DNA of 63,888 nt, filler included, from Octopus bimaculoides (Eukaryota), in the NCBI RefSeq assembly GCF_001194135.2. It is 4 parts of 4 records of this genome, joined end to end, with 100 filler letters (N's around TTAATTAATTAA, not from the genome) between each part and the next. Parts side by side here need not be neighbours in the genome. Positions count along the whole stretch, not along the records: positions 34,271 to 48,292 come from NC_068985.1; 3 more parts are not named here. One strand, given 5' to 3'. Within the stretch, counting starts at the first letter, position 1; the number at the start of each line of letters is the position of its first letter. Shown one piece after another: positions 1 through 63,888 of the stretch. Both the position numbers and the translations under genes were made by a program. Below the pieces are notes generated by a model. The model was not told the DNA's origin, made no database searches, and saw only the letters and a program-made list of their open reading frames with translations.

Positions 1-190
1 ATAGTTGTATTTGGAACATATATCTCTAGAGACATATCTCTCCATCTCTCCTCTTTCTCTCCCGCTTTTCTCTCTCTCTCCCTCTTTCTTGTTTTTTGTT
101 AAAAAGCAATAAATGCACAAAGAAAAGAACGAACGCATAAGTTCCTTCGACTCCTCAGTTATCGGCCAGGTCAAACGCAATTTCGCGACT

Positions 191-552
191 GGGCTGTGTG
201 GTAAGAAGCTTGCTTCCCAGCCACATGCTTCTGGGTTCAGTCCCACTGCGTGGAACCTTGGGCAAGTGTCTTCTCTTACAGCCTCGGCCGACCAGAGCCT
301 TGTGAGTGGATTTGGCAGACGGAAACTGAAAAGAAGCCTGTCGTGCACATACATGTGTCTTTGTGTCAGTGTCTGTTCCACCACTACTTTTGACAATCAG
401 TGTTGGTGCGTTTAAATTCCCGTAACCTAGCAATTCGGCACAAGAGACCGACAGAATAAGCACCAGGCTTAACAAAAAAGAATAAAACCCGGGGGACGAT
501 TTGTTCGACTAAAGATTCCTCACAACTGCAGTCTAATGACGGAAAGAAGTAA
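191..552 (+). mobile_element. tRNA-derived CORE-type SINE (family A)
   Basis: TGTGTGGTAAG A box, GGGTTCAGTCCC B box, MIR-core-like CCTTGGGCAAGTGTC and a CAGTC-AA-TGACTG tail. Confidence 0.85.
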
Positions 553-557
553 AAGAT

Positions 558-607
<50 letters not shown>

Positions 608-617
608 TGTATGTATG

Positions 618-670
<53 letters not shown>

Positions 671-882
671 TAAACCTATTATAATGGGTAATACTAAGTG
701 TACTTTTTCTTTTTCTTTTTCTTTTGTCATGTAATCTTTGGACTAGCAATGTTTGCATCTGAAGATAGCTTTAAACCATCTTTTATATCAACAATATGCC
801 TATACTGATGTAATGACAGATTGTTTATAAAGCTTGAAACACGTGTACCGCGATATCCTTTGTGTTCTGTTTTCAATTTATG

Positions 883-922
<40 letters not shown>

Positions 923-1265
923 ATATCAATTAGAAAATGGAAGATAATATGCTGAACCCAAGGACTTGCAGACAGTGTATCCCGTTGAATTTATTAATTT
1001 AATAAAGTACAGGTGTTTATGACAAACCATGTTATTTTGACAACCGGGTTTACAGATAAAAGTACAAAGTACATAAGGAATTAGAGAATGAACAAAAGTT
1101 TAATCTTACAGCTGTTTCGGCCTAGTTTGGCATGCCCCATTCTCTCCGAATAGTTCCTGCCGNNNNNNNNNNNNNNNNNNNNNNNNNNNNNNNNNNNNNN
1201 NNNNNNNNNNNNNNNNNNNNNNNNNNNNNNNNNNNNNNNNNNNNNNNNNNNNNNNNNNNNNNNNN

Positions 1266-1622
1266 ATTACTTGTTTCAGTAATTTGACTGCGGCCATGCC
1301 AGAGCACTGCCTTGAAGGGTTTTTAGTCGAAGAAATCGACCCCAAGACTTATTCTTTGTAACCCTAGTTCTCAGTCTATCGGTGTTTAAACACACCAACA
1401 TTGGTTGTGAAGCGATGGTAGAAGGACAAACTGAGACACAAAAGCATCACACATAAATATTTATACATATTGATATATATATACGACGGGTTTCTTTCAG
1501 TTTCCGTCTACTAAATCCATTCATAAGGCTTTGTTCGGCCTGATGCTATAGTAGAAGACACTTGCCCAAGATACCATGCTGTGGGACTGAATCCAGAACC
1601 ATGTGGTTAGGAAGCAAGCTGG
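1266..1622 (-). mobile_element. Family-A SINE
   Basis: Reverse complement of the 191-552 element. Further copies lie near 4180-4660, 4815-5040, 15090-15230, 22860-23145, 27500-27790, 28335-28500, 30530-30965, 33884-34140, 34365-34630, 35430-35590 and 36963-37120. Confidence 0.85.
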
Positions 1623-2695
1623 ATCTTTTCTATTTGGCAACCAATTTTCAATCTCTTCAAATTCTGTTCGAATTGTAATGATTTAGTTTTATATGCTATT
1701 CACTGCAATGAGGTAGCTTTATATGCTAATCAATGCAATAAAATTCATTTTCGCTATAAATCAATAAATAAAATGTTAATAGGCGCAGGAGTAGCTGTGT
1801 ATAGGCGTAGGAGTGGCTGTGTGGTAAGTAGCTTGCTTACCAACCACATGGTTGCGGGTTCATTCCCACTGCGTGGCACCTTGAAAGAGAAAGAGGAAGA
1901 GAGAGACAGAGAGAGAGAGAGCGGTGTGTGTGTGTGTATATGCGTGTATATATATATAATATACACACTTGCTTATACGTAAACAGCTGTCACCATCACT
2001 ATTGAGGGATCTTCTATGTGGAAGCTTGATCTAGAACTATCAGCTAAATCTTTTTCAAATTATACATTATCTTTAAAAGCGATAAAAAAAGACACACACA
2101 CACACACACACTCACACTGGCTGCTGCTGTCAAAGGTATACTATCCGTGGATGGATTGACTTTGATAATAAATCTGTTCGATTAGGGATGGGATACTTTT
2201 GTTGGTAGTGGTGTTGTTAGCGACGGTGCTGCTGCTGCTGCTGTTTGCACCCCACCTGCAGTCTTTCACCCCGATTTTCTACGGGCCTAAACAACACCAA
2301 CACCACGAACAACAACAGTACTCAACCAGTAACTTGTATTACGGTGACCACCGCTATCATCACCACCACAAGTGCCACCATCACCAGCATAACCACCACA
2401 ACCACCACCATCACCACCTCTGTAATTGTAGTACTACACACACCCATCAAAGGAACAACAAAAGAAAAGACCAAAAAAGAATAGTCATAAATGCCCTTCT
2501 TTGAAAGATTGCGTTAAGTCTGAGGGGGAGATGAAGGAGAAGTGGGAGAAGGAGGAGGAGAAGGAGAAGGAAGAGTGTGTGTATTAGAGAGAAAGAGCGA
2601 GGGAAAAGACTGATGTATAATAGAGAAGTAGGAGTAAGAGTATGAGGAGGAGGTGAGTAGAACACAAGTTCGACAAAGATATTGAGTAAGAGAGG

Positions 2696-2756
<61 letters not shown>

Positions 2757-3378
2757 ATAGAGCAGCTGAAATATGGAATCGTTGATAGTGAAGTAGGAGA
2801 TAAAGAGAGCTGAGTATAACACCATAAATTCGTTATCTTTATATACCTTGATTATATATATGTGTATGTATATATATATATATANNNNNNNNNNNNNNNN
2901 NNNNNNNNNNNNNNNNNNNNNNNNNNNNNNNNNNNNNNNNNNNNNNNNNNNNNNNNNNNNNNNNNNNNNNNNNNNNNNNNNNNNNNNNNNNNNNNNNNNN
3001 NNNNNNNNNNNNNNNNNNNNNNNNNNNNNNNNNNNNNNNNNNNNNNNNNNNNNNNNNNNNNNNNNNNNNNNNNNNNNNNNNNNNNNNNNNNNNNNNNNNN
3101 NNNNNNNNNNNNNNNNNNNNNNNNNNNNNNNNNNNNNNNNNNNNNNNNNNNNNNNNNNNNNNNNNNNNNNNNNNNNNNNNNNNNNNNNNNNNNNNNNNNN
3201 NNNNNNNNNNNNNNNNNNNNNNNNNNNNNNNNNNNNNNNNNNNNNNNNNNNNNNNNNNNNNNNNNNNNNNNNNNNNNNNNNNNNNNNNNNNNNNNNNNNN
3301 NNNNNNNNNNNNNNNNNNNNNNNNNNNNNNNNNNNNNNNNNNNNNNNNNNNNNNNNNNNNNNNNNNNNNNNNNNNNNN

Positions 3379-3409
<31 letters not shown>

Positions 3410-3551
3410 GATAACATGTATATATACGCATACACATGAATACATACATGTGAGTATATACACAACCATTCATATATATGCATAAATGTGCATATGCAAG
3501 TATGTATATATGCATACATGTATGCATACATACTAACAGGCTCGCACACGT

Positions 3552-3591
<40 letters not shown>

Positions 3592-4112
3592 ACACCCACA
3601 TACACACACATCGTATGGAAAATAAAAACCTCCATAAACATAGCACAGTGCTCTAGATAATTTATACAATATAAAACTGAATTGGAATATAAAATATTTT
3701 ATAGAGCGTAATATTTGAGTATAGGAAATATAAACAAAGTCTGTAGCCCGGAAAACAGGATTTGAAATCTCTTATCCCCGGTTATCATCAGCAAGCGAGG
3801 GATCGATATTTCAATAAACCTCAGCTTCTCTGGAAAAGTCAATGTTGAAAATGATTCAAAGAACAGAGGTTTTGAATATTCCACGTTCAATATTTAACTT
3901 TTAGCAACTGGGCGAAATCGCAAAATTCGAATTCAACTCACACATGGCATACTTAATGCATACAATATATATTATATATTATATATATTTATGATATATT
4001 TATATTAGAGTGCTACACTATCATTAATTGTTATATTGCACTATCAATGAATAGGAGTCAATATTTTGTATAAATACGTATGTAAGGAAGCTTTTATTCC
4101 TTGATACATGCG

Positions 4113-4152
<40 letters not shown>

Positions 4153-4404
4153 GTGTGTTTGTATATGTATAGTTACATGCTATGTGGTAGGCAGTTTGCC
4201 GCCCAACGACATAAACATAATTTCAGATTCAGTCTCAATGCGTGGTACCTTGGGTAAGTTTCTTCTAACCATAACACCGAGATGACCAATGCATTTGAAC
4301 TGAGTTGGTTGAAGGAAACTGATGAAGTCCGTCGCATATGTGTGTGTGTGTGTGTGTGTGAAGGGGTACACTCACACATACACACACACGCATACACACA
4401 CACG

Positions 4405-4436
<32 letters not shown>

Positions 4437-5876
4437 TGAGTGCATTTATATGCATGGGCTCGTGTTTGTGTTTGTCCCAAATCACTCGCTGGAGAATGGT
4501 TATTGTTTTGTTTACGTCCCCGTAACTTAGCGGCTGGGCGAAGGAAACCGATAGAATAAGTACCAGGCTGAAATCAGTTTTGACCGATTTATTCGACTAA
4601 ACCCTTGAAGGCGATGCCTCAGCATGACTGCAAGGAAAAAATAAAACAAGGACGAAGATGAAAGATATACACAAACACGTGTGATATTTGTATGTTTGTA
4701 CGTGCATGTACATACGCATCAGCAAAAGAAAAAGTACTCAATACTGATGACAGAGTTCACGTTTCTTATTATGTAATGCTAATATCGTAGACAATGTCAT
4801 CATACCTTATCAGACCCACTGCGTCGCACCTTGGGCAAGTGTCTTCTTCTAGAGCCGAGAGCCGACCGAAGCGTTGTGAACGGATTTGGTGGACGAAAAC
4901 TGAAAGAACTTAGCGGTTTGGCAAAGGGCCCGATAGAATAGGTACTAGGCTTACAAAGAATAAGTCCTGGGGCCGATTTGTTCGATTAAAAAGGTGGTGC
5001 TCCAACATGGCCGCAGTCAAATGACTGAAACAGGTAAAAAACTATCTCAGCGGAATGCATGTTCATTCGTCTGATTCGATACGTTGGTACAAAACCTAAA
5101 TGACCGTTTACCTGTATGCTGGCTGATTACCCATCAATATCCTGAACAATATAGATCCAATACATGCCTCTTACCTACCTGTCTTTTCTCTGACCAGAAT
5201 GTAGCCTTATTCCATGCACAACTTTTGATTTGCTTGTGTGCATTGTTATTTCCCATCAATATGGTCCACTGCATAACAATTCTTACCCTCTTCTCACCAT
5301 GCTACACTACTTAACCATTTCTTCCGATCATGGATTTACGTAAAGAAGACCCGATCTAACTGTATTTACTTGGACCCTCCTACTCTCCTGGACATATTGA
5401 ACCACAACATGTATCACTGATGAGGAACTTTCTTCCACTGTCTAACCCATATTTCTCCGATGACGGTATCCCCAGCTTATAGAGTCTTCGCTCGATACGA
5501 TGCTCCAATAGTTGGGATATCCCAGGTACAGCTGTCAGAGACTATCTTCACCAGTTTTTATTAATTTTACCATTCGTTACGTAGCTAAATTTTAGATGGA
5601 ATGTGGTGTGGGGTGGTGTGGGGTGTTACTGTTCCATTTATATTGTCTACTATTATATGTGTAGCTTCTGTAATCTGTCTAAGTATTGTGTCGGTACTAT
5701 GTGTTGATAGTACTTTAACCTCTACGCTGTTTATTACGCTATAATAAAGATATAAATAGATAATTAAACGAATATATAAATATATCTGCCACATACCTGC
5801 GATAAATGTAAGACAGAGATAGATAATATAAATAAATAAGACTTGATAAAGGGCATGGATACAAACGAAGCGAACA

Positions 5877-5926
<50 letters not shown>

Positions 5927-6412
5927 CACACAGATGAAACCTCATGGACGGCCATATGATGTCAACAACACAACTAACACGGTCAGCAGCAGCGGCGGTG
6001 CCGACGATGGCAATAACAACAACTACCATGATGGCAACAACGTGAACAAACTCATATACACAAAGGAATAAAGGAGCTGTGCCTTTCGTCTTTTTTCCTT
6101 GGGTCTTAGGACAGCAACAGCACAATGGTATGGGAGGTTGAGGCTGAGGGGAAGGCCACAATGCTGCTAAAAATGATCACACACACACACACAAACATAC
6201 ACACACACGCACTCACATGCACACGCACACACACAAACACACAAATGCATGCGCACATAAGGATACACATCTTAGGAGAACAGAATGGAGTAAGTGGAGC
6301 AAGAACACACACGGAAGCGAAAAATGTGGCTGAAGAGGTCACAGATGTGTGACGAAAGATTTCCGGGCAACGGACGGGCGTTCAAATAATGAAAAAAAAA
6401 AATGTAATAAAC

Positions 6413-6446
<34 letters not shown>

Positions 6447-6675
6447 NNNNNNNNNNNNNNNNNNNNNNNNNNNNNNNNNNNNNNNNNNNNNNNNNNNNNN
6501 NNNNNNNNNNNNNNNNNNNNNNNNNNNNNNNNNNNNNNNNNNNNNNNNNNNNNNNNNNNNNNNNNNNNNNNNNNNNNNNNNNNNNNNNNNNNNNNNNNNN
6601 NNNNNNNNNNNNNNNNNNNNNNNNNNNNNNNNNNNNNNNNNNNNNNNNNNNNNNNNNNNNNNNNNNNNNNNNNNN

Positions 6676-6715
<40 letters not shown>

Positions 6716-7202
6716 TATATACATACACACATACATTTCGTGTGGGCGTCTTTAACTATCTGCATTTATTATTTGTATATCTGCCTGTCTGTATTTACAT
6801 TTTCATGCACAAATATTTCTGTCTAAAGATCTGTGTCTATTTATCAATAACTATGAACCCATAGATTGAAATTGTTTTCTTTCATATATATATGTTTGTG
6901 TGTGTGTGTTATAAACTCATGCGCTCACGTATACATATATTCTAAAATAAGTGGGATGTAGAGGGCGCATGTGCAATGTAAATGATTGGTGAGGTGTGAT
7001 TGGTGCACAAACAAATACACAAAAATTCTGATTGAAAATCGCTATTCTTTCCAATCATAACCGCCAACAATATTGACGATTTCTTTTGATTTGGTGCCAG
7101 GTCAATAGTAGAAAAGATTATCGTAAAATTACTTTTATTCTCTACTCACTGATTAAAAACGTAGAGAAGACTTGACAAAATGTGTAGTCCTTTCCATAAA
7201 TG

Positions 7203-7269
<67 letters not shown>

Positions 7270-8046
7270 CACATACACATGTCCACAACAATACCATAAG
7301 GTTTATATTGAAGAGGCGGTTAATATACTTCAGAATATGGTTGAGTTAAATACCTCAGCGGAACAGTACAAAACTCAGTAACGTCATTATACATTATATA
7401 TGTTATATNNNNNNNNNNNNNNNNNNNNNNNNNNNNNNNNNNNNNNNNNNNNNNNNNNNNNNNNNNNNNNNNNNNNNNNNNNNNNNNNNNNNNNNNNNNN
7501 NNNNNNNNNNNNNNNNNNNNNNNNNNNNNNNNNNNNNNNNNNNNNNNNNNNNNNNNNNNNNNNNNNNNNNNNNNNNNNNNNNNNNNNNNNNNNNNNNNNN
7601 NNNNNNNNNNNNNNNNNNNNNNNNNNNNNNNNNNNNNNNNNNNNNNNNNNNNNNNNNNNNNNNNNNNNNNNNNNNNNNNNNNNNNNNNNNNNNNNNNNNN
7701 NNNNNNNNNNNNNNNNNNNNNNNNNNNNNNNNNNNNNNNNNNNNNNNNNNNNNNNNNNNNNNNNNNNNNNNNNNNNNNNNNNNNNNNNNNNNNNNNNNNN
7801 NNNNNNNNNNNNNNNNNNNNNNNNNNNNNNNNNNNNNNNNNNNNNNNNNNNNNNNNNNNNNNNNNNNNNNNNNNNNNNNNNNNNNNNNNNNNNNNNNNNN
7901 NNNNNNNNNNNNNNNNNNNNNNNNNNNNNNNNNNNNNNNNNNNNNNNNNNNNNNNNNNNNNNNNNNNNNNNNNNNNNNNNNNNNNNNNNNNNNNNNNNNN
8001 NNNNNNNNNNNNNNNNNNNNNNNNNNNNNNNNNNNNNNNNNNNNNN

Positions 8047-8113
<67 letters not shown>

Positions 8114-8301
8114 ATAAACTTCAGACCAATTTAAATGTATTAAAACACCAGAGTCAGCTAAGAGCACCGCCTATTAACCCGATGACTAATGTCCGCATTT
8201 GGAACCCGTTTGTTCTCCTTATTACCAGACACCAAGCAGGCAGCCCGGAACTGAATAGGAAGCGAATCTACTTTTATCGTAAATCAATAATAATTATGGA
8301 C

Positions 8302-8695
8302 CAGCGGTTTTCAACCGGGATCCATGTGACCCATGGGGATCCATATAGGGATTTTGGGGTCCGCGCAAGCAAAATAGTAATTTGGGGATCCACAGCAATA
8401 TTTTTAGGATCCTTGAAAAAAACTTTGCTTTAGATGTATTTATTGCCAGAAACAGCTAGGTTTCTTTCTTTAATGTTTTATATCGTTTAACATTGTTTCC
8501 AGCCACAGAAACATGTTCTCTCATAGAGTTCTATGAGCTAATGTGTGAAGAGCAAAATAGGGCCTTTTAAAAGAAGCATATGTAAAACTAGTACTTAAAC
8601 ATTGAATATCTATGGGAGAGAGAGAGAGAGAGAGTCCACAAGATTAAAATAGTAATCAGAGGAGGCCATGTGTAAAAAATAGTTGTGAACCACTA
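8302..8695. mobile_element. hAT-type MITE
   Basis: Termini CAGCGGTTTTCAACC and AGTTGTGAACCACTA, with degenerate 8-bp flanks TTATGGAC/ATATAGAC. Confidence 0.6.
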
Positions 8696-10307
8696 ATATA
8701 GACTAGTAGCGCACATCGGCCACCGAACCAGAGCGCGAAGTAGTGACGGAAAGTATACAACTTAGAACCAATATTTGGACTTGTAAAATCTTTTCACTGC
8801 AGTTTGTCGTAGAGGAAAATTTTTGTTTTAACTCCTTTTTTGTCTTAAGCGAAAACAAATACTACATGACATGTTGCCCGATCCTCTAACAGTTCCAGTA
8901 ATCTAGTGTCGTGCACTGATACATTTTTATCGACCCCGAAAGGGTGAAAGGCAAAGTGGACTTAGGTGGAGTTTGAACTCAGAACGTAATGACTGACGAA
9001 ATCCCGCTAAGCATTTTACCCGGCATGCTAACAACTTTCCAGTTTGCCGCCTTCGAGTCAGAACAAATATTGTGAGACTCCAACGATTCGCCCGAATCGT
9101 CGCCTTGGGTTCTAACATCATCTACAGCAACATCAACATTTGCAACACCATCGATAACAACAACAGCAACAGCAACTATAACAGCGATGTCCACAACAAC
9201 AACGGCAACAAACATCTATTGCCCAACACCACCACCACCACCAACATCAACAACAACAATGATAGTAATAACAAGAGTAACAACAATGAAGTCGATATTA
9301 GTTTCAAATTTTGGCACAAGGCCAGCAATATCGGGGAAGGGGATAAGTTGGTTACATCGATGCCCGCTCCCAACTGCTACTTATTTTATTGACCCAGAAA
9401 GAATGAAAGTCAAAGTCAACCTCGGCGGAGTTTGAACTTAGAACATGAAGACAGACGAAATACCGCTCAGCATTTTGCCCAGCGTGCTAACGATTCTGCC
9501 AGCCCACCGCCTTAGACAATAAAGTCAATAGTAATAGTAAGATAAGGTGTCAAGCGGGCAGAATCATTAACACACTGACTAAAATGCTTAGCGGTATTTC
9601 GTCCGTCTTTACGTTCTGAGTTCAATCTCCGCTGAGGTCGACTTTGCCTTTCACTTTTTTCGGGGTCGCTAAAATAAGTTAAGCATTGGGGTCGATTACA
9701 TTGACTTGTCCCCCCCCCCACTCTCCGAAAATTTCAGGCCTAGTATCTATAAGAGAAAGGAATATTAACAGTAACAATACAACAGCGACAACTGTAAGAA
9801 TAGTAATAACAAGTAGAAAGATGGCCAAAATATTTGAATAGCTGAGGGTGGTATTCTACTCAACTCCTCGGGTCGTCAGAGAATATGAGATGATTGACTG
9901 TTAAACAAATATCTTTAAATAGACATGGCACTTTCGGTCAAGGACACATTATTCACAATGTATCGTACTGTGTGCATACATGTGTGTGTACTGTGTATTA
10001 GTGTGTGCTTGCGTGTGCCCTATTGTGTCTAAGTGTATTTATGTTATACTGTAAAACTGTAGTGTATCTAAGTATGCATGACTGTCTTTGAAAGTATGTG
10101 CGCTCTCTTAATCTTTTTTCATACAATTACGCACCTATACGTATAGGTGTGCGTGTGTTTGTATGTAATGTACATACATACATACACACAAACACACACA
10201 AACACACACGTACACGTGGTCTGATAAATAAGTATCAGGACTGTTGCCATAGTAATGAGGCTAAAGCACGCAGAGTAAAGCCGCTCGGCTCAGATTGACC
10301 TTCAACT

Positions 10308-11050
10308 CTGCTGTGCATGCGCACTAAGTTTTAACGTTCTAGCTCACTTCCACAGTTTACAGCAGTGCTTGGAAGGAACGTGTGTAGCATGTGATCCTCG
10401 CAATGACCATGACAGAGAAAGTTGATCAAAGAATCTGCTTCAAAGTTTACCAAAAGCTTGGCGATACCTGCTCAGGGGCCTACGCAATGTTTCAAAAACA
10501 TTTCATTGTTCTCGATACAATCACGGAGATCTTCAGCAACTGAAACCCGAGTGTCTTTTTGGTCAGCAGAAAGCAGTTTTGAAACAAACTTGGCAGACAT
10601 GCGTCTCATACCCAAATCTTCAGTGATAACGGACTGAACTGAACCGTAATTAATCTGCACATCCTCTCATAACTCACGGATAGTGATTCGACGATTTCCC
10701 CACACAGCTGCACTCACATCTGCGATACTTTTCTCAGTTTTGCTGGTTGCAGGTCTCCTAGAACGTTCATCAATATCGACATTTTTTCGGCCATCTGGTA
10801 ATGTCTGAAGTACTCGTACACTTGTGTACGGCACATACACTTCTCTCCATACACTTTCTGCAACTTTGCGTAGGCCTCTGAGCAGGTATCGCCATGACAG
10901 CTTTTTCTGTCATGGTCAATGCAACGATCACATATTACACACCTTCCTTCCAAGCACTGCTGTAAATAGCGGAAGTGAGCTAGAACGTTAAAACTTAGTG
11001 TGCATGCACAGCAGTGTTCACGGTGAACACTGCTTTGCATGCACACTAAG
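10308..11050 (-). mobile_element. Mariner transposase 5' fragment rearranged into a foldback
   Basis: Minus strand gives DTCSEAYAKLQKVYGEKCMCRTQVYEYF and EDLGMRRMSAKFVSKLLSADQKDTRVSVAEDL...EMFLKH (mariner HTH and linker). An inverted second 5' end occupies 10308-10487. Confidence 0.85.
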
Positions 11051-11185
11051 AATGTAGAATATAGGTACAGAATCGACAGTTATAGAGGATTGTCTGAAAG
11101 CGTTTGCTGATAAATGCTCTAATGATAATAGTAGCATAAAACATTATAAAAGTTTATAATCAGCTCAATTTCTCCGCTGAGCTAA

Positions 11186-11625
11186 GGCAGCGAGCTGGCA
11201 GAAACGTTAACAAGCCGGGCGAAATGCTTCGCGGTATTTCGTCTGCTGTTACGTTCCGAGTTCAAATTCTGTCGAGGTCGACTTTGCTTTTCATCCTTTC
11301 GGGGTCGATAAATTAAGTACCAGTTATGCACTGGAGTCGATATAATCGACTTAATCCCTTTGTCTGTCCCTGTTCGTCCCCTCTATGTTTAGCCCCTTGT
11401 GGGCAATTAAGAAATAAGAAACGTTAACAAGCCGGGCGAAATGCTTAGCAGTTTTTCGTCTGTCTTTACACTGTGAGTTCAAATTCCGCCGAGTTAGACC
11501 TTGCCTTTCATCCTTCGGGGTCGATAAATTAAGTACCAGTTGCGTACTGGGGTAGATCTAATTAACTAGCCCCCCACCCCCCAAAAATTTCGGGCTTTGT
11601 GCCTGGAGTAGAAAAGAAAAGAATT
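11186..11625 (+). mobile_element. Two tandem family-B SINEs with different 3' tails
   Basis: Same head and centre. The first ends ...AGCCCCTTGTGGGCAAT and the second ...TTTCGGGCTTTGTGCCTGGAGTAGAAAAG. Other family-B copies lie at ~8925-9060, 9300-9510, 9548-9770, 29370-29712, 42370-42585 and 49600-49740. Confidence 0.85.
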
Positions 11626-11927
11626 TCTCCACTGAGCTATACAAAGAGCAGGGCCGGCCCTAGGGTTGCTGGCGCCCCGGGCAAGCTGAATTTCGACGTT
11701 TACAAGCTTACAGTCGTGGAAATTTCCTCGTCTTTGTCACGCCCTCCTTGGCGCCCCGTAGTACATGGCGCGCCGGGTGACAGCCCAGGTTGCCGGTTCC
11801 AAAGAGATGACGTGTCATAAACATCAATTTTTATTCGCATCATCAAGTAAATGCTGATCATGATGAACTATAAGACAGAAGATAGCAAACCTCCGAATAA
11901 ATATCATTCTATCACTACCCCTTAGAC

Positions 11928-12234
11928 CAGGGCTGACCAACCTGAGGCCCGCAGACTTTTATCTTGCGGCCCACTTGATATTTTCTTGCAGTATTGTGTT
12001 TAATTTCAAAATAAAATTGTTTGTGTAAAACATTTGTTTCAAAATTTAAAATTTGTAAGTGGCGATAAAGCAATAGCCTACAATTTTATAATTTTAAACA
12101 AACGAAAATCATGAAAAATTCTTGATTCTGTAATTTGATTATTTAACTATTAGTGCATTAATTATTCAAGCGATCCTCAAAAACCTTTCTAAGATTAAAA
12201 TGGCCCGCATTATAATTCGAGTTTACCAGGCCTA
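11928..12234. mobile_element. hAT-type MITE
   Basis: CAGGGCTGACCAAC start, with 8-bp TSD CCTTAGAC/TCTTAGAC. Confidence 0.6.
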
Positions 12235-12554
12235 TCTTAGACAATAGTCAAGATCTTTGGAAGTACATATCTTGCTACAATACAACGATTCATATTTATT
12301 CCTAACGTATACAATAAGTATACATACTGTGTTGAACTACATATAGAAATTGTTATTTTTATGCATAAAAGTGATCGTGTTCAGCTTTTCCTTTGTTTTT
12401 TGTTTTTTTTTATTTGTTTTTTTTGGGAAAATATCCGTCGGAACGTATTATCATTTTATAACATGAAAATCAATGGGGAAAATAATTTCGTGTTACGAGA
12501 TTTCACGTTATGACATGTTTATCAGGGACATATTGCTTCCGTAACACGTATACA

Positions 12555-12585
<31 letters not shown>

Positions 12586-13609
12586 GTATGCACGTATATA
12601 TATATATATATGTATGTATGGTATGTATGTATGAATGTATGTATAAATGTATGTATGTGTTTGCTTGTACGTGTATGTATGTATGTATAACATGTGTGTT
12701 TGGAGTACAATATGCATGTAAACTATATAAAATATATGATGCAAATATCATAATGAATTGAAAAAATAGCACATCAAAAAGTACAATTAAATAAATTACA
12801 TGCAAATACATATATACATATGTATTTATGGCATTTTGTCACTGAAACAGTTTTTGTTTCAGGCTGTTCATGATTCTCCCATCAAACCATTGTGCAAAAT
12901 TTCAAAAGTAGAACAGAGTACAACAAACAATAACAACAACACCAAGAACAACACAAAAACATCTCAACAAAATAATAACAAAAACAAGGTCAGAATATCA
13001 ATGAACTGTAATTGTATTTTAACAAAAGAACGAATGAAAAACAGTACTTCCCTCCCTTCATTTCACTTCTCTACTTCTCTATATCCTCGCTGCTGCTGTC
13101 CGCCTTTCTTTCTTGTTTTCTATGTTTTTTTTTAATTTTTATTTTAAATTCTTTCCATCTATCCTGCTTTGACACTTTATATTTCATTTTTCATTCTTTC
13201 TTTCCTTTCACATTTCTTTCTCTCCCTATCTTTCATTTTTATCTTTTCCTCTCTGCCTCGTTTCCTTTGTTTATTTTTCATGTAGTTCTGTGTTTGTTTC
13301 TTGCTATCTTTATATTTTAATATTTTCTTTTTGAAGTTTACACCATAATTCTTTCTTTCCCACACTCATTCTCTGTCCCTCTTTCCACCCCCATATAACA
13401 CATACATACATATGCGCATGCATACAAACATGCATACATGCAGGTGTACATACTAACGTACATACATAGATGCATACATATGTACAGGGAAAAATAGAAA
13501 CAGACAGCCAGACATACATACATAGATGCATACATATCCACATGCATACATATGTATATACATACATATATGATTACACACTCATACATACATGCATACA
13601 TGCGTACAT

Positions 13610-13656
<47 letters not shown>

Positions 13657-14098
13657 CAGACAGATATGCAAGCATACAAACATACATACATACATACACA
13701 CACATACATATATACATACATGCATGCAAGCATGCAAGCATACATACATACACACACACATTATATCTATATACATACACACACATACATATGCATATGT
13801 ATGTATATCATCCACTCTGTACCTCGACTCTCATATTCTTCTCCTTCCTCTAACTTCCATTAACATTACCCCCGCCCCTACCCCATATATCCTGCCACTT
13901 CACTTCCGACTACTCGTCCTGCACCACCCTTATATGTGTGTGTGTGTGCATGTACACGCATTAGTGCCTCTGTATATATATATATATACTCGTATAGACA
14001 TAGTTATGTATATGTATATATGCAGACAAATTCATACCTATAGATATGTGTACGTCAAAAATACTTATCTGCGTATGTACACACACATACACGCACAG

Positions 14099-14169
<71 letters not shown>

Positions 14170-14179
14170 NNNNNNNNNN

Positions 14180-14222
<43 letters not shown>

Positions 14223-14425
14223 TGAATTACTATAAATGTTATGTAAAGCAAGTATATCGAAGTATATAGATATTGTGCTATATATATGTTCGGCCTGTGC
14301 TGCTTAAATTTAATTAGACAACGTAACATTACAGGAGTTTATATTTCTCTCAACTACACTTTCATTAAGCTCTCTGGTACAATTCTGCAAAAGAAAATAC
14401 GTACTAGTGGTATTTTGTGAATACG

Positions 14426-14463
<38 letters not shown>

Positions 14464-14509
14464 CATGTACATGTATATGTGTGTATATATATATGTGTGT
14501 GTGTGTATG

Positions 14510-14543
<34 letters not shown>

Positions 14544-15639
14544 CCCGGTTGTTTTAATCGTGTAAATTGAAATGATATGTTTTTAACGATATTATTAGTA
14601 AAAACACACATGCGCATAAAATTTGATTATTCATTGAAATGGAGATAATAAATACGATTTTCATATATATATATATGTATATCATGGACACGCACACACA
14701 CACATACACACACACACACAACAGGGTCGCCCCCCACCCTGCCGGAGCCTCATGGAGCTTTAGATGTTTTCGCTCAATAAACACTCACAACGTCAGGTCT
14801 GGGAATCGAAACCACGATCCTCCGACCGCGATTCTGCTGCCGTAACCACTGGGCCATTGCGCCTCCGTGGTAATATCATGCGTTCAAAATAATAGATTTT
14901 GCTCCTATAGTTCTTATAATGATATCACATAGATGTGCTATATGTTTTAAAGTTATCTGTTCTGATATTTTTTCCTGTTTCCTCTAATTGTTCGAGCGGT
15001 TGCTGCGCTTATATCAAACTGCTTCGAACTTTCTGGTGAAACCTTTCCCTTTTGAGTTTGATTTAATATATTAATTATCATTTATATTTTATCTTTTATC
15101 TTTTACTTGCTTCAGTCATTGGACTGCGGCCTTGCTGGGGCACTGCGTTGATGGGTTTTAGTTGAACGGACTGTCCACAGTAGTTATCTTTTTAAAGCCT
15201 GACATTTATTATATCGGTCTTTTATACCTTAGAATGATGGATTAACTCAGCATTTGAAGGTCGATATTCAATTTCGAAAATATTCATCATCATCGTCATC
15301 ATTAGTATCATCGTCGTCGTCATCATCATCATCATAACCGCCATCATCATCGTTTTCCTCTCTATTTTATCATGATTATATGGATCGGACGAAATTCACC
15401 GGGATACATTTTTTCCACAGTCGAATGCCCATCTTGAGTTCAACTTTCAAGCAGCGTAACAAAGAACAGTTCGGACATGATTTTGCGGAGGATAGCCAAC
15501 ATACGACATATTAATATTAGTGGTTATTCAAAGCATGAACAATGTAGGCAAGTTTAAAAAGTATGATGGAACTGGAACTCCGAAGCCACAGAGAGCTCAC
15601 CTAAAAACAGCCATGGTGGAAATCGGGCAAAGAATAAAA

Positions 15640-16519
15640 GTTTAGGCTCCTAATCCTTGTGCTATTAGCATGCAAAACTAAATGCAGTACCCATTAAATA
15701 CACTGGACCTGGAGGGACTGCAATCCCAGAAGCAGAGACAGTGCGAGACCTAGGCATTTACATGAGTAATAATGCATCCTTTCATGTTCATGTTGCTAAA
15801 TTGTCAATGAAATGCAGGCGACTGACCGAATGGATTCTTAGGACTTTTAGAACAAGAGATCAGGAAACCATGATGGTGCTCTGGAAGACACTTGTTCTAA
15901 GCCACTTTGACTATTGCTCTCAGCTATGGTCACCAACCAGTGTCAAATTAATGTCAGAACTTGAGGCAATCCAACGAAGCTACACGAAGAAGATAGCCTC
16001 TATGCAGCATATTAGCTATTGGGAAAGACTCAAGAGATTAAGACTCTATTTCTTAGAGCGTAAACGAGAAAGATATGCCATAATATACATCTGGAAGATC
16101 CTCGAAGGAATTGTCCCAAACTTTGGCATCGAAAGTTACACAAATAAAAGAACTGGACGCCATTGCATAGTGCCAAGGACTTCAAATTTGCCATCAAGAT
16201 GTATGACAAGATACTGCAATAGCTTGGGCTTCAGAGGTCCACAGCTATTCAATATCCTCCCGAAGGACCTGAGAGACCTGCATGCGGTGGATGTAGGTGT
16301 CTTCAAGATGAGGTTGGATTTCTTCCTGTCAGGTGTCCCAGATGAACCAACTTCACGGCAGGAGGTGCAGATGAGAGCAGCTGCATCAAACTCTCTCATG
16401 CCCCAAATGTCAATTCATGAAGTAAAATCCATGAAGTAAAATTGTGCAGCAACACCAAATGGTGGTGCCCCAGCATGGCCACAGCTCGTGAGCTGAAACT
16501 AGACAAAATGAAAAAAATG

Positions 16520-16520
<1 letters not shown>
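15640..16520 (+). mobile_element. 5'-truncated CR1/L2-group LINE (ORF2 C-terminus and 3' end)
   Basis: VRDLGIYMS...LWKTLVLSHFDYCSQLWSP...LEAIQRSYTKKI...SYWERLKRLRL...GPQLFNILP, typical of the post-RT region. Ends in a stem-loop and an AAATG-type tail. Confidence 0.9.
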
Positions 16521-16567
<47 letters not shown>

Positions 16568-17085
16568 TACATATAAGATAATAATTTATTTTCAAAAGCA
16601 CAAACGTTGATAGAACAGCAGAGACAGGATAAAATATCCATACAAGACGAAAAAATATGTCAGCAACCAGCCATGAGACTTGAACTCATATCCTTTTGAT
16701 TACCGGTCAAGTGTTTCTAAGGCAAACATTGGTTTGTTTACATTTATCGAAATAAACTTGCAGCCTTGCAGTGTTCTGCTCGGTAGCTTTATAATTTCTA
16801 AAATCTATCAGTGGATAGATTAGCTTCATTGTAAAACACTTGACCGTTAACCAAAGGGATGTGAGTTCAAGTTTCATGGCTAGCTGCTGACATATTTTGC
16901 CGATTTGTATAGCCAGTTACATGGACAGATATTTGTGAATGTGCATCAAATACAACCTAGCACCCTGTTGACTAAAAATATTGTTGAAAAATACCTAGGG
17001 ACGCTTGTTACATGAAACATTAATAGTAAAGAAGTCACTAATATATGAGCTTAATATAGCGGACTTAGACATTTTAATTAATATA

Positions 17086-17230
17086 CTAGAGTGTTAGCCG
17101 TCATATGACGGGTAACTTTTGTAAGTATACTTTTGCTATCATGGGAAATTTGATAAAAGTTAACTGATAATTTTAATTAATTGTCATATTTCCCGCTATT
17201 ATCCATGGTGGCAAATAGTATTTTTGTAAT
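17086..17230 (-). mobile_element. Helitron-like 3' terminus fragment
   Basis: Perfect palindrome CCGTCATATGACGG (17098-17111), then 8 nt, then CTAG|T on the minus strand. Confidence 0.5.
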
Positions 17231-17234
17231 ATTT

Positions 17235-17700
17235 GTAGAGATATAATCATTTGGAACTGTTTGTTATAAATTCTTAAAGAAACGGAAAGAACAGCGTTTA
17301 ATATTCGAGCTTGGCTCTATGTCACGGACAGGTTTAAATGAACGTTTTTCCTTTTCATGCAACGTATTCTCTCAGCTCATTAAACCCTTTCTCATCCTCC
17401 AACTCCTTTGTCACCTTATTTTTCCCCTTTCACCTCACTCTCGACTTTGCCTGCTTCTCCTCATTCCAGCACCCTTTCTTTTTTTCTTTCTCTTACTGTT
17501 ACTCCTCCCACTTCTTGTTCACAGATGAAACTCGCGTGATCCAGCGTTCCTTATCAGTTGTAGCGATTTTTTTCTCTTTAACTTCAAGGCTGTAAAACTC
17601 TGCTGTCTCTCATTTGTTTCTCTCTTTTCAACTTTTTTCTGAAGAAGGCCATTGTCCGAAACGCTGGCTTTTTCATTCTTCACGATATTCTTTCCATTCC
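17235..17700 (+). mobile_element. Penelope-like element 3' fragment with degenerate hammerhead
   Basis: RKEQRLIFELGSMSRTGLNERFSF resembles the end of the PLE GIY-YIG domain. CTGAAGA-A-GGCCATTGTCC-GAAAC lies at 17639-17662. Confidence 0.65.
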
Positions 17701-18289
17701 TTTTACAACATAATATAAGTCTTGACGACGCAGACCAGGTTCAGCTTCTTTAGAGCCTGATCATACACACACACACACACACACCTAGATGTATGTGTGT
17801 TGGTATGTATGTATTTATATATAAATATACACCTATATGTGTGTGGGGGGGGGGAGATGTACGTGGCTGTCTGATAAGAAGTTTGCTTTCCAATGGCATG
17901 GTTCTGGATTCGGTCCCCTTGGGTAAATGTCTACCATATCCCCNNNNNNNNNNNNNNNNNNNNNNNNNNNNNNNNNNNNNNNNNNNNNNNNNNNNNNNNN
18001 NNNNNNNNNNNNNNNNNNNNNNNNNNNNNNNNNNNNNNNNNNNNNNNNNNNNNNNNNNNNNNNNNNNNNNNNNNNNNNNNNNNNNNNNNNNNNNNNNNNN
18101 NNNNNNNNNNNNNNNNNNNNNNNNNNNNNNNNNNNNNNNNNNNNNNNNNNNNNNNNNNNNNNNNNNNNNNNNNNNNNNNNNNNNNNNNNNNNNNNNNNNN
18201 NNNNNNNNNNNNNNNNNNNNNNNNNNNNNNNNNNNNATATATATATATATATATACATACATATATATGAATGCAGGATAAATCCAACG

Positions 18290-19020
18290 ATGTTTTATGT
18301 CTACTTTTCCAGATACAACTTGGTGTATTGATGAACAGATAACGGCGTTGGAGATCATAAAGATCACAGTTGTAGTTGATCAAAAGTTATCTGACATGGA
18401 GGACTAGAAGTCATCTGAATATTGGAAAAGAGTTTCTGTGTCATGGTGATTTCCGACGGATATCAAAACTCCTACCTCTTGTTTAATATTCTGTGAACAC
18501 TATTAAGGCTGTAAAGCGTACCATGGACATCATGAAAACCAAGTTTCCCCAAACTGCGATAGTTTTCGGAATGTGTCTTCAGTAAAGGTGACCCCCACCC
18601 CTTCGAACAAAGCCTTAGACTCAATTCGGACGGCTTTGTGAAGCTGTTGGAGATTGTGGTAGCAGGATTCAGCTCCTTGCCATACCTCTAGAATGAGTCA
18701 GAAGTGTTTGTCGGACTTTCCCAGTCCCAATTTCTGGCCTTCTAATTCTCCCGATTGTAATTCCATGGACTATTATATGTGAAGCGGGTTGAGAAAGACT
18801 CTGCCTGCAATACCAAGGCTGAGCTGGTTGTCAAGATCAAGGATGTGTTTGAATGTCTTCCCAGGTACACAATAAGGCATGCATTCGCCAGGTTCCGGAG
18901 CCATCTTGGCATCGTGGTGGAAACTAAGGTTGGTACTTTGAGTAAACAGTTATCTGCTAACCATAATTTAGTTGGTATTCTTTGATTTTTAAAAATATTT
19001 TAGTTTTTGGACCCCACATT
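18290..19020 (+). mobile_element. Degenerate maT/DD37D-like Tc1-mariner transposase
   Basis: Frameshifted MKTKFPQTAIVFG, QDSAPCHTS, FWPSNSPDCNSMDYY and CNTKAELVVKIKDVF...RFRSHL. Confidence 0.8.
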
Positions 19021-19116
19021 ATGTTTACTCTTTCTTTTGTGCAAACTGTCAAATTTAGTCCAAACATCTTATCTATACATATGTACTCGTATATATATAT
19101 ATATATNNNNNNNNNN

Positions 19117-19160
<44 letters not shown>

Positions 19161-20279
19161 AAAGCTATATCATATTTTACTATTTCATTTCAAAATGTCT
19201 TGAAAAAATAATAATTTTCTAAATAGCAAGCATCCACGACGTTGATGTGCAGCTCTAGTATCTGGAGCCATGACTGAATCTAGTATAAACCTTTCCAGGG
19301 ACATGTCGGTAGTCTACTATTGGTGGCTTTCTTGATAAGAGCAATTGTTGTTGCTTAACTCCAGATTAACTCTGATTGAGCAGACGTGTAATCAATGGCA
19401 TTCCAAAAATAAACACCCTGTTTTTCTTTTGTTCAGGTATTATGGATTAGAAGTATATTATTCGATATATACTTTTCTTCACAATTCATTAATCTGTAAT
19501 TAAAGGGAGACTTGACTGTTTCTCGCAGATTGATCAACCACATGGATAATTCCTAGATATCTTGCTTGAAGTTTTGAACTGGTCACCATCAACCAACGAA
19601 ACATTTGTCAATTGCACAAACCCGCTCCACTGCTGACTTTTTGAACACAATTCATACTTAGGCCCTTTGACTGTTGTTTTGATTAGACATCATACCAACA
19701 ATAGATTACAGTTTGTCATAAAGTAGCTATGTAGCAATGAACAATAAAGGACGGTTTACTTATAACGTACCAACAAAGCAGCAAAAAAGGAGATATCAGT
19801 TATTAACAACATAGCTGCACACAAGAGGTGACTGTTTGTTATAGAATAGTGCATGTTTTAAAGTTTAAAAAATGCTGCTCGTGAAACATATTTAGGAAAC
19901 AAAACACAATACATATATTTCAATATGTTAATGTCCTCCGAACATCAAATCTAAATGGAGAGGACTGTCACGGATGTTGATCCGGTGCAGTTAAACTAAC
20001 ATTGTACTCGGATATTGACACGATGTAGTTAACCTAGCATTTTAAGATTATTAGTAGCACAGCTTGTCACTTGTACCGCTGTATTAAATATCCTCGTCAG
20101 TAATGTTGAGTAGATGTTCGGGTTGTTAGGGTTAGGGTGACCTCATTTTATTTCATTGTATCCGGCAATACGCTTAACTTTTAATGGCCTTGATCCAACG
20201 AGAGAGCCTATACACGTGCACTAGACATGCTAAAAATAGCAGTAACCCCCTAAATTCATATTATACTATTTAAAAAAAA

Positions 20280-20875
20280 CAAAGAGTGCATTGGTTAGCA
20301 CAGTCCATGAGACACTGGATCAACAGACTATTTATGTTACTTGGTATCGAGTTCGATCCGAACTTCTTGTTGAAAAGGAACTGGGAAGGCTTACAGACAG
20401 ATCTTACCTCGAAATGAGCTGAGGATAAGCTATCCCTGAAAGGATGGGCAGAAGTGACGTACGCATATATCAGCACTGTTATGTATTACCGTTTGACCGG
20501 TTGTACTTTGTTCCAGACTTCGTCTGACCAGATTAGGGCGTCTTCTTTTCTTTTTGTAAAAGGATCGTATTCATGCTCGCAGCCGGTTCATTTGTCGCCA
20601 ACATTCTGTGTGGAGAAGGCTCGGTAAGCTGTGACTGATGATATGAAGACATGCTTCAAAGCTGTCGCACGTTGTCAAGCACTTCCTCCTACATGTTTCT
20701 TTGTCGGGGATGTAATTCTGGTCAAGCGAGATCCCGAATGGTCTCCTGATATCTTGGATGTTGTCAGATTCAAGCCCTTTACCAATCGAGCCAAAATTCA
20801 TGGTGAAACTTCCACATTAGCATTCTATAAAGAACTAGTAGTGACAAAGAACGTCGACGTCACGGGGTATCTCTG
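20280..20875 (+). mobile_element. Tx1/L1-clade LINE ORF2 fragment (post-RT)
   Basis: LSLKGWAEVTYAYISTVMYYRLT and FICRQHSVWRRLG resemble the L1/Tx1 LSLxGR...YRL and GGLG motifs. Contains stops and frameshifts. Confidence 0.6.
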
Positions 20876-20964
20876 AACACCAATGAGTATTGAGTGGTGA
20901 GTCTACCATTTTTTAAACCTAAATCAGTGAAACAGGGATTTGAAATGGAATAAAATGTACAAGA

Positions 20965-22682
20965 ACAACCGAAAATAATCAACTTATCAAAGAAAATCCT
21001 AAGTATTACACAAACTAAAATTCTAGCAAGAGGTTTAAAGTTTACCCGAACCCCTCGCAGATCGAACCCGAATGAAATTAAGGATAACACTATGGATTTC
21101 TGCCGAAAATTACGCCTCACAGAAACACTTCACAACTACACCAGCGAATATGAGTCAATAGTAAAAAACAAAAGTGAATACTGTCCTACAAAAGACAGAA
21201 ATAAAGCACTTGATGCTTTTTGTGAACACATTACCAGTTTTCCTTTTAATACCCTACAAAAACAACGAATTAAATCCAACCTTAATGTAAACGAATGGAA
21301 AGACCTAATCGAGTTTTAAAAATGATATAAACCTCACCATTAAAGAAGCCGACAAAGAAAGTGAGGTAGTGGTGATGGACACAGAGTACTACAAAATGTT
21401 AATACTCTCTATGTTGAAAAATGATATTTACTATGAGAAGATAGTACAATACAACCCACAGAAGACACTTAAAAACTTATTCTCTTTACTTCAAATACAT
21501 GGAAAGGGCCTCATTAAACATGAAATTGACTATTTATCCAATTTTAAATACAGACCTAGTCTATTCTACGGATTACCTAAAATACACAAAAATCCACATA
21601 TTTGTAAAGCTTGCAAAGTTTTTCCAAGCCTATGCATTAATATTCATCCTCCTACTGACCTCAAACTGAGACCTATCATTGCTGGCCCTGCTTGTGAAAC
21701 CCACCGTTTGAGCAACTTCCTCGACATCTTACTCAAACCGTTTCTAAAATATGTGAAAAGCTTCATCAGGGATGATTTAGACATGCTTAACCACCGCCCA
21801 AAGACAATCTTTCGATGTGGTGAATTTGTACACCAATATCCTACAAGATTATGGTATAGAAGCGATCACCTTCTGGCTAGAAAAATACCCACAAGAGATC
21901 CGAGGACGCATCAACCATAGATTCATAATCGCAGCACTCAAATTTATCCTACTGAACAACTATTTCATGTTCGATACAGTTTAATATCGACAAAAATGTG
22001 GAATTGCAATGGGAACCCGAGCTTCTCCAGTGATTGCGAACCTTGTAATGGGTTACCTAGAGTTTAAAATATATCAATCATCACTACAAATATACGGCAC
22101 CTCATTTCATTGCTATTTAAAGGAGAACTAGAAGAGGTATTTGGACGATTGCTTTATATTTTGGAAAGACTGTATAGACAAACTCCTCGATTTCAAAATA
22201 ATGCTTAACAATATTAATAGCAACAAGCAATTCACCATGGATCACAGCAGTAAATAACTCCCTTTTCTTGACATCCTAATTAAAATAGCCAATAACCACA
22301 TAGAAATAGACATCTTCTATAAAACTACAGATTCTAAACAATACCTATTATTCAACTCATGCCACCCCAAACACATAGAAATAAATATACCTTATAATCT
22401 AGCGAAACGAATCTGTATCATAGTTTCGGACACCTGTACTCGTGAACGAAGACTCCTTGAACTCAGATCAATACTAATCAAAACATTATCCAATATCATT
22501 AATAACGGATGGAATTAAACGAGCTAAGGAAATAGATACACGAACATTAAGGGAAGTCAACCGAAATACTAAACCAGACTTAAAACTACTCCCATACATC
22601 TCCACACATAACCCTAGAAACAACGAAGCCTTTAACATTATCATCCAAAATCTATCCATCCTCACAAGAGATAAAACAATGA
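20965..22682 (+). mobile_element. Penelope-like retroelement RT, decayed
   Basis: IINLSKKILS..ILARGLKFT, ADK..VVVMD, FYGLPKIHK, LRPIIAGP, MGTRASPVIANLVMGYLE, YLDDCFIFW, PFLDILI and QYLLFNSCHP. Cut by the join at 22683. Confidence 0.92.
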
Positions 22683-22782
22683 NNNNNNNNNNNNNNNNNN
22701 NNNNNNNNNNNNNNNNNNNNNNNNNNTTAATTAATTAANNNNNNNNNNNNNNNNNNNNNNNNNNNNNNNNNNNNNNNNNNNN
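22683..22782. other. Artificial scaffold join
   Basis: 44 N + TTAATTAATTAA + 44 N. Confidence 0.95.
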
Positions 22783-22808
22783 ATATATATATACATATAT
22801 AATGTGTT

Positions 22809-22859
<51 letters not shown>

Positions 22860-22897
22860 ATATTTATGTGTCTTTGTTTGTCCAGCCACCGTCACTT

Positions 22898-22937
<40 letters not shown>

Positions 22938-24060
22938 TTAGTATGTGTGTCTTTGTTCTGTGCTTGTCTCCTGCCACCCCTTGACAACAAGTGTTGGTGT
23001 GTTTATGTCTCCATAACTTAGCTGTTCAGCAAAAAAGTACTAGGCTTACAAAAAATAAGTCTTTGGTTTGGTTTCTTTGACTGAAGGCGGTGCTCCAGCA
23101 TGGCAGCAGTCAAATGACTGAAACAAGTAAAAGAATAAAGAATACACACACACACACACGTGTGTGTGTGCTTGTAAGTGATAGTAAACATATGTAATGA
23201 TCTGTATGTAGCATATACATAAATGAAAGGATGAAAATATTATTAATTGAAATGGCACCTTATTTTGATTGTTACAAAGTAAGATATAACTCCTTCAAGG
23301 TGTTGTTACAAATTATTTCCCATTCTAAAATCCATCTGGTAGGTAGTTAAATTAATCCTTTGTTGACTGCTAGAAGATAGATGGTAGAAGTGAGAGAGAA
23401 AGAATAAAAGAATCTACCTATCTGTCTTGTCCAATTAGAAAGGGTGAAAGGTGTGTAGTCTCTCACATGAGGTGCTTCTGCCATTGGTGCCAAAATTAAA
23501 GGAGCAAGAACTGAATTTCTGTTCTATACTTATATTTTTTTAACTAAATTAGGTCAGGTTAGACAAAGGATCTTCTCTCTCTTGTCTGCCTGAACCCCAT
23601 TTAATCCAGTGGATTAAGAGCATCATTCAAACATGATCGTTGCCAGGGCCGCTGACTGGCTCCCATGCTGGTGGCACGTAAAAAGCATCATTTGAGTGTG
23701 ATTGTGCCCGCATCACCTGACTAGCTCCTGTGCTGGTGGCATGTAAAAAGCACCATTTGAGCATGGCCAATTCCACTACTGCCTGACTGACCCTCGTGTC
23801 GGTGGTAAGTAAAAGCACCAACTATACTCTAGGAGTGGTTGGCAATAGGAAGGGCATCCAGCTGTAGAAACTTTGCCAGATCAGATTGGAGCTTGGTACA
23901 GCCTTCTGGCTCGCCAGCCTTCAGTCAAACTGTCCAACCCATGCCAGCATGGAAAGCGGACGTTAAACAACGATGATGAAATATAAAGAGCTAGAACTTG
24001 CTCATGCTTGCTTTATGCAGTCAATCGACCTTTGGAAAAAAATAGGCTATCTTATTGAAT

Positions 24061-24138
<78 letters not shown>

Positions 24139-24604
24139 GAGAGAGATAAATGAAGCGATAGATAAAGAGAGAGAGAGAAAGATAGGAGATATACTGGAAT
24201 AAGTTATGAGCAGATGTTCATGGCTGGACTGTCTTGATCAAAAGACTGTGTTATTACGACTGTCATTATGAAATTATTTCTAGATTTCAGGTCTGATCCG
24301 AATACGCTCAGCAGAGTGAATTGAATTAAAGCAGTGTTTCTTAAGCTGTGTGGTAACTACCCCTTTGGGAAGTGGGTGGCATGATGAGTTCTCAGAAGGG
24401 ATGGCCAGAACATTTTAAGGAGGTGTTATGGAGGGAGCTGAATGTTAAGAAAAGTCATGGTTTTTCTTCGAAATAAGATAAAGGTTTCAAATTTCGGTAC
24501 AAGGCCAGTAATTTTAGGAGAGTGGTAAGTTGCTTTCATCAACTCCGGTGCTCAGTTGGTACTTAATTTTATCAACCCTTAAAAGGATGAAAGGGGAAGT
24601 TGAC

Positions 24605-27370
24605 CTCATAACAGGTTATTGGCTGAAGGGCTTCACCTTTTATTGGTGAGATCTTATACAATTATGTGGAGAAATTATTAAGAGTGAACAAGAACTGCCC
24701 CATTGGTTATCAGCTGCAACTACTCTCTTCGTTCCCCATAAAATAGCCAATTGACTGCATAGAGCAATCATGGGCAAGTTCTAGCTCTTTATATATCATC
24801 ATCGTTGTTTAACTTCTGCTCTCCATGCTAGCATGGGTTGGACGATTTGACTGAGGACTGGTGAGCCAGAAAGCTACACCAAGCTCCAATCTGATCTGGC
24901 AAAGTTTCTACAGCTGGATGCCCTTCCTATCACCAACCACTCCTAGAGTATAGTTGGTGCTTTTACGTGCCACCAACATGAGGGTCAGTCAGGCAGTAGT
25001 GGCATCGGCCATGCACAAATGGTGCTTTCTATATGAAGTTCTGGCAGACTTCTGGACGATAATTTTAAGCTTAAAATTATCGTTCAGGAGTCTGCCAGAA
25101 CTTCATGTAGAAATTACACACTGGGTGCCTCAATCTGTTCTTGCAGGATCATTGTGCCACCAACAACATTATAACACCTGAACCAGCTGGAGGAAAGAAG
25201 GTGTGGGGCTGCTACTAATTAACAGAATGATCCAGGAATAAACAAGGAGAAATCACAGGAACTTAACCATAATATGGCTGGACTACCAGGAGGCTTTTGA
25301 TAGAATACCACATGGGTGGATTATCAAGACTTTACAATTAGCCAAAGTTCCACAACCATTGGTGAGTGCTATTGAATGCCTGACCAAGACTTTGTACGCC
25401 ACTTTACTCCTTGTCACTTTAGGAGTGACAAGGAACAAATTGATGAATAATAAAAAAAAAGGCATCTTTCCAGGCCATAGCTCGTTGGTGTTACTCTTTG
25501 TCCTCTCATTAAACCCACTGGTATACCCGCTTCCAAAACAGTGATCAGAGAAATGGATCCAGAAGTATCTCCTATCTTTTCTTTGCTGATAATCTAAAAC
25601 TGTATGGGACAAATATCAAACACATAAAAACCCCAAAAAACCATTGGACCTTATAAGCCAATTTTCTACAGACATTGGAATGAAATTTAATGGGTCCAAA
25701 TGTACATTTTTAACAATAAAATGTGGAAAAGTTGTGCTTTACTCCGAAAACTTAAGAATGATTGGCTTGACAATAGAACCTCTACAGTCAGGTAACAATT
25801 ATAGGTATAATTATAATTGTCAGGTGACAATTATAGATAGGTCCGTCATATCTGATGGACCCATCATTAAGGAGGGGACCAGAAATGAACACCTCAAGAG
25901 AATATGGTCATCAGAATTCTCAGCTTACAACAAAGATATTGTCTACAACACCTTTGCGGTGCTTGTCTGCATGCCTATGTTTGGCCTTCTGAACTGGTTG
26001 CTGGAAGAACTCAATGAGATGGATGTTTGAAATTACAAGCCACTTGGGGTTATAGGAAACTTCAACATCACTGGAGATGTAGACAGACTATAAAAGTAGT
26101 CTCAAATCTGTATTTATGTCATATAAAGCATGGGTTGTGACACTGTGTTGATGTCGTGATGAACAGATCGTGACACGGAAATAACATCTGCAGCAGAGGA
26201 ATGAGACCAGTAGCTATCTTGCACAAGTTTGTGACCATGCAATCATCAGCATAATTAAAATAGTTAACGAACATATGGTGAGACATGAAAAAAGAGCTGA
26301 TACAGATCTCTCACCAAGCAACATTGGTAAAATCTATTTATCAGAAGAACAAAATAAAAAATTGGGGCACATAAAACACAAACCTCAGAAGGGATTCTTC
26401 ATGTTAAATGTTTGCATAGAGTATTGACAAATTTATGACATCCTGCTTCAATGGCTACCTCTATGCAATTCAAGTGTAAGAGATCCCTCACCAAGTATCT
26501 GCAGCATAAAAGAACAGAAAACACTGACAGACAACAAATGTAGACTGTGTAAGATCAAGACTGAAGACATCAACCACATTATTGCCAACTGCGAGAGAAT
26601 GTCTTCTAGATATTATCTTCATATGAGGCATGATGTGGTGGCCAGAACAGTCTGGAAAAGGTGGCGAGCTGGCAGAAACATTAGCACGATGGGCGAAATG
26701 CTTAACGGTATTTCGTCTGCCACTACGTTCTGAGTTCAAATTCCACCGAGGTCGACTTTACCATTCATCCTTTCGGGGTCGATAAATAAAGTACCAGTTA
26801 TGCACTGGGGTCGATGTAATCGACTTAATCCCTTTGTCTGTCCTTGTTTGTCCCCTCTATGTTTAGCCCCTTGTGGGCAATAAAGAAATATAAAGAAATA
26901 AGAACAGTCTGGAAAAGGTTAAAAAAAAAACACCTACAAAGTTGACTCTGTTGATACCAATTGGTCAAAAGAAAATTGGTGCAAGTTAAAAATTAAAAGA
27001 GCCACAGAGTACAAAAAAAAAGGGGTCAGATATTGTTGTGTGAGGCCATAAGGAGGAGACATGTTCTGTTGTGGAAAATCAGCTGCCCTCTGGATACGAA
27101 TGTGGTTAGAAAAATACAAGAGAAAGAGGACATTTATGGACCTTTGATTAAGAAGTTTGCAAATCCAGTACCCAAAGAGCATTTTCATCTTCATACCTAT
27201 TATTATTGGAGCAACAGGATATATATTGACCAGTCTGGAGCAAAGTATATCTGAATCTGGCTTCTTGGGGGAGAGAATGCAAACTCTTAATTCACACGCT
27301 ACAAAAAAGGAAAACACATGCACACACACACACACACAATTTTAAGATACATTTTGCAGATGTTCTGGGA
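24605..27370 (+). mobile_element. R4/Dong-like non-LTR retrotransposon with C-terminal restriction-like endonuclease, decayed
   Basis: IWLDYQEAFDRIPHGWII, GIFPGHSSLVLLFVLSLNP, QFSTDIGMKFNGSKC, CCHC-like CRLCKIKTEDINHIIANC and endonuclease-like ISCPLDTNVVRKIQEKEDIY...IPIIIGATG. Interrupted by younger repeats. Confidence 0.8.
26663..26900 (+). mobile_element. Full-length tRNA-derived SINE (family B) with 19-bp TSD
   Basis: GGCGAGCTGGCAGAAAC head, GAGTTCAAATTCC B box and central TTCATCCTTTCGGGGTCGATAAA. AGAACAGTCTGGAAAAGGT is duplicated at 26644-26662 and 26901-26919. Confidence 0.93.
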
Positions 27371-27998
27371 TGCATCTCAGAGGGTTTTTAGGTCTTTCAA
27401 TATCAGACCCCATCATCCATTTGGCACAGCTGGGCTTGATCAAGTCCCAGGTTGCATTCTTGTAGCAACAAACCAGTTGTCTACCATTTTTTATCACACA
27501 CACACTTGTTTGTGTGTGTGTGTATATATATATATATATAGATGTGTATGTATGTGTTTGTCTGCATTTGCACCTTCTCACCCCACTTGACAACTAGTGT
27601 TGGTTTGTTTATGTTCTTGCAACTTAGCAGTTTGGAAAAAGAAACTGATAGAATAAGTACTAAATTTGATGAAACCCATCCCACCACCCCCCCAAAAAAA
27701 CCATGAACATTGGGGTTCAGTTAAAACCCTTCAAGGCATTGGCCCAGCATAATCACAGTCCAATGACTGAACCGAGTGAAAAATAAAAGATAACAAAAGA
27801 GATATGTGATTTGGTTGATAAAAATCCAGAGCCTCCCCCACCGTATTCACATACACATACACAATAACTGCAATACATATACATCAGACACGTACCATCA
27901 GTAATTACTCAGGGTAGGCAGTTGGTGATTATGTATAGGCTTGTGATTGAGTTGGAGGCAGATTTACTTCTGCCTTTATAGCGCATAAAGAAAATGTT

Positions 27999-28087
27999 GT
28001 AGGAATGTACACAGCAATACCATGTGTAGGAATGTACCATGTAGGAATGTACCATGTAGGAATGTACACAGCAATACCATGTGTAGC
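27999..28087. repeat. Minisatellite of GTAGGAATGTAC units
   Basis: Four GTAGGAATGTAC cores with two alternating spacer lengths. Confidence 0.9.
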
Positions 28088-31000
28088 TTTAAGACTGAGA
28101 TTGAAAGGCAGGGGCAAATTATGCTTATCTAATCTATGAAAAAATGAAATATTTTGCATTTTATGCATAGTAATCAGAGGAACCTTCATAATTTTATTGA
28201 AATAGTTGCATATTTTGCCATAAAAGGTAAATGTTTCTTATCGATGTATTTCATTCAGGTTAGGCACTGCCTACCTTTTCTACCCAGGCGACACATCCCT
28301 GATGTACATGCACCAAGCACAGCTGTGTGAAGGCACATACATAGCTGTGTGGTAAGAAGCTTGCTTCTCAACGACATGGTTCTGGGTTCAGTCCCTCTGC
28401 GTGACACCTTGGGAAAGTGTCTCCTACTATAGCCACAGGCCAACAAGAGCCTTGTGAGTGGATTTGGTAGATGGAAACTGAAAGAAGGCTGTTGTATGGA
28501 ACACACACACACACAAAATGAGGTGTTTTTATTGCATTGTTGAATTTGACACAAAATATATTTTTTATAAATATTCACTACCTTTGAAAAACTATATCAT
28601 CATCATCATCATCGTCGTCGTCGTTTAACACCCGCTTTCCATGTTAGCATGGGTTGGACAATTTGACTGAGGACTGGCAAGCCAGCAGGTTGCACCAGGC
28701 TCCAATCTGATCTAGCAGAGTTTCTACAGATGGATGCTCTTCCTAACGCCAACCACTCCAAGAGTGTAGTGGGTGCTTTTACATGCCACCGGCACAAGGG
28801 CCAGTCACATGGTACTGGCAACGGCCACACTCAAAAAGGTGTTTTTTACGTGCCACCTGCACAGGAGCCAGTCCAGCAACAACCTTGCTCGAATGATTTT
28901 CTAACGTGCCACCAGCACAAGTGCTAGAAGGCGACGCTGGTAATGATTCTGCTCAAATGGTGCTATTTATGGGCCACTAGCACAGAAGCCAGNNNNNNNN
29001 NNNNNNNNNNNNNNNNNNNNNNNNNNNNNNNNNNNNNNNNNNNNNNNNNNNNNNNNNNNNNNNNNNNNNNNNNNNNNNNNNNNNNNNNNNNNNNNNNNNN
29101 NNNNNNNNNNNNNNNNNNNNNNNNNNNNNNNNNNNNNNNNNNNNNNNNNNNNNNNNNNNNNNNNNNNNNNNNNNNNNNNNNNNNNNNNNNNNNNNNNNNN
29201 NNNNNNNNNNNNNNNNNNNNNNNNNNNNNNNNNNNNNNNNNNNNNNNNNNNNNNNNNNNNNNNNNNNNNNNNNNNNNNNNNNNNNNNNNNNNNNNNNNNN
29301 NNNNNNNNNNNNNNNNNNNNNNNNNNNNNNNNNNNNNNNNNNNNNNNNNNTGTACTGACATTTCTTATTTCTTTACTACCCACAAGGGGCTAAACATAGA
29401 GGGGACAAACAAGGACAGACAAACGGATTAAGTCGGTTATATCAACCCCAGTGCGTAACTGGTACTTATTTAATCGACCCCGAAAGGATGAAAGGCAAAG
29501 TCGACCTCGGCGGAATTTGAACTCAGAATGTAGCGGCAGGTGAAATACCGCTAAGCATTTCGCCCGGTGTGCTAACGTTTCTGCCAGCTTGCTGCCTTCT
29601 TTTTAAAGGCAAAGTCAATCATGGTGGAATTTGAACCCAGAACGTGAAGACGGACAAAATGTCACTGAGCATTTTGTTCGGCGTGCTAACGGTTCTGCTA
29701 GCTCGCCGCCTTTCTATTTCAGAATATTTTTGCCTTTCTCTTTGAGCATGTACAAGACAAATTTGACTGGGGCAAAATGAGTAAACCACGTTAAGCCAAT
29801 TTTCTGCTTCAGATTTTCAGAAAACAAACTCATATACATCAATATCTATCCCCAGACATCAGAAAGATCAGAAATGCAACAAAAGTTTTAATATCTAGGT
29901 CATGTGATAGAGGAGCAAGGAAAAATGGCACATGATATGATATTAATGAAACTCAACTAAATAAAAAAAAAACTCAACATAGAATATTCTCTATAGCTTC
30001 TTCACGATCTACTGAAGTGCCAACTTCATGATATATTTATTCACCATAAAGTTAGAGAAGAAATTATTGAAATTATGCATTACTTATTTTACCTCAATTT
30101 CGACATCATCTTGTGAAAAGTGAAAATGATCAAATTAGACATTGGTGTGGGAAAAAAATTGACTTGGAATCCAATAGAGATAAAAAAAAATATTGAGTGT
30201 TAAACATAAAAAATTATCCAAGTATTTTATTAGTAACTTCAATTACAATTAGGTGAAAGTTGAGGAGATATTTCTTGGAAAAAAAAAGAAGAGAACCTGT
30301 CACCTAACGATGTTTTGGACACTCTCAACTTCGACAACATCAACTATGTTGACCAATTTTTAATCCTAAAGATGATGTAAAAGTACAAAATAATGATGTA
30401 ATACTCACATGATTTCAAACAGGTAACAAAATAAATAAATAAAATAATGAGAAATCAGAAATTACTCATTTTGCCCCGCTTCCTAGTTCTGCCCCACTCC
30501 CCTATCTTCGAGTGAGTTTTTGTATCCGTGCTTTGTGCCCCCGCCACCGCTTGACAACCAGTGTTGGTTTGTTTACGTCTTCGTAACTTAGCAGTTCGAC
30601 AAAAGATATCGATAGAATAAGTACCAGGCTTAAAAACAAATAGGTACAGGGGTCGATTCATTCCACTAAAAATTCTTCAAGGCGGTGCTGCAGCGTGGTC
30701 GCAGTCTAATGACTGAAACAAGCAAAAGAGTATATATATATATATGTACGTATACATTTATGTGTGCGTGTTTGTGTGTGTTTGTTCCCCCACCACCTTC
30801 GCTTGACAATCGATGCTGGTGTGTTTACGTCCACGTAACTTAGCAATTCGCCAAAAGAGATCCGATAGAATAAGCACCAGGCTTACAAACAATAAGTCCA
30901 GGGGGTTGATTTGTTCGGCTAAAAGGTGGTGCTCCAGTATGGCCGTAGTCAAATGACTGAAACATAAACACACGTTTACACAAAAATTTCTCTCGCTCTA

Positions 31001-31539
31001 TCTGTCTGCTTGTCCAGCTGGCTGCGTGTATGTGTGTGTGTGAGTGTTTGTGTGTGTGTGTGCGTATTTGCGAACTAAACAAATTCAAAATACAGAATCT
31101 CAGATTAGCAAGGAAATTAATTATTGTGTGCGTGTGTGTGTGTGTGTGTGTGTACATACATACATACATACATACATGTGTGTGTGTATGTGTGTTACTA
31201 AATAGATATTCAACAAGTGACTGTATATATACACATACATACATATATGAACACACAATGTATGTGTGTATGCGTATGTATGTATGTGTGTATGCGTATG
31301 TGTGTATGTGTATGTATGTATGTGTGTGTCTGTGTGCATACATGCGTTTCTGTGTATTTACGTAAAACAAACATAACAAAGAAAATTGAAAAAAAAACAA
31401 ACAAAAACAAATGAAAAGTATCCAAAATAAAAAGTGCACAACATACCGTAAATGGAAACTATTTTATGGGTCTATCACTAAAATATTTTCCTGTATAAAA
31501 CATGAAACAAGACAATTGCTCCTAACTCATTTACATACA

Positions 31540-31700
31540 CGAACAAACAAACGGGCGCGCAAACACACATATACACACTCACTTGCCGATTTCCGCCCAC
31601 TGCTCATTTTTTGTTCAATACGGCCAACATTCAAACACGAGAAAGTCACAAAGTTTGTTCTCTTACAACCAAAGTTTTAATTAACTTTTTCGATAGGCCT
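31540..31700. promoter_or_regulatory. Candidate bidirectional promoter with a minus-strand donor site
   Basis: CpG-containing unique stretch (GGGCGCGC, TTTCCGCCC) ~230 bp upstream of the SWAP70-like ATG. The minus strand reads GGCGGAAATCGGCAA|GTGAGT (exon end 31583). Confidence 0.4.
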
Positions 31701-31809
31701 CCTTCCTTCACCATATCAAAGACACACACACATATATATATATACATGTGTGTGTTTATATTTTTAAAAAGATAAAATATATAGCCTATTATAAATGTGT
31801 AATTTGTGA

Positions 31810-31911
31810 ATGCAAGAACTGAAGATGGAAGAACTGGAGAAAGCGGTTTGGCATGCATTCATATTTCTAGCAGATAAACAATCTGGTCTTACACAAAAGT
31901 CAAAACTTAAG
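31810..31911 (+). CDS. SWAP70: SWAP70/DEF6-family protein, first coding exon (34 codons)
   Basis: MQELKMEELEKAVWHAFIFLADKQSGLTQKSKLK followed by AAG|GTGAGT. Resembles human SWAP70 [33 protein letters not shown], with an intron after the equivalent LK. SWAP70 versus DEF6 orthology cannot be resolved from one exon. Confidence 0.85.
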
Positions 31912-32171
31912 GTGAGTTTTAAATCCCATTAAATTTACTTTATGAACTTATATATGTATGTAAATATACACGTACTTTCCTGTTGTTTGTTGAAAATGAC
32001 CTGTTTTACATCCCGTCTATACACTTGTGTTTTGTATTTGAAATGTATCTACATACATGTATGTGTATACCTGTACCTTCAATTGCTAATTCATTACAAA
32101 AAAAAGTGGTTACCACTTGTTAGCATCTACAATTACAGCTCAGAATTAAATACAAGTAACATATCTGTCTA

Positions 32172-32208
<37 letters not shown>

Positions 32209-32909
32209 TATTTGTATATAAATGTTTTCAACTTTCATTGCATATATTGTTTTGCAACTGTAAATGAAAAAAACGTGTGAACAGGCGAACATTTATATGT
32301 ACTTTCAAGAATGCACTTACAAACAGGAAAAAATATTTCAAATTTTCACTTCATATCGCTTATATTCTTTAAGTATTATATTGTTTTTCATATTTCGGTT
32401 CTGAACCGCTGTTGATTTATATGTATGTTTATTTCTATATATACAAGTATTAACGAATAGTTTTCTTTTCTTCTTAATCTTTAGAATGAAAAGAATGTGT
32501 TTATTCATTTTTTAAAGAAAATCTCTTACACTGTTTTACAGCGTTCCACTCTTGTAGAAACTGATTTTCTCTTTCAATTCCACCCTGGGCCCGAACTAGA
32601 TGAGTAAATGAACACCAGCTATTGATTAAGTTTAATTTAATTAAACCGACTGTGGTCATTATTATTCAGCAAAATGTTTCCTTTTTACTTCAAACGAAAA
32701 AGACCCTCTCCCCATGTTTTGTTTAATACATTTTAAAGAAAACAAACCACCTGTCGAGTACCGCATACCAATATTTCTCTTTAATAGCACATCCTATATG
32801 CGACTGGGAATTATATGGAGAAAAGTGTTTGGAAACTTAACTAAACTTTTCTTGGTGGAGATAGAGTATATGTAATATGGGTATACCCCCCCCCTTTTAA
32901 ATTTTTTTT

Positions 32910-33225
32910 GTTTTTTTTTACGGAATCCTATGTTTCAGACCATGGAGAATCCGATTCTGGAAAAAAAATTTTCAAAAATCTCAATTTCAAAATTTCGACC
33001 CCCCCCCCCGGTTTTTATATAGATCCACAGGGTAACCCTAACCCTAACTCAAACCCTAACCCTAAACCTAAACCTAACCCTAACACTAGTTTTGTGAGAT
33101 TTGGCTGTTATTTCTAGCATGTAAATAGCCTGCTTGGTGGGGGGGGGGTAATTGAAATTTTTCAAAATTTTTTTTCAGAATCGGAATCTCCATAGCCTAA
33201 AACGTGGGACTTCCGTAAAAAAAAT
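32910..33225. mobile_element. MITE with ~90-bp TIRs and an internal (CCCTAA)-like array
   Basis: TTACGGAATCCTATGTTTCAGACCATGGAGAATCCGATTCTG is mirrored by CAGAATCGGAATCTCCATAGCCTAAAACGTGGGACTTCCGTAA. Degenerate CCCTAA repeats lie at ~33035-33085. Confidence 0.8.
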
Positions 33226-34042
33226 TAATAAGTGGGGGAAAGGTTCAGATTACATATAGTCCATCTCTACCCTTTTCTTATCGTAAAGTTGTTTATAAAT
33301 GAAATGGTGTGCGTGTGGGGCGTAATTATTTTACTTCTAAGTTTGTTCACGACTTGCCTATATAATGATAATAACGATGGTAATGTTATCGTCGTTAATT
33401 TTTTTGCTATTGATTTTTGTTATTCTTTTATTTTAGGTTTATTTATTTATCTTTTTTACAGTCTGACGATCAGTTATTTGTAGTGACTTCATTGTTGTTT
33501 TGTTGCAGCCGCTTTTGTATAATTTATTAGACTGGTAATTTATAACTATCGTCGTTACTATGTAATATTTGTTTAGCTTAGAGTGTTAATGAACTTAGGT
33601 CGGACTTTATCGAACTTATACATACCTATCAAAAGCAATTCCAAACATGACCGGCTAGACTTTTTTTCATTTATCCCTTAGATATAGTGTATATAGGACT
33701 ACAATGTCTGTATTTTTTCATTTTTTATTTTAAAGACAGTGTAGTTTGTATTAGCTTTGGCAGCTGTGTCTAGCAAGTTGTGACCGTATAGAAGTTCATT
33801 TTTAGTTATTTGTTTTCCGTTGAAACCCGCAGTCAATTTCTATTTTTCTTAGTTCTATCGTTTTTTAAGTTAAAAATTCTTATGGGCGCAGGCGTGGCTT
33901 TATGCGTAACAAACTTGCTTGCCAGCCATCTGGTCCCTTGTTCAGTCCCACTTCTACGACATTTTGGGCAAGTGACTTCTTCTATATCTCGGGCTGATCA
34001 AGCCTTGTGAGTGAATTTTGTAGACGGAAACTAGAAGAAGCC

Positions 34043-34083
<41 letters not shown>

Positions 34084-34170
34084 ACATCATCGTTTGACAA
34101 TAGGTGTTTTGGTTTATCTATTCGTAAATTAGCGGTTCGACAAAAGGAAGCTATAATTCGGTATTGATCT

Positions 34171-34270
34171 NNNNNNNNNNNNNNNNNNNNNNNNNNNNNN
34201 NNNNNNNNNNNNNNTTAATTAATTAANNNNNNNNNNNNNNNNNNNNNNNNNNNNNNNNNNNNNNNNNNNN
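34171..34270. other. Artificial scaffold join
   Basis: 44 N + TTAATTAATTAA + 44 N. Confidence 0.95.
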
Positions 34271-34683
34271 TACATATATATATATATGTATATGTATATA
34301 TATATATGTATATATATATATATACATATATATATATACATATACATATATATATATATGTATCTCTTTTACTCTTTTACTCGTTTCTGTCATTTGACTG
34401 CGGCCATGCTGGAGCATCGCCTTTAGTCGAGAAAATCGACCCCAGGACTTATTCTTTGTAAGCCTAGTACTTATTCTATCGGTCTCTTTTTGCTAAACTG
34501 CTAAGTTACGGGGACGTAAACACACTAGCATCGGTTGTCAAGCAATGGTGGGGGGACAAACACAGTCACACAAACACACATACATATATATACATATATA
34601 CGACGGGCTTCTTTCAGTTTCCGTCTAACCACTGGGCCATTGCACCTCCACATATACATACATCTATACATACATACATACAA

Positions 34684-34718
<35 letters not shown>

Positions 34719-35793
34719 TATATGTATACATATATTTATATATATANNNNNNNNNNNNNNNNNNNNNNNNNNNNNNNNNNNNNNNNNNNNNNNNNNNNNN
34801 NNNNNNNNNNNNNNNNNNNNNNNNNNNNNNNNNNNNNNNNNNNNNNNNNNNNNNNNNNNNNNNNNNNNNNNNNNNNNNNNNNNNNNNNNNNNNNNNNNNN
34901 NNNNNNNNNNNNNNNNNNNNNNNNNNNNNNNNNNNNNNNNNNNNNNNNNNNNNNNNNNNNNNNNNNNNNNNNNNNNNNNNNNNNNNNNNNNNNNNNNNNN
35001 NNNNNNNNNNNNNNNNNNNNNNNNNNNNNNNNNNNNNNNNNNNNNNNNNNNNNNNNNNNNNNNNNNNNNNNNNNNNNNNNNNNNNNNNNNNNNNNNNNNN
35101 NNNNNNNNNNNNNNNNNNNNNNNNNNNNNNNNNNNNNNNNNNNNNNNNNNNNNNNNNNNNNNNNNNNNNNNNNNNNNNNNNNNNNNNNNNNNNNNNNNNN
35201 NNNNNNNNNNNNNNNNNNNNNNNNNNNNNNNNNNNNNNNNNNNNNNNNNNTATATATATATATATGACTGTCTATATGTCACTCCTAACGCCAACCACTC
35301 TGAGAGTGTAGTGGGTGCTTTTTACATGCCACCAGTACAGGGGCCAGAGGAGCAGTACATATATATATATACACATATATATGTATATATGTATTTATAT
35401 GTATGAATATATGTATGTATATATACATATATATATGATGGGCTTCCTTCAGTTTTCATCTAATAAATCCACTTGCAAAGCTTTAGTTGACTAGTGGCTA
35501 TAGTAGAAGACACTTGTCCATGGTGTCACACAGTGAGATTGAATCAAGAACCATGTGGGAAGCAAACTCCTTACCAAGCAGCTACACCTGCACCTCTATA
35601 AAAAGTTGAAGGCTGCCCATAGGACTCGATCTCATATCTCCTATAGAAATGACAGATGTTATACCATCGTACCAAAGTGGTTTGCTCATTCAAAGCCAAC
35701 CTGGACTAAGTAACAATAACAATAATAATAACAAAAATAAAATAAGAACAATGATGATGACACAATAGCACAGATAAGAAATTGATGTCTTAC

Positions 35794-35936
35794 CAATACT
35801 CCAGATATATGAGTACATTGAAGACTTTATCTCAGGTGTATCAAAGTCTAGATTGCAATATGACACAGCCAGCCGGGATGGCCCATCTGGATACCAGGTA
35901 ACAGAGGATGCTGTACGGTTGCGGTCATTTGGATCT
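35794..35936 (-). CDS. DNAI2: DNAI2 fourth coding exon (143 bp), start of WD40 region
   Basis: (R)DPNDRNRTASSVTWYPDGPSRLAVSYCNLDFDTPEIKSSMYSYIWSI, versus human [31 protein letters not shown]...SYIWDL. Acceptor CTCCTTTTCAG, donor TTG|GTAAGA, phase 2/1, joining in frame with the previous exon. Confidence 0.95.
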
Positions 35937-35999
35937 CTGAAAAGGAGAGAAAGATATAAAATATTTAGAGAACTTTTCCTTCATTGGACACTAAACTCC

Positions 36000-36544
36000 G
36001 CTTGCGAAGACCTGTTGTGGCAAGTGAAATCAAAATCGAAATCGAACTAAATTCGACGACTGGCACCCATGCCAACATCACTTTCATTGGACACTAAACT
36101 CGGTTTGCGAAGACCTGTTGGGGCAAGCGAAAGCAAAATCGTGATGGCACCTGTACCAGTGAAGTGCAAAGAGCACCGTCCGAGCGTGATCATTGCCAGA
36201 GCAGCTGTCTGGCTTCCATGCCGGTGGCACGTAAATAACACCATTTGAGCGTGATCGTTACCAGCGTCGCCTTCCTGGCACTTGTGCTGGTAGCACGTGT
36301 AAAGACATTCAAGCGAGATCGTTGCCAGTGCAACTGGACTGGCTCCTGTGCAGGTGACACATAAAATACACCATTTTTAGTGTGGTCGTTGCCAGTACCG
36401 CCTGACTGGCCTCTGTGCCGGTGGCATGTAAAAGCACCCATTACACTCTTGGAGTGATTGGCATTAGGAAGGGCATCCAGCTGGTTCACCAGTCCTCATT
36501 CAAATCGTCCAACCCATGCTAGCATGGAAACCAGACGTTAAACG

Positions 36545-36589
<45 letters not shown>

Positions 36590-36590
36590 T
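36000..36590 (+). mobile_element. Non-autonomous retroposon with internal ~50-bp subrepeats and (GAT)n tail
   Basis: GGTGGCACGTAAAAAGCACC subrepeats, GGAAGGGCATCCAGCTG, then CATGGAAA..GACGTTAAAC(GAT)n. Related copies lie at 23624-23978 (+), 24795-25030 (-) and 28605-28992 (-). Confidence 0.7.
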
Positions 36591-37550
36591 GGCCTTTGCT
36601 TCAATTAATTTTTAAAATAACAAAGAATATAGTAGAATAATTGTGTCATTAATATGTTAGTGTCTGGAACAAAATTAAGATGAAACTTTAATGAAAGGTT
36701 TTAATTTAGATCACTATAACAGGAAATTAGTATGGTGGAACCAGGAGTGGTCTGAAGCAGGTGGGTATCAAAAGGATTAAAAAGGGTTGACTAAGTCCAT
36801 GATCATCAATTCTCAATAAGTCTATTGCAGCACACTGTTATGTCACAAGCAGTATCTAGGTGTGCCATAATTTTGTTAAATATTATTTAAACCAATAAAA
36901 AAAATTGACACTAGTGCTTAAGTGTCTCAACAAATAAGTTATTCTTAATTTTGATATAGAAGCAGAAGTGGTTGTGTGGTTAGGAAGCTTGCTTCCCAAC
37001 CACATGGTCTTGGGTTCAGTCCCACTGTATGGCACCTTGGGCTAATGTCTCCTACTATAGCCTTGGACTGATCAAAACCTCATGTGTGGATGTAGTAGCT
37101 GGGAACTGAAAAAAATCCTTTATACATATATATATATATAACTGCAACTCCATCAGTTACAACAACATGGTTTCCAGTTGATCTGATCAATGGAACAGCC
37201 AGCTCATGAAATTAACATGAAATTAACATGCAAGTGACTGAGTACTCCACAGACACACATACCCTTAACATAGTTCTCAGGGAGATTCAGCGTGACAGAG
37301 AATGTGACAAAGCTGGCCCTTTAAAATACAGATACTACTCATTTTTGCCAGCTGAGTGAACTGGAGTAACATGAAATAAAGTGCTTTGCTCAAAGACACA
37401 GCACGCTGCCAGATATTGAACTCACGGCCTTACAATTATGATCCGAATACTCTAACCACTCAGCCACGCACCTCCAAAACAAATTTCACTGCAGTAGTTA
37501 CCATGAGAAAATTTCTCATATTGGCTTTTGGTACAAAATACATGCTTGTT

Positions 37551-37694
37551 TATATTGCTAACGGGGAGATAAATCCCTGCCATCTCCAGTACTGAGACCA
37601 CCAGATCATGTGATTTCAACCTTTCTTGATTTTGTCAATGGTGGACATTCAACTGCTAGAGATATCAGCAACTCATCTCCCCACCAGCAATATA
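37551..37694 (-). ncRNA. Candidate structured intronic hairpin RNA, copy 1
   Basis: The 24-bp outer stem (37551-37574 with 37671-37694) is fully paired on the minus strand (19 WC + 5 G.U). An inner stem pairs 37581-37589 with 37656-37664. Confidence 0.4.
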
Positions 37695-37907
37695 TAGAAT
37701 AATTACCTGAACAGGTGCTGGTTCCATGATTAGCCAGTGAGTTAGTTAAAAAATATACGTTAGCAGCAAAGGTAGTATTAATATCAGGAGGAAATATTTA
37801 TCCCCACTTAAACATGGATGTTCTGTTAGAACAAACTTTACAGATACCATGTAGATACCATGAGAGAAATGCTCATATCAGCTTTTGGTGCAAAAGGCAT
37901 GCCTGTT

Positions 37908-38051
37908 TATATCACTAGCAGGGAGATAAATCCCTTCCACCTCCAGCACCAACACCACCAGATCACATGATTTCAACCTTCCTTGGTTTTATCAATGATG
38001 GATGTTTGACCGCTAGAGATAGCAGCAATTCATTTCCCTGCCAGTGATATA
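37908..38051 (-). ncRNA. Candidate structured intronic hairpin RNA, copy 2
   Basis: The 24-bp outer stem (37908-37931 with 38028-38051) has 21 WC, 2 G.U and 1 A.C. A 12-bp inner stem (37937-37948 with 38011-38022) has 4 G.U. Confidence 0.4.
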
Positions 38052-38343
38052 TAGGAAATCAGTACCAGAACAGGTGGTGGTGTCACAATTAGCCAGTTAG
38101 TATGTTGAAAAATATTTATTAGCAACAGAGGAAGTATTAATACTAAGAGGGAATATCTATCCCTGCTTATACATGGATGGGAATGATGAAGAAAGAGAAG
38201 TAAGAGAAGAGCAAGTGGGTTTAGATATGTGATATCTGATACTAATTAAAGCAAAGATCACAAGGTTAGGGTAGCCAAGTAGCTTACATCAAAGTCACCA
38301 ACAAAAGAAAGAAACTAATTCAATGAAGCAAGCAAATATTTAC

Positions 38344-38462
38344 CTGAAAAGATTGACTGTTTTGGCAGATGGTGCTTCATCAGTGTCATGAATATCAACA
38401 TCTTTAAAATATTCTTCATAAATGTCAATAGCATTGTTCTGTTTGATACAGTGTTCCATAAC
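38344..38462 (-). CDS. DNAI2: DNAI2 third coding exon (119 bp)
   Basis: [39 protein letters not shown](R), versus human [19 protein letters not shown]...PSAKTINVFR. Acceptor TTGCTAG, donor CAG|GTAAAT, phase 0/2. This exon is absent from the supplied ORF track. Confidence 0.96.
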
Positions 38463-39478
38463 CTAGCAACAGGATGGTACAAGAAACATATCTGTATTTG
38501 TTCATTTCATGAGAATATTATAATGTGAAGAGGTGATTCCTCCCACTTCCTACACGATTACTTCTCTTGTCTGTCAACATCACACTGAGTTATCATTCAC
38601 ATTACTCTACCAGCCAAAACACAACTTGTCAAAGACTATATAAATCTAGAAAGAACAAAGTAAATCTCAGTCTCATAAAGGCAAGTAAACCAAAAATTTT
38701 GAAGTCACTGTCAACCTTTTCATTGTAAAAGTTAATAAATGTGTACTCTATTAAACTAAAAAGTATTGAGTAATCATACAGTTTGGTGTTGAAATATTTT
38801 TGTTTATATCATAAAAACACAAACACATATATACATATGTGTATATGTCAAGTAAGTTTTATCTTAATAATTTTGATGCACACTCTATACAATCTTTTTA
38901 CTCTTTTTCTCTCTCTTATTCTTTTACCTCCTCTTCTCCCACTATTCTATCCTATTACTCTGTAACTCTCTCTCCCTCACTCCTCCTTCCTTGCTCACAT
39001 GGCTCCCACGTCACCATCGGCCATCTTTCTTTCTTTCTCTCCATTGTAGCTGGAAAAAGGAAGATGTGTTCTTGTTTGTCTCCTGTCCTAGCTTGATTTA
39101 CACATTTGCCACCACAACCTCATTTAGGCTTAGCAGCCCTTCCTGTTTGTTTTCACTGACCTGTTTGCGTTACCAATTTTGACCCTCTGCAAAGTCCCAA
39201 ATTTTATTTAATTTGCTTTGCAGGAGCAACTGTCTTATCGAAAGCGTATATTGTTGATAAATTCTTGAAATATGAGACTAAAAAAGCAGCCAACTTATAA
39301 AATCTCTTTAGTCTGAATATCTTTAACTGCTCTCCCTATGTCCATACCTATTACCCCCTCTTTTCGGGTTACCTTTATTTTTTCCCTATCTGAAATTTTA
39401 ATCCCCTGTCTCTTTAAATGTATTTCTTATTATTTTCTATAAATTCTTATTATTTTGTTTTCTTATTTAGATATCCTT

Positions 39479-39775
39479 ACCTATTAACCTCTCACTCTTA
39501 TAAATTGTTTCCTTTCCTGTTCTTAAAAAGATATTTTTCAGTTACTTAAGTCTATGCGAGATGGTTATACTATATCCATATAAACATATAAATATTTGTG
39601 CATGTGTATATATGCATATATGCGTACAACCTATTAACCTCTTATCCGTTATAATTGTATTCTTCTTGTTCTTAAATAGATATTTTTCAGTTACATAAGT
39701 CTATGTGAGGTGGTTATATTATATCCATATAAACATATAAATATTTGTGTGTGTATATGTGCATGTGTGCACATA
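39479..39775. repeat. Tandem duplication, unit ~149 bp
   Basis: ACCTATTAACCTCT...GATATTTTTCAGTTAC.TAAGTCTATG...CATATAAATATTTGTG occurs twice in direct orientation. Confidence 0.85.
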
Positions 39776-39954
39776 TAAATGTGTGTGTGTATCTGTATAC
39801 ATCTTTTTTTTTTTTTTCTGATTCATAGCTTAAAATTAATATATAGATAGCATGTTTATCTTTCCAGTTATTCCATAAGTAAATGCCCTGAGCAACAACA
39901 TGAATTTCTTCCAGCTTCTTGCTCTGTTAAAATATTTGAGAAAAACTATATTAA

Positions 39955-40174
39955 CCCTTTCATTACCGTATTTATTTTAAGATGCTCTGTGTTTCTTTCA
40001 ATTACTTTAAATATAACAAAGAATTTAGTAAAATAACTTAGTTATCATTCAGCTAGTGTTAGGAACATAAATTGTGACTAAGGTTTGGTGGAAGATTTTA
40101 ATTCAAAACTTTTGAAAACAGGACATTTGTACTGAGAACCAGAGCCAGTTTCAGCCGGGTTGGTAATGAAAGGG
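39955..40174. mobile_element. piggyBac-type MITE
   Basis: Perfect 13-bp TIR CCCTTTCATTACC with TTAA on both sides. Confidence 0.92.
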
Positions 40175-40359
40175 TTAATGTGTCCAACTGGTTAAAATTC
40201 TATTTATTTATTTGTGCAGCTGAAGATAGCATGGCATTTAAATTGATGTAATGATTGCATTGTTCAATTAAATGGAGACACTTGAAACTGTCATACTGCA
40301 TTACTACTTGATATCCTGTTGGTTATTTTGATTTTATATATAAATATATATATTCTTTT

Positions 40360-40730
40360 TTTCATTTACTTGTGGCCATTCTGGAGCACCACCTTGAAGG
40401 GTTATAGTCGAAGAAATTGACACCAGGACTTATTCTTTGAAAGCCTAGTACTTATTCTATCAGTTCCTTTTGCCAAACCATTAAGTTACAAGGACATAAA
40501 CACACCAGCATCAGTTGTCAAGTGATGGTAGGGGAACAAACACAGACACACGCCCACAAACACATATATAAATATATATATGACGGGCTTCTTTCATTTC
40601 CGTCTAGCTAATCCACTTTCAGTTTCCATCTACCAATTCAGTATACCAAATCACAAGGCTTTGGTCAGCTCAAGATGCCATTCAGTGGGACTGAACCTGG
40701 AACCATGTGGTTCAGAAGCAAGCTTCTCAC
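40360..40730 (-). mobile_element. Family-A SINE in a DNAI2 intron
   Basis: GAAGAAATTGACACCAGGACTTATTCTTTG...GGGACTGAACCTGGAACCATGTGG matches family A reversed. Confidence 0.8.
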
Positions 40731-41100
40731 CACATAATTATGCCTATATATCTATGTATATAGGAAAAACAGTTAGTTTTTTCCTGTTGCAGGGTTGGGA
40801 TTCCTTCCCCATTTGCCAATTAGAACCATGCCAACAGCTTCATGAATCGTGATGGGCGGAACTGATGTAAGGGAGATAACCCTGTCCCACCTGAAACCCT
40901 ACCTGAAGGTATGGTGTTTTCCTCCCTCCAGGTAGAGAGTAGGGTTACACGTTACCATTATGGTAGACAGATTATGTGCCTCCTGTCATTTGAGTCTGTC
41001 GAGTAAGCTATACAACAAAGTGTTTTATTGGTGCAAAATTAATGGTCACTCTCTGACCGGTCATAAGAATCAACCTTCTAAATATATATACGTATGTATG

Positions 41101-41157
<57 letters not shown>

Positions 41158-41182
41158 TGCACACACACATATACACACATAT

Positions 41183-41490
41183 GTGAAGGCACATGGCTCA
41201 GTGGTTAGTGCATCAGGCTCACAATCATGAGGTAGTGAGTTCAATTCCTGGAACGGGCTGTATGTTATGTTCTTGAGCAAGATAATTTATATCACATTGT
41301 TCCAGTTCACTCAGCTGTAGCAGTGAGTTGCGACATCACTGGTGCCAAGTTGCATCAGCCTTTGCCTTTCCCTTGGACATCAGTAGCATGGAGAAGGGAG
41401 GCTGGTATGCATGGGTGACTGCTGGTCTTCCATACAACTTTGCCCGTACTTGCGTCTCAGAGGGGAACTTTCTAAGTGCATTAATGACTG
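41183..41490 (+). mobile_element. tRNA-derived SINE (family C)
   Basis: GGCACATGGCTCAGTGGTTAG A box, GAGTTCAATTCC B box and TTCTTGAGCAAG centre. Confidence 0.75.
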
Positions 41491-41646
41491 ACATGGGTCT
41501 TTATCCGTAATACATATGAACATGTTTCATTTGTAAATATGAGGTACATGATTGTACATGTAGGAGAAGCATGTAAGACATCTCCTATGAGAAATTCTTC
41601 AGACAGAAAATCAAATGATACAAAATTTACATTTGGATGATACATT

Positions 41647-41699
<53 letters not shown>

Positions 41700-42171
41700 A
41701 GCAATGTGTATAGCAAACAGGAGTCCAATAGATAGTTGGATGGGAAATTAAAGAACAAAATGCTGCCACTACTGTCACTATCATCATCATATTCATCATC
41801 TTCATTGTCGTCGTCGTCGTCATCATCATCATCATCATCATCATCCCCATCGACATCATCACCATCATCATCATCATCATTACCAGCAGCATCACCATCA
41901 TCAACATCATCTTTATACATGTCATTGTTTGCATTAATGTCTACCAGTGTTAACCAATATGTCACATGATATATCCCTTTGTTTATCAAAGCATAACATG
42001 ATGATTTCAGTAAAGACCCACTGATCAGATATGGATCTTGACTGAAATAAGTAACAGTATCAAAAGCACCTACTGAAAATTCTTGAACATAGTGCCCTAG
42101 AATTGGTAGTTAAATAATAAAAGGATAAAAATACAGTCAGTGTGAAAGACAATAAGTCAACTCATACATAC

Positions 42172-42333
42172 ACTTCCCATAGAAGTGATTGCCGTGATGT
42201 AGCCTTCATCCTTTTCCACCTTCTTTCTATACCGCATCACCTGCTCAACTTCCTGACAATTGACATCTTTTGGCCATCCACCTTCTTTGTGATTAATCCC
42301 GTGTACTTCATATTCATAGCTTTCAGTGTTTGT
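42172..42333 (-). CDS. DNAI2: DNAI2 second coding exon (162 bp)
   Basis: TNTESYEYEVHGINHKEGGWPKDVNCQEVEQVMRYRKKVEKDEGYITAITSMGS, containing the EGGWPKDV motif. Acceptor TATTGCAG, donor AGT|GTATGT, phase 0/0. Confidence 0.96.
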
Positions 42334-42881
42334 CTGCAATACAGGGAGAAAGAATAACAAACTTAATGTTCTTTTCTACACTAGACACAAGGCCTAAAAT
42401 TTTTGGAGAGGTGGGGCAATTGATTAGATCAACCCCAGTATGCAACTGGTACTTGATTTATCGGCCCCAAAAGGATGAAAGGCAAAGTCGACCTCAGCGG
42501 AATTTGAACTGAGAACATAAAGACAAATGAAATACCACTAAGCATTTCGCCCGGCATGCTAACGTTTCTGCCAGCTCGCCGCCTTATAACAACCTTAATG
42601 TTGGAAATTTGCTGAAGTTTTCAAGTTTCTGATATATCTATCTACATACCATTCAATGTGTAAACATTCATATCTAAAGGAATACAGAAACATTGCATGA
42701 AACATTGAAATCGTCATTGAATGGATGCATACAAATGGAGAGAAAAAAACAAGTGACAGTGATTTTGAAGTTTCACCTGTAACAGTTCATCAGACTCTAC
42801 GTCCATATCAAGTTAACCACTGTTTTTATTATTCCTTAAAAACACCAATATTAAATAAATAAATAAATTGCGTAATATTAT

Positions 42882-44088
42882 ATATAAAATCTTGCAGATA
42901 AATTGTGACAATTTTTACAATGCATAAAACTGGTCGTAAATACTAAAATAGTGGTAATAGACAGATATATGGCTGCCCTTTTGGGTAATAACTGCCTCTA
43001 TATGAGAACGAAATTTTTTGCAGCTGCTGCAACCTCCACTTTTTTGGTTTTGTGGGTTGCATGCATGATTCAGGTCTTCAAACTGTTGACACTTGAGTGT
43101 GGTGAAGCATTGGTCCTTGCTTGAAGTACACCCCATGAAAAGTAATCAAGAAGGTTGAGATCTGGGCTATTACTGGGCCAGATGTTGGCTCTCACAAAAA
43201 ATGGCACCTTCTCACCAAGGAAGGCCTGTGTTACTTTTGACCTGTGGTATGGTGCAGAATCTTGGATAAGCACCACATTGTCAAGCCCAAACTTCTGCTC
43301 TATCCAAGGTAACAGAGAGTTCTTCAGTATTTTCAGATACTCCTTTGTGTTGATCTTCAAGTCAGACTCAATGAAGTGTGGACTCATGACACTTCCAAAT
43401 ACCAACACAGAGGTAGGATTCTTAGTCTCGAACACAGGAGCAATGTCAGAAAAGTATGCAATCACTTGAGAATTTCTGCCATTCACCTCAGTGTCCACAG
43501 TGAACTTCTTCTCGTCCACAAACACAAGAGTTTTTCCTGCACTCTGACGCTTGATGAACGACAAGGTTTGGGCATCTCTTGGCTCTGATTGTTTTAGCCT
43601 TGGCTGTGTGTAGATGATGGTATCGTCAAACATAGCTAGTCATACTAAAGTTCCTATTCACAGCTCTGGACAGTGTGGAAAGAGACACATTGCATTTCTT
43701 TGCAAGAGTTGTCGTGGATGTGGATGGGCTGGCTTCAATCGAGCATTTGAGGTCAGCAAGAAACATTGGATTGCACCTGGAATCACTTTGAGTCTTTCTA
43801 TGAATCTTGCCCACTTCTTTAAATTATTTATACACATGATAAACTGTTGCTTTTGGAAGTTTCGCCAACTTAACAATTTTATTGGCAGTTGTGCCTAGTG
43901 TGTGCCAAAACAACAATGGTGGAATGATTCTGTTGTTCCATAACTTTCTGTTGTTGAATCAGTTCACTATTTACCTGAAAAATAAAGAGGAGGATTAAAT
44001 TTTCAAGCAGAGTTTTGTCCAAAAATGAAATATTAAACCCACTAAATTAACTGCTTAAAATTGATCTCAATTTATCTGCAAGACCATG

Positions 44089-44092
<4 letters not shown>
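42882..44092 (-). mobile_element. Near full-length maT (DD37D) transposon, frameshifted
   Basis: FVDEKKFTVD...QDSAPYH...WPSNSPDLNLLDY has 37 residues between the last two Asp. Inverted TCTTGCAGATAAATTG lies at ~42890 and ~44068-44083. Confidence 0.92.
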
Positions 44093-44123
<31 letters not shown>

Positions 44124-44377
44124 CATACAGGTTACACACACACACACACACACACATATATACATATATCGTTAAATGCTTTAAATGAGTAGTAGATGGA
44201 CAGCCGACAACTGATCAAGGGTTGTTCTTTATGTTACTTGTCTTGTTTTCCATTTGTTTCTCTCGTTGTTCACATACCCAAGTTTGTCTCCGTATTTCAT
44301 GTTGTTTACATTTTGTGACATCCTGTACCCATATATGCGTAACTATATACATATATATATATGTTTGTGTGTGTGTG

Positions 44378-44421
<44 letters not shown>

Positions 44422-45547
44422 NNNNNNNNNNNNNNNNNNNNNNNNNNNNNNNNNNNNNNNNNNNNNNNNNNNNNNNNNNNNNNNNNNNNNNNNNNNNNNN
44501 NNNNNNNNNNNNNNNNNNNNNNNNNNNNNNNNNNNNNNNNNNNNNNNNNNNNNNNNNNNNNNNNNNNNNNNNNNNNNNNNNNNNNNNNNNNNNNNNNNNN
44601 NNNNNNNNNNNNNNNNNNNNNNNNNNNNNNNNNNNNNNNNNNNNNNNNNNNNNNNNNNNNNNNNNNNNNNNNNNNNNNNNNNNNNNNNNNNNNNNNNNNN
44701 NNNNNNNNNNNNNNNNNNNNNNNNNNNNNNNNNNNNNNNNNNNNNNNNNNNNNNNNNNNNNNNNNNNNNNNNNNNNNNNNNNNNNNNNNNNNNNNNNNNN
44801 NNNNNNNNNNNNNNNNNNNNNNNNNNNNNNNNNNNNNNNNNNNNNNNNNNNNNNNNNNNNNNNNNNNNNNNNNNNNNNNNNNNNNNNNNNNNNNNNNNNN
44901 NNNNNNNNNNNNNNNNNNNNNNNNNNNNNNNNNNNNNNNNNNNNNNNNNNNNNNNNNNNNNNNNNNNNNNNNNNNNNNNNNNNNNNNNNNNNNNNNNNNN
45001 NNNNNNNNNNNNNNNNNNNNNNNNNNNNNNNNNNNNNNNNNNNNNNNNNNNNNNNNNNNNNNNNNNNNNNNNNNNNNNNNNNNNNNNNNNNNNNNNNNNN
45101 NNNNNNNNNNNNNNNNNNNNNNNNNNNNNNNNNNNNNNNNNNNNNNNNNNNNNNNNNNNNNNNNNNNNNNNNNNNNNNNNNNNNNNNNNNNNNNNNNNNN
45201 NNNNNNNNNNNNNNNTATATATATATATATATATATATATCAGTGAATAGTGTAAACATTAGCAAGGTAGCCAACAAAATCCAGCACTTTCAAATAAAAT
45301 TACTCAGTATATAGTAGTATTTGAACTGCAACGTCAGACAATCACCTGTTACTCTCTGTATTAAAAATCCAATGAGCCAACGCTTACTCCCTTAAAAACC
45401 TGTAAACAACACAATTGCTCTCTAATTGCAATATCATTGTATTGCTGTGTTGACCAAACTGTTGAATGTTGTTATACATCACTGGTCACAATGCACTTCC
45501 TTGCAGTGTTGTAGCTTTTGAATGACGCTACCCCATTGGCTAGAGAG

Positions 45548-46170
45548 GTGGAGGCACATGGCTTAGTGGTTAGTGTGTTGAACTCATGATTATAAGATTG
45601 TGGTTTTGATTCCTTGACTGGGCAACACATTGTGTTCTTGAGCAAAATACTTCATACCACGTTGCTCTAGTCCACTCAGATGGCAAAAATGGAGAATTTA
45701 TAAGCCATAGAAACCAGGAAATTGTCCCTTATGAGTTGGCATTGTGGAGGCATGTGGCTTAGAGGTTAAGATGTTGGAATGATGATTGTAAGATTGTCGT
45801 TTCAATTCTGGAACTGTGTGATGCATTGTGTTCTTGAGCAAGGCACTTCATTTCATGTTTATCCAGTCCACTCAGCTGGCAAAAATGAGTACTCCTGTGA
45901 TGAACAGACATCCCATCCAGGTGGAGAATTTATAAGCTATGGAAACCGAAAGCCAGGCCTTATGAATCGGTATCGTGGAGGCGAGTGACTTAGTAGTTAG
46001 GGTGTTGGAATTATGATCATAAGATTGTGGTTTCGATTCCTGGACCAGGCAATGTGTTATGTTCTTGAGCAAAACACTTAATTTCACATTGCTCAGCTGT
46101 CAAAAGTGAGTAATCCTGTGACTGACTGGCATCCCGTTCAGGAGGGGAATTTATACATGATGGACTCTAA
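45548..46170 (+). mobile_element. Tandem trimer of family-C SINE units
   Basis: GGAGGC..TGGCTTAGTGGTTAG heads at ~45548, ~45746 and ~45977, each followed by TGTGTTCTTGAGCAA. Confidence 0.8.
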
Positions 46171-46367
46171 TGAGTCAGTATGATCTTTTTACTTTACTGG
46201 CTAGAGAGATAGGTAAGATAATATTCCCGCTGAAAAGAATGCCAGTCTATTTACACCTGAGTGGGTTGGAGTAATGTGAAATGAAATGTTTTGCTCTGGA
46301 ACACAAGGCACCACTTTTCTGAAAATTGAAACCACAACTTTGCGATTGTGAGTGTAACACCCTAACC

Positions 46368-46662
46368 CAGGGGTTTTCAAACTTTTTGACTTGCAGACCC
46401 CTTTATGTTTCAGGCTTTACCTTAGGGACCCCCTTATAAACGCTTATGAAATTTATACATAAATATTTGCTTAAAATAACATATATTTTTACATTTATTT
46501 ATTTAACAGTATTTAACAAATAGGTTTATTGTCAATTAAAAGATTTCGATTAAAAAACATATAAAATCAAATTGCCCATAAAAAGTATTTGCTGTCCACG
46601 GACCCCCTGTCTTGTCCTTGCAGACCCCCTGTGGTCCGCGGACCACAGTTTGAAAACCCCTG
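46368..46662. mobile_element. hAT MITE inserted in a SINE, in the first DNAI2 coding-region intron
   Basis: Perfect 16-bp TIR CAGGGGTTTTCAAACT and perfect 8-bp TSD CCCTAACC (46360-46367 and 46663-46670). Confidence 0.93.
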
Positions 46663-46755
46663 CCCTAACCTCTAGGCTACATGCCTTCACACATGCAATA
46701 TAAGATACAATAGATAAGTTGGTAGAAATGGAGTGTAAAATAAATATTATCTCAC

Positions 46756-46938
46756 GGTGTGCTCGGACATTTCAGGGACACATTGTATACCCCTGTGAAC
46801 AGGATCCCGCTCAATGAAATCAACTAATTTACTTGGATCAGGTTCTATGTCCACATGAAGCTCTGCAGCACGATCTGTGAAGTTACATTGTCGTCCAAAT
46901 TCAGCTCGTTTCTTAACATACACATAAACAATATCCAT
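46756..46938 (-). CDS. DNAI2: Axonemal dynein intermediate chain 2, first coding exon (61 codons)
   Basis: Translates [61 protein letters not shown], matching the human DNAI2 N-terminus as recalled ([27 protein letters not shown]...). Phase-0 donor ACC|GTGAGA. An acceptor TTTCTTTAG lies 18 nt upstream of the ATG (exon starts 46956), implying a 5' UTR exon further upstream. Confidence 0.96.
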
Positions 46939-47104
46939 CGTTGGTGTGGATAAATTCTAAAGAAATGATAAACCATAATAATTAGCATTATACAGAAATT
47001 AAAATGCTGAAAAAGGGACAATTATACCAAATAAAATAAAAGATTATCTATCAGTATTGAAAGTTTATCTGTTGTGTCTTCAAACATTGCAATTTATTCT
47101 TTTA

Positions 47105-47354
47105 TTTTTTTTTTATTTGTTTCAGTCATTTGACTGCAACCATGCAGGAGCACCGCCTTCAAGGATATTTTAGTTGAAGAAATCGACCCCAGGACTTATT
47201 ATTTGTAAGCCTAGTACTTATTCTATAAGTCTCTTTTAACTGGGACGTAAACACATCAATATCAGTTGTCAAGCGATTGTGGTGGGACAAACACAGACAC
47301 ACAGATATACACACACACATGCGCGCCTACACACACACACATACACACACATGA

Positions 47355-47393
<39 letters not shown>

Positions 47394-47510
47394 CACACAC
47401 TATAGGCTTCTTTCAGTTTCTGTCTACCAAGGTCCCATGTAGTAGGACTGAACCTGGAATCATGTGGTTGAGAAGCAAGCTTCTTACTACATGGCCACAC
47501 CTGTGCCTAG
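47105..47510 (-). mobile_element. Family-A SINE upstream of the first DNAI2 coding exon
   Basis: TTTCAGTCATTTGACTGCAACCATGC...GAAATCGACCCCAGGACTTATT...GAAGCAAGCTTCTTAC. Confidence 0.85.
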
Positions 47511-48292
47511 ACAAATGTTTTCTAAAATTTGCACACATATCCAAAACCATTCAGGAATTATGTGTGAATCATGTGGTATGACGTCAGTGTCTGGGGAAAC
47601 TGACCGGAAGGGCGAGTCGACCGGAAGGGGAAACAGGGCAGAGGGAGCCNNNNNNNNNNNNNNNNNNNNNNNNNNNNNNNNNNNNNNNNNNNNNNNNNNN
47701 NNNNNNNNNNNNNNNNNNNNNNNNNNNNNNNNNNNNNNNNNNNNNNNNNATATATATATACACACAAGACAATTGATGGTATGTCAAGTATTGTTCAACA
47801 AAGATTCCAGATTTATTAAAATTATCTAGACCTCTAGAGGATGTATCATAATACTAATCCACTGGAACAAGGGAGATAATCTCAAGATCCTAGACCTCCA
47901 AAATTGACTTGTTATTAAGGAGGACATCCTTATTGTCCAGAGATACATGTATAGTCATATATACATATGTATCACACACACATACGTGTATTTATGTATG
48001 CATATGCATGAAAAACTGAAAAATCAGTAGAAGCACAACATATACTTAGTTTCTGTTGATACTTGACAATATAGCTTAGTTTGTGTGCATGTGCTGCTAT
48101 AAGAATATATATACTTCTTAACGTATCAGTTGCGTTTAGATAACCTGCTACAAAAAGCAATAGTACGAAAGTGTATAACAGCTGCGACCATCTAGTCAAT
48201 AATATATACATGTATGTATGCATGTATGTATGTATGTATATATACATATATATATACACGCACACACATATATATATGTGTGTATATATATA

Positions 48293-48392
48293 NNNNNNNN
48301 NNNNNNNNNNNNNNNNNNNNNNNNNNNNNNNNNNNNTTAATTAATTAANNNNNNNNNNNNNNNNNNNNNNNNNNNNNNNNNNNNNNNNNNNN
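48293..48392. other. Artificial scaffold join
   Basis: 44 N + TTAATTAATTAA + 44 N. Confidence 0.95.
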
Positions 48393-48665
48393 TGCGGCTC
48401 CAACACCTTCAGTCCTCAGAGCACGCATCCTTGCCCTGACAGCACACCCTTCGTGTTTAGCATTGAAGTGTTGGTCGAGGGCCAACCTCGCCGCTAAAAC
48501 GTCGGATGCGATGCCACTTCGCAATGCCTCTTCTAACTTTATCACTAGCTCCCCCTCTACTTTGTTCCTCTCTACAGCTAGTGCCCTGCTATACCTTATT
48601 GCTTCCGCCCTTACTGCTCTCTTGAGGGCAAACGACCATTTGTTGTTGACGATGGCTCCCGTCAA
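48393..48665 (-). mobile_element. Tx1/L1-clade LINE ORF2 fragment (EN-RT linker)
   Basis: IVNNKWSFALKRAVRAEAIRYSRAL...HFNAKHEGCAVRARMR resembles the W..K..IR...RSR linker. Confidence 0.6.
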
Positions 48666-48672
48666 AAGATCA

Positions 48673-48708
<36 letters not shown>

Positions 48709-49489
48709 GCATATAGAAAACCAGAAAAGTGAAAAGTGAAAAGTGAGGGTTGCAATAAGTAAAAAGCATTAGTCAGAGAGAGAGGGGGATAAAGAGGGAA
48801 GAAAGAGAGGGGACGGGACAGGAGATAAGGAGAGAGGGGATAGAATGATAGGAGAAAGGGAGGGGAGAAAGTGCGGAGAAAGAGAGGGGAGAAAGTGAGG
48901 AGAAAGACAGGGAGCAAAGAAATTATGTGACAGATACACAGAACCAAAGGTCTCGGATCTCTCCCCTTTACTGTGAAAGGAAAACAAGAACAAAAAACAT
49001 GAACAAATCCCCAAGTGTAAAACGTCATAACAGAGAAGACCCAGAAAAAAAAAACGGTTGCTAATTGAATTATTTTGTACAAGTAACGATTGGCATGCGT
49101 CTTTTTAATTGCTTCTCAGTACTTTCTTAATGCACTCATATCCGTTCTAATTCATTTCCACTTGCGGAAACGCACCCAGTTATCAATGTGAAATTTCCTT
49201 CCTAAAGACACCTAGACGGTTTTTTCTTTGTTTTGTTTTGTCCGATTATTTTTTTTTCTCAAAGCACGTAAAAAAGAAAAGTTTAAAAATAAACAAGTAA
49301 ATAAATTCTCCACAATGTTTATATTTATATATAGACATACACTTCTTACATATATTGCACACACACACACACACATATATATACATAATAACCAAAAGTG
49401 CAGAACATTTTTTTTTTAAATGTACAACTACTAAGATAATCCGAATTGTTAAAAAATGTCTCGCCACACGGGGCCAGTCATCAGTGTCG

Positions 49490-49502
49490 GTCTCCATGTA
49501 AC
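49490..49502. promoter_or_regulatory. RFX X-box-like motif in a CpG-containing unique region
   Basis: GTCTCCATGTAAC is one base short of GTYNCC-AT-RGNAAC. A minus-strand donor AAT|GTGAGT lies at 49532. RFX commonly controls ciliary genes, but this site is across an artificial join from DNAI2. Confidence 0.3.
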
Positions 49503-50746
49503 GGCAGATAGCTGTGAGCTCTATAACTCACATTTGGTTAGCGTTCAGTGTTGCATTTTCAAGACATTTATTAGGTGTAGAGTATAAAATGTGAAGCCAC
49601 TCTTTTCTACCTTAGGCTCAAGGCCCTAAATTTGGGGAGAGGGTGCCAGTCGATTAGATCGACTCCAGTATGCAACTGGTACTTAATTTATCGACCATGG
49701 CGGAATTTGAACTCAGAACGTAAAGACAGACGAAATAATGTGAAGCCACTCTATTCCACGAACTGAAACTTGAGTGTCCAGTCATCACACTCATCGGAAT
49801 TTATTAAGGACGGTTGCAGCAGTGGAATTGCCATCCATGCTTTGTAAATCTAACAGGGAGCATCAGTCTAGCGTGAATGTTTTATACTAGATACACGAGT
49901 CGTAGAAACTAGACGATCGGTACTATCTTTAATATATTAACCGATATCTAACGAGTTACACAACAGAAAAGTGAGAAATAATGTTAATGGGAAAATTTGT
50001 CTCATCCAGTATTCTTTTTTCTACTGTTTAAATGTAAATTAAATGGATGATATTGCTAATTAAAACAAGTATCCGTATATCTCTTAGCTAATTGGTAGTT
50101 TCTTAAAGTACATTAGCGTGTCTGAGAGTAATGGCCAAAGCATTGTAGAAAACAACGTGCTGTTCACTGGAAAATAATTGTTCTGCCACTTAATAAAACA
50201 TTAAAGGTATCTTTTTCCTTTGTTGTCGTAGTGATAGTCGTGACGGGGACGGTAAACGTGAAATGTTTTAAGGAAAAATGGGAACACTGAAAGAAAATTA
50301 AAACAATAAAAGAAAGCTTCTATTTTGTAGATAGTTGTCTCTAATTGATTTTACATTTGACATGCATGTTACAGATAATATTTATTGCTTCGCTTTTATT
50401 TTGTTTTTTCTTACTTTCTTCTTTCAACAGGTTGCATGTGTATATCTATAATGCATTTTAGCAAGTAGTAAGCTAACAACAACTTTTAAAAACTTGCTGT
50501 CACTTGAAATTTTGCAAAAAGTAAAGTGAAATATAACGCACAAATATACAAAGCATATAAAAATGAAGTAATTATAAGTGTATATATTTATTTGTTAGTG
50601 TGTGCGTGTGTGTGTGGGTGTGGGTGTGTGTGTGTGGGTGTGGGTGTGTGTGTGTGTGGGTGTGGGTGTGTGTGTGTTTATGCAATTAAGTAGATATATC
50701 ACGAAATTGCATAACCTATAAATATGTATGCATGTGTATATATGTA

Positions 50747-50790
<44 letters not shown>

Positions 50791-51703
50791 CGTGCGCAGA
50801 GGACAATACTTTAGCCAACTCAGTACCCACTCCTGCTCGTCAACAGTTTTCCCAACTCATATATGAGAGCACAATTTATACCAAAGTTGTCCTTTATTCA
50901 TAGCTCTGTTCATGATAAAATTGACCATTATAGGAAAAATTATATTTGTGTATAGCGCAATACGTATTATCAACAGTTGACCACATCTGTTATTCAAATT
51001 TTAGACGCCGTAAGAAATATTAGGCAAGTCAGTAATTTATCTACGGCACAAGAGTCTCACTTCATAACATACAATAGTTAATTGACTCTTGAAACAACAC
51101 ATTTGCTGTAAACGATATAACTATTACATTAAATCATGTAGCAATGGAACACGGGATTTAATTTCCGTTCAGAATTCAAACTTAATCGGAGATGTCAGAG
51201 CCACTAAAAATTTTCATCAGATGTAACGATGGCAATATCTAAGAATTTTTCATAGTTCCTGCATGAATTAATACAATATGTATATTAAACAATTATATTG
51301 TTCATCTTAAATTGGAAAGTTGAATTATATTTCATCCTACACACTCGCAGATAAATAGTGACCCCTGAAATATTATGCAATTTAAGTTAATCTGACCGTA
51401 TGATATATATCTATGAAATGAGTAATTTCTGATTTTTCGTTTTTTTCCCCCTGAACTGTTTGAACTCATTACATTGCAAGTATTGAATCATCATTTTGTA
51501 CTGTTGCATCATCTTTTGGAGTAAAAAATGGTCAGCGCAGTTTTTATTGTTGAAGTTGGATGTGGAACGAAGACCCGTGACAGGCACTTTTATTCAAGAA
51601 AGTTTTCCTCAACTTTGACCACTGAAGTATCTGGATAAATTTTGGTGTTTAACAATCAAATTATTTTCTCTGTTGCATACATAGCTAGAGAGAGAGAGAT
51701 AGT

Positions 51704-51769
<66 letters not shown>

Positions 51770-51820
51770 CAACTATTTAAAGATCTATCAACTAACACAT
51801 ACGCACTCACACACACCCAC

Positions 51821-51861
<41 letters not shown>

Positions 51862-52272
51862 NNNNNNNNNNNNNNNNNNNNNNNNNNNNNNNNNNNNNNN
51901 NNNNNNNNNNNNNNNNNNNNNNNNNNNNNNNNNNNNNNNNNNNNNNNNNNNNNNNNNNNNNNNNNNNNNNNNNNNNNNNNNNNNNNNNNNNNNNNNNNNN
52001 NNNNNNNNNNNNNNNNNNNNNNNNNNNNNNNNNNNNNNNNNNNNNNNNNNNNNNNNNNNNNNNNNNNNNNNNNNNNNNNNNNNNNNNNNNNNNNNNNNNN
52101 NNNNNNNNNNNNNNNNNNNNNNNNNNNNNNNNNNNNNNNNNNNNNNNNNNNNNNNNNNNNNNNNNNNNNNNNNNNNNNNNNNNNNNNNNNNNNNNNNNNN
52201 NNNNNNNNNNNNNNNNNNNNNNNNNNNNNNNNNNNNNNNNNNNNNNNNNNNNNNNNNNNNNNNNNNNNNNNN

Positions 52273-52303
<31 letters not shown>

Positions 52304-52439
52304 CATACTCACACACAGACACACACACACACACACATACACACACACACACACACACACAAATGTACCTAACAGAAACGCTACAAGACGAGCGCACGAC
52401 ACGAGAGAACAGGTGTTTCGGCCCTTACACCTTACACTC

Positions 52440-52765
52440 TACGGGAGCCGAGCCCACCCAAGTCATGACTCTTAGGTTTCCACCTGCTGGTTTCTAAAAT
52501 ACTGTCTCTAGTGGAGCCTGATACTGGGTCGATCGTTTTGTGAACTTGTGTTCACAGATCTGTGTTTCAGCCCACTAGACCATTGTGACCGACGTAGGAA
52601 CCAACTCGCTTCTTCCTCTAATCCTGTAAATAACTAGTGGAATCCATAACTAGGTCCATTTGTCATTCCTCTTCGCCCATATCCACGTTGATCTCATTTC
52701 AACAATACCAGGTACGCGTTTGATTGCAGCAGTTCTTTTGCGCCTTTGACACCCAACTGGCCGAA
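52440..52765 (-). mobile_element. Possible Gypsy-like integrase remnant
   Basis: GQLGVKGAKELLQSNAY and E.QMDL loosely resemble the integrase HHCC/core entry. Heavily decayed. Confidence 0.25.
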
Positions 52766-52769
52766 CCAG

Positions 52770-54230
52770 CGGAAAAGACCTGGACTATTTGACAAACTTT
52801 AAATGTAAACCCAACCTATTCTATGGTCTATCTAAAATTAACAAAAGCCAAACTATAAACAAAGCCATCAAATATTTTCCAAAGGCATACATATATACAC
52901 CAGCACCAGGTGACCTAAAATTACGGTCCGTTGTAAACGGAAATCCTTGAAACACATCAAGTTCTTTCATGAACATTCTTTTGTAACCATTTCTAAAACA
53001 TATCAAGAGTCATATTAGAGATGACTTAGATATGTCAATTCACTGCCAGAGTGAACAATTATCTCCCCTAGCAATATATTTTACCCCCTAGCAATTCACA
53101 ATGGCACACAACCATGAAGAACTCCCATTCCTAGACATACTGATTCAGAAAATAGACAAAAAATAGAAATAGTCATTTTTACAAGACCACAGACACTAAA
53201 CAGTATATATTATTTAGCTTATGTCAGCAGAGACTTATCAAAACAAATATCCCCCCCCCCCAACCTTGCAAGAAGAATTTGCACCATAGTATCCGAAAAA
53301 AACCCCAGAGAACTAAGATTTCTAGAGCTTAAAAATGTACTTCAGGACAGCACTGCCCAACTCAACTCATAAATGAAGGAATTAAACGTGCAAAATCGAT
53401 TGATATTAAAACATTAAGAAACACCAAACACAACACATCTATCCTCAAGGAACTAATTTATATCTCCACATACAACTCCATAAACAAAGAAGCCTTCACT
53501 ATCATCATACAAAATATTCCAATACTGCATAGGGACGCCAAACTTAAGGAGATTCTACGTAACCATAAAATCATTAAGAAACACAAACAGCCTAAGGCAT
53601 TGAAGAAATTTCTCACCAATGCCAAACTATTCTCTAGAACGACGGACGCAAGAGTTGTAAAGTGTGGTCGCCCTAATTGCAGAACATGCCCCACATCTGT
53701 TGGAAGGATCGGAATTCCTTTTCAGACAAGGACAAATATTCAAGATCAAATCTAACTTCACTTGGGCCTCCCGAAACCTCATTTACGTAATCAGATGCTC
53801 AGACTGCCATCGAAATTAAATTGGATCAACAAAAAAATCGATCCGAAAGAGATTTACGGCCCACAGACAGCAAATTTCCTCCCCACAATATCACCAAATA
53901 TACGTCAGACAACACATTGCCGAATGCGTAGAACGATTACAACCACAATTCAAAATTTTCCAATTTTATCAACTTGCCTTCTGGACCTCAACACAATTAA
54001 GACTGAATAAAGAAGCCTCATTTATTCCAAAATATATATCAGAATTAAATATGAAACCATATTAAAAATAAAGGACTTACCCCATCTAATGGAAAATGTA
54101 AGCCAGAATAAAGCGGAGGACACAATAAAAGAAAAACATGATAATTACAGATTTACCTCCCCTTTACTGCAAAATAAACGAGTGAACAATTATCTCCCCT
54201 AGCAATATATTTTTATTCCTAGCAAGTTAT
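52770..54230 (+). mobile_element. Penelope-like element, internally deleted, with GIY-YIG remnant
   Basis: YLTNFKCKPNLFYGLSKI, LKLRSVV, IRDDLDM, FTMAHNHEELPFLDILI, CGRPNCRTC, IYVIRC and IGSTKKSIRKRFTAHRQQI. Confidence 0.9.
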
Positions 54231-54450
54231 CTCTTTCAACTCTCAATTTGATGAGCAATGCAAAACCGGCCCTTACATTAGCTATGTTGAAAGTACAAAA
54301 CCTTATTTTGTACAAAATTGTATAATATACTTATTATCATATGTCTAATATACTCTTAAATCCTGCAAAACAATTCTTCTGCGTTTTTCATCTTACCTCT
54401 TTTTCTATCTATATCAACCGGGTGTGTTTCCCCACTATAATATTTTCTAC

Positions 54451-54498
<48 letters not shown>

Positions 54499-54499
<1 letters not shown>

Positions 54500-55020
54500 A
54501 CCGGCAACAAATAGCTTCCCCACAATATCGCCAGATACATCTCAGCGAACATATTGACGTATGTGCTAAACAATTGCAACCACAGTTCTCTATATTCCAG
54601 CGGTACAAATTTGGTGACTGGATCTCCAGAAATGTAAACCAGAACTGAACATTAATTCATTTTAGTAACAACCCTCCCCCCACTAGAACAGAACAACAAT
54701 CAATTCTTCTCTCCACCCTTGAAATATTTGTAAATAACCCCCTAAAACTAGTGCATATATCGCACATGTCTGTATACATTAAGAATATCAGTCCGAAAAA
54801 CCTAACAATACATTCGAAGTAACTTGTAATTTTCGGATAAATTGAAGAGTTACACCCCATGACAAAAAATATTGTCAACAACAACAAAAGTGGCGTTCCC
54901 ATGAGTTAAAACTGATATTTTGGAAGTCTGATAAGCGTAAGACGCGAAACCGGTACTCTCAGTTTATTATACAATGTTGTAATTTTATTATACAAACCTC
55001 GGTGCTTTTTTACATATTTT
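54499..55020 (+). mobile_element. Second Penelope-like 3' fragment with hammerhead-like motif
   Basis: HRQQIASPQYRQIHLSEHIDVCAKQLQPQFSIF, with CTGATAA-GCGTAAGACGC-GAAACCGGTA at 54928-54955. Confidence 0.75.
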
Positions 55021-55030
55021 TCTTTCTGAC

Positions 55031-55078
<48 letters not shown>

Positions 55079-55276
55079 TTTTATTTAATAGATTTTCTTA
55101 ATTTTTATATAACGTGCCGTTTTCCCATTAGCTTCTATCGTTTAATCTAGATATTTTAAATTTTTGATGCTTCTTTTGGTCTTTCTGAGGGTGGATATTG
55201 ATGTGTATCAGCTTGTTTTCAATTTTGGAGAATTGAAGAGGCAAATGGTCAATATAAAGTATATATGTATATATAT

Positions 55277-57020
55277 ACCGGGTGCGTAAGGTATTTGAGG
55301 ACAAACCACTTTTGGGTCATGGATCTTTTTTAAAACGGGGGCCACATTTTTCATTAACGAAACACTTTGAAACTTGGAACACTGGTAGAATGTGTCATAT
55401 AAAACATCTTTTTCTCTTAGTCTTCTTCAAAAAAAAGAAATCCATAAGTTATTCCATGTTGAAGTTGTCGTATTTCTGTAATTTCAACCAATCACTGACG
55501 TCCATTCAGCCGATATACATTAAGTGCCGACTACATAAACAAACGATTCTGAAACAATTAACCCTAACCCTAACCCTGACCCTAGGGTTAGGGTTAGGGT
55601 TAGGGTTAGGGTTAGGGTTAGGGTTAAAGCAAATTTAAAATGAAAAAAAGCAAATAAAACGAAGGTATGGAGATTAAATACGCTTTACATCGCTTAATCA
55701 GCCAAAGGAGTAAATGTAAACAACTGAATACTTGTCATTGATTGATTGAAATTATCGAAATAAGACAATTTCTTACATGAAATAAATTCGAATACAAAAA
55801 TATTTTTCTGTTCCATAACACAAAATAGATAAGTATACGAAGTTTGAAAGTCTTTCCGTACCAAAAACACTACTTAAAACATTAATGAAAAATGTGGCCC
55901 CCGTTTTAAGATAGATCCTGGGTCATTGCTGCATATTTTGCTAACTCTTTATAATCTTTCTTTCAGAAAATAATAATGGAAAACTCTCAGCTTACCCAAG
56001 AAATGAGGAGGCATGCTGTTATTATGGTTATAAAGGTTGAGCATAGCGATTTAGAAATACCTCGATTTTTAAAAGCTACCAGATCTTTCGTCTACAAAGT
56101 TTATAAGAAGCAAGAGAATGAAGATGGAAACGCACCACCTGCATCAAAGCATAAAAAGCATTCTGAACGCTCTGGAGCCATCTGAACACCTTAATTTTTC
56201 AACAGTTCAACAGACCATTGATTACAATCCCATGAGGTCAATTGCAAAATATCTCCATGTGTCGGAAGGAACAGTCAGAAATGTTGTCCACGAAGACATC
56301 ACATATAAGTCGTACATGATGAGGAAATGTCAGTTTGTCGGAAAAAGGAACAGAAAATCACTACATCAGCTCTAAAAGGATCTTAAACAAACTGAAAATC
56401 CTGCAGATTTGATTTGGTTTTTCTCAAGCGAGAAAAACTTCGACCAAGATGTAAAAGTGAACAGAAGAAATGACAGATGGTTATGTGCAGACCCTGCTGA
56501 AGTTCCAAGTGCTTTGGAAAATTTCCTGAAGTTCCAACTGTTATATATAATTTCCTGAAACTGTCATGGTTTTAGGGGATGTCAGCAATGAAGGACATGT
56601 GATGCTTTCTTACATTTTTCCACAAGGCCTTAGAGTTAATTCTGCCGCCTACATTGAAGTCCTGGAAATAATTCTTAAGCCTTGGATAAAAGCTGTATGC
56701 AATGGAAGGCCATATGTGTTTCAGTAAGAGTCTGCACTATCACACACGGCTCTAATGACACAGAAATAGATGGCTAAAAATGTTCACACAACCCCTAACA
56801 TTTGGCCTCCTAATTCCCCAGATCTCAATCCATTGGACTATAATATGTGGAGTGATGTTGAAAGAGAGGTCAATGAACACGCCCATAACACCAAACATTC
56901 TTTGAAAGCTGGCATAGTCATAATGATGTCCAAAATGATCCAGGATCACTTGATTCGAGCATGTAGATGATTTAGATCTCATAAAAAAAGCAGTTATTGA
57001 AGATGAATGTGACTTTATTG
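55277..57020 (+). mobile_element. Degenerate maT/DD37D-like transposon
   Basis: MENSQLTQEMRRHAVIM, SMRSIAKYLHVSEGTVRNVVHEDI and IWPPNSPDLNPLDYNMWSDVERE. Many stops. Confidence 0.85.
55321..55918. mobile_element. Foldback MITE (Merlin-like GG termini) with central telomeric palindrome
   Basis: ~37-bp TIR GGATCT.T.TTAAAACGGGGGCCACATTTTTCATTAA and 8-bp TSD TGGGTCAT (55313-55320 and 55919-55926). Superfamily is inferred from termini and TSD length only. Confidence 0.85.
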
Positions 57021-57234
57021 AATAAGCAATGTTAATTCTCTAAATGAAGTATTAACAGTAACTGCACGATAAAGTGAAGTATATTGCCACTTAAGTGTGG
57101 CTGACCCCTAGGGGTGGATGTTACTGTTGCTTTTAGCCCCAGGAGGACATCTCCTCCAGCTGGCTTATCGACACACTACTGTGTCCTGTTTGTTTTGCCA
57201 AGGGAAGTTATCCCTCTCATCTTGATCTGTAGCA

Positions 57235-57279
57235 CGAACGGGCCCGGGTTTCAGGGTTATTTCCCTTCGTCAGCGTCCG
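57235..57279 (-). ncRNA. Type I minimal hammerhead ribozyme motif (one substitution from canonical)
   Basis: CGGACG-CTGACGA-AGGG-AAATAA-CCCT-GAAA-CCCGGG-C-C-CGTTCG gives a 6-bp stem I, 4-bp stem II and palindromic stem III. The cleavage triplet is GCC rather than GUC. Confidence 0.7.
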
Positions 57280-58685
57280 ATAGCCACCGATCTTCGATGA
57301 GAGATATAAATTCTTGGCAACCTTATGTATACTTTTCCGTTAATGCATCTTAACGCTCATCAGTGACTCTCACCACACCTAGGGTTAAACACATCTAGTC
57401 TTGTCAGCTTATAAGGTTTCCGTTGGGATCATACGCTGATTTCAAAAACGGTAAAAGTGAGACATATAAATAATATCAATGGCTAATTCGCAATGTTACA
57501 ACCTAAAAGCAAAAATATATGCGTCACTAAAGTGAATAAAGGCACTAATCAGCCCCAGTATTGCTAGAAATAAGAGTCAAAACAACTCAATAGCCAAAAA
57601 AAGCACCATCTTAATGAGCTTACATACATACACACAATAAACACACACACACACACACACACACAGATATATATATATATATATATATATATANNNNNNN
57701 NNNNNNNNNNNNNNNNNNNNNNNNNNNNNNNNNNNNNNNNNNNNNNNNNNNNNNNNNNNNNNNNNNNNNNNNNNNNNNNNNNNNNNNNNNNNNNNNNNNN
57801 NNNNNNNNNNNNNNNNNNNNNNNNNNNNNNNNNNNNNNNNNNNNNNNNNNNNNNNNNNNNNNNNNNNNNNNNNNNNNNNNNNNNNNNNNNNNNNNNNNNN
57901 NNNNNNNNNNNNNNNNNNNNNNNNNNNNNNNNNNNNNNNNNNNNNNNNNNNNNNNNNNNNNNNNNNNNNNNNNNNNNNNNNNNNNNNNNNNNNNNTGTGT
58001 GTGTGTGTGTGTGTGTGTGTATAAACATACATAATTTCTGAGTGTGTGAGTGTGTGTTTAGTATACGCGTGTGTGTATGTGTGTGTGTGTGCGTCTGTAC
58101 ATAAAAAATTAATTTGAGAAGTAGAGCAAAATTTAGAAATACTGTTAACTCATGTTATTTGTAAATGTGAAAACAATTTGTGTTTTTATGTGTGTATATC
58201 ATGTTATCCGCTGTGTGTGTGTTAAGACGTATTATATCTATTTTTTTTATATTTAATTGTTTCTATTTTGTAAAAAAAATATCTAATCCCCAAGATATAC
58301 GGCTTCTTGATATGCTGAATCATTAGAAATTCAGACGTAAGAAGTAAGCTAACATGTCTTTTACTCTCTACCTTCCTATAAAACATAGAAAAATATATAC
58401 AGTTGAAAATATGTAAGTTATCAGTCTACAACTGAGTAGAGCATATTGTAGAGATTTTAGTGAATTACTTTATCGAATATGTTTATTTTGTTTAGAATTA
58501 TTATGTAACATTTACTTTTCTTATATGTACACTTAAATATTTGGAAACGTCTCATTTTCTTCTATTATTACACGAAATACTGCAGTGGGGAAATTGGTAA
58601 AGTTATAGACAGTTAATGGAACATGTGAGTAAGCCTATTCTACATTCTCTATTTTGAAAATTCTTTATAAACGAATCAATTTATT

Positions 58686-58723
<38 letters not shown>

Positions 58724-59385
58724 TAGTAGTAGTCCTTTCTAATGCGTCGCTAAACTAGGCAGTATGTTGCCAGTGATAAAAGTTAGGTTAAAACCAGTGA
58801 CTGAAAGGGAATAAAGGGATTAATCTAAACAGATTAAGCCACTTAATTTAATTGTGCATTATTTCTCTAAACTTTACCCATAGACAACAAGGGGAAAATG
58901 AACGTAAATTTAATTAACTTTGCATAAATTATTTAAAATGATGTATCCTGAACCACTAAATGAAAATTCACGATACTTCATTAAATTGCTTTTTTCATCA
59001 TCGCTGAGATTAGAAAAGAATCCGGACTGTCTTATTGTGAATTAAAAAAAAATATTTGCATACTATTCCAAACCATTACGTCATCTCGTTACATTCTATT
59101 TCACGTCAACAAGTGCTGGATTTAACTTTCACCATTTCATTGTCTATAAAATATATGACTGTTAAAATGTATTGACTCTCAACAGCCCGAAAAATAAGTA
59201 TTTATATTAGAATTGGTTACCAGTATGACTGTATGGAAGACGGAGGAATAAACACAGTAGATTACCGGACTATGACCATGCATTTCATTCGCCCTGGATT
59301 AAAAGAGTATATACAAAACACTTCAATGTGTATTCATACAAAATGCGTGTTCTAGAACCAGATACCGTCAATTACGCGTCGAGAC

Positions 59386-59462
<77 letters not shown>

Positions 59463-59468
<6 letters not shown>

Positions 59469-60230
59469 GTCATCCCATAAACAATGCGGTTTTTCAGTTG
59501 CATGAACTAAAAGTCGGAGGAGGACGGGATAATCTACTTGCATCGACTTGCTATAAAAACAAGTAGTAATTTTACCCAGTACTTATTTTTTGTGCTAGTT
59601 TGGAAGAGTGCACTTGTATTTTAACAGTTACTTTTTCAAAGCTATAATGGAAGTGACAAAGGAGTATATTTGACATATTTTGCTCTATGGGTTCAATAAA
59701 GGCAACAACGCAACGTAAACTACAGCCGGAAACTACAGCCAAAACGACAAACCCAGTCCTGGAAGATCTGTAGAGCTCGACTAGGATGTCCTGCAAACCC
59801 TGGTGGAAGAAAATCTCATCGTAATTGTTGAATAACTAGCAGAGAAGCTTGCAGTTGATCCTTCAACCATTCATCGACACATGCATGCCATCGGAAAATT
59901 CAGCATATTGGGTCTATGGGTTCCTCGCAAACTTTCCGAGTCTAATGCTCGGCCACATACAGCGTAGGGATGACATTACAAAACTGGAGCAGTTTGAATG
60001 AGGAACGATACTCCACCCACCATGTTCGGCCGCATCTGATTATTATTTATTCCCCAGACTTCAAAATCATTTGAACGGAAAAATATGAATTCTGTCGACG
60101 AGATCAGAACAGTTTTGAAGGAATATTTTTCGTCACAGACAAGTGAATTTTGGAAGAGTAGCCTTGCAAATCAACCAGATAGATGGAAGAACATTGTAGA
60201 AAATGAAGGAGAGTATATTTTAGATTAAAA
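59463..60230 (+). mobile_element. Degenerate mariner (Hsmar1/SETMAR-like), internally deleted
   Basis: TA-TTGGGTCATCCC terminus, MEVTKEYI.HILLYGFNKG, HPP...ASDYYLFP and RWKNIVENEGEYILD stop. Confidence 0.8.
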
Positions 60231-60779
60231 AAGAACTTTGTTTATCTTAATTTCTTCTGATAAGTACTGTTGTTTAGTCAGAACTTACACCACCTCTAAA
60301 GGCATCCACTTCGCTGAAGCAATGAAATGAGTAGCCTGTTAGTTCAAACAACTTTTCTGAATATAGGAAATACAAAACCAGATGGAGGGAATGGAGGGAA
60401 AAAAGTAAAAGAAAGAAAGACGAAAAGAGAAAAGCCTGCTTTTCCGGATCATTTTGTTGAAAATAACAAACACTATCGCAGATGACACGCTAAACTCTAC
60501 CGTCTCCTAGGAAAATATTATTTCGAGCGGAAGTAGATGGCACCACCTATGAGTTAGAGCAAAAACGTTTCTAATAAATTAAAAATTACGGTTAAATTTC
60601 ATAAAGGGCTAATTTAAAAAATGTAATCTTATACATACATGCAGGTGATTAGATGGTGCCTAAGACAATGGATAACCTGCGCAGAGAAAGATTAGGTGGA
60701 AATTCTGAAATAAGTGTGACCTGTTTCCTCAGCCGCATTTTGCATGATGTAATTTTTTGCACGTGTTACCTGGTGTGAA

Positions 60780-60947
60780 TATGTAACTTTTGGATGGTGC
60801 TTCTGATATACTAAATGCCACATTTACTACACTCTGGTAAAATCCCTAACAGACCCCCGAGCACATGCCTGTATTGTTAATAAACAATTAACCAGTTTAT
60901 TGGTTAATTTCCAGACGGAAAATTCTTAGCGATATTGAACAAGCGAA

Positions 60948-61005
<58 letters not shown>

Positions 61006-61350
61006 CCTTTCTAATGCGTCGCTAAACTTCTTGGGAAGTTAGGGAATATGTTGCCAGTGATAAAAGTTAGGTTAAAACCAGTGACTGAAAGGGAATAAAG
61101 GGATTAATCTAAACAGGTTAAGCCACTTAATTTGTAGAGAGGAAATAAACACTCAGATAATGCACACTGACCACTCCTTGAAAAAATTCCTGTCTGAAAA
61201 TCAAGCAGTTGATAGTAACAGCGATTTCCCACTGTTCAACTGCTTCATCAACAATTTGGACATTTGTTCGAGAGTGTAGGTAGTGTGTTATATAGACTTG
61301 AATAATTCTAGTGGTATTATATCAGAGGCACCATCCAAAAGCTACACATC
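60780..61350. mobile_element. Probable MITE with inverted ends and a nested insertion
   Basis: ATGTAACTTTTGGATGGTGCTTCTGATATA is mirrored by TATATCAGAGGCACCATCCAAAAGCTACACAT. Confidence 0.55.
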
Positions 61351-61697
61351 CTCATTAAAAAAACACATGAAGACAAATACATTATTCTAAATGCAAAGAG
61401 AGAAATGTCAGGGAATGCAGAGTAACATTGGTTGGTTGAGGGTCAACCAACCAATGTTACTCTGAATAATCTCATTAATAATCTGAATCGACCTATCAAT
61501 ATCAGACGAGATCTACACGACGCATAATGGTTATTGCAAGGAACCTATTCTGTACGTACGACATCTGCATTTCCTATTCATTTGAGCAAAACTACAAGAT
61601 CAGCATCATTCTTCGTCACTCGATGAAGGGGTATTAAACCTAGAATAATGTAATATATGGTAAAGTGAAGCTGTTGTACTCACTTTTAAACAATTTC

Positions 61698-61747
<50 letters not shown>

Positions 61748-63519
61748 NNNNNNNNNNNNNNNNNNNNNNNNNNNNNNNNNNNNNNNNNNNNNNNNNNNNN
61801 NNNNNNNNNNNNNNNNNNNNNNNNNNNNNNNNNNNNNNNNNNNNNNNNNNNNNNNNNNNNNNNNNNNNNNNNNNNNNNNNNNNNNNNNNNNNNNNNNNNN
61901 NNNNNNNNNNNNNNNNNNNNNNNNNNNNNNNNNNNNNNNNNNNNNNNNNNNNNNNNNNNNNNNNNNNNNNNNNNNNNNNNNNNNNNNNNNNNNNNNNNNN
62001 NNNNNNNNNNNNNNNNNNNNNNNNNNNNNNNNNNNNNNNNNNNNNNNNNNNNNNNNNNNNNNNNNNNNNNNNNNNNNNNNNNNNNNNNNNNNNNNNNNNN
62101 NNNNNNNNNNNNNNNNNNNNNNNNNNNNNNNNNNNNNNNNNNNNNNNNNNNNNNNNNNNNNNNNNNNNNNNNNNNNNNNNNNNNNNNNNNNNNNNNNNNN
62201 NNNNNNNNNNNNNNNNNNNNNNNNNNNNNNNNNNNNNNNNNNNNNNNNNNNNNNNNNNNNNNNNNNNNNNNNNNNNNNNNNNNNNNNNNNNNNNNNNNNN
62301 NNNNNNNNNNNNNNNNNNNNNNNNNNNNNNNNNNNNNNATATATATATATATATACACTGCCACCAACATATACACATTTCTACATTATATACATACATT
62401 CTCAGCCACCACATAAATATACACGCATACATATTATTGACTATTGTGCTGGTTTCATATCGTGCAGCTAAACCAAGGGCTTTCACTTGTATGTATTCAT
62501 TATGCATACATGATTATTCTTTTATTTCGCACTAACGTACATATATCTATATATACCTACATATATCTTTCTAAAAAAAGAACTTCCCTTTTAGCTCTCA
62601 TAAATGTGCATCTCTCCCTATCACTCTACTTATCATTTTCCACTTACGCTATAACTTTCCAGGTCCATTCCATAGTTAACGTAATAGTTATTATGGGATA
62701 TACAAATTAAGTTTATGAGCAGATGACTTGACAAGTTGCTATGCTGCTGACTAAGTTAAGTTAACCACTCACAAATAACTTCCTTTAACTAAAATACTTA
62801 TAGACAAAGGAGATAAGAAATTCTTCTAGTTAGTATTTTGGCAGCATTATTATCTTAAGGTGTGCATCAACCTTCATAAAAGGCCAGATAACTCTATGCT
62901 TAAGAGCGGAATTAATAAGGGCTTGTGTTGATTTATACTTTATACTCTTGCAATTTTTATTTCCAGTGGTTTATGGTGGTCTATACTTTGTATTTTGATT
63001 TTTGTTTCCATTAAATTATTTTGTGGTATTTTACAAATTGTGTCTATTTGAAACTAAGCGTTGTTCTTAAGCAAGGGTATGCTAAAGATAGAATATAGCT
63101 ACAAAACAGTGGGTAACTATAGGTGATCATTCAGTGCTTTTAAAGTCACTCACCTGATGATGTACATGTACACAGCTATTGCTGGATCATATTTATATAA
63201 TATTTATATAATAATACATATAACATGTGAAACACTCAGCAAATAACAGCAGGTGCTAATGCACAGAGAAAATTATTTTCATTGGAGATTAGTGCATGTT
63301 CATTCCATTTTTTTTTGTTGATATTATGAATATTTTTGTATAATTTCTGTGTGTACTAATGGATTTCCACATGTATGTCCAACAAGATGAGCATTTCTGC
63401 TGTATGATAGCATATGGAAGCCAATAATCGTAAAGGAGTCCTGAAATGCACATTGTATCTTATTGCCAGAATGCTTGGTTTGATATATATGTATGTATAT
63501 ATGTATGTATGTATATATG

Positions 63520-63567
<48 letters not shown>

Positions 63568-63813
63568 TACCTATATATATATATGTATATATATATTACG
63601 TGGTTACGTGACGGACCAGGCTACACATATTGTTACACATCATTGGTCACAATGCGTTATTGCATTGTTTTACCCTTCAAATGATACCAACATTCGCCCT
63701 TGGTCGAGAGGAGGACTGGAGCAACATAAGTGTTTTGTTCAAGAGCACAACCCGTCACTGCATGTGTGCGTGTGTGTGCGTGTGTTTGTGTACTTATATA
63801 TACATATATATAT

Positions 63814-63888
<75 letters not shown>

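What the first reader, a model, noticed from the sequence alone, without database searches (positions are those of the whole stretch)
37497..38180. Tandem pair of covarying long hairpins in a DNAI2 intron, paired preferentially on the sense strand
Seen: a ~357-bp unit is duplicated ~290 nt downstream of the third coding exon, and each copy holds a ~145-nt foldback. Outer-stem positions 6, 7 and 13 differ between the copies in both arms at once (TTG/CAA versus TCA/TGA, and G:C versus A:T), so pairing is kept. Of 14 arm differences in the stems I aligned, 13 are G.U on the minus (DNAI2) strand and one is A.C. About 10 are independent and 9 of those favour minus (roughly p~0.01 under 50:50, with a hand-chosen register). 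The inverted repeat at 16640-16910 splits 4:4 by comparison. Both copies also keep two small 3' hairpins (ATGAG/CTCAT and TTTTG/CAAAA). Inference: a functional intronic structured RNA, such as a miRNA or hairpin-siRNA precursor pair or an ADAR substrate. Known: coleoid cephalopods have extensive A-to-I editing and many lineage-specific miRNAs. Alternatives: a Helitron or MITE tandem, arm gene conversion, a retrocopied hyper-edited RNA, or strand-biased mutation.
Basis: partly seen in the sequence, partly recalled or inferred. Interest (0 to 1): 0.78.

Follow-up and report, generated by a model that had tools for sequence, protein, structure and literature searches.

The report
Tandem foldback repeats in DNAI2 intron
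Two adjacent copies of a ~145-base palindromic repeat in an intron of an axonemal dynein gene would fold into long RNA hairpins, better on the gene's own strand, but the "covariation" is what CpG decay produces in a palindrome and a related species shows no extra conservation, so this is most likely an ordinary intronic repeat, not a new RNA gene.

Summary
A 357-nt segment is tandemly duplicated (37494-37850 and 37851-38180, 80% identical), starting 158 nt downstream of DNAI2 exon 3. Each copy holds a ~145-nt foldback. Both foldbacks fold much better on the minus (sense) strand: -63.0 vs -47.1 and -70.7 vs -44.2 kcal/mol.

I count five compensatory pairs, not three. All five lie at TG/CA versus CA/TG dinucleotides, which is the signature of a CpG facing a CpG in a palindrome. 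The related species still has CG at one of these sites, and local CpG o/e is 0.37. Neutral CpG decay gives complementary outcomes half the time, so 5/5 has p≈0.03.

The G.U strand bias holds (11:2 independent events, p≈0.01-0.05). Strand-biased mutation does not explain it: local controls give 28:23.

The case for function is weak. The part of the copy nearest the exon that can be seen in a related species is no better conserved than flanking intron, and homology ends inside the hairpin. There is no Rfam match. The stem is too long for a canonical miRNA. Molluscs are reported to lack endo-siRNAs.

Best reading: a neutral intronic palindrome that was duplicated locally and is passively double-stranded in the pre-mRNA, so a likely ADAR substrate. 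Genome copy number could not be tested.

The parts
37851..38180 (-). Unit 2, the copy of the 357-nt tandem duplication nearest the exon
   Evidence: Direct repeats D1/D2. BLAST 79.9% over 329 nt to unit 1. Orthologous to L005 613-772.
37494..37850 (-). Unit 1, the copy farther from the exon. It includes a 30-nt junction segment (37821-37850) whose first 11 nt repeat the end of unit 2.
37908..38051 (-). Foldback of unit 2. Lower stem of 39 pairs plus an upper stem, 61 pairs in the minimum-free-energy fold (9 of them G.U). RNA -70.7 kcal/mol on minus vs -44.2 on plus.
37551..37694 (-). Foldback of unit 1. 55 pairs in the minimum-free-energy fold (9 of them G.U). RNA -63.0 kcal/mol on minus vs -47.1 on plus.
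38034..38034 (-). The only A.C mismatch in either 39-bp lower stem; its partner is C at 37925. It arose by a G>A change specific to unit 2 (unit 1 and L005 both have G).
38039..38046 (-). 5' arm (sense orientation) of unit 2 carrying two decayed CpG sites, CA at 38046-45 and CA at 38040-39. Partners are TG at 37913-14 and 37919-20. Unit 1 has TG at the same places (37689-88, 37683-82), with CA at 37556-57 and an intact CG at 37562-63.
   Evidence: L005 keeps CG at the first site. CpG o/e 0.37.
37503..37538 (-). Two small hairpins at the 3' end of unit 1 in sense orientation: ATGAG/CTCAT and TTTTG/CAAAA. Unit 2 has the same pair at 37860-37895.
   Evidence: Read. Inverted BLAST hit. Helices 11-12.
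38338..38462 (-). DNAI2 coding exon 3 ([19 protein letters not shown]...NLFR), the host-gene context
37141..37485 (-). SINE-like repeat directly abutting the end of the duplication. It has a second copy in opposite orientation at about 41184-41317.
   Evidence: I13, I23. Boundary read.

Best explanation
This is an old, degenerate ~145-bp palindrome in DNAI2 intron 3. It arose either as a foldback or MITE-like insertion or as a spontaneous inverted duplication. A local 357-bp tandem duplication then copied it, one of several two-copy tandem duplications in this stretch.

The duplication predates the split from the related species seen in the Logan sequencing runs. Since then both copies have drifted at about the neutral intron rate. 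Methylation-driven CpG decay at CpG:CpG sites of the palindrome produced the TG/CA versus CA/TG 'compensatory' differences.

Because the gene is transcribed, each copy forms an imperfect duplex of 55-61 bp in the pre-mRNA. That duplex is probably edited passively by ADAR and then removed with the intron. No dedicated product or regulatory role is needed.

The excess of G.U on the sense strand is a chance fluctuation, or at most weak selection or inheritance from the source element.

Shown: the anatomy, the age relative to the species split, the CpG context, the lack of extra conservation, and the lack of strand-biased mutation. Inferred: neutrality, the origin, and ADAR editing.
For: - It is a simple duplication. 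There are two copies only, 80% identical, and no third copy in the flanks or elsewhere in the 14-kb piece.
- Three other two-copy tandem duplications lie within 2.5 kb.
- The duplication is older than the species split. L005 matches unit 2 at 82% but unit 1 at 72%.
- There is no extra constraint. Window-to-L005 identity is 80-86% inside the unit, 86-90% in flanking intron and 92% in exon 3. L005 also has a 29-nt deletion at the unit's start. Between the two copies, stem divergence is 16.7% and non-stem 20.8%, with ts:tv 11:2 vs 35:17; neither difference is significant.
- All five double changes are TG/CA versus CA/TG. L005 retains CG at site 17-18. The piece has CpG o/e 0.37 and TG and CA o/e about 1.36.
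- No Rfam family matches within the unit at E<=1.
- Outside the foldback the consensus structure is weak, -10 kcal/mol.
- In octopus most A-to-I editing lies in intronic and 3'UTR hairpins (PMC9699675).
Against: - The G.U versus A.C split (9:1 or 11:2) is nominally significant: p=0.011 against 50:50, 0.026 against the local control rate, and Fisher 0.046 one-sided against SINE pairs. No mutational bias explains it.
- All five fully decayed CpG site pairs ended complementary, which has p≈0.03 under independent decay.
- Both lower stems have kept 36-37 of 39 pairs on the sense strand for longer than the species divergence. Under a uniform neutral model this has P=0.02-0.07.
- Genome copy number, expression, small RNAs and editing could not be examined.
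- Only one partial orthologue was available.
Confidence: 0.58

Rival explanations
1. The hairpins are a selected, sense-strand structured RNA. They would act in the DNAI2 pre-mRNA or as an excised product: a lineage-specific non-canonical miRNA-like precursor pair, an ADAR-recruiting or sponging duplex, or a structure that modulates splicing of intron 3. Selection at the RNA level would keep pairing through G.U intermediates.
For: - The sense strand folds 16-26 kcal/mol better in both copies. The consensus fold is -79.8 vs -58.2 kcal/mol.
- G.U:A.C is 11:2 without local mutational asymmetry.
- All five completed CpG decays are complementary.
- Both copies have kept pairing since before the species split.
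- The tandem arrangement in sense orientation resembles an intronic miRNA cluster.
Against: - There is no elevated conservation in the related species, and the hairpin's homology is interrupted there. The L005 region folds no better than shuffles, z -0.78.
- No Rfam match and no k-mer match in the held supplements of the octopus miRNA catalogue paper (those files are truncated).
- A continuous stem of 55-61 bp differs from the ~35-bp stem of animal pri-miRNAs (own knowledge).
- Between the copies, neither arm is conserved like a mature miRNA; the arms are 83% identical.
- Molluscs are reported to lack endo-siRNAs (PMC12479628).
- The p-values are about 0.01-0.05, taken after the locus was picked for this very feature.
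Confidence: 0.14
2. The foldback, or the whole 357-nt unit, belongs to a dispersed mobile-element family whose hairpin works on one strand only. Candidates are a rolling-circle or ssDNA element or a retroelement tail. The G.U-rich strand would be inherited from the family consensus rather than selected at this locus.
For: - The intron is packed with repeats. Two SINE families recur in the piece, and a DDE_3 transposase fragment lies at 43070-43633.
- The palindrome has TA-rich ends compatible with a TA target duplication (read).
- Five of the G.U pairs are shared by both copies, so they predate the duplication.
- The asymmetry persists, more weakly, with DNA parameters: -26.2/-22.4 and -27.1/-18.2 kcal/mol.
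Against: - No other copy is found in the 14-kb piece or in 26 kb of fetched loci, while the SINE families recur 2-3 times in the same space.
- The unit ends do not fit Helitron termini (no 5'-TC, 3' end CTAC rather than CTRR, AT-rich 5-bp hairpin; read).
- There is no similarity to the neighbouring DDE_3 element.
- The TA 'duplication' is ambiguous, because the palindrome itself ends in TATATA.
- Copy number could not be measured.
Confidence: 0.2
3. The arms are kept complementary by DNA-level arm-to-arm correction, meaning intrastrand template switching or gene conversion within the quasi-palindrome, with no RNA function.
For: - All five double changes restore Watson-Crick pairs.
- Neighbouring sites 17-18 and 23-24 changed in the same direction within each copy, as a single short conversion tract would produce.
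- Quasi-palindrome correction is an established mutational mechanism (own knowledge).
Against: - It does not explain why the uncorrected sites are G.U on one strand.
- 8 and 6 G.U pairs persist uncorrected in the lower stems.
- CpG decay alone already gives complementary outcomes half the time.
Confidence: 0.05
4. The sense-strand G.U excess comes from strand-biased mutation (transcription-associated C>T and A>G on the sense strand) or from a retrocopy of a hyper-edited RNA.
For: - DNAI2 is expected to be transcribed in the male germ line (own knowledge).
- One SINE pair splits 14:6 toward the sense strand.
Against: - Sense-strand G+T is 0.506 over 12.6 kb.
- Polarised substitutions are 8:8 in the L005 lineage and 2:4 in unit 2.
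- Pooled SINE controls give 28:23, p=0.58.
- A/G-type and C/T-type differences between the copies are balanced, 22 vs 24, with no one-directional A>G cluster.
Confidence: 0.03

Closest known systems
MITE-derived intronic hairpins, e.g. human Made1 elements that gave rise to hsa-mir-548 (PMC1784062, listed)
   Same: A short, almost fully palindromic element inside a gene, transcribed with its host, that folds into a long near-perfect hairpin.
   Different: No evidence here of a dispersed family, target-site duplication or small RNAs. The stem (55-61 bp) is longer than the Made1 hairpin. The two copies come from a local tandem duplication, not from two insertions.
Intronic inverted-repeat ADAR substrates (primate inverted Alu pairs; intronic and 3'UTR hairpins that carry most octopus A-to-I editing, PMC9699675)
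   Same: A long imperfect intramolecular duplex in a pre-mRNA, with one A.C mismatch of the kind ADAR prefers (own knowledge).
   Different: The arms belong to one short palindrome rather than two separate repeat insertions. Editing was not measured.
Drosophila hpRNA endo-siRNA loci
   Same: Long hairpins, sometimes tandemly duplicated, with strand-specific G.U pairs.
   Different: Those stems run to hundreds of bp and need a dedicated siRNA Dicer/Ago pathway, which a survey of 32 molluscs did not find (PMC12479628).
Canonical intronic miRNA clusters
   Same: Two sense-oriented hairpins about 357 nt apart in one intron.
   Different: The stem is nearly twice the canonical length. Neither arm is conserved like a mature miRNA between the copies. 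There is no Rfam match.

Membership tests
Canonical animal miRNA precursor | Hairpin with a ~35-bp stem (about three helical turns), single-stranded basal flanks and an apical loop | tested here: not met
   The stems have 55 and 61 pairs running almost continuously to a 6-nt loop.
Canonical animal miRNA precursor | A mature arm far more conserved than the loop and flanks among paralogues and orthologues | tested here: not met
   Stem divergence between the copies is 16.7% vs 20.8% outside the stem, not significant. L005 5'-arm identity is 86% vs 86-90% in flanking intron.
Canonical animal miRNA precursor | ~22-nt reads from both arms with 2-nt 3' overhangs | not testable with these tools
   No small-RNA data. 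No k-mer match in the held, truncated supplements of PMC9699675.
Canonical animal miRNA precursor | Match to a curated family model | tested here: not met
   cmscan at E<=1 gave no hit in 37494-38180. All hits in the piece fall on TA/CA microsatellites.
hpRNA / endo-siRNA precursor | A long perfect or near-perfect intramolecular duplex | tested here: met
   The 39-pair lower stem has 2-3 unpaired positions on the sense strand.
hpRNA / endo-siRNA precursor | The host clade has a dedicated siRNA Dicer/Ago pathway and detectable endo-siRNAs | tested here: not met
Literature only: reported absent across molluscs, including O. bimaculoides (PMC12479628).
MITE | Terminal inverted repeats and small size | tested here: met
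   144-nt palindrome with arms of 44 and 40 nt at 73% and 78% complementarity in a gapless comparison. This holds trivially for any foldback.
MITE | Target-site duplication flanking the inverted repeats | tested here: inconclusive
   A TA/TA reading is possible, but the palindrome itself ends in TATATA, so it carries no information (read).
MITE | Many dispersed copies in the genome | not testable with these tools
   No eukaryotic genome collection was available. There is no other copy in the 14-kb piece plus 26 kb of loci. The protein-based proxy failed its own positive control.
Helitron / Helentron tandem | 5'-TC and 3'-CTRR termini, with a short GC-rich hairpin about 10 nt before the 3' end | tested here: not met
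   The units end in CTAC and the next unit starts ATGG. The subterminal hairpin is an AT-rich 5-bp stem (read).
ADAR substrate | An intramolecular duplex of about 30 bp or more in a transcribed region | tested here: met
   Sense-strand duplex of 55-61 bp inside DNAI2 intron 3.
ADAR substrate | Clustered A-to-G mismatches between RNA and genome | not testable with these tools
   No RNA-seq data.
Structured RNA supported by covariation | Compensatory changes in excess of a phylogeny- and context-aware null | tested here: inconclusive
   There are 5 double changes against 0-1 in slid controls, and P=0.003-0.009 under a uniform model for the three lower-stem pairs. But all five are at decayed CpG:CpG sites, where P is about 1/2 each and 0.03 jointly. 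Only two full sequences are available.

The most novel reading that the evidence does not exclude
The two hairpins are a young, lineage-restricted RNA element selected on the sense strand and hosted in a cilia/sperm dynein gene. It could be a non-canonical long-stem miRNA-like pair or an ADAR-binding duplex that tunes processing of the DNAI2 pre-mRNA. Pairing would have been held through G.U intermediates since before the split from the related species.
Probability: 0.12. Interest if true: 0.6.

Novelty: new member of a known kind. Interest (0 to 1): 0.2.

Why it matters
If the hairpins were selected, they would be an example of a structured intronic RNA born from a palindromic repeat in a coleoid. 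That would bear on how these animals gained so many lineage-specific miRNAs and editing substrates.

The main value of this check is methodological. In a CpG-depleted (methylated) genome, a palindrome with CpG opposite CpG yields 'compensatory' TG/CA versus CA/TG differences between copies with probability 1/2. Two-sequence covariation in inverted repeats must therefore be judged against a dinucleotide-context null. The remaining G.U strand bias is modest and cheap to test with public octopod genomes and RNA-seq.

Tried and rejected
1. Copy number by protein proxy.
- A six-frame translation of the unit against 5.8 billion proteins gave no hit.
- A window ORF spanning the neighbouring SINE plus the unit, searched against 1.84 billion representatives, gave one spurious hit to an unrelated repeat protein.
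- Even the high-copy SINE is invisible to this method, so the null says nothing about copy number.

2. An exact two-block DNA pattern of the foldback in JGI metagenome contigs gave 0 matches, as expected for animal DNA.

3. Exact look-ups of the exon 3 ORF and the 187-aa DDE_3 ORF found nothing on record. The source genome is not in the collection.

4. More distant DNAI2 loci were uninformative. L006 aligns only in exon 3. L007, a 68-kb ENA contig, has a compact gene and no homologue of the unit.

5. The species behind runs SRR11869384/85/90/94 could not be identified from the literature.

6. A possible third, degenerate arm copy near the unit's start (GTGGGGA in unit 1, GCAGGGA in unit 2) has only marginal similarity (p=0.017 and 0.12). 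I dropped it as evidence.

7. A hammerhead or other ribozyme 'retrozyme' reading of the tandem units has no Rfam support.

8. Strand-biased mutation and a hyper-edited retrocopy were tested and disfavoured.

9. Structure outside the foldback, using three sequences, is weak: -10 kcal/mol.
Full report
**Where it is.** The piece (34271-48292) carries the first three coding exons of an axonemal dynein intermediate chain 2 (DNAI2) homologue on the minus strand: exon 1 at 46747-46938, exon 2 within 42157-42360, and exon 3 at 38338-38462. The joined exon peptides match proteins named dynein axonemal intermediate chain 2 at up to 69% identity over their full length. The source genome is not in the protein or contig collection.

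**The repeat.** Two direct-repeat blocks with 357/359-nt spacing and a BLAST alignment of 79.9% over 329 nt confirm the tandem pair: 37494-37850 (unit 1) and 37851-38180 (unit 2).
- Read on the gene's strand, unit 2 begins 158 nt after the exon 3 donor site.
- The periodicity continues about 16 nt past unit 1 until a SINE-like repeat starts at 37485 (read).
- No further copy is detectable on either side, elsewhere in the piece, or in 26 kb of fetched loci.
- The anatomy is one simple duplication of a 357-bp segment. Three other two-copy tandem duplications lie nearby: 39479-39764, 35971-36150 and 36312-36442. This kind of event is common in these introns.

**The hairpins.** Each unit contains an inverted repeat. 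As sense-strand RNA it folds into one long hairpin of 55 pairs (unit 1) or 61 pairs (unit 2) closed by a 6-nt loop.

| 144-nt core | Minus strand, RNA | Plus strand, RNA | Minus, DNA | Plus, DNA |
|---|---|---|---|---|
| Unit 1 (37551-37694) | -63.0 kcal/mol (z -8.0) | -47.1 (z -5.7) | -26.2 | -22.4 |
| Unit 2 (37908-38051) | -70.7 kcal/mol (z -9.4) | -44.2 (z -6.9) | -27.1 | -18.2 |

RNA values are and DNA values. Whole units show the same ordering, as do the consensus folds, -79.8 vs -58.2 kcal/mol. The sense-strand preference is real.

**Pair-by-pair check.** The lower stem has no bulges, so a fixed register covers 39 pairs.
- G.U pairs shared by both copies: positions 21, 32, 36, 42, 48.
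- G.U in unit 1 only: 22, 23, 34. G.U in unit 2 only: 44.
- That is 9 independent G.U events against 1 A.C (binomial 0.011 one-sided, 0.021 two-sided). A gapped arm alignment that reaches the upper stem gives 11:2.
- Unpaired cells in the lower stem number 2 and 3 on minus, 10 and 8 on plus.
Two more such pairs lie in the upper stem.
- Slid-partner controls give 0-1 such pairs against 5 observed.

**Why the covariation is weaker than it looks.** At all five compensatory pairs, unit 1 reads TG in the 5' arm and CA in the 3' arm, and unit 2 reads CA and TG.
- This is the pattern expected when a CpG in one arm faces a CpG in the other and each decays by deamination to TG or CA.
- At site 17-18 the related species still has CG. 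At site 23-24 unit 1 still has CG in its 3' arm.
- The piece has CpG o/e 0.37 and TG and CA o/e about 1.36, so CpG transitions dominate here.
- Once both CpGs of a site have decayed, the result is complementary with probability 1/2, a double G.U with 1/4, and a double A.C with 1/4 (inference).
- Five completed sites that are all complementary therefore have p≈0.03. A uniform-rate simulation gave 0.003-0.009 for the three lower-stem pairs.
- Arm-to-arm templated correction would also produce them.

**Is the G.U bias mutational?** It is not.
- Sense-strand G+T is 0.506 over 12.6 kb, while the hairpin cores reach 0.55-0.56 with GC skew +0.21 to +0.26.
- With unit 1 as outgroup, sense-strand C>T plus A>G versus G>A plus T>C is 8:8 in the L005 lineage and 2:4 in unit 2.
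- Three inverted SINE pairs in the same gene split 4:5, 10:12 and 14:6, pooled 28:23.
- Against that control the foldback's 11:2 gives p=0.026 (binomial) or 0.046 (Fisher, one-sided).
- A/G-type and C/T-type differences between the units are balanced at 22 vs 24. That rules out a hyper-edited retrocopy.
- The bias therefore stands unexplained at p≈0.01-0.05, measured after the locus was chosen for it.

**Comparison with a related species.** Exon-sized ORFs led to roughly 1-kb Logan contigs from four runs of one unnamed related species.
- L005 covers exon 3 and 578 nt downstream. It aligns to window 38811-38012 at 82%, and to unit 1 at only 72%. It is therefore the orthologue of unit 2, and the duplication predates the species split.
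- Identity without gaps is 86-90% in the ordinary intron, 92% in exon 3 and 80-86% inside the unit. There is a 29-nt deletion at the unit's start.
- Homology ends in the upper stem of the hairpin. What follows is 280 nt of GC- and CpG-rich sequence containing a G10 run.
- L005 700-1051 folds no better than shuffles, z -0.78.
- This tail may be a recent insertion or an assembly join, and the contig then ends, so the 3' arm cannot be seen.
- The visible part gives no sign of constraint. That argues against function, though one partial sequence is not decisive.

**Known families.**
- Rfam has nothing in the unit at E<=1. The piece's mir-297/466-type hits all fall on TA/CA microsatellites.
- ARAGORN finds no tRNA.
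- The stem is almost twice the canonical pri-miRNA length, and neither arm is conserved like a mature miRNA between the copies.
- The held supplements of the octopus miRNA catalogue paper contain none of six diagnostic k-mers, but those files are truncated.
- A survey of 32 molluscs found no siRNA-class Dicer or Ago and no endo-siRNAs (PMC12479628). This weighs against the hairpin-siRNA reading.
- In octopus most A-to-I editing lies in intronic and 3'UTR hairpins (PMC9699675). Passive editing of these duplexes is therefore the default expectation.
- Helitron termini are absent, and a TA target duplication cannot be distinguished from the palindrome's own TATATA ends (read).

**What could not be done.** No eukaryotic genome collection was available, so genome copy number is untested. 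My protein-based proxy failed its positive control. The only indirect hint is that two SINE families recur 2-3 times within the piece while the foldback does not.

**Verdict.** The feature is real and was described accurately. The most likely account (about 0.58) is a neutral intronic palindrome, copied by a local tandem duplication, that is passively double-stranded in the pre-mRNA. A selected sense-strand RNA keeps about 0.14, resting on the G.U bias and the persistence of pairing. A mobile-element family with a strand-specific hairpin keeps about 0.2. Interest is low to moderate. The most useful result is the CpG-decay caveat for covariation arguments in inverted repeats.

Noticed in passing
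window 37698-37714 (unit 1), 38057-38073 (unit 2), 38335-38351 (exon 3 donor): Just 5' of each hairpin on the sense strand lies a motif resembling a 5' splice site. Unit 1 has CTGTTCAG|GTAATTATT, which matches the real exon 3 donor CTTTTCAG|GTAAATATT at 15 of 17 positions. Unit 2's version is degenerate. A UACUAAC-like branch-point motif (CATACTAAC in unit 2) lies about 40 nt upstream. This may be chance, or a decoy or cryptic splice signal.
   Followed up: partly
window 37141-37485 (-), about 41184-41317 (+); 35496-35558, 36984-37110, 40667-40726: Two SINE-like repeat families recur in both orientations within the DNAI2 introns. They form long-range inverted pairs of 74-85% complementarity, 1.4-3.8 kb apart. 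I used them as local controls for strand asymmetry.
   Followed up: partly
window 43070-43633 (-): A 187-aa ORF in intron 1 matches Pfam DDE_3 (E 5e-7, just above the gathering score). It is a Tc1/mariner-type transposase remnant. L001-L004 from the related species align across part of this region at about 76%.
   Followed up: partly
window 39479-39764; 35971-36150; 36312-36442: Three further two-copy tandem duplications (periods 149, 103 and 67 nt; 72-91% identity) lie in the same introns. Local duplication is frequent here.
   Followed up: no
L005 772-1051: The related-species contig switches from AT-rich intron to GC- and CpG-rich sequence with a G10 run, exactly inside the hairpin's upper stem. 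This could be a young insertion, a polymorphism or an assembly chimera.
   Followed up: partly
window 41780-41911 and 36547-36589: A long imperfect (ATC)n/(GAT)n microsatellite opens a 113-aa Asp-rich ORF on the minus strand in intron 2. It looks like a repeat artefact, not an exon.
   Followed up: no
window about 34745-35250, 44422-45215, about 47650-47750: Runs of N (assembly gaps) inside the piece, each flanked by TA/CA/TG microsatellites.
   Followed up: no
window 48201-48292, 41074-41226, 35355-35445, 34276-34365: Sub-threshold Rfam hits to mir-297, mir-466, mir-1277 and mir-3149 on both strands all coincide with TA/CA microsatellites. They are artefacts of low-complexity sequence.
   Followed up: yes
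window 37807-37813 / 38165-38171, compared with the 5' arms at 37679-37685 / 38036-38042: A short motif near each unit's start (GTGGGGA in unit 1, GCAGGGA in unit 2) carries the same copy-specific TG/CA difference as the hairpin's 5' arm. This hints at a third degenerate arm copy or at homogenisation within the unit. The similarity is only marginally significant (p=0.017 and 0.12).
   Followed up: partly
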